Below, piece by piece: positions 1-64,000 of a stretch of DNA of 64,000 nt. The translations under genes were made by a program, and so were the position numbers. The notes below the pieces were generated by a model. That model worked only from the letters and a program-made list of their open reading frames with translations, was not told where the DNA came from and made no database searches. Position 1 is the first letter of the stretch. Each line of letters begins with the position of its first letter. The stretch comes from an uncultured Coriobacteriaceae bacterium (lineage in GTDB: Bacteria; Actinomycetota; Coriobacteriia; Anaerosomatales; Anaerosomataceae), in assembly GCA_964610065.1 (NCBI GenBank), contig CAZSUO010000001.1, positions 2,874 to 66,873 on the forward strand, written 5' to 3'.

Positions 1-1516
1 AGCGCACCTCGTCACGGATCTCCAGTATGCGGAGGTACTCGTCCACGCCTCCGGGCAGATGGCGGACCTTGCCGCCGATCACGGCGAACTGGTCGTCGGT
101 CACGCGTTCCATCAGGTGGCGGTCGTGCGTCACCATCAGAAGCGTGCCCGGCCAGGTGTCCAGCAGGCTCTCCATGACAGCCAGCATGTCGGTGTCCAGG
201 TCGTTGTCGGGCTCGTCGAGTATGAGCACGTTGGGCCGCTCGAGCAGGATGAGCATCAGCTGCAGCCGCCGCTTCTGACCGCCTGAGAGCGTATTCACGT
301 ATGCCGACAAGTGCGCCTGCTCGAAGCCGAGCCGCTCGAGCAGCTGCGCCGGGGTGAGTTCAGCTCCGTCGAACTCGTAGCGCGTCTTGTAGCGAGCGAG
401 GACGTCGCGCACACGTTCTTCCGCGTGCACTTCGAGTTCGTCCAGATGCTGCGAAAGCACCGCCGCCTTCACGGTCTGTCCGATACGGACGGTGCCAGAC
501 GTGGGCTTCGCCGCGCCCTGTACGAGCCTGAGCAGCGTGGTCTTGCCGGAGCCGTTCTCGCCGAGGATGCCGATGCGGTCGCCCGGCCCGATGTGCCACG
601 TCAGATCGTGCAGCACGGTTGTTGCGCCGTAGCTCACCGTCACGCCTTCGAGGTCGATGACCTGCTTGCCGAGTCGCGTCATCGCCGTCTGCCTGAGCTC
701 GAGTGTGTTGCGAAGCGGTGGCTCGTCGGCTATGAGCGCGTTGGCGGCGTCGATCCGGAACTTGGGTTTCGTCGAACGTGCCTGTGGGCCACGCGCGAGC
801 CACGCGAGCTCCTTGCGCATCAGGTTCCGGCGCTTCTGTTCGATCCGTTCGGCGATGGCCGCACGCTCCACGCGCTGGAAGACGTACGCCGAGTAGCCGC
901 CATCGAAGCGGTCCACGACGCCGTCATGCACCTCCCACATCGTGGTGCACACCTCATCGAGGAACCAGCGGTCATGGGTGACCACCAGGAGCGCTCCTGA
1001 CCGGGCCGGCCAGCGTCCCTTGAGGTGTGCCGCCAGCCACGCGATCGCCGGGATGTCGAGGTGGTTGGTGGGTTCGTCGAGCATGAGCACGTCGCACGGT
1101 TGGATGAGCACACGCGCAAGGTCCACCCGTCGTCGTTGGCCGCCGGAGAGCTCACCTATGCGGTCCTCCCAGGCGATGTCGGCCAACAGGTGTTCGATGA
1201 TGGTGCGAATCCGGGCATCCGAGGCCCATTCGTGCTCCGGCATGTCGCCGACCACCGAGGACGCAACGCTCGCGGCGAGGTCGAGCGAGTCCGTCTGGCC
1301 GAGCATGTGCACCACGGTGCCGCTCCGCCGGATCACGCGGCCGCGATCGGGCGTCTGGATACCGGCGAGCAGCTTGAGGAGTGTGGACTTGCCGTCGCCG
1401 TTGCCGCCCACCACGCCGATCCGGTCACCGTCTTCGATGCCGAGCGTGAGAGAGTCGAACACCCGCTTAGACGGGTATTCCAGATGGACGTCATCACAGC
1501 CGAGCAGGTGTGCCAC
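1..1516 (-). CDS. ABC-F family ATP-binding protein (Uup-like), 3' end runs off the window
   Basis: GTG at 1516 reads MAHLLGCDDVHLEYP...; Walker A GGNGDGKST, LSGGQRRR signature, LDEPTNHLD; second NBD with GENGSGKTT and LSGGQKRR; no TM segments. Confidence 0.9.
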   Translation of the reverse strand, partial: MAHLLGCDDVHLEYPSKRVFDSLTLGIEDGDRIGVVGGNGDGKSTLLKLLAGIQTPDRGRVIRRSGTVVHMLGQTDSLDLAASVASSVVGDMPEHEWASDARIRTIIEHLLADIAWEDRIGELSGGQRRRVDLARVLIQPCDVLMLDEPTNHLDIPAIAWLAAHLKGRWPARSGALLVVTHDRWFLDEVCTTMWEVHDGVVDRFDGGYSAYVFQRVERAAIAERIEQKRRNLMRKELAWLARGPQARSTKPKFRIDAANALIADEPPLRNTLELRQTAMTRLGKQVIDLEGVTVSYGATTVLHDLTWHIGPGDRIGILGENGSGKTTLLRLVQGAAKPTSGTVRIGQTVKAAVLSQHLDELEVHAEERVRDVLARYKTRYEFDGAELTPAQLLERLGFEQAHLSAYVNTLSGGQKRRLQLMLILLERPNVLILDEPDNDLDTDMLAVMESLLDTWPGTLLMVTHDRHLMERVTDDQFAVIGGKVRHLPGGVDEYLRILEIRDEVR

Positions 1517-1626
1517 GCGTTGCCTCGACTCTCGCTGCTGGGGACCTCGGGCCACGACAACGATACACGAGCCGGCACGGGGAGGCCGAGCCGTGGCGGT
1601 GCGAGGCATACTGCTCGGGCGTGATA

Positions 1627-1658
1627 ACGGCCTCCCTGGGATGATCCAGGGAGGCCGT
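1627..1658 (-). terminator. Intrinsic terminator-like hairpin downstream of the secreted paralog pair
   Basis: 13-bp perfect stem ACGGCCTCCCTGG / CCAGGGAGGCCGT with 6-nt loop. Confidence 0.7.
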
Positions 1659-1688
1659 GTGCTAACCGAATGCTGAGCGGAGCCTGAG

Positions 1689-2405
1689 CTACTGGATGAC
1701 CGTCATGTAGAAGGTCGAGTCCTCACTGGCCATCACGCCGATGGTGTGAACACCGCGATACTTGAGGTCGAAGTAGTCGCGCGTGTAGTGCGTGTAGTTG
1801 AGAACGCTGTTCGGATTGGTCCACCAGTAGATGTAGCCGAGTTCCTCAGTGTTGGGCGAGAAGAACATCGCAAGTGTGAGGCAGCTCGTGTCGCCGGAGT
1901 TGTTCACGATCCTCGAATACACGTTCGCATTCCCGGGCATCATGTACCTGCTGTAGAAGTAGGGGGTGTCGGGATCGGCCTGCCCGGAGATCACGAAGTG
2001 GATCTTGGAGATCGTGAGCTTGCCGCGCACGACGGTGGATTCGCCGCCCTTGGTCACCGTGAGACGCCAGTCGTAGCTCGCCGAGGGGAGCCGCTTGCCG
2101 TTGGCTCCGTAACCGTTCCACAGCGGGAACCAGTTGGTGCCCTGGGTGAGCGGTCCGTTGTAGACCGTCTTCACGACACCGTTGGCGCCAAGGATGTCGA
2201 GGCGGCCCCAGGTGCCCGGCGTGTCGACGTCGCAGGTGAAGCGGGTCGAGAGCAGCGACTTGAGCTCGTAGGCCACCGGGTTCGAGAACTTGGCGTTGGT
2301 CACGCCAGGTGCCGCGAACGCGGCGCTCGCGAAGGCGAACGTCATGATCGCCGCAAGCGCCAGTACGATCAGAGCTCTCTTGGTGAAACGTGCAGATGCC
2401 GGCAT
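1689..2405 (-). CDS. Secreted protein, FlgD-Ig-like N-domain plus variable C-domain (paralog A)
   Basis: SD GAGGGAGG before ATG 2405; Sec signal ending AFA-A; WNG-x-x-A-x-G-K-R-L-P-S-A-S-Y resembles the FlgD Ig motif WDGxxxxGxxxxxGxY. Confidence 0.75.
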   Translation of the reverse strand: MPASARFTKRALIVLALAAIMTFAFASAAFAAPGVTNAKFSNPVAYELKSLLSTRFTCDVDTPGTWGRLDILGANGVVKTVYNGPLTQGTNWFPLWNGYGANGKRLPSASYDWRLTVTKGGESTVVRGKLTISKIHFVISGQADPDTPYFYSRYMMPGNANVYSRIVNNSGDTSCLTLAMFFSPNTEELGYIYWWTNPNSVLNYTHYTRDYFDLKYRGVHTIGVMASEDSTFYMTVIQ

Positions 2406-3170
2406 GGAGCCTCCCTCGGATTCGACCGGGCCTCGCTTCCCGGTGAAGGGCCAGCAGTGTGCCCTCCTATGTACAACTATCGTCCTGCAGCCATCCTGAC
2501 TCAAGTCCGAGCCTCACCGTGCGCCGGGAGGTTCGGCGTCGCCGGTTCATGCGGTCTACTGGATGACTGTCATGTAGTAGTCGACGACGTTGAGCGACCG
2601 GATGGCGAACCTGTGGACCCCTCGGTCATAGAGCAAGGTGTCGTTGCCAGGTTCCTTGCGCAGATACCAGGTGCCCTTCACTGTCTCACTCGGGTCGAAC
2701 TCGATGTCGCCATAACCCACGACCCGTCCCACCGGGCTGGCCACCGTGCTTGGTGCTCGAAGCTCGACGTGCAGGCTGCTGGACGACGATGTGCGGTTCG
2801 TGGCCTGCCAGTAGATGTTGGCGCTTCCGGGGATCATGTACCGGTCCTGGAAGGTGATGACCTGACCGTCAGACCGGCCCTTCACCACGAATTGGATCTT
2901 GGAGACCGTGATCTTGCCCCGCACGACGGTTGACTCCGCGCCCTTGGTCACCGTGAGGCGCCAGTCGTAACTTGCCGAAGGAAGCCGCTTGCCGGCGTTG
3001 TCGAGCCCGTTCCACAGGGGGAACCAGTTGGCGCCCTGGGTGAGCGGTCCGTTGTAGACCGTCTTCACGACGCCGTTGGCGCCAAGGATGTCGAGGCGGC
3101 CCCAGGTGCCCGGCGTGTCGACGTCGCAGGTGAAGCGGGTGGAGAGCAGCGACTTGAGCTCGTAGGCCAC
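2139..3170. repeat. Direct repeat: 2139-2276 vs 3033-3170 (138 bp, 2 mismatches) inside the two paralogs
   Basis: Aligned by eye; offset 894 bp. Confidence 0.9.
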
Positions 3171-3299
3171 GGGATTGGAGAACTTTGCGTAGGTCACGCC
3201 GGGTGCCGCGAATGCGGTTGATGCGAACGCGAACGTGAGAAGCGCTGCAAGCATGGCTACGAATACGGCAGGAGCGATGATGCGCGTGCGTTTCAACAT
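2556..3299 (-). CDS. Secreted protein, FlgD-Ig-like N-domain plus variable C-domain (paralog B)
   Basis: SD GAGGGGG; signal peptide; N-domain nearly identical to paralog A; both end YMTVIQ. Confidence 0.75.
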   Translation of the reverse strand: MLKRTRIIAPAVFVAMLAALLTFAFASTAFAAPGVTYAKFSNPVAYELKSLLSTRFTCDVDTPGTWGRLDILGANGVVKTVYNGPLTQGANWFPLWNGLDNAGKRLPSASYDWRLTVTKGAESTVVRGKITVSKIQFVVKGRSDGQVITFQDRYMIPGSANIYWQATNRTSSSSSLHVELRAPSTVASPVGRVVGYGDIEFDPSETVKGTWYLRKEPGNDTLLYDRGVHRFAIRSLNVVDYYMTVIQ

Positions 3300-3458
3300 A
3301 TGGACCCCCTCATTTACTGCCAGGCCCCTCCACCCGGCGATTCTCGGAGTGTAGCACCGGTTCGCCCATTCTCGTTATGTGTGAACCTCGGCGCGGACGC
3401 ACATCTTCGAGTGCGCCGATACGATCGGACGAGCGCGGGCCACCGCATGTCGCATCGA

Positions 3459-3488
3459 TGGACACCGCACGGCGAGCCCCCGTATACT
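3459..3488 (+). promoter_or_regulatory. Sigma-A-like promoter for mltG
   Basis: TGGACA-N18-TATACT. Confidence 0.55.
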
Positions 3489-3603
3489 CCACGAAGCACG
3501 CGAGACTGACAGCCGGACCGGTGAGGGTCCAGTGGGGCAGTGAGATACGGGGGTCTCGGACTCAACGGTCCGGGGCTCTTTGCATCATGAGCCGGGAGGT
3601 CGA

Positions 3604-4869
3604 GTGGTAGACCGGGAATCCCACTACGGGCGCGAGGATACGGCGCGCGGTGAAGGGCACCGTCGTTCGTCACGTCATGGCCGCCCGCGTCGTGCCACGC
3701 GGCGTCGTGCGGCGCCCGCAGCCAAGGCGCCGACGCCCCGTCTCGCACGCGAGGCAAAGCGCCCGCCACGCCGTCGTGATTCAGGGAGGCACCGCTCGGT
3801 ATCTGCTGGCGCGGGGCCGCGCGGTACCCGTCTACTCCGTGCGGCGATCGCCGGACTGGTGCTGGTCGCGGTACTCGGTGTCGTGGGATACAGCGCCCAC
3901 CGGCTGATGGGAGAGTGGCCGTCGACGAGCCGTCAGATAGAGCCTGGTCTCCCCGTGCACGTTGTGATCGAGCAGGGCAGCACCACTGCCGCGATCGCCG
4001 GTCAGCTCGCGGAACTCGGCGTCATCGACAGCGCCTTCATGTTCCGCCTCAAAGTGCGCGATACCGGCGCTGGCGAGCGGTTGAAGGCGGGGGAGTACGA
4101 CCTTGCAACGGGCATGGCGTATGAAGACGTGATCGAGCGCCTCACCGCCGGTGCGACCGCTGAGTACGTGGACGTCACCATTCCCGAGGGCTTCACTGCC
4201 GAGCAGGTGGCCGCGCGTATGGCCGCCCAGGCAGGTGTCCCCGCAGAGGAGATGCTGCGTCTGTGCACCGCTGGCGCCGACGAGTTCGTGGCCGATCACC
4301 CGTACCTTGAAGGCGCCCACAACGGTTCGCTCGAGGGATTCCTGTATCCCGCAACGTACTCGATCGAGCCGGGCACGCCGTCCCGGGACGTCGTCGAGAT
4401 GATGCTCCGGAAGTTCGACAAGGAAGTCGCGGTGGTCGATCTCAGCTACGCGGAGACGCGCGGTCTCGACCTGGTCGACGTGGTGGTCATCGCGTCCATT
4501 CTCGAACGCGAGGCGCGGCTTGAGGATGAGTTCCCGCTGGTGTCGTCGGTGATCTACAACCGCCTGGCCCGGCCGATGAAGCTGCAGCTCTGCGCCACGG
4601 TGATGTACACGATGCCCGACGGCACAACGGCGCTCACCACCAAGGACCTTGAGCAGGAGACGCCCTACAACACCTACCTGCATGACGGCCTGCCCGCCGG
4701 TCCGATCAGCAATCCCGGTATGCGCGCCCTTCAAGCGGCCGCACGGCCAGCCGAGACGGACTACCTCTACTACGTCCTGACAGGTGCCGACGGTTCGCAG
4801 ACGTTCACTGCCACCTACGACGAGTTCCTGGAGGCCAAGCGTCGTGGACAGGCGGCACTCGGCAACTGA
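3604..4869 (+). CDS. mltG: Endolytic transglycosylase MltG (YceG family)
   Basis: GGGAGG then GTG 3604; N-terminal TM; motifs TIPEG, LEGFLYPATY, IASILERE, YNTYLHDGLPAGPISNPG. Confidence 0.93.
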   Translation: MVDRESHYGREDTARGEGHRRSSRHGRPRRATRRRAAPAAKAPTPRLAREAKRPPRRRDSGRHRSVSAGAGPRGTRLLRAAIAGLVLVAVLGVVGYSAHRLMGEWPSTSRQIEPGLPVHVVIEQGSTTAAIAGQLAELGVIDSAFMFRLKVRDTGAGERLKAGEYDLATGMAYEDVIERLTAGATAEYVDVTIPEGFTAEQVAARMAAQAGVPAEEMLRLCTAGADEFVADHPYLEGAHNGSLEGFLYPATYSIEPGTPSRDVVEMMLRKFDKEVAVVDLSYAETRGLDLVDVVVIASILEREARLEDEFPLVSSVIYNRLARPMKLQLCATVMYTMPDGTTALTTKDLEQETPYNTYLHDGLPAGPISNPGMRALQAAARPAETDYLYYVLTGADGSQTFTATYDEFLEAKRRGQAALGN

Positions 4870-4968
4870 GCCACGCTGACCTGGCTCACCGTCGTACGGT
4901 TCGGGTATCGCCGACACGTGACCCCTGTCTGCTATCCTTATGGTGTCCGGACTGGAGGAAGGGGCCCG

Positions 4969-5922
4969 ATGTCCGCGCGTGTCACCGCCCGCTGGATCGC
5001 CGAGGGTGTTCTGCGCTCCGACGGTCTGGACGCCGTACCCCCCGGCCTCACGGGACCCCTCTGGATCGACATCGCGGATCCCGACGAGGCGGCGCTCGCC
5101 GCGGTCAGCGAGCGAATCCCGCTGCCACCGCTCGCGGTCGAGGACTGTCTGCACTTCCCACAACGCCCGAAGCTCGACACGTATCACGACGTCTCGTTCG
5201 CGATCTGGCTGCTCCCGCAGATGGTCACCGATGACGGCATCGTCTCGCATGAGATCGACATGTTCCTCGGTGAGGAGCATCTGATCACCGTGCACAGCGC
5301 TGACGTGCCCGCGCTCTCGCGCGTGATCGATCGTGCCGATGCCTACCTGGCGCGCGGCGTCGAATGGACCGTGCATGCGATCCTTGATGCCGCGGTGGAC
5401 GAGGTGTTCCCGATCGTGGACGCCGTTGCCGACGACCTCGAGGAGCTTGAAGACCTCATCCTTGCCGATGCCCGGCCGGAGCATCTGCAGCGTCTCTATG
5501 CGGCGAAGCGGACGCTCGTTGCGCTGCGACGGATCGTGAGCCCCGAGCGTGACGTCGTGCGCGGTCTTGCCCGTCTTGAGGCGTTCGTCGAACCCGACGC
5601 GTACATGTACTTCGATGACGTCGGCGATCACCTCGCCCGGCTTGGGGATGCGATAGAGGCATATCGCGAGGTCGCCAACGGCGCGATGGATCTGTACCTG
5701 TCGGCCCAGAGCAACCGTATGAACGGCATCATGAAGCAGCTCACAGTCGTGGCCACGATCTTCATGCCACTCACCCTCATTTCGGGCATATACGGGATGA
5801 ACGTGCTGCGCGGTATGTGGCCGCCCGCCGATGCGGCCTGGTCGTTCGCGGCCATCATGACCGCGATGGCGGTGATCTCTGTCTGGATGGTTCTCTTCTT
5901 CAGGAGGAAAGACTGGTGGTAG
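4969..5922 (+). CDS. corA: CorA family Mg2+/Co2+ transporter
   Basis: QRPKLD, IFMPLTLISGIYGMN (GMN motif), two C-terminal TMs; extended -10 TGcTATCCT at 4930-4938. Confidence 0.93.
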   Translation: MSARVTARWIAEGVLRSDGLDAVPPGLTGPLWIDIADPDEAALAAVSERIPLPPLAVEDCLHFPQRPKLDTYHDVSFAIWLLPQMVTDDGIVSHEIDMFLGEEHLITVHSADVPALSRVIDRADAYLARGVEWTVHAILDAAVDEVFPIVDAVADDLEELEDLILADARPEHLQRLYAAKRTLVALRRIVSPERDVVRGLARLEAFVEPDAYMYFDDVGDHLARLGDAIEAYREVANGAMDLYLSAQSNRMNGIMKQLTVVATIFMPLTLISGIYGMNVLRGMWPPADAAWSFAAIMTAMAVISVWMVLFFRRKDWW

Positions 5923-6581
5923 ACGAGCGTACGAACGAGCCCGGCACCGAGGTGGTCCATCACACGGTCTACTCCGTGGCGAACCTCATCACCATACTGC
6001 GCCTCATACTCGTGCCCTTCTTCTTCACGGCACTCGTGGACGCACCGAGCGAACGCGGCCGGCTGGTCGCGTTCATCATCTACGCGGTGGCGGCCTCGAC
6101 CGACTGGATCGACGGGCAGATCGCCCGGCGCACGAACACGGTCACGCAGTTCGGGAAGATCGTCGATCCGCTCGTCGACCGCCTGCTGCTGGCATCAGGC
6201 GTTGTTGGCCTGTACCTGATCGACGTCCTGCCGCTGTGGATCCCGATCGTGCTGCTCGGCCGCGACCTGTACCTTCTCTACGGCGCGTATCTGCTCGAGC
6301 GCCATCATGTGATCCTTCCCGTCACCCGCGCGGGCAAGTGGACGACCGCGGTCCTGCTTACCGGCTTCTCGTCACTCATCGCGGGGTGGCCGATGGTGGG
6401 CGGTCTGGGGCTGTTCTCGAGTGAGTGGCTGCCGGGGCTCGGTGACGATCGAGTGCCCTTCGGCATGTACCTCGTGTACGTGGGGATGGTCCTGTCGGTG
6501 TCGGCGGCAGCGCAGTACACGGTTCGTGCGCTCCGTGCACGCCGCGCGGCGATAGATGCGACGAAAGGGGATGCCGCATGA
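5916..6581 (+). CDS. CDP-alcohol phosphatidyltransferase (PgsA2 / possible eukaryote-type cardiolipin synthase)
   Basis: Motif [27 protein letters not shown]; adjacent to the mannose-1-P guanylyltransferase, as in streptomycetes. Confidence 0.85.
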
Positions 6582-9088
6582 AGGCCGTGGTGATGGCAGG
6601 GGGAGAAGGCACGCGTCTGAGGCCGCTCACGAGCATGCGTCCGAAGCCGATGGTTCCAATCGTGAACCAGCCCGTGATGGAGCACATCCTCGGTCTGGTG
6701 AAGCACCACGGCATCACGGAAGTCGTCGCGACACTCGCGTTCATGCCACAGGTCATCGAGGATTACTTCGGCGATGGCGACGAGTGGGGGATGGAGATCA
6801 GCTACGCCATCGAGGAGACGCCGCTCGGCACGGCTGGATCGGTCAAGAACGCGGCGGAGGCGCTCACCGAGACCTTCCTGGTGATCTCCGGAGACGCGCT
6901 CACCGACATCAATCTCACCGAGGTCATCGAGTTCCACAAGGCGAAGGGCGCCGCGGTCACCATCGCGCTCAAGCGTGTGTCCGACCCGCTGGAATTCGGT
7001 GTGGTGATCACCGATCAGGACGGGCGTGTCGAGCGGTTCCTTGAGAAGCCCACCTGGGGGCAGGTCTTCAGCGACACCATCAATACCGGGATCTACGTGG
7101 TCGATCCGCTCGTGTTCGACTTCATGCCCGACAACACACCGTTCGACTTCTCTTCGGACCTGTTCCCGATCCTGATGGAGAAGGGCTATCCGCTGTACGG
7201 CTGTGTGGTCGACGGTTACTGGGCCGATGTCGGCAGCCTGGAAGGGTACGTCGAGGTGCACCGTGACATCCTTGACGGCAAAGCCATGATCTACATCCCG
7301 GGGTCCCGGACCAAAGACGACGTATGGGTCGGCTCGGGGGCCAGCATCGACCCTACAGCCGAGATCTCCCCCAAGGCGGTCATAGGCGCCAACACCACCA
7401 TCAGGGCGGGCGCGAAGATCGGTCCGTACACCATCATCGGCGACAACTGCCTCGTGGGTTACGACGCTCAAACTGAGCACTCGATCATCTGGAACGATGC
7501 GTTCGTGGGCAAGTATTCGCAGGTGCGAGGAGCCGTCTTGTGCCGCAGCGTGGATATCCGCGCTGGCGCGCGTATCGAGCAGGGTGCGGTCATCGGTGAC
7601 GAGAGCGTGGTCGGACACGGCGCCGCCGTGGCCAACGACGTGCAGGTCTATCCGTACAAGCGCATCGACGCGGGCGCGCTGGTGAGTTCGTCGCTCATCT
7701 GGGAGTCGCGCGGGGTACGCGCGCTGTTCGGCGACGACGGTATCGCCGGTCTCGTGAACATCGACGTCACGCCGGAGCTCGCGCTGCATATCGCGCAGTC
7801 GCTCGGCAGTCTCCTGCCCAGCAAGTCCCACGTGGTGGTGAGCCGAGACTCAAGCGGTGCCGCTCGCATGGTCAAGCGCGCGGTCGCCGCCGGTCTCAAC
7901 TCCACGGGCTGTCACGTGCGGGACCTGCGCGTGGCGTCTCCTGCTGTGACGCGGTTCACCACGCGCGACACGCGTGCGATGGGCGGCGTGCACATCTGCG
8001 CCGCGGATGGGGACCCGCAGTCGATCGAGATCCATTTCTACGACGCCGAGGGGATCGACGTCTCCACAGGGTTGGAGAAGAAGATCGAGCGTCTCTATTT
8101 CCGGAAGGAGTTCCGGCGAGCGTTCTTCGATGAGGTGGGAGAGATCCTCTACCCACCCCGTGCCCTCGAGTACTACACGACCGGTCTCACGACGGCGCTC
8201 AACAACGGTGGGCGGACGAGCCGACGGTACACCGCGGTCATCGACATGGGCCTCAGTCCCGCGTCGTTCGTGCTGCCCACGATTGCCGCCGAGTGGAATC
8301 TGGAGCTCATCGGACTGCGTGCCTACGTCGACTCGGAGCGTGCGCCCGTCAACGACGGGGAGCGCACCGCCAACCTCGAACAGCTTGCCCGGTCGGTCGA
8401 CATGTTCAGGGCCGACATCGGTGTTGCGATGGACTCCACGGCCGAGCGGATCACACTGGTCACGCCCGCTGGACGCATACTCGACAGCGACACGGCGTTG
8501 CATGCGATGGTGTGGTTGTGGGCGAACGCCGAGCCGGCCACCCGGGGTGCGCTCGGAGTCGCGGTCCCGGTCACCGCGTCCACAGCGGTCGAGCGCATCG
8601 CAGGGGCGGCGGGGCGGTTCGTTCGTCGCACCGGAACGTCCCGGCGCGCACTCTCGGCCGCGGCGCTCGACCCTGCGATCGGAATCGCGGGGTCTCGTCG
8701 CGGTGGCTTCGTGTTCCCGCACTTCCTGGCTGGTTACGACGCGGTCATGTCCTTTGGGGCACTGCTGCGGATGCTCGACCGGCACGGGATGGACCTGGAT
8801 GAGGTGGTGGCGGGGCTGCCCGAGTTCCACCTGCGTGAGGAATCGGTGTTCTGTCCCTTCGACCGCAAGGGTGCGGTCATGCGGTCCATGGCCGCACTGG
8901 GCCGGGTCGGTGAGGCCGAGGCTGTCGAGGGTGTCCGCATCCCTGACGGCGATGGATGGGCGCTCGTGCTGCCCCACGCGACCGAGGCACAGGTCTCGGT
9001 CTACGCGGAGGGTGATGACGCGGCTGGCGCCGAGGCGCTCCTGAATCGGTATGCCGACGCTGTCCGGGATGCCATTGCCAACGGGTGA
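6578..9088 (+). CDS. Mannose-1-phosphate guanylyltransferase fused to a hexapeptide repeat and a degenerate phosphomannomutase-like domain
   Basis: [30 protein letters not shown]; LbH repeats; LFGDDG start of the PMM-like domain. Confidence 0.88.
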
Positions 9089-9220
9089 TACGTGGCCGCC
9101 GCCCGGTACACACGGGTTGCGCATGGTATCATCGCAGGTCACGACTGGCGGCGTTCTTGCTGATGACGAGCATCGGTGTGAACCTCCCGGTTGCGGACGA
9201 CCCTTCGAGTGAGAACAGAG

Positions 9221-11086
9221 ATGACTAAAGAGCAACCACTCACGCGTACCCAACGCTCGCGACGCGGGCGGCATAGCGCATCGCGAGAGACCACGGCTCC
9301 TCGCGGGCCGCAGTGGCTGACCCGGCTACCTGTAGCCGCGAGGGTTGCCATCGTCTCGCTGGTGGCGGTACTCGTCATAGTCACTGGCACCGCGGCGGTC
9401 GACATCGTGTTGACGCTCGACAAGATCCACCCTGGCGTCAGCGTGGGTGCGGTCGACGTTGGCGGATTGGCGCGCAGCGACGCGGCCTCGGCCATCGATG
9501 CATACGTTGCTGAGCGCGCAGTCGTTCCCGTCAGCCTGGTTGTGGGCGATGACCGTTGGGACGTGAGCGCCGACAGCGTCGGCCTCTCGGTCGACGCCAC
9601 CGGGCTTGCCGAAGCCGCGTATGCGGTCGGACGAGGCGCGTTCCTCGATGCCGTGCTCGACCGGGTGAGGGCCGTCGCCACCGGTGTGGACATCCGGCTT
9701 CAGCTCGACACCGATGAAGCGGCCGTGCGTGCTCTCGTTGAAGGCGTGAACACATCGATCGCCGAGCCTCCGCGGGACGCAGCCGTCTCCGTGGAGGGCG
9801 CGGTGGTCACCCGGGTCGCCCCGGTCGACGGACACGGCGTGGATGTCGAGGACGCACGCGCCGCGATCGTCGAGGCGTTCCTCTCGGAGGGCAGCGATGC
9901 GGTCGTCGAACTCACGACGCTCGAGCCCGCCATAGACGCCGAGCACGCCGAGGGGGCGTATCAGGCCGCGCTGGCGATGGTCTCCGCGCCGCTTGAGCTC
10001 TACTACGAACAGAAGGAGTGGACGGTCGAACCGGCGGCCATCGGCGGCTGGATCGACTTCAGGTCGGTCGAGGGCACCGCCGGACTTGCGCTTGAGGCAT
10101 ACATCGCCTCCGAGGAAGTCTCCGCAACGATCCTTCCGCTGGTCGCGGAGGTTGGAAGGCCGGCGAAAGACGCGACGTTCTCGGTTTCCAACGGTGTGGT
10201 CACGATCGTGCCCGCGGAGGACGGACTCGCGGCTGACGCGGCGGACCTGAGCGCAAAGCTGGAGGTGCTCCTCACCTCAGGACAAGAGCGTCGTGCGGAG
10301 CTCACTATGCGGCGCGTCGAGGCCGAACTCACCACGGAGGAGGCCAAGGGTCTCGGCATCGTCGAGCGTATCTCCACATTCACCACCGAGTACTCCGCTT
10401 CGAACAAGCCCCGCGTCAACAACATCCACACACTCGCCGATGCGCTTGACGGCACGCTCATACCACCTGGTGGGACGTTCAGCTTCAATGAGACCGTCGG
10501 GGAGCGAACGGCAGCGAAGGGTTACCAGGAGGCGCCGGCGATCGTGAACGGCAAGCTCGTGCCACAGTTGGGCGGCGGCATCTGCCAGGTGAACACGACG
10601 TTGTTCAACACGGTGTTCTTCTCCGGTCTTCCGGTGGTGCAGCGTGTCAATCACTCGCAGTACATCAGTCACTATCCCAAAGGTCGCGACGCCACCGTTT
10701 CGTGGGGCGGTCCCGACTTCAAGTTCAAGAATGACACCGCCAACTGGGTCTTGATCGCAACGGGCTACTCGAACTCGAGTGTCACCATCTCGCTGTACGG
10801 CACCGATCCGGGATACGAGGTCACCTACGAAACGGGGCCATGGACCAATCTCACCGATCCGCCCGTGCGCGAAGTCAAGGACCCTGAGCTGCCGGTCGGT
10901 ACGCGGATCGTTGATGAGCGCGGTGTCTCGGGGCGCACCATCGTGGTGACCCGCGTCGTCACGAAGGGCGGCGCCGAGGTCAGACGTGACTCGTTCAAGT
11001 CGGTGTATCGCCCCACACAGGAAGTCGTTCGGGTAGGTACCAAGGCAGCGCCGGTACCGTCCGACCCGGCGACCACCACACCATAA
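9221..11086 (+). CDS. VanW-family cell-wall protein with peptidoglycan-binding and G5 domains
   Basis: N-terminal TM; FSFNETVGERT, GGGICQVNTTLFN, GRDATVSWGGPDFKFKN; C-terminal VVRVGTK (G5). Confidence 0.88.
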   Translation: MTKEQPLTRTQRSRRGRHSASRETTAPRGPQWLTRLPVAARVAIVSLVAVLVIVTGTAAVDIVLTLDKIHPGVSVGAVDVGGLARSDAASAIDAYVAERAVVPVSLVVGDDRWDVSADSVGLSVDATGLAEAAYAVGRGAFLDAVLDRVRAVATGVDIRLQLDTDEAAVRALVEGVNTSIAEPPRDAAVSVEGAVVTRVAPVDGHGVDVEDARAAIVEAFLSEGSDAVVELTTLEPAIDAEHAEGAYQAALAMVSAPLELYYEQKEWTVEPAAIGGWIDFRSVEGTAGLALEAYIASEEVSATILPLVAEVGRPAKDATFSVSNGVVTIVPAEDGLAADAADLSAKLEVLLTSGQERRAELTMRRVEAELTTEEAKGLGIVERISTFTTEYSASNKPRVNNIHTLADALDGTLIPPGGTFSFNETVGERTAAKGYQEAPAIVNGKLVPQLGGGICQVNTTLFNTVFFSGLPVVQRVNHSQYISHYPKGRDATVSWGGPDFKFKNDTANWVLIATGYSNSSVTISLYGTDPGYEVTYETGPWTNLTDPPVREVKDPELPVGTRIVDERGVSGRTIVVTRVVTKGGAEVRRDSFKSVYRPTQEVVRVGTKAAPVPSDPATTTP

Positions 11087-11128
11087 CGAGACGGCCGGAG
11101 CCTGCGGGCGGCGGGAGAGGGGTACAGG

Positions 11129-12430
11129 GTGTTCCAGCCTGAGTATGAGTCGATGCAGCGCGAGCAGCTCGAAGCGCTGCAGCTCCAGCGTCTGAACGAG
11201 CTGCTTGCGCGCGTGTACGAGACGGTACCCACGTATCGCACCAAGTTCGATGAAGCGGGTGTCGCGCCGCGGGTGGCCTCTCTGGAGGAGTTCGCCGCGT
11301 TCCCGTTCACCGTCAAGGACGACCTGCGTGCTGGATATCCGTACGGCATGTTCGCCGTGCCGTTGCGCGACATCGTCCGGCTCCACTCATCGTCGGGCAC
11401 GACCGGTCAGGTGACGGTCGTGGGCTACACGGCCACCGATCTCGACAACTGGGCGGACCTCATGGCGCGCACCATTGCCGCGGCGGGTGGAACACCCGAT
11501 GACGTCGTGCAGAACTCGTACGGGTACGGGCTGTTCACCGGTGGCCTGGGTGTGCACTACGGTGCGGAGCGTCTCGGCTGTGCCACGATCCCGATCTCGG
11601 GCGGCAACACCAAACGGCAGGTGCAGGTCATGAAGGACTTCGGCACAACCATCCTCGCCTGTACGCCGAGCTACGCGTTGCTCATAGCCGAGACCGCCAG
11701 GGAGATGGGCGTCGACCCGGCCAGCCTGCCGCTCAAGGCCGGTATCTTCGGCGCCGAACCATGGAGTGAGAACACCCGCGTCGAGATCGAGCGGCAGCTC
11801 GGCATCACGGCCATCGACATCTACGGCCTGTCCGAGGTGCTTGGTCCGGGCGTTGCCGCCGAGTGCCAGTGCAAGTGCGGCCTGCACGTGAACGAGGACC
11901 ACTTCATCATCGAGATCGTCGACACCGAGACGCTGCAACCGGTGCCGGACGGCGAGCGCGGTGAGGTGGTGTTCACGACACTCACCAAGCAGGGCATCCC
12001 CGTCGTGCGTTACCGCACCCGCGACATCTCCCGCATCGTGCCGGGCGAGTGCGAGTGCGGCCGGACGTTCCGGCGGCTCGAGCGCGTCACGGGTCGCTCG
12101 GACGACATGCTCATCATCCGGGGTGTCAACGTGTTCCCGAGCCAGATCGAGCAGGTGCTGCTCGGCATTCCCGGCGTGGCGCCGTACTATCAGGTGGTGC
12201 TCTCGAGGCGCGGCAGTATGGATCATGTCGAGGTGCACGTGGAGGTGAGCCCCGACGTCAGCTTCGACGAGATCAAGACCCTGGAGCGCCTGCGCGCACG
12301 TGTGACCGCCGAGATCGCCTCGGTGCTGGCGGTCAACATCGCGGTCAAGCTCGTTGAACCGAAGTCCATACAGCGTTCCGAAGGCAAGGCCAAACGTGTC
12401 CTGGACCTGCGTGCAGAGGGGAGTGAGTGA
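11129..12430 (+). CDS. paaK: Phenylacetate-CoA ligase (copy 1)
   Basis: HSSSGTTG, YGLFTGGLG, YGLSEV, RYRTRD, GVNVFPSQIE. Confidence 0.92.
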   Translation: MFQPEYESMQREQLEALQLQRLNELLARVYETVPTYRTKFDEAGVAPRVASLEEFAAFPFTVKDDLRAGYPYGMFAVPLRDIVRLHSSSGTTGQVTVVGYTATDLDNWADLMARTIAAAGGTPDDVVQNSYGYGLFTGGLGVHYGAERLGCATIPISGGNTKRQVQVMKDFGTTILACTPSYALLIAETAREMGVDPASLPLKAGIFGAEPWSENTRVEIERQLGITAIDIYGLSEVLGPGVAAECQCKCGLHVNEDHFIIEIVDTETLQPVPDGERGEVVFTTLTKQGIPVVRYRTRDISRIVPGECECGRTFRRLERVTGRSDDMLIIRGVNVFPSQIEQVLLGIPGVAPYYQVVLSRRGSMDHVEVHVEVSPDVSFDEIKTLERLRARVTAEIASVLAVNIAVKLVEPKSIQRSEGKAKRVLDLRAEGSE

Positions 12431-12433
12431 CCG

Positions 12434-12853
12434 ATGGTGAAGCAACTCACGGTCTTCCTGGAGAACAGCCCGGGCCGGCTTGCGCGGCTCACGCGTGCTC
12501 TGGGAGATGCCGGGGTCAACATGCGGGCGCTCATGGTCGCCGACACCGCCGAGTTCGGTGTGGTGCGAATCATCTGCGACAGGCCGGACGTGGCCAAAGG
12601 CGCACTGGAAGACTCGGGGTTCAGCGTGAGCGTGACCGACGTGATCGCCGTGGCCGTTCCCGATCGTCCGGGTGGCCTCGCCGATGTGCTCGAGGTGCTC
12701 GGTGCCGAGGACATGAACGTCGAGTACGCCTACTGCTTCGTCGAGCCGGGTGGCAGCGGTGCCGTGGACGTCTTCCGGGTCGAGCGTGTCGCCGATGCCG
12801 TTCGGGTGCTTGGCGAAGCCGGCATCCGTACGCTCACCGCTGACGAAGTCTAG
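12434..12853 (+). CDS. ACT-domain protein (two ACT repeats)
   Basis: KQLTVFLENSPGRL, ADTAEFGVVR, PDRPGGLA, NVEYAY; typical paaK partner. Confidence 0.88.
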   Translation: MVKQLTVFLENSPGRLARLTRALGDAGVNMRALMVADTAEFGVVRIICDRPDVAKGALEDSGFSVSVTDVIAVAVPDRPGGLADVLEVLGAEDMNVEYAYCFVEPGGSGAVDVFRVERVADAVRVLGEAGIRTLTADEV

Positions 12854-13707
12854 GCCTGCTCCGCCTGCCGGTCGGTAGCGCGCCGGCCGGTCTGCTGGGG
12901 TGCCGTCGGCTCCTCGTCCTCCGGGTCCGGGGCCGGAGTGAGGGCTGCCGCGAGCTCCTCGAGCGCCTCGTCGTCGATTCCGCACGTCAGGATGCGCACG
13001 GTAATCTCTTCGTCATCGCTGTCAATGGCCGATACGATGCCCCTGCGCAGCCGCTCCGTGGCCACAGCTGCACCCTCGGCGCCCGTCGACGGAAGGATGA
13101 CGATGAAGCCACCGTTGCCGCGGTAGGCGACATCGTCGACGAGCCTGACGTCGTTTCGGATGTAGGAGGCGACCTTGCGCATGAGCGAGTTCATCCGGGA
13201 CGCCTTGAGATCAGACCAGAGCTTTGGCGACACGGTGAGCAACACGATCGAGCAGGGCGTCTGGTACCGGCGGAACTGCCCGATGGCTGAGGCGATCGCA
13301 CGCCCCGCATAGCGCGTGCTGTAAACGCGGGTCACAGGGTCGATCATCGTCTCACGTTCGACCCGCGTCAGCACGTACTTGATGCGACCCGCAAGCTCGC
13401 CGCCAGCGAGGCCGATGACCGTGTACGCAAGAGCGCGTGACACGATCATCGTGATCACGTCGACCGAGAGCCCCTCGGTCATCAGCACGTCGTAGCGCAT
13501 GCCAACGTAGATGGCGATGGCGATGAGCGCGGTGACGAAGCCGCCGTTCCGGCCCCAGTGCAGTGCGCCGGCGAGGATGATGATCATCAACAGCTGCGCG
13601 GCGAATTCGGCAGGGATGACCTGTGCGGTCGCGGGCACGAACGCACTGCCGACGATGGCGGCGGTACCGAGCGCGAATGCGAGCATCTCGAATCGCGAGT
13701 ACTTCAC
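12850..13707 (-). CDS. Membrane protein with a degenerate GGDEF domain (putative c-di-GMP receptor)
   Basis: About four N-terminal TMs; IDPVTRVYS (DPLTGLYN-like); RLVD-x5-GNGGF in place of RxxD-x5-GGDEF. Confidence 0.72.
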   Translation of the reverse strand: MKYSRFEMLAFALGTAAIVGSAFVPATAQVIPAEFAAQLLMIIILAGALHWGRNGGFVTALIAIAIYVGMRYDVLMTEGLSVDVITMIVSRALAYTVIGLAGGELAGRIKYVLTRVERETMIDPVTRVYSTRYAGRAIASAIGQFRRYQTPCSIVLLTVSPKLWSDLKASRMNSLMRKVASYIRNDVRLVDDVAYRGNGGFIVILPSTGAEGAAVATERLRRGIVSAIDSDDEEITVRILTCGIDDEALEELAAALTPAPDPEDEEPTAPQQTGRRATDRQAEQA

Positions 13708-13737
13708 TGCGGCCTCCTCAGGCGGTCATCGATCCGT

Positions 13738-14124
13738 TCACGGGTGGTTCGGACACGAGACGTCGCCCGTGTCGGGATCCAGTGTCAGTTCGGCGGCATC
13801 GAGCGGGCACCGCTCGATCCTCTCGAAGTTATCGACGTACGGGGCAAGATCGTTGAGCTCGTCGATGGCCTCACTGCCAGCAGGGGGCGTGGTCTCGCTC
13901 GATTCTTCGGACGCGACCACATCGCTCTCCACCACAGCGAGCAGGTACGCTTGCTCGAGCACGCGCTGGTTGCTGCGGCACGCCGCGGCGGCGGCTGAGC
14001 GGGATGCGGGCACGTAGGTGGCCACTGCCACCGCTGCGAGGATCCCGATGATCAGCACGATCACCATGAGCTCGGCGATCGTGAAGCCGCGGTCGTCCCT
14101 CCAGTCATGTCGTGTCGGTCTCAC
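13738..14124 (-). CDS. Type IV pilin-like protein
   Basis: Class III signal peptide RG|FTIAELMVIVLIIGILAAVA; C-terminal Cys residues. Confidence 0.88.
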   Translation of the reverse strand: MRPTRHDWRDDRGFTIAELMVIVLIIGILAAVAVATYVPASRSAAAAACRSNQRVLEQAYLLAVVESDVVASEESSETTPPAGSEAIDELNDLAPYVDNFERIERCPLDAAELTLDPDTGDVSCPNHP

Positions 14125-14247
14125 GGTTCCCCCGGGCGCCCATGCGCGAAGCCCTGCCGTTCGCGCAGCGTCAGCCCATTATCATACGTATACATCCGTG
14201 CGTCACGCGTGCCATCCCGGGCATTGTCCCGTACAATCGTCAGGACC

Positions 14248-15525
14248 ATGCCGGTGGACCCTGAGAGGAGTGACGCAGCACCCGTGCGCTACCGCGTCGT
14301 CCGTCTCACTGTGTCGGCCATCATCGTCTCATGCCTTGTCATCGGTCCCTTGGGGCCGGTGCGCGAGGCCGTCGCCGCACCAGGCGACTTCCTCGGCACG
14401 CAGACGGTATCCAGCGAGGCCGCCGGGTCCGATCTCTCGCCCGAAGTCACCATGCCCGCGGGGATCATCCGCACCCGCGACGGCCGTACGCTCTGGAGCC
14501 GCGGTGCCGATGATGAGCGCGCGATGGCGTCGACCACGAAGATCATGACCGCGCTTGTCGTGCTCGACCACGCCGAACCCGAGGAGATCGTGACCGTGTC
14601 GGCCCGGGCGGCCGGTGTCGGCGAGGCCGAGGTCGACCTTGTGCCGGGTCAGAAGCTCAGCGTGGGGGAACTGCTGGAAGCAACGCTCGTGCGCTCGGCG
14701 AATGACGCCGCGTTTGCGCTCGCCGAGCATGTCGGCGGCAGCGTCGAGGGGTTCGTCGACATGATGAACCAGAAGGCCGCGGACCTCGGACTCGTCCACT
14801 CTTCGTTCGCGAATCCACATGGGCTCGATGCGCCGGGACACTACACGTCCGCCGCCGACCTCGCCACACTCGCGGGGATCGCTATGGCCGATTCCCGGTT
14901 CGCGGAGATCGTCTCTCAGGAGTCGGTCAGTGTGACCGGAGCGAACGGCCTCAAGAAGTATGAGAACTCCAACAAGCTGCTTCGCACGTATGAGGGGGCC
15001 GACGGGGTCAAGACCGGCTGGACCAACAAGGCGGGGTACTGTGTCGTGGCGTCGGCCGTCCGCGATGAGATCGGGTTCGTCGTGGTGGTGCTTGGCACGA
15101 AGGGCGAGAACGAACGCTTCGACGAGGCCCGGACCTTGCTGGACTGGGGATTCGAGCACTACCGTTCGGTGCGGGTCGCAAGCGCTGACACCACCGCCGC
15201 GCTCGTTCCGGTGGCCGACTACCTGGATGAGTCCGTTGTGGCCGTGGTCGCCGAGGACGCCTCGGCTCCGGTGTTCGATCTCGACGGGGACATCACCTCC
15301 AAGATCGATTTCGTCGGCAGCGTCGAGGCGCCCGTGCAGGCGGGACAGCGCCTCGGCACGCTCACGGTGACGCAGGGCGAGCGCCTTCTCGCCCAGGTGC
15401 CCCTTGTTGCCAGTGCCTCGGTGGAGAGTCCCGACCTGTGGTCGCGGGTCAAGATATGGTTCACACGCGTCTGGCGCAGCGTGTTCGGCGGGTCGCTTCA
15501 GGCGCAACCCGTGTCGTTGCTGTGA
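14248..15525 (+). CDS. D-alanyl-D-alanine carboxypeptidase (PBP5/6, S11)
   Basis: ASTTK (SxxK), SANDA (SxN), KTG motifs; start may be GTG 14284. Confidence 0.92.
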   Translation: MPVDPERSDAAPVRYRVVRLTVSAIIVSCLVIGPLGPVREAVAAPGDFLGTQTVSSEAAGSDLSPEVTMPAGIIRTRDGRTLWSRGADDERAMASTTKIMTALVVLDHAEPEEIVTVSARAAGVGEAEVDLVPGQKLSVGELLEATLVRSANDAAFALAEHVGGSVEGFVDMMNQKAADLGLVHSSFANPHGLDAPGHYTSAADLATLAGIAMADSRFAEIVSQESVSVTGANGLKKYENSNKLLRTYEGADGVKTGWTNKAGYCVVASAVRDEIGFVVVVLGTKGENERFDEARTLLDWGFEHYRSVRVASADTTAALVPVADYLDESVVAVVAEDASAPVFDLDGDITSKIDFVGSVEAPVQAGQRLGTLTVTQGERLLAQVPLVASASVESPDLWSRVKIWFTRVWRSVFGGSLQAQPVSLL

Positions 15526-15536
15526 GAGGAGCCGCA

Positions 15537-16643
15537 ATGTCTGAGGATGGGCGCACGACCCCGCTGTTCCACGAGCACGTGGCGCTCGGTGCTCGCATGG
15601 TGGACTTCGCCGGCTGGCAGATGCCGGTGCAGTATGCCGGGATCATCGAGGAGCACACGGCCGTGCGAACAGCCGTGGGCATCTTCGATGTCTCGCACAT
15701 GGGCGAGTTCCGCATCTTCGGGTTCGAGGCGAAAGAGGCCCTTCAGCGCATCATCACCAACGATCTCGACCGTATCGACGAGCTCGGAATGGCGCTGTAC
15801 ACCGTCATGTGCGACGAGGATGGCGGCGTCATCGACGACCTCATCGTGTACCACACCGGCGATCTGGAGTACCTCATCGTGGCGAACGCCGCCAATCGAG
15901 AGGTCGACTGGGATTGGATCACCTCGCACCTGCCAGAGACGGTCGAGGCCGTGGACGAAAGCGATCGCACCGCGCTCATCGCGGTCCAGGGCCCGGGTGC
16001 GCTCGCGGTCGTCGGCGAGCTCGCCGGCAGCGGGTGGGAGCCTCCCGCGCGGTTCGCCATCGGCGAGGCCACCCTCGACACGGTTCCCGTGCTCGTGGCC
16101 CGCACGGGCTATACCGGCGAGGACGGAGTGGAGATCGTCTGCCACGAGTCTCACGCGGTGGCGATCTGGCGCGCGCTGCTGAGCTTCCCGCAGGTCACAC
16201 CATGTGGCCTCGGCGCCCGTGACACGCTCCGCCTCGAGATGGGCTATCCGCTGTACGGCAGTGACATGGACCGCGGTACCGATCCGGTCACCGCGGGCCT
16301 TGGATGGGTCGTGCCGAAGGCCAAGACCGGCTACATAGGCGCCGAGGCGATCGCTCGCGTGCGGGAGACGGGCAGGACGCACGCGCTCGTGGGCGTCACG
16401 GTCGGCGAGGGTGTGCCGAGGCATGGCTATCCCGTGTTGCACGGGGATGTCGAGGTGGGTAAGGTGGCAAGCGGCACGTTCTCGCCAACGCTCGGTCATG
16501 GCATCGCAACGGCATACGTGCCGGTGGAGCTGTCAGCACCCGGGACGGAGCTCGAGATCGGTATCCGCCGCAAAGTGGTACCGGCGGTGGTCACCAAGCC
16601 GCCGTTCGTGAAGTCGACATCGCTCTCGGCTGTCGGGTCGTAG
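15537..16643 (+). CDS. gcvT: Glycine cleavage system aminomethyltransferase T
   Basis: FAGWQMPVQY, FDVSHMG, RTGYTGEDG, GLGARDTLRLEMG. Confidence 0.96.
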   Translation: MSEDGRTTPLFHEHVALGARMVDFAGWQMPVQYAGIIEEHTAVRTAVGIFDVSHMGEFRIFGFEAKEALQRIITNDLDRIDELGMALYTVMCDEDGGVIDDLIVYHTGDLEYLIVANAANREVDWDWITSHLPETVEAVDESDRTALIAVQGPGALAVVGELAGSGWEPPARFAIGEATLDTVPVLVARTGYTGEDGVEIVCHESHAVAIWRALLSFPQVTPCGLGARDTLRLEMGYPLYGSDMDRGTDPVTAGLGWVVPKAKTGYIGAEAIARVRETGRTHALVGVTVGEGVPRHGYPVLHGDVEVGKVASGTFSPTLGHGIATAYVPVELSAPGTELEIGIRRKVVPAVVTKPPFVKSTSLSAVGS

Positions 16644-16670
16644 GCGAGAACAGGGGAAGGAGTACGGCCG

Positions 16671-17054
16671 ATGTATCCCAAGGAACTCAAGTACGACCGT
16701 GAGCATGAGTGGGTGCGCATGGATGGCGATGTGGCCACGATCGGGATCTCGGACTTTGCGCAGGACCAGCTCGGCGAGGTCGTGTACGTGGATCTTCCCT
16801 CTGTGGGCGACGTTGTAGCGACGGGAGAGTCGTTCGGCGAGGTCGAGTCCGTGAAGTCGGTCTCCGAGCTCTTCTCGCCTGTGAGCGGCGAGATCGTCGA
16901 GGTCAACAGCGAGCTTGACGACGCGCCTGAGCTGGTCAACAACGACAGCTACGGCGACGGCTGGATGATCAAGGTGAAGGTGGACAACCTCTCCGAGGTC
17001 GACGCGCTTATGGACGCCGACGGCTACGAGGCCTATCTGGCCGAGGAAGCCTGA
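16671..17054 (+). CDS. gcvH: Glycine cleavage system H protein
   Basis: HEWV, GISDFAQDQLG, VESVKSVSE lipoyl-lysine motif. Confidence 0.97.
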   Translation: MYPKELKYDREHEWVRMDGDVATIGISDFAQDQLGEVVYVDLPSVGDVVATGESFGEVESVKSVSELFSPVSGEIVEVNSELDDAPELVNNDSYGDGWMIKVKVDNLSEVDALMDADGYEAYLAEEA

Positions 17055-17057
17055 CGT

Positions 17058-18395
17058 ATGCGCTTCATCCCCGTGACCTGCGAAGAGCGGGTCGAAATGC
17101 TTGCGCGCGTCGGCGCGCGGTCGGTGGACGAGCTCTTCAGTGACATCCCGGAGGACGCGCGGCTCGCGCGTCCTCTGAATCTGCCCGAGCCGATGACCGA
17201 GATCGCGCTCGCGGCGCACCTTGAGTCGCTTGCGGGTCGCAACCTTGACGGCGGCCGGGTGGTGTCGTTCCTCGGCGCTGGCATCTATGACCACTACGTG
17301 CCGGCGATAGTCGACGCCGTGGTGAGCAAGCCTGCGTTCTTCACGGCGTACACGCCCTATCAGCCCGAGGTGAGCCAGGGCACGCTGCAGGCCGTCTACG
17401 AGTTCCAATCGATGATCTGCCAGCTCACCGGCATGGAGGTCTCCAACGCCTCCATGTACGACGGGGCGACCGCCTTCGCCGAGGCTGCGCTCATGGCTGC
17501 GCGCGTCACGAAGCGCGACAAGGTCGTGGTCTCCGGCGCCGTCCATCCCGAGTGGCGCGAGACCCTCGCCACCTACGTGGAGTCGGGCACGCTCGAGGTC
17601 GTGGAGGTTCCGGCCACAGGCGGCGTCACAGACACCGCGGCTGTAGCCGCTGTACTCGACGGGCGGACCGCCGCGGTGCTCGTGTCGTCACCGACGTTCT
17701 ACGGGACGCTCGAGGACCTCGAGGCGATCGGTGGCATTGCGCACGACGCGGGCGCGCTGTTCGTGGTGGCGACCGATCCGGTACTCCTCGGCGTGCTCGA
17801 GCCCCCGGCGGCGTACGGCGCGGACATCGTGGTCGGGGAGGGTCAGGCTCTCGGGAACGCGGCCTCGTACGGAGGGCCGGGTCTCGGCCTGTTCGCGTGC
17901 CGCAAGGAGCATATCCGGCAGATGCCCGGGCGCGTGGCGGGCAAGACCGTGGATGTGGACGGCCGCACAGGCTTCGTGCTGACATTCTCCACTCGTGAGC
18001 AGCACATCCGTCGCGAGAAGGCGACCTCCAACATCTGCTCGAACCACGCGCTCAACGCGCTGGCGGCCGGTGTGTATCTAGCGGCAGTCGGCGCCGAGGG
18101 GCTGGCGGGGATCGGTGAGGCGTGCATCGCCAAAGCGCACTACCTGGAGGCGGCGCTCGTGGCGACCGGTCGTTTCAAGCGCGCCTTCGACGCGCCGTTC
18201 GCCCGCGAGTTCGCACTGCGCTGGACGGGTGACGTCGAGGAGATGCAGCGGCGCCTGCTCGAGCGCGGCTTCCTCGCCGGTGTCGATCTCGGCCGGTTCG
18301 CCGCCGCCGACGACGGTCTGGTCCTGTTCGCGGTCACCGAGCGGCACACCCGCGAGGTCCTCGACCGGTTCGTGGAGGAGGTGAGCGCGCTGTGA
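17058..18395 (+). CDS. gcvPA: Glycine dehydrogenase subunit 1
   Basis: YTPYQPEVSQG, SNASMYDG, REQHIRREKATSNICSN. Confidence 0.96.
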   Translation: MRFIPVTCEERVEMLARVGARSVDELFSDIPEDARLARPLNLPEPMTEIALAAHLESLAGRNLDGGRVVSFLGAGIYDHYVPAIVDAVVSKPAFFTAYTPYQPEVSQGTLQAVYEFQSMICQLTGMEVSNASMYDGATAFAEAALMAARVTKRDKVVVSGAVHPEWRETLATYVESGTLEVVEVPATGGVTDTAAVAAVLDGRTAAVLVSSPTFYGTLEDLEAIGGIAHDAGALFVVATDPVLLGVLEPPAAYGADIVVGEGQALGNAASYGGPGLGLFACRKEHIRQMPGRVAGKTVDVDGRTGFVLTFSTREQHIRREKATSNICSNHALNALAAGVYLAAVGAEGLAGIGEACIAKAHYLEAALVATGRFKRAFDAPFAREFALRWTGDVEEMQRRLLERGFLAGVDLGRFAAADDGLVLFAVTERHTREVLDRFVEEVSAL

Positions 18396-19903
18396 GCACG
18401 TTCTCGACCGCAGGAGGGTCCACTGAGGTCTCCATGCAAGAACCGCTGACCGGCACGCTCATCTTCGAGCGCGGCGCCGCGGAGTCGCGCTGCGTCGAGG
18501 CGCCGCCGCTCGACGTTCCCGCGATCTCGCTCGACGGAGTCCTGGGCGGCCGGGCGCGCACCGCGCCTCCAGCCCTTCCGCATGTGACCGAGGTGGACAT
18601 CGCACGGCACTACGAGCAGCTCGCGCGCGCGAACTTCGGGGTCGACAGCGGCTTCTACCCGCTCGGCAGCTGCACCATGAAGTACAACCCCAAGATCGAC
18701 GAGCACACATGCCGGCTGCCCGGTTTCGCGCGCGTACACCCGTATCAGCCCGAGGAGACCGTGCAGGGCGCCCTCGAGCTCATGTGGGGGCTGCAAGAAG
18801 CGCTTGCCGAGGTGGCTGGCCTGCCGGCGGTCACGCTGCAGCCGGCCGCGGGCGCACATGGGGAGCTCACGGCGCTGCTCACCATACGTGCGTTCCACAC
18901 GGCCAACGGTGACGCGCGCACCAAGGTGCTCGTGCCCGACTCGGCGCATGGGACCAACCCCGCGACCGTGGCCATGTGCGGCTACCAGGTCGTTCAGATC
19001 CCGAGTGATGACCGCGGGGGCGTGGATCTCGAAGCCCTGCGCTCGGCGCTCGACACCGATGTGGCCGCCCTCATGCTCACCAACCCGAACACCGTCGGGT
19101 TGTTCGACGAGAACATCATGGAGATAACGGCGGCGGTCCATGCGGTGGGTGCGCTCGCATACTGCGATGGCGCCAACCTGAACGCGATCATGGGCAAGAG
19201 CCGCCCGGGCGACATGGGCTTCGATGCGATGCACATCAACCTGCACAAGACGTTCGCGACCCCGCACGGCGGCGGCGGCCCCGGTGCGGGCCCTGTCGCG
19301 GTCACAGAAGCGCTTGCCCCGTACCTTCCCGGACCGTTGGTCTCCCGCGAAGGCGAGGTATTCGCCCTCGTGACGCCTGAGCGATCGATCGGACGCGTAC
19401 GCTCGTTCGTGGGCAACTTCGGCGTGCTCGTGCGGGCGTACACCTACATCCGCGCCGTTGGTGGTGAGGGGCTGCGTGAGATATCCGAGCAGGCGGTGCT
19501 TTCGGCGAACTACCTGAAGGCGCTCCTTGAGGACACCTGGCCGGTGGCGTTCGACCGCACCTGCATGCATGAGTTCGTGATGTCGGGCGGCCCGCTGCGC
19601 AAGGCGACCGGCGTGCGCACGCTGGATGTCGCGAAGCGCCTGCTCGACTACGGCATCCATCCGCCAACGGTCTACTTCCCGTTGATCGTCGAGGAAGCCC
19701 TGATGGTCGAGCCCACAGAGACCGAAAGCAAGGCGACCCTTGACCGGTTCGCTGCGGTGCTCAGGCGGATCGCAGACGAGGCCCGGACGGATCCCGACCT
19801 CCTGCACGGGGCGCCATACACCACGCCGGTGCGACGCCTGGACGAGGCGGCCGCGGTGAAGAACGCGGACCTCGCCTGGAGGCCGGAGGACGTGGAGGCG
19901 TAA
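18392..19903 (+). CDS. gcvPB: Glycine dehydrogenase subunit 2
   Basis: PLGSCTMKYNP, HGTNPAT, NLHKTFATPHGGGGPG; start 18392 (GTG) or 18434 (ATG). Confidence 0.96.
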   Translation: MSTFSTAGGSTEVSMQEPLTGTLIFERGAAESRCVEAPPLDVPAISLDGVLGGRARTAPPALPHVTEVDIARHYEQLARANFGVDSGFYPLGSCTMKYNPKIDEHTCRLPGFARVHPYQPEETVQGALELMWGLQEALAEVAGLPAVTLQPAAGAHGELTALLTIRAFHTANGDARTKVLVPDSAHGTNPATVAMCGYQVVQIPSDDRGGVDLEALRSALDTDVAALMLTNPNTVGLFDENIMEITAAVHAVGALAYCDGANLNAIMGKSRPGDMGFDAMHINLHKTFATPHGGGGPGAGPVAVTEALAPYLPGPLVSREGEVFALVTPERSIGRVRSFVGNFGVLVRAYTYIRAVGGEGLREISEQAVLSANYLKALLEDTWPVAFDRTCMHEFVMSGGPLRKATGVRTLDVAKRLLDYGIHPPTVYFPLIVEEALMVEPTETESKATLDRFAAVLRRIADEARTDPDLLHGAPYTTPVRRLDEAAAVKNADLAWRPEDVEA

Positions 19904-19909
19904 GCGCGG

Positions 19910-20671
19910 GTGCAGCAGTGGCGTGTGATCATCGATGATGCGGCGGACGGCCCGTGGAACATGGCGGTCGACCGGGCCGTCCTCGCCGCGCATGCCGAAG
20001 GTGACGCTCCGCCCACTCTGCGGTTGTACCGGTGGCAGCCGGCGACCGTGTCCCTCGGACGTTTCCAGAAGCTCGCCGATATCGATGTCGACTACTGCGT
20101 CAGCACCGGGATCGGGATCTGCCGGCGGCCGACGGGCGGCAGGGGCGTGCTGCACGCCGATGAGGTCACGTACTCGATCGTCGCGGGTGTGAGGGACGGG
20201 CTGCCGCGTGGTGTGCGGGACAGCTACCGGTTCCTCTCGACCGCACTCGCCGAGGCGTACCGCACGCTCGGCGTGGACGCCGCGCTCACCTCGCGGGACC
20301 GTGGGACCCGCAGCGGCGCGTGCTATCTGCATGCCACGGCCGCCGACCTGTCGCTTGGAGCTGCGAAGCTGTCGGGAAGCGCGCAGGTGTGGGAGCGCGA
20401 CAGCTGCCTGCAGCACGGGTCGTTCGTGCTATCGCGAGACCTCGACCGGGAGGCGCGGGTGTTCGCGCTCGATGCGGATGCTGCGGATGCGCTGTCAAGA
20501 ACCGCCACGACGATCTCCCAGGCGCTCGGATGGCGACCGTGCGGTGATGCCGTCATCACCGCGGTCCGCGAGGGTGTGGCCCGTTCGCTCGGCGTCACGC
20601 TGACTCGGGGTTCGCTCATCCACAGTGAGCGCGAAGAGGCGATGCGACTGAGGGCGGAGTTCTGCGTGTAG
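19910..20671 (+). CDS. Lipoate-protein ligase / octanoyltransferase (LipM-like)
   Basis: NMAVDRA, PTLRLY, RRPTGGRGVLH, KLSGSAQ, LQHGS. Confidence 0.88.
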   Translation: MQQWRVIIDDAADGPWNMAVDRAVLAAHAEGDAPPTLRLYRWQPATVSLGRFQKLADIDVDYCVSTGIGICRRPTGGRGVLHADEVTYSIVAGVRDGLPRGVRDSYRFLSTALAEAYRTLGVDAALTSRDRGTRSGACYLHATAADLSLGAAKLSGSAQVWERDSCLQHGSFVLSRDLDREARVFALDADAADALSRTATTISQALGWRPCGDAVITAVREGVARSLGVTLTRGSLIHSEREEAMRLRAEFCV

Positions 20672-20793
20672 CTGCCTGGCACGCTGGCGTACACGACCTG
20701 GAGTTCGAGTCGAGGTACAGCTCATGATGTCGCTGCCGTCTGCTACAATCTGCTCGAGCCATACTCGGCACTGCGGATGGTGGAGGTGGACCG

Positions 20794-21114
20794 GTGGGGG
20801 ACAAGCATGCATCCGACGACGCACTGCTCAATCTGAGTGATCGTACCGTTGATGAGCTGCGTGAACTCCTCGACGAGCTGTACGAAGAGGAGCAGAAGGT
20901 CAGCTACCGCCGACGTGTACTCCACGGAAAGATCGACATCCTGAGGGCTGAGCTCGTGCGTCGGTTGAAAGATGACCGGACGCACGGAAAGGGTGTCGTG
21001 TCGGGCAATGACATCGATAGGCTCATCGAGATCCTGGCGAATGATCTTCGTGGCGTCTCCCGCTACGATGTGACCGACGACGATGTGTATGACGATGAAG
21101 ATCTGGACGAGTAA
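20794..21114 (+). CDS. rsiG: RsiG/AmfC-like c-di-GMP-binding anti-sigma factor, single motif
   Basis: E-QKV-S-YR-R-RVL-H-GKI-D matches E(x3)S(x2)R(x3)Q(x3)D with Q>H; own extended -10 TGcTACAAT at 20741-20749. Confidence 0.7.
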   Translation: MGDKHASDDALLNLSDRTVDELRELLDELYEEEQKVSYRRRVLHGKIDILRAELVRRLKDDRTHGKGVVSGNDIDRLIEILANDLRGVSRYDVTDDDVYDDEDLDE

Positions 21115-21155
21115 GGCCGGGAGGCTCGACCCCCGGCCCACTGAAGGAGGCCCGC

Positions 21156-21416
21156 GTGGCGAGTGTTGCTGACAAGATCCATGAGTTCCTGAATGAGATC
21201 TCGATCGATGGTGTCGAAGAGCGTGTGGTCGAGTACGTGATCCGTGAGGTGAACAGCGGCCGCAGACTGACAGACGCTCTCGCGGACCCGTACGTCAAGA
21301 ACCGCCTGAGCGAAGAGCGGCTTGTGAAGGTGCTCGAGAACCCCGAGGTGCTGTCCGCTCTCGAGGTGCAGATCGCGGAGTCGTTCAAGACCCAGGAGTT
21401 CGGCCTGCTCGACTAG
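21156..21416 (+). CDS. Small acidic helical hypothetical protein
   Basis: Strong SD AAGGAGG, coding-like codon usage, lies in operon context. Confidence 0.75.
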   Translation: MASVADKIHEFLNEISIDGVEERVVEYVIREVNSGRRLTDALADPYVKNRLSEERLVKVLENPEVLSALEVQIAESFKTQEFGLLD

Positions 21417-21458
21417 AGCAATGTCTGCTCCCTGGTGTTCCCGGCAGGAGTGGTGACG

Positions 21459-21911
21459 ATGGACCAGTGCCCGGAGTGTGGCGCCGCGGTCATGCCGCAT
21501 GATGCGGAGTGCCCGGCGTGCGGGACGCGGCTTGAGGGCGCGACGGCTTCATTCGAAGCTGTCGGTGAGCCGTCTGCACCGGTGTACGTGGCCGATGTCG
21601 GTGTGAGCGAGGTGCCGGTCCTGATAGTCCGCAAGGGCGCGGAAGTAGGGGAGCGGTTCTATCTCGAGCGGTCCGATATCACGATCGGCCGGGACCCGGA
21701 GAGCGACATATTCCTGAACGACGTCACGGTCTCGCGCGTGCACGCCCGTCTCCATATCGAGGACGACGTCGTCGCGATCACCGATGCCGGGTCTCTCAAC
21801 GGCACGTACGTCAACGACGAAGTGGTTGATCAAGCACGTCTGGTGAGCGGCGACACCGTGCAGGTAGGCCGGTTCCAGATGGTCTTCGTGTCCGGAGGGG
21901 GTCCCGCGTAG
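21459..21911 (+). CDS. Zinc-ribbon plus FHA domain protein (GarA/OdhI-like)
   Basis: CPECG...CPACG; IGRDPESDIFLNDVTVSRVH, GSLNGTYVN; linker ATASF resembles the GarA phospho-Thr site. Confidence 0.88.
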   Translation: MDQCPECGAAVMPHDAECPACGTRLEGATASFEAVGEPSAPVYVADVGVSEVPVLIVRKGAEVGERFYLERSDITIGRDPESDIFLNDVTVSRVHARLHIEDDVVAITDAGSLNGTYVNDEVVDQARLVSGDTVQVGRFQMVFVSGGGPA

Positions 21912-22622
21912 ATGGCCCCGCGAGTGCGCGACTACATGACCATCGGAGAGGTGGTGGAAAGCCTCTCCGACACGTACAGCGACCTCACCATCTCCAAGGT
22001 CCGGTACCTGGAGGATGAGCGCCTCATCTCGCCCGAGCGGACACCCGGCGGGTATCGCAAGTATCGCCCGGCCGACGTGCAGCGGCTCGAGTTGGTGCTC
22101 CGGTTGCAGAAGGACCACTTCATGCCGCTCGCGGTCATCCGCGAGAAGCTTGATGAGCTTGATCGGGGCAAGGTCCCCTCGGAGCTGCGACCCACCATCG
22201 AGCAGTCCGAGCCGATGGCACTCCCGTTCGAGGAGGCCGAGACCGTGCCTGTCGAGCGTGCACAGGAGGTCCTCGGCCTTCCGTCTGTGTTCATTCGTGA
22301 GCTCGACTCGTTCGGTATCGTGTCGCTGGTGAGGGGGCCATCCGGCGATGAGCTGGCGGGCCCTGATGTCGCCATCGCCCACACCTGCTGGGACCTGCGC
22401 AGATTCGGCATCGAGCCACGACACCTGCGAATGTACGAAGCGTTCGCCGAGCGTGAGGCGACGTTCTTCCAGCAGATCCTCATGCCCGCGATGCGTCATC
22501 GCACCCCCGAGGCGCGCCAGAAGCTGATGGTGACCCTCGGTGAGCTGACGCGGGGCTCCGGTGCGCTCAAGGAGCACATGCTGCGTCGCGCTGTCGGCCG
22601 ACTCTTCGAGGATGCCAACTGA
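21912..22622 (+). CDS. MerR-family regulator (Rv1828/FtsR-like)
   Basis: TIGEV...LTISKVRYLE...PERTPGGYRKY; FGIEPRHLR; follows the FHA gene as in Actinomycetia. Confidence 0.88.
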   Translation: MAPRVRDYMTIGEVVESLSDTYSDLTISKVRYLEDERLISPERTPGGYRKYRPADVQRLELVLRLQKDHFMPLAVIREKLDELDRGKVPSELRPTIEQSEPMALPFEEAETVPVERAQEVLGLPSVFIRELDSFGIVSLVRGPSGDELAGPDVAIAHTCWDLRRFGIEPRHLRMYEAFAEREATFFQQILMPAMRHRTPEARQKLMVTLGELTRGSGALKEHMLRRAVGRLFEDAN

Positions 22623-22626
22623 CTCC

Positions 22627-23094
22627 ATGAGCGACGAACGCCTTGATGAGTTCGAGAGCGGGCTTCCCGTATCGGAGCGCGTAGCCTCCACGTCGTTCGC
22701 GCATCCGAGCGAGCGCGTCGCCGCGCAGATTCTGGACTTCTACCGCATCCCCTGGGAGTACGAACCCACCACGTTCCCGCTCGAATGGGATCGTCACGGG
22801 ATGGTGCTCGCGTCGTTCTCGCCGGACTTCTACCTCCCCGAGTTCGACCTGTACATCGAGCTGACCACGATGAGCCAGAAGCTGGTGACCAAGAAGAACC
22901 GCAAGGTGCGCCGGCTGAAGGAACTGTACCCTGATGTGAACATCAAGATCCTGTACCAGAAGGACTTCCGGAAACTGCTGTTCAAGTACGGCATCCCCGT
23001 GCGGGAGCGCGATCACGCCGAGGGCGGCGGTCTCGATGCCGGTACCGCGCAGGACTCGACCCCGGACGCCGACGGTGCTGGTGACACCGCATGA
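22627..23094 (+). CDS. PD-(D/E)XK-like nuclease-fold protein
   Basis: SE..A..LD...WEYEP..F...FSPDFYLPEFDLYIELTT; ATGA overlap with hpt. Confidence 0.65.
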   Translation: MSDERLDEFESGLPVSERVASTSFAHPSERVAAQILDFYRIPWEYEPTTFPLEWDRHGMVLASFSPDFYLPEFDLYIELTTMSQKLVTKKNRKVRRLKELYPDVNIKILYQKDFRKLLFKYGIPVRERDHAEGGGLDAGTAQDSTPDADGAGDTA

Positions 23095-23642
23095 GCGACA
23101 CGTTCCCCGATCCGCGGATCGACCGGGTGCTGTACAGCTCGGAGGACATCCAGGCGGCGGTGCGGCGGATCGGTGCGGAGATAACCGCTGATTACGCTGA
23201 TCGCGCGCTCACGCTCGTGACCGTCCTCAAGGGCGGCACCATGTTCCTGGCAGACCTGTGCCGGGCGATCGAGTTGCCGCTCACCATCGACTTCATGGCG
23301 ATCTCCGCGTACGGCCCCGATGCCGAGGGGTCGGTGCGGATCACCAAGGACCTCGACGACCCGATCGAGGGCAGGGACGTGCTCGTGGTGGAGGACATCA
23401 TCGACACCGGGCTCACCCTGGCGTATCTGCTGCGTGTGCTCCGGCAGCGCCGCCCGGCGAGCGTGTCGGTCTGTACGCTGCTCGACAAGGACGCCCGACG
23501 GCTGGCGGACCTGCCCATCGAGTACCGTGGCTTCTCCGTGCCCGACCGTTTCCTCGTGGGATACGGACTCGATCTCGATGGTCTGTGGCGCACCCTCCCG
23601 TATGTGGCCACACTGCATGACGATATCTGGGAGGCCGAGTGA
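23091..23642 (+). CDS. hpt: Hypoxanthine phosphoribosyltransferase
   Basis: VLKGG, VVEDIIDTGLTL PRPP motif, LLDK, FLVGYGLD. Confidence 0.95.
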   Translation: MSDTFPDPRIDRVLYSSEDIQAAVRRIGAEITADYADRALTLVTVLKGGTMFLADLCRAIELPLTIDFMAISAYGPDAEGSVRITKDLDDPIEGRDVLVVEDIIDTGLTLAYLLRVLRQRRPASVSVCTLLDKDARRLADLPIEYRGFSVPDRFLVGYGLDLDGLWRTLPYVATLHDDIWEAE

Positions 23643-24619
23643 GGCGGGCGCTCACAGCCGCAGCGCTGCTGCTCGGGGTGCTGATCACCGGCACGGTCGG
23701 CTACATGCTCATCGAGGGTTGGACGTTCCTCAACAGCCTGTACATGACGGTCATCACGGTCACTACTGTCGGGTTCAGGGAGGTCGCGCAGCCCTCTTCC
23801 GCCGGGCAGGTGTTCACCATCGCGCTGATCTTCGCGGGTGTCGGCGGCATCGCATACTCGGTGGGCGTGCTCGCCGAGTTCATGATCGAGGGGCAGCTCA
23901 CGGAGCTCGTGGAGGGACGTCGCATGGCCAAGCGCATCGAGGAACTGTCGGGTCACTACATCGTTGCGGGCATGGGGCGCGTCGGGTCCGTGGTGTGCAC
24001 GACCCTTGCCGAACAAGGGGTCCCCTTCGTGGTGATCGATCGCTGCGATGACTGTGAGGTGGAGGCACTCGAGCACGGATGGCTCTATCTGAGTGGCGAT
24101 GCCACAGCCGAGGACACACTCGAGTCCGCGGGCATCGTGCGGGCCAAGGGTCTTGTCACCGCGCTCGATACCGACGCCGACAACCTGTTCGTGGCCATGA
24201 CGGCGCGTGGTATGAACGCGGACCTCTTCATCGTGGCCAGGTCCTCCACGGTATCGTCCGAGGCCAAGATCCTTCGCGCGGGCGCCGATCGTGTGGTCAC
24301 TCCCAATGTCATCGGCGGCCGCCGTATGGCGTCGAGCGTCATCGATCCCTTCGTGAGTGACTACCTGGAGCTGGTCAGTCACAGCGAGGGCGTCGAGTTC
24401 AGGCTCGACACTTTCCAAGTCACGGAGCGATCTTCGCTCGCCGGGCGCTCGATCAGAGAGGCCCGGGTGCGCGACGTCACCGGCGCCTACATCATGGCTG
24501 TGGCCCATGAGGGCGTCACCGACAGCCATCCGTCCGCAGGCCACGTGCTGCAGGCGGGTGACCATCTCGTGGCCTTCGGCACGCGTGCGCAGCTTGACGC
24601 GCTGGGCGCTCTGCTGTGA
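23639..24619 (+). CDS. Potassium channel protein (2-TM pore plus TrkA/RCK domains)
   Basis: TVTTVGF selectivity filter; GMGRVG Rossmann motif; GDAT. Confidence 0.9.
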   Translation: MRRALTAAALLLGVLITGTVGYMLIEGWTFLNSLYMTVITVTTVGFREVAQPSSAGQVFTIALIFAGVGGIAYSVGVLAEFMIEGQLTELVEGRRMAKRIEELSGHYIVAGMGRVGSVVCTTLAEQGVPFVVIDRCDDCEVEALEHGWLYLSGDATAEDTLESAGIVRAKGLVTALDTDADNLFVAMTARGMNADLFIVARSSTVSSEAKILRAGADRVVTPNVIGGRRMASSVIDPFVSDYLELVSHSEGVEFRLDTFQVTERSSLAGRSIREARVRDVTGAYIMAVAHEGVTDSHPSAGHVLQAGDHLVAFGTRAQLDALGALL

Positions 24620-24686
24620 TACCGTTCGTCTGTCGAAACCGGCTGCTCCGATCCGGAGCGCCGTTACTGAGAGTAAGGAGTCAGGC

Positions 24687-25202
24687 GTGAACCTCGAGGA
24701 GTACATCAGAGACATCAAGGACTTCCCCAAGGAAGGCATCGTCTTCAAGGACATCACCCCGCTGCTGGCGAGCCCCGAGGGCTTCAAGGGCGCAATCGAC
24801 ACGATCGCTTCCGAGTACGCCGATGCTGGCATCACAAAGGTCATGGGCGCCGAGGCGCGCGGGTTCATCTTCGGCGGGGCCCTGGCCTACAACCTCGGTG
24901 CGGGCTTCGTGCCGGCACGCAAGCCCGGCAAGCTGCCGTGGAACACGACCTCGCACAGCTACGCGCTCGAGTACGGCACGGACTCGCTCGAGGTCCACAC
25001 CGACGCCCTTGTCGAGGGTGACGTGGTCCTGATCGTTGACGACGTTCTCGCGACGGGTGGTACCGCGGCGGCCAAGGCGGCCCTCGTGGAGAAGATGGGT
25101 GCGAAGGTCGCGGGATTCGCTTTCCTGCTCGAGCTCGACTTCCTCGGTGGCCGGGAGAAGCTGGGCGAGCCCAAGATCGTCACGCTCATCCACGTCAGCT
25201 AG
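24687..25202 (+). CDS. apt: Adenine phosphoribosyltransferase
   Basis: DFPKEGIVFKDITP, EARGF, RKPGKLP, LEYG, VDDVLATGGT. Confidence 0.96.
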   Translation: MNLEEYIRDIKDFPKEGIVFKDITPLLASPEGFKGAIDTIASEYADAGITKVMGAEARGFIFGGALAYNLGAGFVPARKPGKLPWNTTSHSYALEYGTDSLEVHTDALVEGDVVLIVDDVLATGGTAAAKAALVEKMGAKVAGFAFLLELDFLGGREKLGEPKIVTLIHVS

Positions 25203-25217
25203 CGGGTCCCATCGGTC

Positions 25218-26339
25218 CTACTCGGCGGCGGTGACGACCTCCACCTGGACCGACTGCACACCAGAGAATCCAAGCGCCTCGGCCGCGGCCTTCGAGAGAT
25301 CGAGGTCGCGGCCTGCTATGAACGGACCCCGGTCGTTCACGTACACGATGACCTTGCGCGACCCCCGGGTGAGGGCAAGCACGGTGCCGAAGGGGAGCGT
25401 GCGCGAAGCGCAGGTGAGGTCGTTCTGGTTGAACACCTGGCCTGAGGCGGTCTTCCGGCCGTGGAAGCCCGGACCGTACCAGCTGCAGACCGCGCTGTAC
25501 GTCTCGCCTGTGGAGCGGTACACGCGCGGCATATACGCAGAGACGAGGTACTGCACTCCGGGGTGCGTGTCGACCGTGGCCGTGGCGAACTCTATCTCGG
25601 TGCCTTCCGGCACGGACGCCGCCTCCCACTGCTCCCTGGCCGCTGCCTCGGCGGCCCGGACGCGGTCCAGGGCCTCGCGCTCCTCGGCGGTCAGCGTGGC
25701 GATGGACGTCTGCTGTTCGGCGAGAAGCGCCGTGAGGCGCTCGTGCCGGGTGTCCTGCTCGGCTCGGAGCGCCTTGTCCTGGGCAAGCAGCTCCTCGAGT
25801 TGTCCTTGCTGGTACCTGGCGTCGGCAGCGGCGACGTTGAGGTCCGCAACAACCAGCCTGTCCTCATCCGCTATGCGCGAGAGCGCGTCGGCGCGTGCCA
25901 CGAGTTCCGGAAGCGAGTCCGCGTTGAGCAGGACGCTGATCGGGTCGAACCGGCCGCGCTTGTAGACCTCGATGAGGTGCGAGCGGAAGCGGGACTCCGC
26001 CTCGGCATGGATACGCTCGGCTTCGGCCACGGCTGCCCGCTGCTCGGTGATGCGCTCGTTGGTGACAGTGAGCCGTGAGTCCAGCGCGCGCTGATCGGCC
26101 TCAAGCGCGTCTATCTCGTCCTGGATCTGAACCGCTCGTGCCGTGGCCGCGTCCAGCTCGGCTCTGATCTCCGCAACATCGTCGGAGGGCCTCGCGATGG
26201 GTGGGGAAGGAGTGCCGGCGGTGGTATCCCCGGGTGCCGCCATGGCCATTCGGGCGGACATGGCGCTGCCCCCGCACGCGATGACCGCCGCAAGCGAGAG
26301 CGCACAAGACCCACGGACGAACATGGCCAACGAACGCAT
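25218..26339 (-). CDS. Secreted coiled-coil (PcsB/CwlO-like) protein with C-terminal RlpA-like DPBB lytic transglycosylase domain
   Basis: CSWYGPGFHGRKTASG, SRTLPFGT, VNDRGPF, DLSKAAA; coiled coil with LLNADSLPELVAR linker. Confidence 0.85.
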   Translation of the reverse strand: MRSLAMFVRGSCALSLAAVIACGGSAMSARMAMAAPGDTTAGTPSPPIARPSDDVAEIRAELDAATARAVQIQDEIDALEADQRALDSRLTVTNERITEQRAAVAEAERIHAEAESRFRSHLIEVYKRGRFDPISVLLNADSLPELVARADALSRIADEDRLVVADLNVAAADARYQQGQLEELLAQDKALRAEQDTRHERLTALLAEQQTSIATLTAEEREALDRVRAAEAAAREQWEAASVPEGTEIEFATATVDTHPGVQYLVSAYMPRVYRSTGETYSAVCSWYGPGFHGRKTASGQVFNQNDLTCASRTLPFGTVLALTRGSRKVIVYVNDRGPFIAGRDLDLSKAAAEALGFSGVQSVQVEVVTAAE

Positions 26340-26372
26340 CGAGCTCCGACCGCCGGGAACCGTACACACCGT

Positions 26373-26408
26373 ACTGTACCAAACCGGGGGGCCGTGGCGT
26401 GCTATACT
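26373..26408. promoter_or_regulatory. Back-to-back extended -10 promoters for the divergent hydrolase genes
   Basis: Minus strand TGgTACAGT (-10 at 26378-26373); plus strand TGcTATACT (-10 at 26403-26408). Confidence 0.55.
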
Positions 26409-26481
26409 GTCTTCGTGGATCGATGGCGGCGCATCGTCCATGACCTCTCGACGTACTACGCAGACGCAGCTCGGAGGTACC

Positions 26482-27636
26482 ATGTCATTCGCCAGCGGAC
26501 GTCCGGTTCGCATCACCGCGGCCATACTCGTGGCCGCCCTCCTTATGATCGGCGCTCGACCAGCGGTTGCCGTTCCCTCTACTCCCGAGATATCGGAAAA
26601 GCAGGCGGAGGCGGCGTCAGCGCAGTCGGCGTTGGATCGCATGCGTGCGGATCTTGAAGTGAAGATCGAGGAGTACAACGCGATCACCGAGGCGCTTGAC
26701 GTCACCAATGCGCAGATCGTTGAGACCGCGTCGGAATTCGAAGACGCCACCGCGTTGCTGCGTGAGTCCCAGGAGCGGCTCGCAGAGCGCGCAGCCCACA
26801 TCTACAAGCATGGTGGCATCGGTGTGCTTGACGTCTTCCTCGGCGTGCGCAGCTTCGATGACCTGGTGAGCAGGGTCGATCTGCTTCGTCGTATCAACAC
26901 CTCCGATGCCGAGACCGTGGCGGCCGTGAGGACTGCGAGGTCGAAGGTCGAGCAGACGGCGAACACCCTGGAGCAGCGCAGAGCCGAGCAGGTCGCACTG
27001 CAGTCCGAGGCCGAGGGGCGCGCCAGGGCCATTGAGAGCGAGGTCGCGGCACAGGAGCGCTATGTGGCGCAACTGAGCGCGGACGTGCAGCAGCTCATCG
27101 CCGAGGAGGAGGAACGCGAGCGCGTCTTGGCCGAAGAACGGGCGCGAGCCGCAGCCGAGGCCGCCCGTCGAGCAGCCCAGCCCGGTAGTGGCACTCCTGC
27201 TGACAGAGCGCCCGGGGCGGAGCGCCCGGCCACCGACCCCGAGGATCTCCCCGCGGCACGCGGCAGCGTGGTGGAGATCGCACTGCGGTATCTTGGCGTG
27301 CCATATGTCTACGGCGGCTCGACACCCGCAGGGTTCGACTGTTCCGGTCTGATGCAGTACGTGTACCGGCAGGTCGGCGTTTCGCTGCCGCGCACCAGCC
27401 GCGCCCAATATGGCGTGGGGCAGCACATCGCGGCCGACCGTCCGGACCTGCTCCAGCCCGGGGACCTCGTCTTCTTCGGCACGAACGGCGATCCTTCACG
27501 GGTACACCACGTCGGGATGTACGTTGGTGACGGCAACTACATCCATGCGCCGTACACGGGCACCGTGGTGCGCATCAACTCGCTCACCTCCCGCATCCAG
27601 CGCAGCGGGGACTACGTGGGCGCCTCGCGTATCTGA
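26482..27636 (+). CDS. Coiled-coil plus NlpC/P60 peptidoglycan endopeptidase (CwlO/RipC-like)
   Basis: SD GGAGG; signal peptide; YLGVPYVYGG, FDCSG, PGDLVFF, HVGMY, IHA. Confidence 0.93.
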   Translation: MSFASGRPVRITAAILVAALLMIGARPAVAVPSTPEISEKQAEAASAQSALDRMRADLEVKIEEYNAITEALDVTNAQIVETASEFEDATALLRESQERLAERAAHIYKHGGIGVLDVFLGVRSFDDLVSRVDLLRRINTSDAETVAAVRTARSKVEQTANTLEQRRAEQVALQSEAEGRARAIESEVAAQERYVAQLSADVQQLIAEEEERERVLAEERARAAAEAARRAAQPGSGTPADRAPGAERPATDPEDLPAARGSVVEIALRYLGVPYVYGGSTPAGFDCSGLMQYVYRQVGVSLPRTSRAQYGVGQHIAADRPDLLQPGDLVFFGTNGDPSRVHHVGMYVGDGNYIHAPYTGTVVRINSLTSRIQRSGDYVGASRI

Positions 27637-27783
27637 CGTGAGCGGTCGAGAGGTCCACGGTCGAATCGGCTGCCGTGGTCACGCCGTGGCGGACGCCGCC
27701 CATCTGTAGGCGACGGTGTCGCATCGGCGCTGTGCTAGAATCCATCAATCTCGGCGTTTCTTATCCACCGTATCCGCCTGGAG

Positions 27784-29541
27784 GTGGTCGTGGCGCGCAC
27801 GCTGATGTCCGGCAATGAGGCAGTGGCCCGGGGCGCATGGGAGGCAGGCGTCGCCATCGGCGTCGGCTATCCCGGCACCCCGTCGACCGAGGTCCTCGAG
27901 AACCTCGTCAAGTACGACGGTGTCCGCTGTGAATGGGCGCCCAACGAGAAGGTGGCCGCCGAGGTTGCGGGCGGTGTCTCGCTTGGTGGCGTGCGCACGC
28001 TCGTCACCATGAAGCATGTCGGCCTGAACGTTGCCGCGGACGCTCTGTACTCGCAGTCGTATACCGGCGTCACCGGTGGGCTCGTGTACCTGGTCGCGGA
28101 CGATCCCGGAATGCATAGCTCGCAGAACGAGCAGGACACGCGGAACCACGCAGTTGGTTCGCGTGTGCCGGTGCTCGAGCCGTCAGACAGCCAGGAGGCG
28201 CTCACGTTCGTGAGGCGTGCGTTCGAGCTCTCGGAGCGGTTCGATGTGCCGGTGATCGTTCGCATGACGACACGCGTCTCACACGGCAAGGGTCTGGTCG
28301 AGCAGGGCGAGCGCCAGGACGTACCCGCGCGTGCGTACGAGCGCGACGTGCGCAAGCACGTGATGATGCCGGGCAACGCGCGGCTGAGACAGCGGCACGT
28401 GAATGCGCGTGAGGCCGACCTGGTGTCGTATGGTGCTGCCGCGGAGGAGAACCGCGTTGAGATCCGAGACACGTCGCTTGGCGTCATCACTTCCGGTATC
28501 GCGTACCAGTACGTCCGTGAGGGCCTTCCGGAGGCGTCGACACTGAAGCTCGGTCTCACGGTGCCTCTGCCGGAAAGCCTCATCCTCGAGTTCGCCTCGA
28601 AGGTGGACGCGGTCGCCGTCATTGAAGAGCTCGACCCGTACCTGAGCCTCAGAGTCAGAGCGCTCGGCATCGAGCTCGTGGAGCACGGACTGCCTCGCAG
28701 CGGTGAGCTGTCACCACGTCTCGTCGCTGAGGCGTTCGGGAGCGACCCGTTGCCTGTGCGTGACGAGGTCCAGGGTCTGCCGCCGCGTCCGCCGCTGCTG
28801 TGTCCGGGCTGTCCGCACCGTGGACTGTTCTACTCCCTCGGCAAGATCCGGGCGGTTGTGACCGGGGACATCGGCTGCTACACGTTGGGCTCACTGCCAC
28901 CGCTCTCCGGCATGGACAGCTGCGTGTGCATGGGGGCGAGCATCGGGATGGCGCACGGCGTCGATCTTGCGGGGTCGGTGGACCGCCCGATCGTGGCGGT
29001 CATCGGTGACTCGACGTTCGCGCATTCGGGGATAACGGGCCTGCTGCATATGGCATACGCTGGCTCGACCGGGACGGTCATCATCCTGGACAACCGTACG
29101 ACGGCCATGACGGGACACCAGGGCAACCCGGTCAACGGCGTGTTCATCGATGGCTCGGCCGCGCCAGAGCTCGACCTTGAGGTCCTGTCGCGTGCGGTCG
29201 GTGCGACCTCGGTGCGCACCGTCGATCCGCACGAGCTTGACGCCACGCTCACCGTGCTCCGCGAGGAGACGGCGACCGACCACCTGAGCGTGATCATCTC
29301 TAAGGCGCCGTGCGCCCTTCTTATCAAGGAGGAGAAGGATCCGTACGCCGTTGACGAGGAGCTGTGCACCAAGTGCGGTGCGTGTATCCGGCTCGGGTGT
29401 CCCGCGATCTCGCGCGACGAGTCCGGGCGTGCCGTCATCGACACGGCTACGTGCGTGGGATGCGGTCAGTGCGTACAGGTGTGCCGGTTCGACGCGATCG
29501 TGCGCGTCGGTCCGTCCTGCGACTTCGGGGGTGGACGATGA
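27784..29541 (+). CDS. iorA: Indolepyruvate:ferredoxin oxidoreductase alpha subunit
   Basis: GNEAVARG, YPGTPSTE, MKHVGLNVA, CPGCPHR, GDIGCY, GDSTF, two C-terminal 4Fe-4S motifs; extended -10 TGcTAGAAT at 27733-27741. Confidence 0.95.
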   Translation: MVVARTLMSGNEAVARGAWEAGVAIGVGYPGTPSTEVLENLVKYDGVRCEWAPNEKVAAEVAGGVSLGGVRTLVTMKHVGLNVAADALYSQSYTGVTGGLVYLVADDPGMHSSQNEQDTRNHAVGSRVPVLEPSDSQEALTFVRRAFELSERFDVPVIVRMTTRVSHGKGLVEQGERQDVPARAYERDVRKHVMMPGNARLRQRHVNAREADLVSYGAAAEENRVEIRDTSLGVITSGIAYQYVREGLPEASTLKLGLTVPLPESLILEFASKVDAVAVIEELDPYLSLRVRALGIELVEHGLPRSGELSPRLVAEAFGSDPLPVRDEVQGLPPRPPLLCPGCPHRGLFYSLGKIRAVVTGDIGCYTLGSLPPLSGMDSCVCMGASIGMAHGVDLAGSVDRPIVAVIGDSTFAHSGITGLLHMAYAGSTGTVIILDNRTTAMTGHQGNPVNGVFIDGSAAPELDLEVLSRAVGATSVRTVDPHELDATLTVLREETATDHLSVIISKAPCALLIKEEKDPYAVDEELCTKCGACIRLGCPAISRDESGRAVIDTATCVGCGQCVQVCRFDAIVRVGPSCDFGGGR

Positions 29542-30128
29542 GCATCACAACGGTCGTGCTTGCGGGTGTCGGGGGCCAGGGTACGATCCTGGCGGGCGAT
29601 GTTCTTGCGAAGGTCGCCGTTGCCGAAGGCCATGACGTGAAGCTGTCAGAGGTGCACGGCATGGCGCAGCGTGGCGGCTCGGTCGAGACGTTCGTCCGGT
29701 TCGGGGAGCGGGTCTTCTCGCCGGTCGTGGACCGGGGTGCCGCTGACCATCTCATCGCCTTCGAGGTGACCGAGGCGGCCAGAACACTGCGGTACCTGCG
29801 TCCCGGCGGTGCGCTTGTGGTCAACCGCCGTACCATGGCCTCGTTGCCGGTGCTGATCGGCGACGTCGAGCCGCCCGTGGGAGTCGAGGAAGCCCTTGGC
29901 CGCGAGGGCGCCATCTTCCTGGACGCTGAGGCCCTTGCGTGTGAGGCGGGCAGTCCGCGCTCGGCCAACATCGTTCTGATGGGTGCGGCTTCGTATGCGT
30001 TGCCCTTCGAGACCGCCACGTGGGAGCGCGTCATCGGAGAGCGTGTACCGGCAAAGACCGTTGAAGCGAACGTGCGTGCCTTCCACCTCGGACGGGACGC
30101 CTGTGCGGAGGGAGCGTGCGCGCTGTGA
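29538..30128 (+). CDS. iorB: Indolepyruvate oxidoreductase beta subunit
   Basis: GVGGQG, SEVHGMAQRGGSV; ATGA overlap with iorA. Confidence 0.94.
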   Translation: MSITTVVLAGVGGQGTILAGDVLAKVAVAEGHDVKLSEVHGMAQRGGSVETFVRFGERVFSPVVDRGAADHLIAFEVTEAARTLRYLRPGGALVVNRRTMASLPVLIGDVEPPVGVEEALGREGAIFLDAEALACEAGSPRSANIVLMGAASYALPFETATWERVIGERVPAKTVEANVRAFHLGRDACAEGACAL

Positions 30129-30559
30129 TGGATCGGGCGATCGTCAAGCAGCTGTCGGTGTTCATCGCCAACGAGTCGGGCCGTGTGAGTGAGGTTACGG
30201 GCATCCTCGGCGATGCGGGTATCAACATCCGCGGCTTCTCCGTATCCGATACCGCCGACTACGGCATCCTTCGGCTGATCGTCGACCGGCCGGACGATGC
30301 GTTCGCGACGCTGAGTGACGCGGGGTTCACCGTCCGCCTGGATGATGTGATCTGTATCGACCTCCCCGACGTGCCGGGTGGTCTCTCGGCGGTACTGAGA
30401 GTGGTGTCAGACGCCGGTGTCAACATCGAGTACGTGTATTCGCTCATCGCCACCTACGTGGTTCTGAACGTCGGTGACGTCGATCGGGCGCTACGCCTGC
30501 TGAGCGGACGCCCGGTGAAGCTGGTATCGCAGGCCGATCTGAGCGCAGTGATGCAGTAG
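30128..30559 (+). CDS. ACT-domain protein (paralog of 12434-12853)
   Basis: KQLSVFIANESGRV, DTADYGILRL, NIEYVYS. Confidence 0.88.
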   Translation: MDRAIVKQLSVFIANESGRVSEVTGILGDAGINIRGFSVSDTADYGILRLIVDRPDDAFATLSDAGFTVRLDDVICIDLPDVPGGLSAVLRVVSDAGVNIEYVYSLIATYVVLNVGDVDRALRLLSGRPVKLVSQADLSAVMQ

Positions 30560-30634
30560 GGTGTCGCGCGCGACCATGAACGATGGATGAGGTGCGGCAT
30601 GAGCGTAGGAGGGGCGGGTGCGACGATGAGGGGC

Positions 30635-31810
30635 ATGAAGGGGTATGCACGTGCGGCCGTGGCGCTGCTGGCGGCCATGTGTCTGCCGGTCACAGGATGT
30701 TCCGGCACCGGTACGGGCGGTGAGGCGGAGGGTAGCGAGCCCTATCGTATCGGCGCGGTTCTGTCGCTGACGGGCAGCTACGCCGGACTGGGGATCCCGG
30801 AGAAGAAGGCGATCGACCTGGAGGTCGCCCGCATCAATGAGGCCGGTGGCATCAACGGTCGTGAGATCGAGGTCGTCTACGAGGACGACGCGACGGACGC
30901 GGCGAAGTCGCAGGCGGCCGCGGTACGTTTGATCGATGAGGAGGGTGTGCTCGCGATCATCGGAGCGTCGGGCACCGGCCAGACCATGGCCATGCGCTCT
31001 GACGCCGAGCGCGCCGGCGTTCCTATCATCTCGATGGCGGGCGGCTCGGTGATCACCGACGACTTCTCCGAGTGGGTGTTCCAGACCCCGTGGCCTAACC
31101 GCATCGTGATCCCGTTCGTGCTCAAGCAGATGGCCGCGGCGGGTCATACCAGGGTCGCGCTCATCAGTGACACCGGCGGCTATGGCGTGGACGGGCGCGA
31201 CTACGTGCTCGTGCACGCCGAGGAGGCCGGCGTCACGCTCGTGGCCGACCAGACCTTCAACGCCAACGATACCGACATGTCGTCGCAGATGACCAAGATC
31301 CGTGGCGCCGAGCCCGACGCCGTGCTTATCTGGGCCGCCGGCAAGGAGGCCGCGATCATCGCGCGCAATGCCCGTCAACTCAACATGGAGCAGCCGCTGT
31401 ACGGGGGCTCGGGCATCGCCCGGCAGGAGTTCATCGATGGCGCCGCCGAGGCGGCCGAGGGTGTACGCCTCGGCACCGGCAAGATCCTCGTCCCCGAGGC
31501 GTTCGGGGAGGGGAGTGAGGCGTACAACGTGGCGACGGACTTCATCTCCCGGTATGAGTCGGAGTACGGCGCGAAACCCGATATCTTCGCAGGTCACGCC
31601 TACGACGCGATCGGACTGATCGCCGATGCCCTCGGACGCATCGAGGGGGACGTCACCTCGGAGGCCCTTCGTGACGCGCTTGAGCAGACCGACGGCTGGG
31701 TGGGCATCGACGGGACGTTCACATACTCGGCCAACGACCACAACGGCCTCACCGAGGACGAGATGGTTCTCTACATCATCGAGGATGGCGCCTGGCGGCT
31801 GGACGACTGA
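30635..31810 (+). CDS. livK: Branched-chain amino acid / aryl-acid ABC transporter substrate-binding lipoprotein
   Basis: Lipobox VTGC; IGAVLSLTG, INEAGGINGR; start uncertain (30626 or 30635). Confidence 0.88.
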   Translation: MKGYARAAVALLAAMCLPVTGCSGTGTGGEAEGSEPYRIGAVLSLTGSYAGLGIPEKKAIDLEVARINEAGGINGREIEVVYEDDATDAAKSQAAAVRLIDEEGVLAIIGASGTGQTMAMRSDAERAGVPIISMAGGSVITDDFSEWVFQTPWPNRIVIPFVLKQMAAAGHTRVALISDTGGYGVDGRDYVLVHAEEAGVTLVADQTFNANDTDMSSQMTKIRGAEPDAVLIWAAGKEAAIIARNARQLNMEQPLYGGSGIARQEFIDGAAEAAEGVRLGTGKILVPEAFGEGSEAYNVATDFISRYESEYGAKPDIFAGHAYDAIGLIADALGRIEGDVTSEALRDALEQTDGWVGIDGTFTYSANDHNGLTEDEMVLYIIEDGAWRLDD

Positions 31811-31812
31811 CG

Positions 31813-32691
31813 GTGGATGCTGCCGAGTTCTTCCAGTACGTCATAGCGGGGCTGAAAAGCGGCTCCATATACGCGCTGGTCGCGCTCGGGTTCACGGTGG
31901 TCTACGGCGCCACCGGGATCATCAACTTCGCCCAGGGTGAGTTCTTCATGCTCGGCGGGGTGCTTGCGGTGTGGTTCTACAGTCTCGGGCTGCCGCTTCC
32001 CGTGGCTGGCGTCGCGGCCGTTGCGGCGACAGCGCTGTTGGGCGTCGTCTTCGAGCGCGTGGCGCTGCGCAGGCAGCGCTCGGCGAGTCCGCTCGTGCTC
32101 GTGATCATCACCATCGGCGCCTCCATGGTGATCAAGTCGCTCGCGCGGCACCTGTTCGGTCCTGATGAGTTGAGTCTGCCCGAGTTCACCCCGGGGCCTT
32201 CGATAGACGTCGCCGGGGTGGCGGTCGAGCGTCAGGCGCTCTGGGTATGGGGCCTCACCATCGTGGCCGTGCTGGTTCTTGCCTGGCTCTACCGTCGCAC
32301 GAAGCTCGGACGTGCGATGCGTGCGTGCTCGATCAGTCACGACGCGGCCCGTCTGATGGGTATCGACACCGCGCGTGTGGTGATGGTCAGCTTCGGTATC
32401 GCGGCGGCGCTCGGTGCGCTTGCCGGGTTCGCCGTCACCCCGCTCACGCAAACCTCATGGGATGCGGGTGCCGCGATCGGGGTGAAGGGCTTTGCCGCCG
32501 CCATACTCGGCGGGCTGGGCAACCCCGTGGCGACCGTGATCGGCGGCCTCGTGCTCGGCCTGCTCGAGAGCTTGTCGGTCGCCTTCCTGTCGTCCACCTA
32601 CAAAGACGTCATCTCGCTCCTCGTGCTCCTTGTGGTGCTGTTCGTGCGGCCTCAGGGCCTGTTCGGCAAGGCCCGACGGGAGAAGGTGTGA
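31813..32691 (+). CDS. livH: LIV-type ABC permease
   Basis: GSIYALVALG, IINFAQGE, TKLGRAMRA. Confidence 0.9.
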   Translation: MDAAEFFQYVIAGLKSGSIYALVALGFTVVYGATGIINFAQGEFFMLGGVLAVWFYSLGLPLPVAGVAAVAATALLGVVFERVALRRQRSASPLVLVIITIGASMVIKSLARHLFGPDELSLPEFTPGPSIDVAGVAVERQALWVWGLTIVAVLVLAWLYRRTKLGRAMRACSISHDAARLMGIDTARVVMVSFGIAAALGALAGFAVTPLTQTSWDAGAAIGVKGFAAAILGGLGNPVATVIGGLVLGLLESLSVAFLSSTYKDVISLLVLLVVLFVRPQGLFGKARREKV

Positions 32692-33695
32692 GCGTGGTGA
32701 AGAGGAGGCACGTACTCGGCACACCGTATCTCGCGCTGGTCGTCGCGGCCGCTGCTCTCGCCGCCATTCCGCTGCTCACGCCGGATCGCTACGTGCTCAA
32801 GGTGCTCGTCTACGTTGGCGTGAACGTGATCGTGATCGCGGGACTGGCGCTGCTCTTCGGCCATGCCGGTCAGATCTCGATGGGGCACGCGGCGTTCGTG
32901 GGTATCGGGGCGTACACCTCGGCGTATCTGGTGAAGTCGCTCGGCGCGCCCTGGCTCGTTGGCGTGCTCGGAGCGACCCTGCTCGCGGCCGTCGGCGGCC
33001 TCGTGCTCGCGCTGCCGGCGTTACGGCTGCGCGGGCACTATCTCGCGATGGCTACGCTGGGGTTCAACGAGATCATGTACGTGGTGTTCCGTGAGGCACG
33101 TGCTGTCACGGGTGGCAACGACGGCCTCGGGGGTATCCCGTATCCCGAAGTGGCGGGCCTGAAGATCGACACGCCTGTGGGCGTCTACCTGCTGGTGTGG
33201 GGCGTGGCGCTCGTGACGTTGCTGCTGGTCACCAACATCCTGAGGAGCCGCCCCGGTCGCGCCATGCGCGCGCTGCATGCCACCGAGAACGGCGCGCTCG
33301 CGTGCGGGATCGACACGGCGGGGCTCAAGATTCGTACGTTCGGCCTCTCGGCGGCCCTCGCGGGTCTTGCGGGTGCGCTCTACGCACACGGCGTGGGCTT
33401 CATCTCGCCGACGACCTTCGGGCTGGAGCAGTCGGTCATCTACGTGGCGATCGTGGTCGTGGGTGGCGCCGGCTCGCTCGCCGGCCCGGTGCTCGCGGCC
33501 GTGGCGCTCACGCTTCTCCCGTATGCGGACGCACTCGTTCCGGGCCTGTCCAAGGACACGATCGCGGTGATGCAGGACTGGGAGGCGGACATCTACGGGC
33601 TTGCGATGATCGCGGTGGTGATCTTCGCGCCTGCCGGCATCGGAGGGCTCCTGAAGCGCATCGGGCCGCGCAAGGCGGGGGAGGTGCGCGGATGA
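32688..33695 (+). CDS. livM: LIV-type ABC permease
   Basis: GQISMGHAAF, LRLRGHYLAMATL, TGGNDG. Confidence 0.9.
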   Translation: MSVVKRRHVLGTPYLALVVAAAALAAIPLLTPDRYVLKVLVYVGVNVIVIAGLALLFGHAGQISMGHAAFVGIGAYTSAYLVKSLGAPWLVGVLGATLLAAVGGLVLALPALRLRGHYLAMATLGFNEIMYVVFREARAVTGGNDGLGGIPYPEVAGLKIDTPVGVYLLVWGVALVTLLLVTNILRSRPGRAMRALHATENGALACGIDTAGLKIRTFGLSAALAGLAGALYAHGVGFISPTTFGLEQSVIYVAIVVVGGAGSLAGPVLAAVALTLLPYADALVPGLSKDTIAVMQDWEADIYGLAMIAVVIFAPAGIGGLLKRIGPRKAGEVRG

Positions 33696-34465
33696 GCCTC
33701 CTCTCGGTGCGCGCCCTGACACGTCGCTTCGGCGGCTTGACCGCTGTGGATGACGTCTCCTTCGACGTCTACGAAGGCTCGATCAAGGCGGTCATCGGGC
33801 CCAACGGCGCCGGCAAGAGCACGCTGTTCAACCTGATCACCGGGTTCGACAGGGCGGATGCGGGAAGCGTGATGTTCGGCGGCGCGGAGGTAGCTGGCCG
33901 CCGACCGGACGCTATCGTGCGTGCGGGGTTGGCCCGCACGTTCCAGAACACCGCCCTGTTCGAGGATCTCACGGCTATGGAGAACGTGCACATCGCAGCC
34001 GACCTCGGTCGCCCCGGCGGGTTCTTGCGCTCCGCGCTGCGGCTTCGCCTCGCGGCCGGTGAGCGCGACGCTGCCGATCGGGCGGCGTACCTGCTCCGGC
34101 TGACCGGGATCGCCGGGTTCGCGGAGTCCCCTGCGCGCGACCTGCCGCACGGCACGCGCCGGCTGCTGGAGATCGCACGCGCGCTGGCAACGGGGCCGCG
34201 GCTGCTGTTGCTCGACGAGCCCGCGGCAGGACTCAACGGCGCCGAGACGCGCACACTCATCGATGCGCTGTATCGCATCCGCGACGAGGGCGTCACCCTG
34301 GTGGTCGTCGAGCACGACATGGGGCTCGTGATGGAGATCGCCGAGGAGATCGTCGTTCTCGATCGCGGGGCCAAGATCGCGGAGGGGCCACCACTCCTCA
34401 TCCAGAAGGACCGGGCCGTGATCGAGGCGTACCTCGGCGAGGAGTGTGGCGACGATGGGTGCTGA
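33692..34465 (+). CDS. livG: LIV-type ABC ATPase
   Basis: FGGLTAV, GPNGAGKST, ARTFQN, LLDEPAAG, VEHDM. Confidence 0.9.
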   Translation: MSLLSVRALTRRFGGLTAVDDVSFDVYEGSIKAVIGPNGAGKSTLFNLITGFDRADAGSVMFGGAEVAGRRPDAIVRAGLARTFQNTALFEDLTAMENVHIAADLGRPGGFLRSALRLRLAAGERDAADRAAYLLRLTGIAGFAESPARDLPHGTRRLLEIARALATGPRLLLLDEPAAGLNGAETRTLIDALYRIRDEGVTLVVVEHDMGLVMEIAEEIVVLDRGAKIAEGPPLLIQKDRAVIEAYLGEECGDDGC

Positions 34466-35189
34466 GCTGCGCATCGGGGGCCTGCACGTGGGGTATGGCC
34501 GTGTCGGGGTCATCGCCGATGTCGACATGCGCGTCATGCCAGGCGAGATGGTGGCGCTTATCGGCTCGAATGGCGCCGGGAAGTCAACGCTGCTGAAAGC
34601 CGTTGCGGGTCTGCTGAAGCCATCGGCCGGTTCGGTCGTGCTCGGCGGATGCGACATCACCGGCATGCCGCCTGAGAGGATCGTGCGGCAGGGTCTCGCG
34701 CTCGTCCCGGAGGGAAGGATGCTCTTCGGGCCCCTTACGGTCGATGAGAACCTGACGATCGGCGCACACTCACGCTCCGCACGGGATGAGGGTGTCATGG
34801 CCGACCGGGCCCGGGTGCAGGCGCTCTTCCCGGTGCTTGCCGAGCGGCATGCGCAGCCGGCGGAGACGCTCTCCGGTGGTGAGCAGCAGATGCTCGCGGT
34901 AGGACGCGCGCTGATGAGCGGCCCGCAGGTGCTGCTGCTCGACGAGCCGTCCCTCGGGCTGGCCCCGCGGGTGATCGCCGCCATCTTCGGCGTACTCGAC
35001 ACCTTGCGCGCCGAGGGTCTGTCGATCCTGCTCGTGGAACAGGACGCGCGGCTTGCGCTCAAGCACGCCGACCGTGGCTATGTGATGCGAGGTGGCGGTA
35101 TCGCCATCGAGGGCCCCGCTGCTGAGTTGGCCGATGATGAGCAGGTGCGCCATGCGTACCTTGGTGGACGACCCGAAACGAGGGAGTGA
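34455..35189 (+). CDS. livF: LIV-type ABC ATPase
   Basis: GSNGAGKST, VPEGR, LSGGEQQML, DEPSLGLAP. Confidence 0.9.
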   Translation: MGAELRIGGLHVGYGRVGVIADVDMRVMPGEMVALIGSNGAGKSTLLKAVAGLLKPSAGSVVLGGCDITGMPPERIVRQGLALVPEGRMLFGPLTVDENLTIGAHSRSARDEGVMADRARVQALFPVLAERHAQPAETLSGGEQQMLAVGRALMSGPQVLLLDEPSLGLAPRVIAAIFGVLDTLRAEGLSILLVEQDARLALKHADRGYVMRGGGIAIEGPAAELADDEQVRHAYLGGRPETRE

Positions 35190-35195
35190 GCCCGG

Positions 35196-36500
35196 ATGCC
35201 GATCTGGAACGCCGAGTACGAGACGATGCCCCGAGAGCAGCTTGCCGGGTTGCAGCTACGCCGACTCCAGTCGACCGTCGCGTGGGTGTACGAGCGCGTG
35301 CCACACTACCGCCAGGAGCTCGATGCGCGTGGCCTGAAGCCTCGCGACATCCGTTCACTCGACGATGTCAGGCTCCTCCCGTTCACCGACAAGACCGCAC
35401 TACGGGACACCTACCCGTTCGGCATGTTCGCGGTCGACCTCGAGCAGGTCGTTCGCGTGCATTCGTCGTCGGGCACCACGGGCAAACCCATCGTCGTCGG
35501 CTATACGAAGGGCGATCTCAACACGTGGACCGAGCTCACGGCGCGCATCGCATCGGCCGCCGGAGTGACCGCTCACGACCGTGTGCAGATGCTCTTCTTG
35601 TACGGCATGTTCACGGGTGGCTGGGGAATGCACTACGGGATCGAGCGGGTGGGCGCCACGGTGTTCCCCGCGGGCTCCGGGAACACCGAGCGGCAACTCA
35701 TGATGATGCAGGACTTCGGCACCACCGCCATCGTCGGCACGCCGAGCTACGCGTTGTACATCGCCGAGGTGGCCGAGAAGGCGGGCATCGACATGAGCTC
35801 GCTCCCATTGAAGCTCGGTCTCTTCGGCGGTGAACCGTCCGGAGAGGGTATGCGCGAGGAGATCGAGCGGCGCCTCGGGATCCGCGCAACGGACAACTAC
35901 GGTCTGTCCGAGGTGATGGGTCCGGGCGTGAGCGGTGAGTGTGAACACCAGTGCGGACTGCATATGGCCGAGGATCACTTCCTATTCGAGCTTGTTGACC
36001 CGGTGACCGGCGAACCCGTGCCCGAGGGAGGGGAGGGGGAGCTCATCATCACCTCTCTCACCAAAGAGGCGTTCCCGGTCCTCAGGTATCGCACGCACGA
36101 TCTCACCACCATCGACACGACTCTGTGTGAGTGTGGCCGTACGAGTGCGCGTATGCGCAAAGTGCGAAAGCGCACCGATGACATGATGATCATCCGGGGC
36201 GTGAACGTGTTCCCGAGTCAGATCGAGGACGCACTGCTCACGGTGGAGGGCGTCGAGCCGCACTACCTCATCGTGGTCGACCGCGAAGGCGCCATGGACA
36301 CGTTCGAGGTGCAGATCGAGGTGTCACCCGCCATCTTCTCGGACGTGATGCGCAATATGGTCGCGTTCAACAAGCAGGTGGGTGAGAAGATCGCGTCCGT
36401 TGTGGGACTGCAGGCCAAGATCACGCTGGTGGAGCCTGGTACTATAGAGCGGACCGTGGGCAAGGCACGCCACGTCGTAGATAAGCGTACGCAGTTCTAG
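35196..36500 (+). CDS. paaK: Phenylacetate-CoA ligase (copy 2)
   Basis: HSSSGTTGKP, YGLSEVMGPG, RYRTHD, GVNVFPSQIE. Confidence 0.92.
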   Translation: MPIWNAEYETMPREQLAGLQLRRLQSTVAWVYERVPHYRQELDARGLKPRDIRSLDDVRLLPFTDKTALRDTYPFGMFAVDLEQVVRVHSSSGTTGKPIVVGYTKGDLNTWTELTARIASAAGVTAHDRVQMLFLYGMFTGGWGMHYGIERVGATVFPAGSGNTERQLMMMQDFGTTAIVGTPSYALYIAEVAEKAGIDMSSLPLKLGLFGGEPSGEGMREEIERRLGIRATDNYGLSEVMGPGVSGECEHQCGLHMAEDHFLFELVDPVTGEPVPEGGEGELIITSLTKEAFPVLRYRTHDLTTIDTTLCECGRTSARMRKVRKRTDDMMIIRGVNVFPSQIEDALLTVEGVEPHYLIVVDREGAMDTFEVQIEVSPAIFSDVMRNMVAFNKQVGEKIASVVGLQAKITLVEPGTIERTVGKARHVVDKRTQF

Positions 36501-36522
36501 AACCCGCGAAGGACGCAGTGAC

Positions 36523-37062
36523 GTGCAGCAGTACACGCCTTACATCCTCATCGGAGTCGTCGCCACGATCCTGATCGTGGTGACCGTGGTGGTTGCGCGT
36601 GCGATGTGGCGTGGGCAGGTCCGCCGGTACATCATCATCCTGACGGGGCACCGTGAGGCTATCGTGTCCGCGCTCAAGACGGTGGAGTCGGTGGTTGCCG
36701 GGCTTGCGCAGGGCGATGCGGAGAAGGTCATGGCATTCGCGGAGGAGGACTCCGATGAGCGGCAGCCGCTCGCGGAGATCGCGGAGCGCATGCGCATCGC
36801 GCAAGCGGAGTTGTCCGACATCGCGCTCCCGAAGAAGCTCTGGCGGTTAGCTGATATATTATGTGATGCGGCCGATTCGCTTGCGCAGCAGGCGGGTGGG
36901 ATAGGCGACCAGGCAGGCGAGGCGGTGCTCGATGCGCTGCTCGCTCTGGATCTCGTCACCGTGCGCGACAGGCTCAGCGAGGCCGCCACGGAGGCGGAAC
37001 GGGTATCGGTGCTGTACCGGATGACGGATCCATCGGTCTACGGTGGGGGGTTGTACATATGA
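36523..37062 (+). CDS. Hypothetical protein, N-terminal TM and helical body
   Basis: SD GAAGGA; hydrophobic N-terminus; ATGA overlap with the next gene. Confidence 0.7.
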   Translation: MQQYTPYILIGVVATILIVVTVVVARAMWRGQVRRYIIILTGHREAIVSALKTVESVVAGLAQGDAEKVMAFAEEDSDERQPLAEIAERMRIAQAELSDIALPKKLWRLADILCDAADSLAQQAGGIGDQAGEAVLDALLALDLVTVRDRLSEAATEAERVSVLYRMTDPSVYGGGLYI

Positions 37063-37574
37063 TGGTGGCGCGGCAACGAGACCACGACGAGTCTGCGGAC
37101 GTTCCGGGCGACCCCTTCGCCGATGTCCTCCATGATGAGGAGCCGGCACTGCTCGTTCGAATAGCCCGCATCGTCGTGCCATGGGTGGTACTCATCGCGG
37201 TCGTCACCGCCGTGCTGTCGTTCTGGAGCGAGTTCCGTCTGCAGGCAGACCGGGCAGGTTCGGCCGAGTCGACCTCGACTACGGAGCCCTCATCGGCCCC
37301 GGGGACATCGTCTCCAGCGGGAAATGGCTCCGAGGGCGCCACTGAGACCACAGGCAGCGTGTCCACTGATGAGCCGTACGTTCGCGTGAAGGCCGACGGT
37401 TTGAACTTCCGCAAGTCCGCGTCAACGGACGGGGAGGTCATCAGGAAGCTTCCCGGTGGAACGATCCTGGCGTACGTGGAGTCGGCGAACGGCTGGTATC
37501 ACGTCCGCGACGCAGAGGGGGCCGAGGGCTGGGTGGCCGCAGGGGGGAGCTTCACGGAGCTCGTGACACCGTAA
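37059..37574 (+). CDS. Membrane-anchored bacterial SH3 (SH3b) domain protein
   Basis: TM, Ser/Thr-rich linker, LNFRKSAS...GWYHV...EGWV. Confidence 0.82.
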   Translation: MMVARQRDHDESADVPGDPFADVLHDEEPALLVRIARIVVPWVVLIAVVTAVLSFWSEFRLQADRAGSAESTSTTEPSSAPGTSSPAGNGSEGATETTGSVSTDEPYVRVKADGLNFRKSASTDGEVIRKLPGGTILAYVESANGWYHVRDAEGAEGWVAAGGSFTELVTP

Positions 37575-37586
37575 GGGGAGGCCTGA

Positions 37587-37904
37587 GTGAAGATCATAGG
37601 CAGTGCCGCCGACTTCTACCGTGTTCGCGTCATCTCCATCGACACTACCGAGGACCTCGATCTGGAGTGGCGCGACGACGTGCTGTACCGCCGCCCGCCA
37701 TCCGAGATCGTGGGTGAGCGGAGCGCCTACATCGTTGAGGCGGTGACGCTCGACGCACGCGAGGACGCCACCACCATCGCAACATTCGACGACGTGGTCG
37801 AGGCGCGCGCGTGGGCCCAGGATCGACAGGAAGAACTCCCTGACCTCACGAAATCCGACTTCGAGGAGCGGTACTTCCCGCAGGATCCCAGCGTCGTCAC
37901 CTGA
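37587..37904 (+). CDS. Small acidic hypothetical protein
   Basis: SD GGGGAGG before GTG; co-oriented with the SH3 gene. Confidence 0.7.
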   Translation: MKIIGSAADFYRVRVISIDTTEDLDLEWRDDVLYRRPPSEIVGERSAYIVEAVTLDAREDATTIATFDDVVEARAWAQDRQEELPDLTKSDFEERYFPQDPSVVT

Positions 37905-38031
37905 TGTCCCCGCGCTGCGGGGCCCCCGCGGCTCCTGAGGCGCTCGGCGCACGCAGTGAAGGGCTTATCCATCGGGCGCTCGTCGCCTGCTGTTGACGCT
38001 CCCCGGCGGGGTGTCGGTGTCCAGCACATAA

Positions 38032-38059
38032 TAATGTCATAAGATACATTATCGGGCGT
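38032..38059 (-). other. Putative XerCD dif site
   Basis: ACGCCCGATAA-TGTATC-TTATGACATTA (11-6-11) in an AT-rich intergenic patch where gene orientation converges. Confidence 0.6.
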
Positions 38060-38236
38060 ACAGTACAAGCAGCACTTAGGGTGACCGAGGGGTCTCCCGG
38101 AGTTCAGGGCGTGTGCAGCCGCACGGATGGTCCGGTCATGGACTCAGCGGTGAGCGCGTGAGGCGCGCGGACGCCGTGCCGGTGTTCCCAGGGCACTGAC
38201 GGGTCAGGATACCGCTGACCCGATCCCGCAAGGCCC

Positions 38237-39496
38237 TCAGTCCGCGATGCGCGGTGTCCGCCATGTGCCGGGACCATGCGGCTTGAACCAGCCCGCCGGT
38301 GTGGACACCACGGTGATGATCGACATCTGGATCCAGTAGATCAGCGGATACAGCACCGCCCACGGGTAGAATCGCACGACCTCACGATCATAGCGACTAT
38401 CCATAAGAACGCCGGTACCCAGCTGGATAAGAGCGGCCGTGCCGATGACCATGCCCCACCACACGGGAAATGGCGTCGCACCGAGGAGCGGCACCCCGGC
38501 CAGCCACGTGACGATCCACATGATGGTGAGAATAAAGAAACAGTATGCCCAGAGTATCGATGCGGTGGCCTCGATGTACACCGGGAACAGACGGCGGTTC
38601 TTCCAGCTCTTCCATATGCGGAGATTGCGCCGAAGCACCTGCGCGAGTCCGCGAGCCCAGCGTGCGCGCTGGTTCCAGAGTGCGCGCACCGTCGGCGGTA
38701 CTTGCATGCGTACCATCGCCCTCGGCTCATACCTGACGTCGTAGTACTTCGCCTGCAACTCCCACGAAGTCGCGATGTCCTCGGTCGCGCAGTCGTGGAC
38801 GAACAGGCCGACGTCCTCGAGTGCGGACTTGCGGTACAGCGCCATGACTCCGGAGACGGTCATCACACGGCCCCAGACCACCTGTGCGCGTTTGAGCAGC
38901 GAGATGATCGAAGAGAACTCCACCGCCTGGATCTTACCGAGCAGCCGGTCCGTGTTCCGGACCCGGGGGTTGCCTGTGACTGCCGCGAGCCGTGGGTTGC
39001 GGACGAAGTGCGGCACCATCCAGCGAAGGGCGTCCGGGTCTGGTGTGGAGTCGGCATCGAGCACCATGATGAGCTCTCCATTGGCCAGAGTCATCGCGTC
39101 ATTCAGCGCCATAGCCTTGCCCTCGTTGATGCGCTTGTCGATGACCGTCAAGCGCTCGTCGTGGAGGAACGCGCTCGCCCGCTCCACGGTCTCGTCGGTC
39201 GAGCCATCACTTATGACGATCACCTGTATATTGGGATAGTCCAGCGCCAGCACGCCGGTGATCGTGCGGGTGATCATGTCGCCTTCGAAATGCGCAGGGA
39301 CGATGACCGTGACCGCAGGGAGATCGGCTTCGGCGATAGCGTAGTAGTCAAGATCGGACCGGCGCTCGCGTCTGAAGGCGAAGATCACCGCGGTCATCGC
39401 CCACATGATGGATGTGAACAACGGATACCAGGCGAAGAAGGCGGTGGCGATCAGGTAGACGGGGCTCTGGCCGAAGGTCTGAACGAGCTGCAGCAT
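38237..39496 (-). CDS. pgaC: Poly-beta-1,6-GlcNAc synthase-like GT2 (PgaC/IcaA family)
   Basis: DGSTD, GKAMALN, DAD, AVTGNPRVRN, TED, QRARW; C-terminal TMs. Confidence 0.85.
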   Translation of the reverse strand: MLQLVQTFGQSPVYLIATAFFAWYPLFTSIMWAMTAVIFAFRRERRSDLDYYAIAEADLPAVTVIVPAHFEGDMITRTITGVLALDYPNIQVIVISDGSTDETVERASAFLHDERLTVIDKRINEGKAMALNDAMTLANGELIMVLDADSTPDPDALRWMVPHFVRNPRLAAVTGNPRVRNTDRLLGKIQAVEFSSIISLLKRAQVVWGRVMTVSGVMALYRKSALEDVGLFVHDCATEDIATSWELQAKYYDVRYEPRAMVRMQVPPTVRALWNQRARWARGLAQVLRRNLRIWKSWKNRRLFPVYIEATASILWAYCFFILTIMWIVTWLAGVPLLGATPFPVWWGMVIGTAALIQLGTGVLMDSRYDREVVRFYPWAVLYPLIYWIQMSIITVVSTPAGWFKPHGPGTWRTPRIAD

Positions 39497-39879
39497 CAGG
39501 CGGACTCCAGAATGATGTGAGCGGTGCGGATGGTCTTGGTTCGGGCGCCACCCTCCCCTTCCACGTCAAGGACGATGAACCGGTCGCCGGCCGCGAACTC
39601 GTGACGGACGGGTAGTCCGCTGCTGTCGCGGTCGTACGGGTATTCGACAGCGCGGCTCGCACGCCTCGCACCCTTGCGACGCGAGACGCCGATATTCCAC
39701 CTGATCCACAGCATGGTGACAGCGATTACCACAACGTCGATGATCATGACGATCACAAGGCTTCTCAGCTGTGCCTCGCTCGGTCCGGCGAGAATGGCGT
39801 TGCACCACAGCCAAACGAAGACCAGCCAACCGAAGACGGCGAGCAGGATCTGGACGAGTTCATCTAAGGCACGCCTCAT
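39496..39879 (-). CDS. PgaD-like two-TM accessory membrane protein
   Basis: Two TMs followed by LWIRWN and a basic stretch (similar to PgaD WAxYN); TGATG coupling to the GT2. Confidence 0.55.
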   Translation of the reverse strand: MRRALDELVQILLAVFGWLVFVWLWCNAILAGPSEAQLRSLVIVMIIDVVVIAVTMLWIRWNIGVSRRKGARRASRAVEYPYDRDSSGLPVRHEFAAGDRFIVLDVEGEGGARTKTIRTAHIILESA

Positions 39880-39929
39880 GGAGTTCCCCCGAACGAGTTG
39901 CGACAAGCGATACCGTCTGCATCTTAAGA

Positions 39930-39945
39930 TGTGATAATTATCACA
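39930..39945. promoter_or_regulatory. Perfect palindrome TGTGATAATTATCACA (CRP/FNR-family or Rex-like operator)
   Basis: TGTGA-N6-TCACA, 50 bp upstream of the pgaD-like start. Confidence 0.6.
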
Positions 39946-39978
39946 AAACGCTGACGCGTGGAGACAGGGTACATGTGG

Positions 39979-40010
39979 AAGGGGCCGCGCGTCAAGCCGC
40001 GCGGCCCCTT
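39979..40010 (-). terminator. Terminator hairpin after uraA
   Basis: 13-bp stem AAGGGGCCGCGCG / CGCGCGGCCCCTT. Confidence 0.7.
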
Positions 40011-40035
40011 TATGGTGCGCTCGGAGAACCGGACG

Positions 40036-41337
40036 CTATGCGCCTGCGGCCTCTTCCTGCAGTTCGCCCGAGAAATCAGGCGAATCGACAGCAAGCCCCT
40101 TCGACTCCCTTGGCAGGATCAGGTTCAGGATGATGCCGAGGAACGTGGCGGTTGCCATTCCCGGGAGGACATAGTCGCCCAGTGGGATGGTAGTGCCGGT
40201 GGCCTCCATGCCAACACCGACCACGAGCACCACGCTCGAGAGGATGAGGTTCCTGCTGTGGCTGTAGTCGATGCCGCTCTCTACGAGCATCCGGAGTCCG
40301 GAGCTTGCGATCAGTCCGAACAGCAGCAGCGAGATGCCGCCCATGACCGGGACCGGAATCGACTGGATGAGGAACTTGAGCTTCGGCACGAAGCCACCGA
40401 TCACGAACGCGAACGCCCCCGCATACCAGAAGATCTGAGTCGCATAGACCTTTGTGACCGCCATGACGCCGATGTTCTCGGCGTAGGTGGTGGATGGCGA
40501 GCCGCCCACCATGGCCGAGAGGGCTGTGGCCAGCCCATCACCGGCGAGCGACTCGGGCAGGAGCGGTGTGAAGTCCTTGCCAACGATCTCCTGGACCACG
40601 AGCAGGTGACCGATATGCTCGATGATGACCACGAGCGCCACCGGCGCGATGATCAGGATCGCGCCGAGGTCCCACTCCGGGAACACCAGCGTGGGCAGGC
40701 CGACCCATGCGGCATCCAGTACCGGCTGGAACTGCACCATGCCCATGAACGCCGCGAACACATAGCCCACGATGATGCCCAGCAGCACGGGAATCGTGGA
40801 GAGGAACCCCTTGAAGTAGCTCGAGAACACGATGGCTGCTCCGAGCGTCACCAGTGCGACCAAGAGGTTCTTGATGTCGAACGCATCCCCTCCGCCCTTG
40901 AGGGCCATGCCTACGGCCGTACCGGCAAGCCCGAGTCCGATCACGATCACGACCGCGCCCACGAGCGCAGGCGGCAGGACCCGGTTGATCCATGCGCTGC
41001 CGACGGCCTTGATGATCAGGGCGACCACGACGTAGAGCAGGCCCGCAACGACCAGGCCGCCAAGCGCCGCGGGTATCCCTTTCGTCGCGGCAACGGCGAT
41101 GATCGGGCCGATGAAGGCGAACGATGACCCCAGGTAGCTCGGGATCTTGTTCTTGGTCAGGATCAGGTACAGGATCGTGCCCGCGCCGGAGGTCATGATC
41201 GCGAGCGACGGGTCGAGCCCGGTCAGGATCGGTACAAGCACCGTGGCGCCGAACATCGCCATGAGGTGCTGGAGCGCAAGCGGGATCGCCTGCAGTATAG
41301 GAAGCTTCTCGTCAGTCTGAATCGTGCGCTCTGCCAC
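40036..41337 (-). CDS. uraA: Uracil permease (NCS2/NAT)
   Basis: QHLMAMFGATVLVP, YLGSSFAFI, EHIGH, TTYAENIGV. Confidence 0.92.
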   Translation of the reverse strand: MAERTIQTDEKLPILQAIPLALQHLMAMFGATVLVPILTGLDPSLAIMTSGAGTILYLILTKNKIPSYLGSSFAFIGPIIAVAATKGIPAALGGLVVAGLLYVVVALIIKAVGSAWINRVLPPALVGAVVIVIGLGLAGTAVGMALKGGGDAFDIKNLLVALVTLGAAIVFSSYFKGFLSTIPVLLGIIVGYVFAAFMGMVQFQPVLDAAWVGLPTLVFPEWDLGAILIIAPVALVVIIEHIGHLLVVQEIVGKDFTPLLPESLAGDGLATALSAMVGGSPSTTYAENIGVMAVTKVYATQIFWYAGAFAFVIGGFVPKLKFLIQSIPVPVMGGISLLLFGLIASSGLRMLVESGIDYSHSRNLILSSVVLVVGVGMEATGTTIPLGDYVLPGMATATFLGIILNLILPRESKGLAVDSPDFSGELQEEAAGA

Positions 41338-41346
41338 GTGCGCCCC

Positions 41347-42696
41347 CTAGCCGATCGCAGCCTGGATGCTGGGCAGGACGAACGCGATCACGAACAGCAC
41401 GCTCGTGATGTACATCAGCCAGTGGATGTCCTTCGCCTTGCCGTGGAGCACCTTGATCAGCACGAAGCTGATGAAGCCGAGGCCGATGCCGTAGCTGATG
41501 TTGTACGTGAGCGGGATGCCGACGATCACCAAGAACGCCGGGAATGCGTTCTCGAAATCGTCCCAGGGGATCTCCTTGATGTTGGTCATCATCAGGAAGC
41601 CGACGACGATGAGCGCGCCAGCGGTTATGGAGGTCGAGCCGCCGATCATCGCGATCACCGGGGTGAAGAACACCGTCAGGGCGAAGAGCAGGCCGGTGAC
41701 AACCGACGTGAGGCCGGTGCGGCCACCTTCGGCGACACCCGCGGCCGACTCGACGTAGGTGGTGATGGAGCTGGCGCCGAAGAGGCCACCGACCGCAGCC
41801 GCGACCGAGTCGACTGCCAGGATGTTGCGGATTCCCGGCACCTTGCCGTCCTCGTCCACGAAGCCGGCCTGCTCGCCCACGGAGAGCACGGTTCCCATCG
41901 TGTCGAAGAAGTCGGTCAGCATGACCGCGAACACGAACAGAAGCAGGGTCGGAGTGAACACATGCAGCAGCGCGATCTTGCCGTCGACCTGCTGGAACGG
42001 CGCGAAGAACGTGCTGAAGTCAGGTGTTGCGACGATCTCCTTCGGGAGTTCGGTGACGCCGAAGACGAGAGCGGCCACTGCGGCGACCAGGATGCCCCAC
42101 AGGATGTCACCCTTCACCTTGAGCGCCATGAAGGCGAAGATCGCCACCAAGCCGATGAGGGTGACCCACACGGCCGGGTTGGCGAAGTCGCCAAGCTGCA
42201 CGAGGGTGGCGGGGTTGGCCGTCACGAGCCCGCCATCGACGAGACCGATGAACGTGATGAACAGGCCGATGCCAACGCCGATCGCCCGCTTCAGGTTGAT
42301 CGGGATGGCGTTCATGATGGCCTCACGCAGACCGGTCATCACCAGCAGCAGGATGATGATGCCCTCAACGAACACGACCGACATGCCGACCTGCCACGGT
42401 ACGCCGGCTCCCAGGATGATGCTGAACGCAACGACCGCGTTGAGACCCATGCCCGATGCGAGTGCGAGCGGGCGGTTGGCGATCAGTCCCATCGCGAGGC
42501 ACATCAGGGCAGCGCCGAGAGCGGTCGCGGTAGCCAATGCGGGGATCCACTCAGCGCCGGCGTCACCGAACGCCGCCGAGAGGATGCCCGGGTTCACGAA
42601 GATGATGTACGCCATCGTCATGAACGTCACAACGCCCGCGAGGATCTCAGTCTTCAGACTCGTCCCTCGCTCCTTGAACTTGAAGAAGGTATCCAT
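41347..42696 (-). CDS. AzgA/PbuG-type purine (adenine/guanine/hypoxanthine) permease
   Basis: TFMTMAYIIFVNP, GMGLNA, DFFDTMGT, YVESAAGVAEGGRTG. Confidence 0.92.
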   Translation of the reverse strand: MDTFFKFKERGTSLKTEILAGVVTFMTMAYIIFVNPGILSAAFGDAGAEWIPALATATALGAALMCLAMGLIANRPLALASGMGLNAVVAFSIILGAGVPWQVGMSVVFVEGIIILLLVMTGLREAIMNAIPINLKRAIGVGIGLFITFIGLVDGGLVTANPATLVQLGDFANPAVWVTLIGLVAIFAFMALKVKGDILWGILVAAVAALVFGVTELPKEIVATPDFSTFFAPFQQVDGKIALLHVFTPTLLLFVFAVMLTDFFDTMGTVLSVGEQAGFVDEDGKVPGIRNILAVDSVAAAVGGLFGASSITTYVESAAGVAEGGRTGLTSVVTGLLFALTVFFTPVIAMIGGSTSITAGALIVVGFLMMTNIKEIPWDDFENAFPAFLVIVGIPLTYNISYGIGLGFISFVLIKVLHGKAKDIHWLMYITSVLFVIAFVLPSIQAAIG

Positions 42697-42890
42697 AGCA
42701 TCAGCCTTTCGTAGTCATCGGTACTTGCGGGGTCGCTCCACAGGGCGGATCCGCCGCCGCCGGAGCAAGGCGTCATGCCGATGCGGCCATCCCCCCTCCC
42801 ACCGGTCCGGGGATGATCCGCTTCTGTGGATACAGGGGGACGGAGGGCACGCGCCTGAGGCGCCGAGTCCTCCCGGGATGGCGTCTGAGA

Positions 42891-43343
42891 TCACACACCG
42901 GTGCTGCCAAAGCCACGTTCACCTCGCTCGGTGGAGTCGAGCGTGGCGACTTCGACCAGATCCACGCGCGACACCTTCTGGACGACCAACTGGGCGATCT
43001 TGTCCCCCCGCTCGATGTGCACCGGTGTGCGGGGGTCGAGGTTGATGGCGACGAGCTTGATCTCGCCACGGTAGTGGCTGTCGATCAGCCCGGGGGTGTT
43101 GACGAAGGACAAGCCAGCGCGCAACGCGAGGCCGCTGCGTGGCTGCACGAAACCTGCGTGACCGGCGGGTATCGCAACCGCAAGGCCGGTGCGGACCAGT
43201 GCCCGCTCAAACGGCGCGAGAACGACAGCCTCCGCGGCGTAGAGATCGAGACCGGCGTCACCCTCGTGTGCGTAGGTTGGCAGCGGCAGATCCGGGTCGA
43301 GCCGGACGGCGGCGACGGTGAGCGGCGAGGTCGTGTCGGTCAT
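42891..43343 (-). CDS. dut: dUTP diphosphatase
   Basis: [38 protein letters not shown]. Confidence 0.96.
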
Positions 43344-43347
43344 CAGC

Positions 43348-43593
43348 CTAGTGCGCCAACACCGCGCGCAGGTCGGAGGCGCCTGGTGCCTGTCCGCGCC
43401 AGCCCGCGATCTCACGGCCGTAGGAGTCCAGGACCAGCAGGGAGGGCGTCGTATCAACGCGAAACGCCGATGCCTCGGCGAATCCACCGGGATCGGCGAT
43501 GTCATAGACGAACACATCCGCAACGCCATCCACCGCGCGCAAGGCGGCGGGACACTCAGGGCAGTCGTCCCGGATGAACAGCTTCACTTCCAC
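43348..43593 (-). CDS. Small thioredoxin/glutaredoxin-like redoxin (CPEC)
   Basis: KLF...CPECP, cis-Pro motif TTPSL; lies between nrdR and dut. Confidence 0.8.
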
Positions 43594-43608
43594 TCGGTAG
43601 CCCTTCGC

Positions 43609-44085
43609 CTAGTTCGCATCTGCCGCACGTCGTCGTTTGCCGCTCAGTCTCGTGAGTTCGGAGGTGAAACTGTCGAGGTCGTTGAACTCCTTGTACACCG
43701 AGGCGAACCTGATGTACGCGACCTTGTCGAGGTCCAGCAAGCGCATGAGCACCATGTCGCCAAGTCGCTTCGCCGGTATCTCATACTGCATCGCGTTGTG
43801 AAGGTCGGCCTCGATGTCGTCGATCAGAGCTTCGAGGGCACTGGGTGTGACCGGTCGCTTCGCGGTGGCCACGACAAGCCCCCTCAGGAGCTTCCCCCGA
43901 TCGAACGGCTCGGTCGAGCCATCCTTCTTCACCACCATGAGGGGCATCTCTTCACGACGCTCGTAGGTGGTGAACCGCTTCGAGCATTCGAGACATTCGC
44001 GCCGACGACGAATCGCGTCCTGGGACTCGGAGTCCCGGGAATCGACGACCTTGGTCTCGTTGTGGCCGCAGAACGGGCACTTCAT
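43609..44085 (-). CDS. nrdR: Transcriptional repressor NrdR
   Basis: MKCPFCG, RRRRECLECSKRFTTYE, ATP-cone VVKKDG, VAYIRFASVY. Confidence 0.97.
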   Translation of the reverse strand: MKCPFCGHNETKVVDSRDSESQDAIRRRRECLECSKRFTTYERREEMPLMVVKKDGSTEPFDRGKLLRGLVVATAKRPVTPSALEALIDDIEADLHNAMQYEIPAKRLGDMVLMRLLDLDKVAYIRFASVYKEFNDLDSFTSELTRLSGKRRRAADAN

Positions 44086-44093
44086 AAGGGTGT

Positions 44094-44145
44094 CCCCCAC
44101 ATCTTGGCTTGCGCAAAGACTAGCACACAAGATATAGGGCGACAA
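44094..44145 (-). promoter_or_regulatory. nrdR promoter with two tandem NrdR boxes
   Basis: Boxes CCCCCACATCTTGGCT (44094-44109) and ACACAAGATATAGGGC (44125-44140), 31 bp apart; TTGTCG(44145-44140)-N17-TAGTCT(44122-44117). Confidence 0.8.
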
Positions 44146-44268
44146 TGCGAATATGGGTCTGCCGGATGTGCGCGGACACGCCGCCCGAGTGGGTGCTCGA
44201 CGGTCACACCGAAACGGCATCCGCGACACGGGCCGAGCGGGGTCAACGGGGGGTGGGGCTACCGGGGC

Positions 44269-44721
44269 CTACCGGGATGCGATGGCGACCGCGGTGTCGA
44301 GCTGAGCGGGCACCCGCAGAACCTGACCCTCGTGGATCGTGGCGGACTGCAGGGAGTTCGACTCTCTGATCAGCGCGACGGTGTCAGCGGTGCTCAGACC
44401 CGGGATGGGATGGTCTTGCGCGAGCGCCCAGAGCGTCGCGGTCTTGGAGACGGTGACTGAAGCCCACGACTCAGGCTTCGGTGGCGCGGGCTCTGCTACC
44501 CGGGAAACCACGATGACCAGAGCGGCGCAGATGAGCAGCGTGATGAACACGAGTCTACAGAGGCGCTCGACATCGTATCGGCGGATCGGTGCGACGGCGC
44601 GATAGGCACGGGTCTTGGTCCCGTCGCTAGCCTGCGGCGCGCGTACGACGTGTGCGTGTGTACGCATGCTGCCATGGTCAGGCGAGCCGGGGTGCGTCTG
44701 GAGTGCGAGTGTCGCTGCCAT
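44269..44721 (-). CDS. SOS-inducible TM-LysM cell-division inhibitor (YneA/ChiZ-like)
   Basis: SD AAGGAGG; TM; LysM TLWALA...IHEGQVLRVP; divergent from lexA. Confidence 0.82.
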   Translation of the reverse strand: MAATLALQTHPGSPDHGSMRTHAHVVRAPQASDGTKTRAYRAVAPIRRYDVERLCRLVFITLLICAALVIVVSRVAEPAPPKPESWASVTVSKTATLWALAQDHPIPGLSTADTVALIRESNSLQSATIHEGQVLRVPAQLDTAVAIASR

Positions 44722-44785
44722 GGTGTCCTCCTTCGTGGTGTACGCGTCGACCCTAGCGCGCGGGTCTGACATCGAAGCGTGACCA

Positions 44786-44884
44786 CGAACATGTGTTCGT
44801 GTGACCATGATAGCGAACACGTGTTCGTTGCACAAGAGGTGATACGAACATGTGTTTGCACGGCGTAAGACCCTGTCGTACACT
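44786..44884. promoter_or_regulatory. Three LexA (SOS) boxes over the divergent lexA and lysM promoters
   Basis: CGAACATGTGTTCG 44786-44799, CGAACACGTGTTCG 44814-44827, CGAACATGTGTTTG 44845-44858; P-lexA TTGCAC-N17-TACACT; P-lysM TTGTGC-N17-TATCAT. Confidence 0.92.
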
Positions 44885-44925
44885 GGCGATGGACGAAGCG
44901 CCACGTTCATCTGAAGGGACGCCTG

Positions 44926-45558
44926 ATGGTCTACAAGCGTGAGCTCACATCACGGCAGCGGCAGATCCTCGACTTCATCAGGGCCGAGATCCATCGGCGT
45001 GGGTTCCCGCCGTCCGTACGCGAGATCGGTGAGGCCGTCGGTCTTTCCTCGTCTTCGACGGTGCACTCGCACCTCGCTGCGCTCGAGGCCAAGGGGCTTA
45101 TCCGTCGCGATCCGTCGAAGCCCCGCGCACTCGAGGTCCTCGACTACCGTGACACCGAACGCGCGGTCGACTACGAGAGCGTGCAGGCAGTGCCGCTGGT
45201 CGGCCAGGTGGCGGCTGGCTCTCCGATCCTCGCATCCGAGAACATCGAGGCCACGCTTCCCCTCCCCGCCTCGTTCGCGGGAGAGCATACATTCGTTCTG
45301 CGTGTGAAGGGCGAGAGCATGATCGAGGCCGGCATCCTCGACGGTGATTACGTGGTGGTAAGACAGCAGCCCACTGCGACCAACGGTGAGATCGTGGTGG
45401 CCATGCTGAACGAGGAAGCCACCGTTAAACGGTTCTACCGCGAGTCGGGCCGAGTTCGTCTGCAGCCGGAGAACCGGACGATGGAGCCGATCTACGCCGA
45501 TGAGCATGCCGACTTCGCGATACTTGGTAAGGTCGTCGCACTCTTCAGGCGCCTGTAG
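44926..45558 (+). CDS. lexA: LexA repressor
   Basis: [24 protein letters not shown] cleavage site, GESM (Ser), TVKRF (Lys). Confidence 0.97.
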
Positions 45559-45598
45559 CAGCCCTCCCTGTGGGATGGCCCACACCGGGCCGCGGATG

Positions 45599-46915
45599 CT
45601 ATCGCTCCCACTCCTCTGGCTCGTCGGCGACCGGCGGCAGGAACTCGGCGAGTCGACCGCGAACGGCCTCTGAGGCGACCACGGTCAATCGCGTGCCCTC
45701 CGGCAGGTGCTCCTCCGCGAGGATGTGCGCCTGCTCGTGCGCGAGCTGCACCAACTCTCCCCTGTCATACGGCACCGTCACAGTGAGCGGGACGTCGCTT
45801 TGCGCGGCGATCGTGGCGATGCGCTCCAGGAGCCCGTCCAGGCCCTCGCCTGTGGCCGCCGCAACGACGACCGCCCCGGGCTGCTGTGCAAGCCGCTGGC
45901 GCTCGAGCACCGGCAGCAGGTCAGCCTTGTTGTAGACCACGAGCTGCGGCCTGTCTGCGGCGCCGATCTCTTCGAGAACCACCTTCACCGCACCCATCTG
46001 CGCATCACGGTTCGGGTGTGAGCCGTCCACGATATGGAGCAGCAGATCCGCCTCTCGGACCTCATCGAGCGTGGACTTGAACGCCTCGACGAGGCCGTGA
46101 GGCAGCTTGTTGATGAAGCCCACCGTATCGGTCAGCGTCACCGATCGCCCGTCAGGCAGATCGAGGCGCCGGGTCGTGGCATCAAGGGTGGCGAAGAGTT
46201 GGTCCTGGGCGAGAACGCCCGCGTCGGTGAGCGCGTTGAGAAGCGTTGACTTCCCAGCGTTGGTGTAGCCCACGAGCGCGATACGGAACACTCCAGAGCG
46301 TCCTCTTGCCGCGCGCTGCGTCTCACGTGCCCGCGCGACCTGCTTGAGGTCACGCTTCAACTCCGAGATGCGCTTGCGGGTCAGACGGCGGTCGGTCTCC
46401 AGCTGGGATTCGCCGGCGCCGAACCTGGCGCCGCGACCGCCTCCGAGCCGCTCGGCCTCAAGGTGGCCCCACATACCGCGCAGCCTGGGGAGCACGTACT
46501 CCAGGCGCGCCAACTCGACCTGGAGTTTGCCCTCATGGCTCACCGCGTGCTGCGCGAATATGTCGAGGATCAGCTGGGTGCGGTCGATGACACGGACGTC
46601 GGGTAGCAACCCCTCGAGGTTCGCCTGCTGGCTGGGAGTGAGGTCGTCGTCGAAGATGACCGTCGTCGCACGCTCGGAGGTGGCCAGCTCCTCGACCTCC
46701 TCGGCCTTGCCCGCGCCGATGAACGTACGAGGGTTCGGCCGCTCGAGCCGCTGCGTGACCGTGCCGACGACGGTGGCGCCAGCGGTGTCCACGAGACGGT
46801 TAAGCTCGGCGAGATCGTCCTCGAGGGTCCAGCCATCCGAGCGCGGACGGTCGATACCCACGAGCACGGCCCGTTCCTCTGTGTCGGTGATGACCTCGTA
46901 TGCGTTACGCACCAT
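45599..46915 (-). CDS. hflX: GTPase HflX
   Basis: DRTQLILDIF, GYTNAGKST, LFATLD, DTVGF, NKAD. Confidence 0.96.
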   Translation of the reverse strand: MVRNAYEVITDTEERAVLVGIDRPRSDGWTLEDDLAELNRLVDTAGATVVGTVTQRLERPNPRTFIGAGKAEEVEELATSERATTVIFDDDLTPSQQANLEGLLPDVRVIDRTQLILDIFAQHAVSHEGKLQVELARLEYVLPRLRGMWGHLEAERLGGGRGARFGAGESQLETDRRLTRKRISELKRDLKQVARARETQRAARGRSGVFRIALVGYTNAGKSTLLNALTDAGVLAQDQLFATLDATTRRLDLPDGRSVTLTDTVGFINKLPHGLVEAFKSTLDEVREADLLLHIVDGSHPNRDAQMGAVKVVLEEIGAADRPQLVVYNKADLLPVLERQRLAQQPGAVVVAAATGEGLDGLLERIATIAAQSDVPLTVTVPYDRGELVQLAHEQAHILAEEHLPEGTRLTVVASEAVRGRLAEFLPPVADEPEEWER

Positions 46916-46933
46916 GCGTGCGGCGATCTCCTT

Positions 46934-48091
46934 CTAGAGTGCGTCGGCCATGCGCTGCAACGCCTCGGCGAGGCGGTCATCAGGCGTGGCGAGCGAAATG
47001 CGGACGTACCCCTCGCCATCGGGCCCGTATGCGCTGCCGGCGGGCATGATGACGCCAGCCTTGTCGAGGACCAGTCCGGCGTACTCCGCCGAGGTGTAGC
47101 CCTCGGGGATGCGGGCCCACACGTAGATCGTCCCGGCCGAGCGGCGCGCGGAGAGGCCGATCGACGGCAGCGTGTCGAGCACCATGTCACGGCGGCGCTG
47201 ATAGACCTCGCGCATCTTGGCCACGTCGTCCTGCGGGCCGAGCATGGCCTCCATAGCGGCCTGCTGGATGGCGGTGAACTGCCCCGAGTCGACGTTGCTC
47301 TTCACGATGCCCAACGTGCGGATGGCATCGGCGTTCCCGCAGGCGAAGGCGATACGCCAGCCGGTCATGTTGTACGCCTTGGAGCAGCTGAAGAACTCGA
47401 TCGCCACGTCGCGGGCACCGGGCCGCTCCATGATGCTGGGCGGAAGGTATCCATCGAACCCGATCTCGGAGTACGCGTTGTCGTGCACCAGGAGCAGGTC
47501 ATGCTCCCTGGCGAACGCGATCGCGCGATCGAAGTACTCCACCGGGGCGGCGACGGCCGCGGGGTTGTTGGGATAGCTGATGAACATCATCTTGGCGCGT
47601 GCGAGAACATCGGCGGGCGTGGACTCGAAGTCGGCCAGCCAGTCGTTCTCCTCGTTCATCGGCATGTAGTGGGTCTTGCCACCGATGAGCACGCCGCCGG
47701 TGCTGTACACCGGGTATCCCACGCCGGGAACGAGGGTGTAGTCGTCCACGTCGATGAACGCCGGAAAGAGATGCGCGATGCCCTCCTTGGAGCCGATGAG
47801 GCCGAGCACCTCGGTATCCGGGTCGAGCTCCACACCGAAGCGGCGGGTCATCCACTCGGCGCACGCGGCACGGTACGGACGCGAGCCCGCGTACGCAGGG
47901 TACTGATGGTTGGCCGGATCAGTGATGGCGGTGGCCATCGCGTCGATGATCCGCTGCGGCGTGGGCATGTCAGGGTCACCGATGCCGAGTGAGATGACGT
48001 CGACGCCTTCGGCTTCCTTGAGGGCCTTCTTGCGGTCGATCTCGGCGAACAGATACGGCGGCAGGTCGGCCATGCGCTGTGCGATCCTCAA
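46934..48091 (-). CDS. dapL: LL-diaminopimelate aminotransferase
   Basis: PPYLFAEID, LGIGDPD, GSKEG, YPNNP, SKAYNMTGWR; adjacent to dapF. Confidence 0.88.
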   Translation of the reverse strand: MRIAQRMADLPPYLFAEIDRKKALKEAEGVDVISLGIGDPDMPTPQRIIDAMATAITDPANHQYPAYAGSRPYRAACAEWMTRRFGVELDPDTEVLGLIGSKEGIAHLFPAFIDVDDYTLVPGVGYPVYSTGGVLIGGKTHYMPMNEENDWLADFESTPADVLARAKMMFISYPNNPAAVAAPVEYFDRAIAFAREHDLLLVHDNAYSEIGFDGYLPPSIMERPGARDVAIEFFSCSKAYNMTGWRIAFACGNADAIRTLGIVKSNVDSGQFTAIQQAAMEAMLGPQDDVAKMREVYQRRRDMVLDTLPSIGLSARRSAGTIYVWARIPEGYTSAEYAGLVLDKAGVIMPAGSAYGPDGEGYVRISLATPDDRLAEALQRMADAL

Positions 48092-48167
48092 CGTACGTCA
48101 TCCCCTCGTCGGTGTATGCGGATACCGGGTCATCGTACCAGAGCGCGCCGGCTGACCGGCGCGCCGG

Positions 48168-49031
48168 TCACGCTTCGTCGGGCAGTTCGATGGTGCCGGT
48201 GAACGACACCGCGGCGGAGCCCGTCATGTAGACGTGGTCGTTCTCATGCCAGCGGACGAACAGGTCGCCGCCCGGGAGTTCGATGGTTGCTTCGCGACCG
48301 ACACGGCACGACAAGGTGCCCGCCACAAGGACCGCGCATGCGCCGGTGCCGCAGGCGAGCGTCTCACCCACACCACGCTCCCACACACGCATGCGGATCG
48401 TGTTCTCATCGATGTGCTGCGCGAACTCGACGTTCGTGCCCTCGGGGAAGCGTTCGTTGGTGGCGATGAACGGCCCAACGGTCTCCACCGGTGCGGTCTG
48501 CACATCGTCCACCCATGTGATGACATGGGGGTTCCCCATGTTGACTGCGGTGAGGCCGAACGTGCCGTACGGCGTTTCCAGGGGACAGTCGTAGATCTGC
48601 TCGCCGTCGAAGAGCGCGGGGATGTCGGCGGGCGCGAGCGCGGGTACACCCATGTCGACCGTGGCCGACTCAAGGAGTCCGGATCCGTCGCGCACGAATG
48701 TCACGGGCTTCAGGCCGCCAAGGGTCTCGATCACCAGCGACGTCGCGTCGGCCGCGACCATGCCATTGTCGACGACGTACTTGGCGAAGCAGCGGGCGCC
48801 GTTGCCGCACATCTCGGCGAGCGATCCGTCCGCATTGAAGTAGTGCATGTAGAAGTCGGCGTCCGGCGTGGTAGCGGGTCGCACGAGGATGAGTCCGTCC
48901 CCACCGATGCCGAAGTGCCTGTCGCAGAACCATGCGACGGCCTCTGGCGACATCTCGAGCGCCTCATCGCGGTCGTCGATCATGACGAAATCGTTCCCGA
49001 GGCCGTTCATCTTGGTGAACGTGAGCTGCAC
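48168..49031 (-). CDS. dapF: Diaminopimelate epimerase
   Basis: KMNGLGNDF, EMCGNG, GNPH, ERGVGETLACGTG. Confidence 0.96.
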   Translation of the reverse strand: MQLTFTKMNGLGNDFVMIDDRDEALEMSPEAVAWFCDRHFGIGGDGLILVRPATTPDADFYMHYFNADGSLAEMCGNGARCFAKYVVDNGMVAADATSLVIETLGGLKPVTFVRDGSGLLESATVDMGVPALAPADIPALFDGEQIYDCPLETPYGTFGLTAVNMGNPHVITWVDDVQTAPVETVGPFIATNERFPEGTNVEFAQHIDENTIRMRVWERGVGETLACGTGACAVLVAGTLSCRVGREATIELPGGDLFVRWHENDHVYMTGSAAVSFTGTIELPDEA

Positions 49032-49041
49032 GCGAACCTCC

Positions 49042-49983
49042 CTACGCGTCGTGTTCGGACGATTCTACCAGGTCGAGCACGCGCCCGGCCGCCTGCTTGG
49101 CCGACAGCCCGGTGACATCGATCCATTTGATGCGGCTATCGCCCCGGAACCAGGTGAGCTGCCGCTTGGCATACCGGCGGGTCGAGCGCTTGATGGTATC
49201 GATCGCCTCTGACAGGCCGGATTCCCCTGCGAGCACCGGCACGAGCTCCTTATAGCCGATCGCCTGGGTGGCGGTCAGCGCCGAGGCGAGACCGGTCTCC
49301 AGCAACTCGCGGACCTCCTCCACCAGCCCCGACTCGATCATCGCGTCGACACGCGCATCCACGCGCCGGTACAGCTCGTCGCGGTCCACGGTAAGGCCGA
49401 CGAGGAGGGTGCGCGGGTAGTGGAAGTCACGCTCGCGGAAGCCGGCAGCCTGTGTGGCGTACGACGTGCCCTCGGCGAGCATCTCCAGTGCACGCAGCAC
49501 GCGCCTGGCGTTATTGGGGTGGAGCAGCGCGGCCGAGGCCGGGTCCAAGCGGTCCAGCTCGGCGTAGAGTGCGTCGCCCCCCTCTTCGGCCAGGCGGGCC
49601 TCCAGGCGCTCGCGGGCGGGGCTGAGGGTGTCCCCGGCAGGGAACTCCATGTCGTCGAGCGCCGCCCGAACGTACAGGCCCGTCCCGCCCACCACCACCG
49701 CGGGCGTGTTCCTCGCGAGGAGAGCATCGATGGCCGCACGCGCGTCACGCTGGTACAGCGCGGCTGAGTACGGCGTGCCGGGGTCCACGAGGTCGACACA
49801 GTGGTACGGCACCGGGCGTTCCGCAGGCGGCGTCTTCGCGGTCCCGACGTCCATGCCGCGGTACACCTGCATGGAGTCGGCGCTCACAATCTCGGCGTCG
49901 AGTGCGACGGCCACGAGGTCGCTCACGACGCTCTTCCCGACGGCTGTAGGGCCGAGTATGCCGATGATGTCGTATGCCCGCAC
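49042..49983 (-). CDS. miaA: tRNA dimethylallyltransferase
   Basis: GTG 49983; GPTAVGKS, DSMQVY, GGTGLY, AIGYKE, YAKRQLTW. Confidence 0.95.
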   Translation of the reverse strand: MRAYDIIGILGPTAVGKSVVSDLVAVALDAEIVSADSMQVYRGMDVGTAKTPPAERPVPYHCVDLVDPGTPYSAALYQRDARAAIDALLARNTPAVVVGGTGLYVRAALDDMEFPAGDTLSPARERLEARLAEEGGDALYAELDRLDPASAALLHPNNARRVLRALEMLAEGTSYATQAAGFRERDFHYPRTLLVGLTVDRDELYRRVDARVDAMIESGLVEEVRELLETGLASALTATQAIGYKELVPVLAGESGLSEAIDTIKRSTRRYAKRQLTWFRGDSRIKWIDVTGLSAKQAAGRVLDLVESSEHDA

Positions 49984-49984
49984 G

Positions 49985-51340
49985 CTAGTGGTACCTGTCG
50001 ACAGCGAAGCGCTCGAGGCGGACGCGCTCGCCCGGCCTGATGCCCGCCTTCTGGCGGGCGATGGCCACCTGCTGCTCGACCGAGTCGATGCCCTTGAGGT
50101 CCGGGAGCAGCAGCCCACGCCGCCAGTCGGCCGAGACGATCACGCCCCACACGCGGGGGTCCAGGTCCTCGAGGGTCGCGGGTTCCGGTTCGTGCAGCAC
50201 ATCCACGGAGATGTCCAGACCATCGAGTTCGTCGGCGGTCATCGCCGGGAACCGCGGATCGGCGGTGGCCGCCTGGATCGCGTTGTGCACTATCTCCTCG
50301 GCGAGCGTCGATGCGGTGGGTGCGATGGTGCCGATGCAGCCACGCAAGGCGTTGTTCCGGTGCAGGCTCACGAAGGCGCCGTGGCGCTCCGCGAGCAGAC
50401 CCTCGGGCGCGGCGGGAGCGATGATCCGGTGCTCCCGCAGATACGTGGCGATCGCACGTCGGGCCAGCACCACCGGCTCAGACTCGGTCGTGGCAGGCGG
50501 GCCAGCGCCGTCGAGCACCGCCAGCAGCTCCGGAGAGGCGGCGACCCCCGTGGCGTATCCGACGCCCCAGGGCCCTTCGTGCGAGAGTATGCGGGTCCGC
50601 GCGTCGGTGCCGATGAGGAACCCGCCGAGGGTCACGAACGAACGCAGCCCGCACTCCCCCGCCTCCTCTATGAGGCCGGGGTCGAGTTGCTCGAGCGCGG
50701 CGTAGTCGTCGCTGGCGAGCGCCTCGACGAGCGCTTCATCGAAGACCGCGCCGCGGGGCGTGTAGCCCGCGGGAGCGTCAGGGGTGAGGCGGTGGCTGCA
50801 ATCACCGCTTGCGACGAACGCGACCCGCCTGCCAAGGGTGGCTGCGGCTGCGGCGATAGCCTCGCCGAAGCGGCGGTGGTGCTCGAGGGGCAGGAACGAC
50901 AGCGACACCTCGACGAGCGGATATTCGCCCTCACGGTCGAGGAAGTTCAGCGGAACGAGCGCGCCGTGGTCGAGCTCCCCCGGCTCGAGGGCGGGGTGAT
51001 CGGTCCGGGCGACCGCCTGGAGGCCGGATGCCCGGGCGGCATCGATGATCGAATGAGCGAGCGCCGGGTCGCCAGCAGGCGCCAGCCGCACGTCGCGCGC
51101 ACCGAACTGGCCGAGGTCACCCCTATAACGCTCAGAGGCGTCGACGGCGAAGGCGTCACGGGCCAGCGGCGCATGTGGCGACATGAGCACCACGGTGTCG
51201 GGCTTGAACGCACGAAGCGCACGTGCCGCAAGGTCCATCGACGCGATCGACGCCGACGTGACGCGCGCCCGTTCACCCCCCACCTCGGGCACCATTATGG
51301 GCGGGTGCGGGGCGATGATGCCGAGCGTGCTTCCGATCAT
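49985..51340 (-). CDS. amrA: Memo/LigB-like plus AMMECR1 fusion (AmmeMemoRadiSam protein A/B)
   Basis: SD GGAGGTG; PHPP, SPH, LDHG, ASGDCSH, ECGLR, GPWGVGY; AMMECR1 GAFVSL, LRGCIG, DPRF, GLLLP. Confidence 0.88.
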   Translation of the reverse strand: MIGSTLGIIAPHPPIMVPEVGGERARVTSASIASMDLAARALRAFKPDTVVLMSPHAPLARDAFAVDASERYRGDLGQFGARDVRLAPAGDPALAHSIIDAARASGLQAVARTDHPALEPGELDHGALVPLNFLDREGEYPLVEVSLSFLPLEHHRRFGEAIAAAAATLGRRVAFVASGDCSHRLTPDAPAGYTPRGAVFDEALVEALASDDYAALEQLDPGLIEEAGECGLRSFVTLGGFLIGTDARTRILSHEGPWGVGYATGVAASPELLAVLDGAGPPATTESEPVVLARRAIATYLREHRIIAPAAPEGLLAERHGAFVSLHRNNALRGCIGTIAPTASTLAEEIVHNAIQAATADPRFPAMTADELDGLDISVDVLHEPEPATLEDLDPRVWGVIVSADWRRGLLLPDLKGIDSVEQQVAIARQKAGIRPGERVRLERFAVDRYH

Positions 51341-51388
51341 GTCAGTCACCTCCGGGCCACCAGGAGCATTCCCGCCGCGGGGCGCACG

Positions 51389-52723
51389 CTAGACCGTTCC
51401 GGTGGCGAACTCCCCGGTGAGGAACCACGGGTGCGCGCCTGTGATGCGGATCGGCTGGATCGTGCCCTCATACTCGGAGGCCGAGCGGCCCGCCGGCACC
51501 GGCACGTGCACCAGGCGGTTGTGCGGCGTGCGTGCGGACAGGACACGCGGGTCGCGCCGGGACGCACCCTCGATGAGGCATCGGTCGACACGCCCGACCA
51601 TGCGCTGGTTGGAGGCGAACGACAGGTCCCGCACCAGCTCGGCCAGCCGATCGAACCGGACCTGCGAGACCTCGCGCGGCACGGTGTCGGTCAATGACGC
51701 CGCGGGTGTTCCTTCACGCGGAGAGTAGATGAACGTGAATGCGTGGTCGAAGCCGACGCGCTCCACAAGGTCCATGGTCTGCTCGAAGTCCTCGTCGGTC
51801 TCTCCGGGGAAGCCGACGATGATGTCGGTCGAGAGCGCGATATCGGGTACCGCGGCGCGGAGGCGCTCGATGCGGGCGAAGTAGCTTTCGCGCGTGTAGC
51901 GCCGGTTCATCGCGGCGAGTATCGCGTTGGAGCCATGCTGGACCGGCAGATGCAGGTATGGCATCAACGCCGGCACGTCGGCCAGCGCGTCGATCGTGTC
52001 GTCCGAGAGGTCCTTCGGGTGGCTGGTGGCGAACCGGACACGCGGGACGCCTGCGTGCGCCACGGCGCGCAGCAGCTCGGCGAAACGCGGCTGTCCGTAG
52101 CGATCGCGCCCGTACGAATTGACGTTCTGTCCGAGCAGGGTCACCTCGAGCACGCCGTCGGCCACGAGTCCCGTCACCTCGGACACGATGTCCTCGAACA
52201 CCCGGCTGCGCTCGGGGCCGCGCACGGCGGGCACGATGCAGTAGGCGCAGTGGTTGTCGCACCCCACGGTGATGGGTACCCAGGCGTGCCAGGGATGTTC
52301 ACGCACCGTGGGGAGGTCGCTCGCGAACGCGTCGGTCCCGGTGAGCACGCGGGCGGTCGGGCTGCCCGACGCCGCGGCCTCGATCAGCGACGGCAGGTCC
52401 TCGATGTTGTGCGTGCCGAAGACGACATCGACATGCGGCAGCCTCCGCAGCATCTCCTCGCCGTCGCGCTGCCCCACGCATCCGCCCACCGCGATGATCA
52501 CCTCGGGACGCCCGCCGGTCTTGATGGCCTTGAGCGATGCTACCTGTCCGTACATGCGATCGTCGGCGGTCTCGCGCACCGCACACGTGTTGAACACGAT
52601 CACATCCGCCTCGTCGTCGGACCGGGCGGCGATGTAGCCATGCGATTCGAGCAGTCCGGCCATACGTTCGGAGTCGTGCTTGTTCATCTGGCAGCCGAAG
52701 GTATGGATGATGTAGCGGTTCAT
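51389..52723 (-). CDS. miaB: tRNA-2-methylthio-N6-dimethylallyladenosine synthase
   Basis: GCQMN, NTCAVRE, CDNHCAYC radical-SAM motif, LLGQNVNSY, TRAM domain. Confidence 0.95.
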   Translation of the reverse strand: MNRYIIHTFGCQMNKHDSERMAGLLESHGYIAARSDDEADVIVFNTCAVRETADDRMYGQVASLKAIKTGGRPEVIIAVGGCVGQRDGEEMLRRLPHVDVVFGTHNIEDLPSLIEAAASGSPTARVLTGTDAFASDLPTVREHPWHAWVPITVGCDNHCAYCIVPAVRGPERSRVFEDIVSEVTGLVADGVLEVTLLGQNVNSYGRDRYGQPRFAELLRAVAHAGVPRVRFATSHPKDLSDDTIDALADVPALMPYLHLPVQHGSNAILAAMNRRYTRESYFARIERLRAAVPDIALSTDIIVGFPGETDEDFEQTMDLVERVGFDHAFTFIYSPREGTPAASLTDTVPREVSQVRFDRLAELVRDLSFASNQRMVGRVDRCLIEGASRRDPRVLSARTPHNRLVHVPVPAGRSASEYEGTIQPIRITGAHPWFLTGEFATGTV

Positions 52724-53556
52724 CGTGTGCCTCTCGAATGGGCAGCGGCTTCAGCAAGGGCCTCGACCGCACGGTCGGGCGCGGCCGCGCAGCCCATATC
52801 GCCGCCTTCGCGTGGCGAACCGTGGAAGTCCGAGCCCCCGGTGGCGATCAGGCCGTAGCGACCGGCAAGGTCGGCGTAACGACATGCGGTGTCCGGGGCG
52901 TGCGAAGCGTGGAACGCCTCGATGCCGACGATGCCAGCGTCGATGAGCGACGGCAGCATGTCATCGATGTCATTCAGGCCCGGATGGGCGAGCACCGCAA
53001 CGCCGCCAGCATCCCTGATCCAGGCGATGGCGTCTGCGGGCCGGATGAGCGCCTTGGATGCAAAGAACGGGGCGCCATCGCCCAGGTAGCGGTCGAACGC
53101 GTCGTGCATGTCGCGCGCATGACCCGCCTCGATGAGCGCCCGTGCGATGTGCGCACGGCCCACGGCGCCGTCCTGATCGGTGTCCAACTCGAGCGTGTCG
53201 GGGTCTATTGCGATCCCTGCAGTGGCAAGCGCGTTGACGATACGCCGCGCACGCGCGCGTCGTCCCTCGCGGAGCGAGGCGAGCCTGGCCAGGAAGATCG
53301 CGTCGAGGTGATCGATGAAGTAGCCGAGCATGTGTACCGTGCGGCCGTCAGCGCTGGCTGAGAGCTCAACCGCTGGCACGACGGTGAGCCCGGTACCACG
53401 GGCGGCCTCGAGCGCCGGTGCGACCGCGGCGACACTGTCGTGGTCGGCGATGGCGATTGCCGGCAGCCCGAGCGTGAGCGCACGCGCCACGAGGGCCCCG
53501 GGCGGGAGGAGTCCGTCGGAGAATGTGGAGTGCAGGTGGAGGTCCGGGCCGGGCAT
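52720..53556 (-). CDS. PHP-family phosphoesterase (TrpH/YciV-like)
   Basis: DLHLHSTFSDG, DHD, VGRAHIA, AHP, GGSDFHG. Confidence 0.9.
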   Translation of the reverse strand: MPGPDLHLHSTFSDGLLPPGALVARALTLGLPAIAIADHDSVAAVAPALEAARGTGLTVVPAVELSASADGRTVHMLGYFIDHLDAIFLARLASLREGRRARARRIVNALATAGIAIDPDTLELDTDQDGAVGRAHIARALIEAGHARDMHDAFDRYLGDGAPFFASKALIRPADAIAWIRDAGGVAVLAHPGLNDIDDMLPSLIDAGIVGIEAFHASHAPDTACRYADLAGRYGLIATGGSDFHGSPREGGDMGCAAAPDRAVEALAEAAAHSRGTR

Positions 53557-53561
53557 GCGGA

Positions 53562-53837
53562 TCAGGGGTGCAGCGGCGGACGCGGCTCCACGAGCAGGCG
53601 GATGGCCGTGCGCTCTTCGCCGTTGATCTCGATGTCGGCGAATGACGGGGTACAGATGAGGTCGAGCCCCATGGGTGCGACGAAGCCGCGAGCGATGGCG
53701 ATGGCTTTGATCGCCTGGTTGAGCGCTCCGGCGCCGACGGTCTGGATCTCGACCACACCCTGCTCGCGGATGACGCCCGCAAGGGCGCCTGCAACGGAGT
53801 TGGGACTGGACTTGGTGGAAACCTTGAGAACCTCCAC
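53562..53837 (-). CDS. spoVS: SpoVS family protein
   Basis: SD AGGAGG, GTG 53837; LKVSTKSSPNSVAGALAG, GAGALNQAIKAIAIARGF. Confidence 0.95.
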   Translation of the reverse strand: MEVLKVSTKSSPNSVAGALAGVIREQGVVEIQTVGAGALNQAIKAIAIARGFVAPMGLDLICTPSFADIEINGEERTAIRLLVEPRPPLHP

Positions 53838-53985
53838 GGTGCCTCCTGGTGCGGAATCCTGGTGGTGTCGTTGCTGTGGATGTGGTGTGACCGAGGTCTG
53901 CGTCTGATACGGGTGCGCCGTGAATGGCGTGCGAGAAGTATAGCCCATCGGGTGCTCATCAAGCATCATCATGCGGTGCCGGGGC

Positions 53986-55062
53986 TCAGTCTTCCTTTTC
54001 CACGGAAAAGCGCACGGTGATCGCGTCGCGACCCACCGTCACTTTGGGTTCGCCCTTGAGGTTCAAGTAGTACCGTTCGGCGAGCACATCGAACGCGCGA
54101 CTGAGTTCGGCGCGGAACGCGACGAGATCGCCGTGGTGGATGCGCAAGGAGCGCCTGTCACGGTAGATATCGGGGGCCGAGGGTGCCGAAGGCTCGTCCT
54201 CGACCGAGAGCGATGTCAGCAGTGACTCAAGAGGTGCGAGTTCGCCTGCGAGTATGCGATGCGACGTGCGCTCTGAGACGGGAAGCGCGATCGTCTCAGC
54301 CGTGGCGGTGAGTTCCGCGGCATCGGAACACGCGGCCGGTCGCTGCCACACGCAGAGCCGATCGAGGTCTTCACAGAACATCAGGTCGGCGATGTCGAGC
54401 CGGTCACGGCCCAGGGCGTGGAGCGTGGCGAGGATCTCGGTGGGTGTGCCGAGGTAGATCTCGAGTTCGGGGTGCTCGCAGGCGAATTCCACGAGTCGCC
54501 GGATGATGTTGTGGGGTCCGCGCGCGACACGGAGCCTCCCCGTCTCATCGGGCTCCACAACGGGCCAGGTCGACTGGTCGGCACGCTCGTTCAGGTGGCC
54601 TGAGTCGACGACGACGCTGATCGACGCGCCCTTGTGCGGCGCAGAGGACGCGACGCGGGCCTTCGATGCGTTGGACCGCACGGAGAACAGCGCCATGCCG
54701 CGTCCGTGCACGCCCCACCGGTCCATGACCATGGTCTCGAGCTTCGACGTGACCCGGGGCTCGAACACGGCCTCCTGGAGCGCATGAGGGATGCCCACGC
54801 CATCGTCGATCATCGTGAGCATCCTCGTGCTCCCCTCGCGGGTGGTGGCGACGAAGATGCGCTGGGCGTGCGCGTCCCGGGCGTTCCGGAGCAGCTCGAT
54901 GATGACGTCCTCGATGCTGCGGATGTCGTGCTTCGCCTGCCTGCGCTCGGCCTCAGGCACACGGAGCCGGACGTATCCGTCACCAAGGGTCTCTTCGACC
55001 TTGAGGTAGCCATCGCCCGACACCGAAGTGACGAAGTCTATGAGGGGGTCGTGTTCGCTCAT
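53986..55062 (-). CDS. Stand-alone GHKL (HATPase_c) ATPase with an uncharacterised C-terminal region
   Basis: ELLRNARDA (N box), DDGVG (G1), FEPRVTSK, GVHGRGMALFS (G2). Confidence 0.82.
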   Translation of the reverse strand: MSEHDPLIDFVTSVSGDGYLKVEETLGDGYVRLRVPEAERRQAKHDIRSIEDVIIELLRNARDAHAQRIFVATTREGSTRMLTMIDDGVGIPHALQEAVFEPRVTSKLETMVMDRWGVHGRGMALFSVRSNASKARVASSAPHKGASISVVVDSGHLNERADQSTWPVVEPDETGRLRVARGPHNIIRRLVEFACEHPELEIYLGTPTEILATLHALGRDRLDIADLMFCEDLDRLCVWQRPAACSDAAELTATAETIALPVSERTSHRILAGELAPLESLLTSLSVEDEPSAPSAPDIYRDRRSLRIHHGDLVAFRAELSRAFDVLAERYYLNLKGEPKVTVGRDAITVRFSVEKED

Positions 55063-55103
55063 GATGTCACCCAGGGTGCCATGCCTGACCGTCCTTCTCA
55101 AGA

Positions 55104-55131
55104 GCAAAGGGACCGCATGCGGTCCCTTTGC
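55104..55131. terminator. Perfect 28-bp palindrome after rny (terminator-like)
   Basis: GCAAAGGGACCGCATGCGGTCCCTTTGC. Confidence 0.7.
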
Positions 55132-55175
55132 GTCGATACCGGGTAGGCGGTGCGCATGAGCACGCCGCTGTCACA

Positions 55176-56708
55176 TCACTTCGCGTACTCGATCGAACGG
55201 CTCTCGCGGATGACCATGACCTTGATCTGTCCGGGGTACTGCAGTTCTTCCTCGATCTGCTTGGCGATCTCGCGGGCCATCATGAGCGAGTCCGTGTCCG
55301 AGACCTCCTCGGGCTTGACCATGACCCGGATCTCGCGACCCGCCTGCATCGCGTACGACTTCTCGACGCCCTTGTGTGACTCGGCAAGAGCCTCGAGCTT
55401 CTCGAGCCGCTTGATGTAACTCTCGAGCGTCTCACGACGTGCGCCAGGACGTGCGGCGGAGATGGCGTCGGCAGCCTGCACGATGACCGCCTCGACCGTC
55501 TGCGGCTCGACGTCACCGTGGTGGGCCTCGATGCAGTGCACGACCTCCTTGTTCTCGCCAAGTCGGCGGGCAAGGTCGGCGCCGATGACGGCGTGAGGGC
55601 CTTCGATCTCGTGATCGATCGCCTTGCCGAGGTCGTGCAGCAGTCCGGCGCGCTTCGCGAGTGCGGGATCGAGCCCGAGCTCGGCGGCCATGACGCCCGA
55701 GAGATACGCGACTTCGAGCGAGTGGTTCAGGACGTTCTGGCCATAGCTCGTGCGGTAGCGCAACCGGCCGAGGGTACGGACGATGTCGTGATGCAGGTTG
55801 TGCACACCGGTGTCGAAGACCGCCTGCTCGCCGGCTTCGAAGACCTGCTGGTCCACGAGGACCTCGGCCTTCTTGAACATCTCCTCGATACGGGCGGGAT
55901 GGATGCGGCCATCGGCGATGAGGTTCTCGAGCGTGATGCGGCCCACCTCGCGGCGTACCGGATCGAAGCTCGAGAGGATGACCGCCTCCGGGGTGTCGTC
56001 GATGATGAGGTTGATGCCGGTCAGCTGCTCGAAGGCCCGGATGTTGCGGCCTTCGCGACCGATGATGCGACCCTTGAGGTCATCCGAGGGGATGTGGACG
56101 ACCGACACCGTCGACTCGGCGGTGTGATCGGCGGCGACGCGTCCGATCGCGATACCGATGATGTTGCGGGCCTTGCGGTCCGCCTCTTCGCGCGCCCGCT
56201 GCTCGGCCTCACGAACGATCAGCGCGGCGTCGTGGTCGACCTCCTGGCGCACCCGGTCGAGCAGCACCGATTTGGCCTGGTCTGATGTCATACCGGCCAG
56301 CGACTCCAGGCGGCTCTTCTCTTCGGCGATCGCGTCTTCCAGGTCCTTCTCGCGCTTGGCGATCTGGCCGGCCTGACTCGACAGCTGGTGCTCACGCTTG
56401 TCGACGGACTCGGTGCGCCTCTCGATGGACTCCTCGCGCTGCAGCAAGCGGGTCTCCAGTGCGGTGAGCTCCTTGCGGCGCTCCTTCATCTCCTCATCGG
56501 CCTGAGCCTTCTGATGGAAGATCTGATCCTTGGCTTCAAGAAGCATCTCTTTGCGGGTCGTCTCGGCTTGCTTCTGAGCATCGGCGAGCATGCGTTCCGC
56601 GGCCTCACGGGCCTGGTTGGCCTTGCCTGCGATGATGAAGCGATTGATGACGATGCCGAGGACGACGCCGACGATGAGTCCGAGCAGTGCGGTGACCAGT
56701 GGTTGCAT
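55176..56708 (-). CDS. rny: Ribonuclease Y
   Basis: N-terminal TM, coiled coil, KH motif [15 protein letters not shown] motif [21 protein letters not shown]. Confidence 0.97.
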
Positions 56709-56984
56709 CGGGCGTGCCCTCCCTTCCGGGTTTCGATGTGCGAAATCAGGTCTCCATGCGGTGGCTGATCCTGCATTCGCCCGGACCCGGGAAGGGATGG
56801 TTCGATCCCTATGAACCCGAAAGCCGGGCACCACGCGCCCGGCAAGTACGATCACTCTATCGGTTCGACTGTGCGTATGGGGCGAATACACCACTCCCTC
56901 GGAAGCGGTGCCGCCCGTATCACCATGTAGAACCTCATACGAACCAGACAGCCTCACAAGCCCGCCGGTTCGATCGCATTTGCC
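56709..56984 (-). ncRNA. Candidate structured RNA (leader or sRNA) upstream of rny
   Basis: Follows TTGACG-N18-TAGGAT; closing stem 56984-56972 / 56853-56841, internal hairpins, terminator-like hairpin 56843-56820, SD-sequestering stem. Confidence 0.55.
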
Positions 56985-56990
56985 GTGCTC

Positions 56991-57020
56991 ATCCTACCTG
57001 CGCGTGATGTCGGGCGTCAA
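56991..57020 (-). promoter_or_regulatory. Sigma-A promoter upstream of the rny leader
   Basis: TTGACG (57020-57015) - 18 nt - TAGGAT (56996-56991). Confidence 0.7.
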
Positions 57021-57064
57021 GCAGACGCCTGTCCTGAGCAGCGGGAACCGATCACCGGGCGGCA

Positions 57065-57718
57065 CTACGGAACATCATCGTGATGATCGTCGGGCGTCGC
57101 CTCCGACGAGATCACGACGCGAGCGGCCGAAAGCGCATCGGCGATCGCGAATCCGCGTCTCACGAGGCGCGCACCAAGGCGATCGACGGTGTCGCCGGGC
57201 CGCACCGCGCGTCGTGCGGCTACAAGGGCCCGGTCACGCTCTCCTTCGGCTGGTGCGTAGGTGTCGACGAGCTCTGTGACCAGATCCTCCCCTAGCCCGG
57301 AGCGACGCAGCGATCGGACTGCACGACCGCGGCCGTAGCCGCGTCCGTCGACCAAGATGCGCGCAGCCTGTTCCGCATAGCGCCTGTCATCGAGAAGACC
57401 GGTATCGAGCAGCCGCTCGACCGTCGTGTCGATCGTGGCCGCCGAGTACCCATCATCCGCGAGACGACCGCGCATCTCTGTCTCCGTGCGCTCCCGGTAC
57501 GCGAGGAGCCGCAGGGCGCGCTCGCGGGCGGCCTGCGGCTCCACTTCGGCGATCTGTGCGGAAAGCTCGTCGAGATCGACGCGGGCGCCGACGTTGAGCC
57601 CGAGGGCGCTCGCGACCGGGCCGGGAACGGCGCGCCAGGAGACACCGTCGATTTCGATCTCTCGACGCTTCACACCCCGACGTGTATGGATCGCGGTTAT
57701 CTCATGCTCGCCGGTCAT
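57065..57718 (-). CDS. recX: Regulatory protein RecX
   Basis: ALRLLAYRERTETEMR, LLDDRRYA, YGRGR, LVRRGF; downstream of recA. Confidence 0.88.
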   Translation of the reverse strand: MTGEHEITAIHTRRGVKRREIEIDGVSWRAVPGPVASALGLNVGARVDLDELSAQIAEVEPQAARERALRLLAYRERTETEMRGRLADDGYSAATIDTTVERLLDTGLLDDRRYAEQAARILVDGRGYGRGRAVRSLRRSGLGEDLVTELVDTYAPAEGERDRALVAARRAVRPGDTVDRLGARLVRRGFAIADALSAARVVISSEATPDDHHDDVP

Positions 57719-57734
57719 GGGATCGGCCTGAGCG

Positions 57735-58820
57735 CTACTTCGCGGCCTTCGGCGACTGCTTGGCGCCGGAGGCAGGCTCGGCGTCTGCCGGCGCGACTGG
57801 TTCGCTGGTGATTCCTGCGCCCCGGGCCCCTGGGAGCCCTAGCTTCTCGCGGATCTGCGCGTCGATGGTGTCACGTAGATCAGCGTGCTCACGCAGGAAC
57901 TCCTTGGCGGCCTCACGACCCTGTCCGAGCCGCTCCTCGCCGTAGTTGTACCAGGCCCCGGACTTCTGCACGATACCCTCTTCCACGCCGAGGTCGAGGA
58001 GGCTGCCTTCTTTCGAGATACCCTGGCCGTACATGATGTCGAACTCCGCCTGCCGGAACGGAGGCGCGACCTTGTTCTTCACGACCTTGGCGCGTACCCG
58101 GTTGCCCACAAGATCGGTGCCTTGCTTGATGGAGTCGATGCGGCGAACGTCGATCCGGATAGACGCGTAGAACTTCAGCGCGCGGCCACCGGAGGTGGTC
58201 TCCGGACTGCCGAACATCACCCCGACCTTCTCACGCAGCTGGTTGATGAAGATGCACGTGGTGTTGGACTTGTTGAGTGAGCCTGCGAGCTTCCGCATCG
58301 CCTGGCTCATGAGCCGCGCCTGCAGACCGACGGTGACATCACCCATCTCGCCTTCGAGTTCAGCACGGGGCACGAGTGCCGCGACCGAGTCGACGACGAT
58401 GACATCGATGGCGCCCGACCGCACGAGCATGTCGGTGATCTCCAGCGCCTGCTCGCCGGTGTCCGGTTGCGAGATGAGGAGGTCCTCGATGTCCACTCCG
58501 AGGCGTGCGGCGTACGCGGGGTCGAGCGCGTGTTCCGCATCGACGAACGCCGCGACTCCCCCGGTGCGCTGGGCTTCGGCGACGATCTGCAGTGCGAGGG
58601 TGGTCTTGCCGGACGACTCTGGACCGTAGATCTCGACGATCCGGCCGCGGGGAACACCGCCGATGCCGAGCGCGGCATCGAGGGCCAGTGAACCGGTGGG
58701 AATGGATTCGATCTGCTGGGTCGCCGCGTGCTCACCGAGGCGCATCAGTGAGCCCTTGCCGAACTTTCGCTCGATCTGCTCGCGCGTGAGGTCGAGCACC
58801 TTTTCCTTGTCCTGCTGCAT
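57735..58820 (-). CDS. recA: Recombinase RecA
   Basis: [45 protein letters not shown]. Confidence 0.98.
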
Positions 58821-58869
58821 GAGTGCCTGCTCCTTATCCGTATGCCGCGACCCCCTGAAGGCTGCATCG

Positions 58870-58898
58870 AACGTACACGAACACGTGTTCGATGTCAA
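58870..58898 (-). promoter_or_regulatory. recA promoter with a LexA box in the spacer
   Basis: TTGACA-N17-TACGTT; CGAACACGTGTTCG at 58878-58891. Confidence 0.9.
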
Positions 58899-59483
58899 TC
58901 AATCGCCCAGGGACATCACCGCGAACCGATCGTACACCGGACCATCCGGTGTGAGTGTCGACGTGTAGAGCATAACCTCGCGCACTGACATCGATCTGTG
59001 GGGCACGGGAACATGTTCAAGGGCCGCGTCCATCGACCGGGCGGCATCCGGCGCGAGGTGACGCGGGCGCCGGGCGCGACAGAGGGTGACATGCGGCGAG
59101 AAGCGTCGTGTCTCAGGCGCCGCCCCTTCGCGTACCACTACATCTTCAATCGAGCGCGCGAGCCGGATCGTGCGGTCGGCGCCGGCCTCCGGAACGGCCC
59201 AGATCATCGAGGCGGACCGCAACCGGGGCACGGCGCGGACCCTATCGATGCTGAGCGTGTACGGCACATGACAGCGTAGTGTGGTGTCGGCCGCCTCGGC
59301 ATACCGGTGCAGGACGCTCTCCGGGATGTCGCCGAGGAACCGCAGCGTCACGTGCAGATTCTCTGGCGACACCCACTTCTCACCGGCCCACGCGGGGTCG
59401 GCGTCCAGGCACGCGCGCCGGCAGTCGCCGAGCGCGCCTGTGATTGCGGGCGTGAGTGCGATCGCGAAGAACGCGCGAGGCAT
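58899..59483 (-). CDS. thpR: RNA 2',3'-cyclic phosphodiesterase (2H family)
   Basis: Two HxT motifs: LHVTLRFLG and FSPHVTL. Confidence 0.9.
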   Translation of the reverse strand: MPRAFFAIALTPAITGALGDCRRACLDADPAWAGEKWVSPENLHVTLRFLGDIPESVLHRYAEAADTTLRCHVPYTLSIDRVRAVPRLRSASMIWAVPEAGADRTIRLARSIEDVVVREGAAPETRRFSPHVTLCRARRPRHLAPDAARSMDAALEHVPVPHRSMSVREVMLYTSTLTPDGPVYDRFAVMSLGD

Positions 59484-60709
59484 CAGCTGTCCAGCAGCGA
59501 ACGCCTGAGCAGGTCGAGGGCGGTGGTCCGTGCCCGGTGTCGTACCATCGCGCGATCGCCGCCGTAGCGATGCATCTCGGTCGAGGTACCACCACCGGCG
59601 TGTGCCACCGCGAACCACACCGTGCCCAGCGGCTTGTCGGGGGTTCCTCCGCCCGGGCCTGCGATCCCGGTGGTGGCGACCGCGCGAGTCGCGCCCGGAA
59701 TCGCCAGCGCGCCACGCGCCATGGCGATCGCCACGGCCTCGGAGACCGCGCCGTGCGCCTCGATGAGCGCCGGATCGACTCCCAGGGCGGCTGACTTCGT
59801 TTCATTGGCGTACGCGACCACGGAGCCTCTGAACACCTGTGATGAGCCAGGCACATCGGTGAGCGCGGCGGCGACCAGACCGCCAGTGCATGACTCGGCG
59901 GTGGCAAGCGACGCACCGGACTCCGCTGCCAGGCGGATGACTGTGGCGGCAAGCGACGACCCGTCGGCGGAGTAACACGCGTCGCCGAGCGCGGAGCGGG
60001 CCGCACGCGTGGCGGCGGTGAGCTCGACATCGTCACCCGTGGAGGATACCAGGATGACATCGACCTCCCCCGGCCCGCCGAGCAGCGTGAGTTCGACCGT
60101 GGGGTACGAGGTGAGCAGCGGCAGCACCGCGTGGCCGGCATCGGACTCGGTGATGCCCACGCACTTCAGTGTGACAGGTGGTGCCGAGGCGACGCGCCCG
60201 CGAAGAACCTCGTGCAACATGGGGCGCATCTCGTGTGGAGGCCCGGGCAGTATCACCAGCGTGTGCCCGGCGTACTCCACGACCTGACCCGGCGCGGTGC
60301 CGGTCGTGGCCGGCAGCACCCGCGCGTCGTCGATCACGTCGGCCTGGTGGAGCAGTGAGATCGCCGACGCGGGATCTCGATGTAGCGAGATGCGCGCGCT
60401 CAGCGCAGCCTCGATCGCCGGGTCGCGTGTGAGGCCGCGCCCCACGACGAGTGCCGCGGCTTCACGCGTGACGTCATCATGGGTGGGGCCGAGCCCGCCC
60501 GTGACGATGACGAGAGCGCGGCGCGATAGCAGTTCGGCAAGCGCCATGACGATGGCGTCGAGGTCGTCGGGAACGGAGACCATCTCGCGGACGCTGTAGC
60601 CGGCGTTCACGAGCGCCAGCGCGACCTCGGCCCCGTTGGTGTCGAGCCGGTGGCCGGTCGTGAGCTCGGTCCCCACCGTGACGACTGCGGCGGTCTCGAG
60701 CGTGCGCAC
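59483..60709 (-). CDS. cinA: CinA (MoCF-binding plus PncC/NMN deamidase)
   Basis: VGTEL, TGGLGPTHDDVT, PGPPHEM, AESCTGG, GAVS, TGIAGP. Confidence 0.93.
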   Translation of the reverse strand: MRTLETAAVVTVGTELTTGHRLDTNGAEVALALVNAGYSVREMVSVPDDLDAIVMALAELLSRRALVIVTGGLGPTHDDVTREAAALVVGRGLTRDPAIEAALSARISLHRDPASAISLLHQADVIDDARVLPATTGTAPGQVVEYAGHTLVILPGPPHEMRPMLHEVLRGRVASAPPVTLKCVGITESDAGHAVLPLLTSYPTVELTLLGGPGEVDVILVSSTGDDVELTAATRAARSALGDACYSADGSSLAATVIRLAAESGASLATAESCTGGLVAAALTDVPGSSQVFRGSVVAYANETKSAALGVDPALIEAHGAVSEAVAIAMARGALAIPGATRAVATTGIAGPGGGTPDKPLGTVWFAVAHAGGGTSTEMHRYGGDRAMVRHRARTTALDLLRRSLLDS

Positions 60710-60710
60710 G

Positions 60711-61331
60711 TTACGCCTCCCGCTCCCACGGACCGGTGAGGATGTCCCGGGCGTGATAGAAGTAGTCGACCATCGACCAGATGGTCATCAGTACCGCAGC
60801 GCCCATGACCAGCCACGAGAGCGTCTGGAACGCTGTGGCCCAGGTCCCGAGCAAATCGTTCAGGAGCGCCGTGTCTTTCAGGAGGAAGCCCACGATGGCG
60901 ACGATCTGCAGGATCGTCTTCACCTTCCCGTGGGACGACGCGGCGATCACGCGTCCCTCGGCGACAGCGACCATTCTGAGTCCGCTCACCACGAGTTCAC
61001 GGCTGATGATCACGAGGGCGATCCATGAGGGCAGCTGCTCGAGGTCGACGAGCGCGATGAGGGCGGCGGTGACCAGCAGCTTGTCGGCGAGCGGATCGAT
61101 GAACTTGCCGAAGGTGGTCACCTGGTTGCGTGTGCGTGCGATGTGCCCGTCGACCGCGTCTGTGGCGGCGAGCGCTGTGAAGATCGCCGCCGCGATCCAT
61201 GGTTGCGTGACGCGCCACCATGAGGGCGGGTCGATGAACGCGGGCCACTCGCCGAGAAGCACCACCAGGAACACCGGGATGAACACCATGCGCAGGATCG
61301 TGATGCGGTTGGCGAGGTTCAGGTCAGGCAT
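60711..61331 (-). CDS. pgsA: CDP-diacylglycerol-glycerol-3-phosphate 3-phosphatidyltransferase
   Basis: NLANRIT, DAVDGHIAR...FGKFIDPLADK; rimO-pgsA-cinA synteny. Confidence 0.93.
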   Translation of the reverse strand: MPDLNLANRITILRMVFIPVFLVVLLGEWPAFIDPPSWWRVTQPWIAAAIFTALAATDAVDGHIARTRNQVTTFGKFIDPLADKLLVTAALIALVDLEQLPSWIALVIISRELVVSGLRMVAVAEGRVIAASSHGKVKTILQIVAIVGFLLKDTALLNDLLGTWATAFQTLSWLVMGAAVLMTIWSMVDYFYHARDILTGPWEREA

Positions 61332-62625
61332 CGGTGACCTCCCCGATCAGATCGTAGCCGAGCGAATCGGTGATCGTGAGTTCCACGAAGTCCCCAACCG
61401 GCACTTCGGTGTCCACCAATGTGACCCCGTCGACATCGGGGGCCTGCCCACATGTTCGGCCGAAGAGCTCGCCATCCTCGTCGAAACCTTCGACGAGGAC
61501 CTTCTGTCGCGTGCCGACCAAGGCGGCGGCGCGCGCGAAACCGATGGAGTCCGCGATGTCTCGAACCCGCTGCGCGCGCTCATCGGCCACCGCGGGTTCC
61601 ACCTGCTCCGGGAGCGAGGCGGCCACTGTGCCCTCCTCCGACGAGTACGTGAAGACACCCACGTAGTCGAGCTCGGCCTCGGCGAGGAACTCCTCGAGGA
61701 CACGTGCGTCATCGTTGGTCTCACCCGGGAAGCCGGTCATGATGGTGGTGCGGAGGACCACGCCGGGAAGAACCGAGCGGACACGGTCCACGAGCGCGAG
61801 ATGAGCCGCGGCGTCTCCGGTGCGGCCCATGGCTGCGAGCACGGGTCCGGAGGCGTGCTGGAGAGGGATATCAAGGTACCGGCAGACGTGCGAGGCGTTC
61901 GCGAGCGCATCGAGCAGCGCGTCGGTCACTCCATCGGGCTGCACGTACATCAGTCGCAGCCGGAAGTCGCCCTCGAGCGCGTCGAGACGCTGTACGAGCA
62001 TCGCGAGGTCCTCCCCCGCGCACAGGTCCACGCCGTACGACGCGATGTCCTGACCCACCAGGACGAGTTCGCGGGCGCCGTGGTCGATCAGCCAGCGGGC
62101 CTCATCGACGAGCGCATCGAGGGGTGCCGACACGAACGGGCCGCGGATAGCGGGGATGGTGCAGTAGGCGCACCGGCGGTCACAACCCTCGCTCACCTTC
62201 AGGTACGCGGTGCTGCCGGGGATGAGCCGGCCGGGGCCTGAGGCCGCCTTCGCGGGGCTGCCGAGCAGCTCCTCAAGGGTGGCGAGCAACCCGCCTTCGG
62301 CGGTCACGGGCAGGAGCGCATCGGCCTCGGACAGCGCGTCACGCAGATCGTCGCCATAGCGCGACGGCAGGCAGCCGGCAACGATGATGCGCCGGCCGGG
62401 CCGTGCCGGACGCCAATCGGTGTGGAGTGAGAAGAACTCCGCGATCGCCTCCTCGGTGGCCGGCTGGATGAAAGCGCAGGTGTTGAGCACGACAGCGTCG
62501 GCGTCGGCGATGTCGTCCACGAGCCGGTACGCCGAGGAGGACACTGCCGCAGCCATGCGGTCAGTGTCGACCTCGTTCTTGGGGCAGCCGAGCGTGACGA
62601 ACGCGATGGCGGGAACCTCGGGCAC
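61324..62625 (-). CDS. rimO: Ribosomal protein S12 methylthiotransferase
   Basis: LGCPKNEVD, NTCAFI, CDRRCAYC, QAPDVDG. Confidence 0.93.
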   Translation of the reverse strand: MPEVPAIAFVTLGCPKNEVDTDRMAAAVSSSAYRLVDDIADADAVVLNTCAFIQPATEEAIAEFFSLHTDWRPARPGRRIIVAGCLPSRYGDDLRDALSEADALLPVTAEGGLLATLEELLGSPAKAASGPGRLIPGSTAYLKVSEGCDRRCAYCTIPAIRGPFVSAPLDALVDEARWLIDHGARELVLVGQDIASYGVDLCAGEDLAMLVQRLDALEGDFRLRLMYVQPDGVTDALLDALANASHVCRYLDIPLQHASGPVLAAMGRTGDAAAHLALVDRVRSVLPGVVLRTTIMTGFPGETNDDARVLEEFLAEAELDYVGVFTYSSEEGTVAASLPEQVEPAVADERAQRVRDIADSIGFARAAALVGTRQKVLVEGFDEDGELFGRTCGQAPDVDGVTLVDTEVPVGDFVELTITDSLGYDLIGEVTDA

Positions 62626-62632
62626 CGCGCGC

Positions 62633-63130
62633 CTACCGGTAGTTCACGAACTGCAGCGGGATGCCGTAGTCGTGTTCCTTGAGGAAGCCGATGACCGCCT
62701 GCAGCTCGTCCCTGCTCGATGAGAAGACGCGCACCTTGTCGCCCTCGATCTGCACCTTCACCTTGAACTTCTCGTCGCGGACTTCCTTGTTGATGCGACG
62801 CGCGATCTCGGCGTCGATACCGTTCACGATCGTGCCCACGACGCGGCTGCTGCCTCCGGAGCCGGTCTCGGCCTTGCCCCACGACACGGCCTTGAGATCG
62901 ATCGAACGCCGGACGAGCTTGGACGACAGGATGTCCTGTACCTGCCCGAGCACGAAGTCACTGGGGGCGCTCACGCTCACGGTGCCGGCGGAGCGGTCGA
63001 AGGTGATGGTCGAGCCGGTATCCTTCAGGTCATAGCGCTGTGTCAGCTCCTTGACCGACTGCTGTACAGCGTTGTCGACTTCCTGCATGTCGACCTGCGA
63101 GACGACGTCAAAACTCTGGTCCTTAGCCAT
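62633..63130 (-). CDS. yajQ: YajQ family nucleotide/c-di-GMP-binding protein
   Basis: SFDVVSQVD.QEVDNA, RYD, RDELQ, PLQFVNYR. Confidence 0.93.
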   Translation of the reverse strand: MAKDQSFDVVSQVDMQEVDNAVQQSVKELTQRYDLKDTGSTITFDRSAGTVSVSAPSDFVLGQVQDILSSKLVRRSIDLKAVSWGKAETGSGGSSRVVGTIVNGIDAEIARRINKEVRDEKFKVKVQIEGDKVRVFSSSRDELQAVIGFLKEHDYGIPLQFVNYR

Positions 63131-63154
63131 CCGATACTCCTATCAGTCGAGCGC

Positions 63155-63922
63155 CTACTCGTCGGCGGCGCTGAGCGTCATTTCGGCGATGCCGCCGGTC
63201 ACAGGGGGGAACTCAACGGCGCGTCCGTCTCGCGTCACGGTGACCGCGGTCGGCTTGCCGGCGCGGATCACCGCCGAGGACGCCACGGTCCAAGACTGCG
63301 GCTGACCGCCGGGAAGCGTTCCTTCATAGGCGACCAGTCCGTCAACGAGCACGCGAACCCAGGACGAGTCGCCCTGTTCGACCGATACCGTGAGCGCAAA
63401 CGCTCCTTCGGGAACGTCCGGGGGTGCCTCGGCGGTTGATCCGACAGAGGGCGTCTCGGTGGTGCTGCCACCGGGAGCGACAGGTGTGGAGGTTGCCTCG
63501 GGTGCGATGGGTGGTGGGGTGTCATCACGACCGGCTAGCGCGGAGATTCCCCACAGCGCGAGTGCGACCACCAGCACCGCGCCCACCACCGCGATGATCG
63601 CCCTGGTGGGGATCGCATGGATCTCATGCCGGTGTGGCACTATCTGCCGGTCGGGTATGTGGCGTGCAGGCGTCCGGACTGCGGGAGGCGCCGCTGAGAT
63701 GTCTTTCTGGTACTCCTCGAGGAGCGGCGCGGCGTCGACGCCGAGCGCATGGGCGTAGTTCTGGATGTAGCCCTTCACATACGGCGGCGCGGGGAGTTCA
63801 TCCCACCGCTCGTTCTCAAGGGCCTCGAGCATGCGCCCCATGATCTTGGTCGAAGCCACGACTTCGGCGAGCGTCTTGGCTTGCGAACGGCGCTCAGCGG
63901 CAAGTTTCTTACCGACCGGCAT
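63155..63922 (-). CDS. RodZ-like HTH-TM-DUF4115 protein
   Basis: HTH with LEALE...LP...YVKGYIQNYA; TM; SWVRVLVDG domain. Confidence 0.85.
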   Translation of the reverse strand: MPVGKKLAAERRSQAKTLAEVVASTKIMGRMLEALENERWDELPAPPYVKGYIQNYAHALGVDAAPLLEEYQKDISAAPPAVRTPARHIPDRQIVPHRHEIHAIPTRAIIAVVGAVLVVALALWGISALAGRDDTPPPIAPEATSTPVAPGGSTTETPSVGSTAEAPPDVPEGAFALTVSVEQGDSSWVRVLVDGLVAYEGTLPGGQPQSWTVASSAVIRAGKPTAVTVTRDGRAVEFPPVTGGIAEMTLSAADE

Positions 63923-63939
63923 GACGACACCCTCTCGCT

Positions 63940-64000
63940 CTACTGATCATCGGCGCGCTCTTCGCGCTCGAAGTGCTTCAGGGCCTCGAGCTCGCCAACA
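63940..64000 (-). CDS. C-terminus of an upstream gene (possibly FtsK, by synteny only)
   Basis: Open frame ...VGELEALKHFEREERADDQ* ending at 63940; ftsK-rodZ-rimO order is common. Confidence 0.4.
   Translation of the reverse strand, partial: VGELEALKHFEREERADDQ

Follow-up and report, generated by a model that had tools for sequence, protein, structure and literature searches.

Gene neighbourhood of the rny leader

The gene rny, encoding RNase Y, is located on the minus strand of a Coriobacteriaceae contig, and the gap that holds its leader sits between recX and rny, downstream of recA. The genes and leader features considered here are listed below in order of position in the window, by which the whole 64-kb stretch of DNA under analysis is meant.

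55176..56708, minus strand: rny, RNase Y (TIGR03319, 737 bits against a cut-off of 454), with the SD sequence GGAGGG at 56722-56717 and the start codon ATG at 56708
56721..56796, minus strand: spacer hairpin reaching the SD, found at genus level only
56815..56843, minus strand: terminator-like hairpin T with U-rich tail (hairpin 56843-56823, then UUU)
56841..56853, minus strand: 3' strand of P1, ending in GCC (56843-56841), which doubles as the 5' foot of T
56862..56934, minus strand: P3, an irregular arm carrying P4, with the base helix GGUUC (56934-56930)/GAACC (56866-56862)
56875..56879, minus strand: YAUA-type motif immediately 3' of P4, with gcRYAUMY as its consensus in the order; among conserved stretches it is the least paired
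56880..56916, minus strand: P4, apical hairpin including a 10-bp stem with CGAG loop (56911-56888)
56941..56971, minus strand: P2 hairpin, variable in sequence and length
56972..56984, minus strand: 5' strand of P1, from fold and covariation, with a putative +1 at 56984, 6 nt past the -10 box
56991..56996, minus strand: -10 box TAGGAT, from the promoter scan and order-level conservation
57015..57020, minus strand: -35 box TTGACG of a sigma70/sigmaA-type promoter, from the promoter scan and the order-level pattern TTGAC-17/18 nt-TAnnnT
57065..57718, minus strand: recX, the upstream neighbour, with RecX matches under the family cut-offs
57735-58820: recA, with a RecA match over the cut-off

The surroundings of rny are an RNA-metabolism neighbourhood. 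The stretch after rny (52720-55107, minus strand) contains a GHKL-type ATPase-domain gene, SpoVS (PF04232) and a PHP-family phosphoesterase, the last being RNase RNM-like with a match under the cut-off. A gene for a 2',3'-cyclic phosphodiesterase (58899-59618, minus strand) precedes recA, and an RNase J gene is found about 10 kb upstream of rny in the same genome (G000:C1:69936-71570). RNase E/G is encoded as well (G000:C32:7142-8356), in addition to RNase Y and RNase J. The same genome also encodes Rho.

Promoter and predicted fold of the leader

A first-pass annotation of this DNA had described a switch-like structured RNA behind a strong promoter, and all of the strings on which it was built were found on the minus strand exactly where it had placed them. 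The promoter TTGACG-18-TAGGAT (57020-56991) does precede the RNA and is the sole site of its kind in 56600-57200, where 0.1 would be expected. The proposed stem between 56984-56972 and 56853-56841 closes a domain of 144 nt (56984-56841) with a predicted energy of -67.2 kcal/mol and a z-score of -4.27, and 0 of 200 shuffles were equally stable. The MFE fold of this domain is a three-way junction of P1, P2 and P3, with a closing stem of 12-13 bp. Among the inner helices that had been proposed, the 10-bp CGAG hairpin and the GGGCG/CGCCC helix belong to the MFE fold, while CGUAUG/CAUACG is an alternative pairing only, because its strands are complementary but cross the MFE helix GGUUC/GAACC. This base helix of P3 is retained in 5 of 5 genus members and its register shifts across the order.

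The string UCGAACC occurs three times in the leader, as had been noted, with 0.03 copies expected per 276 nt from its genome frequency. A competition of the first two copies for GGUUCG was not borne out: each has a separate partner in the MFE fold, and at least two copies are present in 3 of 89 leaders, all from the same genus. In one member of this genus (L021) the first copy is changed together with its partner. Similarly, the pairing of the spacer with the SD is part of the whole-leader MFE fold and is similar in five aligned genus members, but in the order at large the SD is barely more occluded than with shuffled spacers: it is unpaired at 0.26 against 0.31, and lower in 46 of 77 cases. 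The structured RNA had been given a length of about 275 nt; its conserved part spans only about 56984-56812, and the remainder of the leader does not share this conservation. The conserved unit is about 170 nt, shorter than the 276-nt leader.

Conservation within the order

In a survey of this Coriobacteriia order, presumably Anaerosomatales, rny was found in 137 of 146 genomes, and upstream DNA was taken from 93 of them. Just 12 of 61 relatives could be reached by DNA similarity, so upstream regions anchored on rny were used instead. The promoter TTGAC-17/18 nt-TAnnnT followed by the leader RNA is present in 89 of the 93 regions. Three of the four misses are truncated by contig ends, and the fourth has a 9-nt spacer and scores 68.6 bits against the model. 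In 89 of 89 leaders the P1 5' strand begins 5-7 nt from the -10 box, and the shared GCC and T follow 122-160 nt further on. The leader RNA has a length of 155-190 nt across the order and consists of P1, two hairpins and T.

An alignment of relatives had been suggested as a check, and covariation of P1 and T was found in it. Our alignment A1 holds 73 of the 89 leaders, after 12 close relatives and four atypical leaders (L025, L037, L071, L075) were dropped; analyses with alignment A2 use 74 of 77 matches. Over P1 and T of the 73 sequences, 88.8% of the cells are paired, with changes on both sides in 11 of 18 pairs; 0 of 500 shuffles were as high and slid controls reached 24-48%. For the full hairpin T, 97.1% of 584 cells are paired and both-side changes are seen in 5 of 8 pairs. 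The raw mutual information mostly reflected clade structure, so a tree test was used. Two to three same-branch compensatory changes were detected at 5 of 7 tested pairs (four in P1, one in T), a level that at most 2.6% of matched column pairs attain.

The interior of the leader is poorly conserved, with a mean column identity of 38%, except for gcRYAUMY 3' of P4. It is also poorly in register in A1 and A2, and RNAalifold recovered the inner P1 and T only. Support for P2 and P4 comes from per-sequence folding against shuffles, without column covariation: P2, counted at five or more expected pairs, recurs in 56 of 74 leaders against 20% of interior shuffles, and P4 recurs in 69 of 74 against 24%. 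RYAUA is present in 56 of 89 leaders, where 24.7 would be expected, and its mean unpaired probability is 0.5-0.6. The YAUA-type motif is a candidate nuclease or protein site.

A covariance model of the leader, R1, was built from the order leaders, so most of its order-level matches are expected by construction. Full-length matches were obtained in 63 of 71 order genomes, with 8 missed. All 63 share the strand of rny and precede it by 57-164 nt, and the present genome has a single copy. No second promoter-like site was found between T and the ATG in any of 80 leaders. This fixed place before rny, together with the lack of a second promoter, indicates that the leader would act in cis.

Two predicted, exclusive pairings of the shared GCC

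The terminator-like hairpin was correctly seen in the first-pass annotation to share three nucleotides with the closing stem. The shared GCC (56843-56841) forms the last bases of P1 and the first bases of T; it belongs to the conserved core and is near-invariant across the order. In the alignment the three bases pair with the 5' end in 71-73 of 73 sequences and with the 3' arm of T in 69-73 of 73. An intrinsic terminator requires the bottom pairs beside its U-tract, and P1 extends into this foot of T, by 3 nt only. The two conformations are predicted at -78.9 and -78.3 kcal/mol at the present locus. Across leaders their difference has a median of -0.5 kcal/mol and stays within 2 kcal/mol in 61 of 78. 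Of 74 leaders, 11 have a T-foot pair probability over 0.8 when folded in full; without the first 14 nt the number is 64, a rise that is expected by construction. From covariation and modelled folding, a mutually exclusive antiterminator that overlaps the terminator appears to be present.

The hairpin T was missed by a consensus terminator scan because it is followed by fewer than five T in 8 nt. The U-tract after T has a median of 4 U in 8 nt over 80 leaders, and 34 of these have at most 3 U. For comparison, 33 post-tRNA hairpins of the same genome have a median of 3 in 8. The order-level U-tract is modest but no weaker than those after the tRNA genes of the same genome. T is absent or broken in 9 of 89 order leaders.

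Leaders outside the order

A further 106 rny upstream regions from outside the order were surveyed, all sampled genomes lying within Actinomycetota. R1 gave no full-length match in 80 other-order genomes, and 7 of the 80 gave matches of 55-82 nt only. A hairpin of the GCCGRR..YYCGGY type is found within 130 nt of the start in 65 of the 106 regions, many of these with 6-8 U. In several other Actinomycetota classes, P1 opens with GGC, and its end is the GCC foot of a GCCGAG..CUCGGY terminator; this terminator carries 6-8 U and is positioned 20-70 nt before the start codon. The T foot pairs with the first 30 nt in 30 of 63 outside loci against 11.5% of 504 shuffles, the 63 scorable loci being those with both promoter and terminator detected, as the automated rules failed in 43 of 106. 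The overlap falls below a probability of 0.5 in the other 33 of 63 leaders, among them the very AT-rich f44. In family f31 all five leaders tested fail the overlap, and P1 abuts T without sharing bases. The f31 leaders (L159, L161-L163, L165, L166, L168) are about 100 nt long, with their own promoter, a closing stem and P2.

Leaders of the Eggerthellaceae type are about 110 nt long. Their P1 and P2 covary (93.1% paired, 6 of 12 pairs), and a U-tract terminator begins within the last bases of P1. AUAGA is found in 7 of 9 of these leaders, where 1.2 would be expected, and outside the class UAGAU shows the strongest enrichment of any 5-mer (28 of 54 against 10.4 expected); in both counts kin are not independent. 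Also where recX is not adjacent, the leader keeps its place before rny; in these loci a phasin gene, a pseudouridine synthase gene or an unrelated ORF lies next upstream. In L262 (3290-3610) a phasin gene on the opposite strand is inserted between recX and the rny leader.

Several divergent arrangements were also observed. In the leaders of family f38 (L290, L439, L447; about 130-330 nt before rny) the first arm of T is duplicated on its 5' side; the extra copy could pair with the 3' arm of T, which would be a different antiterminator topology, and T has no U-tract there. In L275 and L318, about 30-100 nt before rny, the first arm of the terminator has a choice of two 3' arms downstream, the near one without a U-tract and the distant one with it. 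In L250, L252 and L253, rny has a very short leader and the element is absent; their RNase Y is 61% identical to the present one, and their Bacillota-genus labels may be wrong. A scan of metagenomes with a 17-nt pattern returned mostly chance matches, with the hairpin at 1 of 80 loci, that one before rny.

Comparison with known RNA families

No match at gathering score to Rfam 15, riboswitch, T-box and raiA families included, was obtained in the 64-kb window. At E<=10 around the locus, chance matches to snoRNAs were found, inside rny and on the other strand, and at E<=0.5 there were no matches in 20 distant rny loci. That the first-pass annotation could not match the RNA to a familiar family is in agreement with the Rfam check of the locus.

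Its suggestion of a 6S- or Ms1-like sRNA is not supported. The leader has no match to 6S RNA (RF00013, threshold 46.4 bits), and its fold is branched, not an unbranched rod with a central bubble. No match to Ms1 RNA (RF02566, about 300 nt) was obtained at E<=1 in the genome, with a 12.5-bit chance match in 1 of 5 genomes. The leader is like 6S and Ms1 in its own strong promoter, its approximately 165 nt and its paired ends, and length and paired ends are indeed what makes it resemble 6S. A paralogue of either RNA, binding RNA polymerase as an open-promoter mimic, is nonetheless extremely improbable here: neither model matches at the locus, the leader is a branched three-way junction with a closing stem of 12-13 bp, and the genome has a separate 6S gene on another contig (G000:C13:11051-11221, plus strand, equal to L015:1501-1671) that scores 56.6 bits, over the gathering score. 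In 5 of 5 other Coriobacteriia, 6S-like matches of 33-45 bits are likewise located away from rny. In one paper's account, 6S RNA is described as unidentified in the actinobacteria group save for one candidate (PMC11077062).

The riboswitch, another first-pass option, also lost ground. With an interior of low conservation and its lasting invariant bases in P1 and T, the leader is unlikely to be a metabolite riboswitch. As an ON riboswitch, a metabolite or ion would stabilise P1 against the terminator. The three-way junction agrees with such a device, and an aptamer closing stem overlapping a terminator is a common riboswitch layout. We give this reading very little weight, as few bases beyond P1 and T are invariant, the arm lengths vary freely, Rfam gives no match, and the sequence is not common to the classes (no full-length R1 match in the 80 other-order genomes).

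At the least, the leader is an uncatalogued covarying RNA family. No published account of this leader RNA was found in the literature searched, in which subscription papers were mostly outside coverage. The motifs of a 224-motif study are reportedly largely in Rfam.

Metatranscriptome contigs

The metatranscriptome data are contigs, unstranded and possibly including DNA. Contigs bridging T towards rny occur in 3 of 4 runs (three studies), which is a hint only, as they are unstranded and DNA may contribute. Contig ends were found at 56884 (two studies) and at 56912 (another), which are the two feet of P4; a hairpin artefact seems a likelier cause than processing. Among the contigs listed, none spans 56958-57287, and in run X2 none spans 56885-56984, which proves nothing. 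In X2, a biofilm run, 6S RNA has 1570 contig records with a summed depth near a million, and the 4-kb recA-rny stretch has 10. X2 is the one informative run of four; X5, X8 and X11 have no 6S pile-up, so they are uninformative on abundance.

These counts bear on a stand-alone sRNA of about 165 nt, made from its own promoter and ended by its own terminator. It would act in trans at a modest level, perhaps titrating RNase Y or RNA polymerase as a decoy, and rny would be expressed by leaky read-through. A terminator beside a closing stem is also the usual end of many small RNA genes, and the bracket of promoter and terminator and the paired ends would suit such an RNA. The X2 records (1570 on 6S against 10, in contigs of one informative run) argue against it, as do the 63 of 63 model matches before rny with none elsewhere and the low interior identity of 38%. 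The B. subtilis rny mRNA is described as about 64-fold enriched on RNA polymerase (PMC11077062), which would agree with such an RNA. We regard the stand-alone sRNA as quite unlikely.

Proposed mechanism

A new attenuator for RNase Y had been the remaining first-pass option, and it is the best supported one, with overlapping and covarying P1 and T, a fixed site and no second promoter. We propose that the leader is a terminator-gated attenuator with read-through as default and termination on opening of P1, most likely as feedback to RNase Y, and we assign this reading a probability of roughly 0.58 on sequence comparison and modelled folds. That the leader is a transcription attenuator with a read-through default is itself probable from the modelled folds. 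By prediction, P1 has already formed completely when the 3' arm of T emerges from the polymerase, and would hold the three bottom pairs of T. Because P1 forms before the 3' arm of T and T needs its bottom pairs, read-through would be the default, and the polymerase would then continue into rny. Once the P1 5' strand is cut off or displaced, T is predicted to form in full, which would release an RNA of some 165 nt. No upstream helix trapping the P1 5' strand was found, the pairing probability of the 5' strand with YAUA being 0 and covariation between them being absent. Until the P1 3' strand has been transcribed, bases 1-5 are predicted to be mostly unpaired, with a mean of 0.71 and values over 0.5 in 55 of 74. 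Several observations speak against an attenuator: the overlap is of 3 bp only, the order-level U-tract is weak and T is not intact in every leader, the overlap is not universal, and the trapping helix was not found.

If the leader is an attenuator, RNase Y is a possible, still tentative, trigger. It may open P1 by cutting or binding the single-stranded YAUA/UAGAU motif, which would result in negative feedback. In B. subtilis, RNase Y is described to cut its own 5' UTR and thereby to autoregulate, and the rny product is a membrane-anchored protein (PMC10303841). For RNase Y, a preference for weakly structured AU-rich sites and for G/A dinucleotides is reported (PMC11780869), and this preference may fit the exposed AU-rich motifs of the leader, by motif resemblance only. 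The internal motif differs between groups (RYAUA, AUAGA, UAGAU), which argues against an RNase Y trigger. RNase E/G, RNase J or Rho of the same genome could act on the leader as well.

A more specific form of the attenuator is doubtful. Here, RNase Y would cut the nascent leader, the P1 5' strand would be lost, T would complete and the polymerase would halt before rny; the locus would then represent a nuclease-triggered attenuator layout conserved across deep-branching Actinomycetota. A membrane-anchored RNase Y might draw its own gene to the membrane, making a co-transcriptional cut possible. In one study, cuts made by membrane-bound RNase E or Y during transcription are reported as rare, and closeness to the membrane did not by itself raise them; mRNAs of inner-membrane proteins are the stated exception (PMC11042359).

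The main rival of the attenuator is control by decay of the finished mRNA. The leader would then be a post-transcriptional autoregulatory 5' UTR in which T is a fixed leaky terminator or an RNase J roadblock; P1 would shield the 5' end until RNase Y cuts the leader and decay ensues, as for B. subtilis rny and E. coli rne and pnp. Its precedent in B. subtilis (PMC10303841) is joined by the start of P1 at the predicted +1, the single-stranded AU-rich motifs in the leader, the RNase J gene about 10 kb away, the contigs bridging T and the weak U-tract in the order. Decay control leaves the dual pairing of the shared GCC unexplained, and likewise the U6-U8 terminators 20-70 nt before the start in other classes. 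We consider it unlikely.

Relation to known regulatory leaders

Autoregulatory ribonuclease leaders are known from the E. coli rne 5' UTR, rnc and pnp, which act on decay or translation and are not known to work through a terminator, and ribosomal-protein leaders acting by attenuation exist. The rny leader is like these ribonuclease and ribosomal-protein leaders in being structured, in its fixed position before the gene of an RNA-binding enzyme, and in that structure is kept over sequence. It differs from the ribonuclease leaders in having no Rfam match.

The closest working analogue of the rny leader is cATT, the zipper-type attenuator of plasmid pLS20 (PMC13401043). As that paper describes cATT, the closing helix of a long folded domain captures the 5' arm of the terminator, as is proposed here, and the two states are of similar predicted energy (PMC13401043). 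Antitermination is the measured default of cATT, whereas the default of the rny leader is predicted (PMC13401043). P1 and T of the rny leader overlap by 3 nt, with the extreme 5' end of the transcript as the partner. The rny leader is a three-way junction before a chromosomal gene, while cATT is found in a conjugation operon (PMC13401043). cATT further has a weak upstream hairpin, SL-2, which is described to sequester the antiterminator strand (PMC13401043). The rny leader is set apart from the cATT class because SL-2 has no counterpart in it.

The rny 5' UTR of B. subtilis belongs to the same gene and has a sigmaA-type promoter, a 164-nt leader and AU-rich candidate cut sites (PMC10303841). 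Its control is described as decay via RNase Y and J1, and the word 'terminator' is absent from the main text of that paper (PMC10303841). The present leader, unlike that of B. subtilis, has a covarying closed domain and a terminator-like hairpin.

In many bacteria mRNA decay is initiated by RNase Y. The literature searched describes just one control of the enzyme's level, through decay of the rny mRNA in B. subtilis. A terminator-gated layout across classes of very different base composition would point to a second control at the level of transcription. If RNase Y cutting were the trigger, RNA decay capacity would be coupled to termination, a coupling undescribed in the literature searched. 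A shorter version of the leader is located before rny in Eggerthellaceae, which include cultured species.
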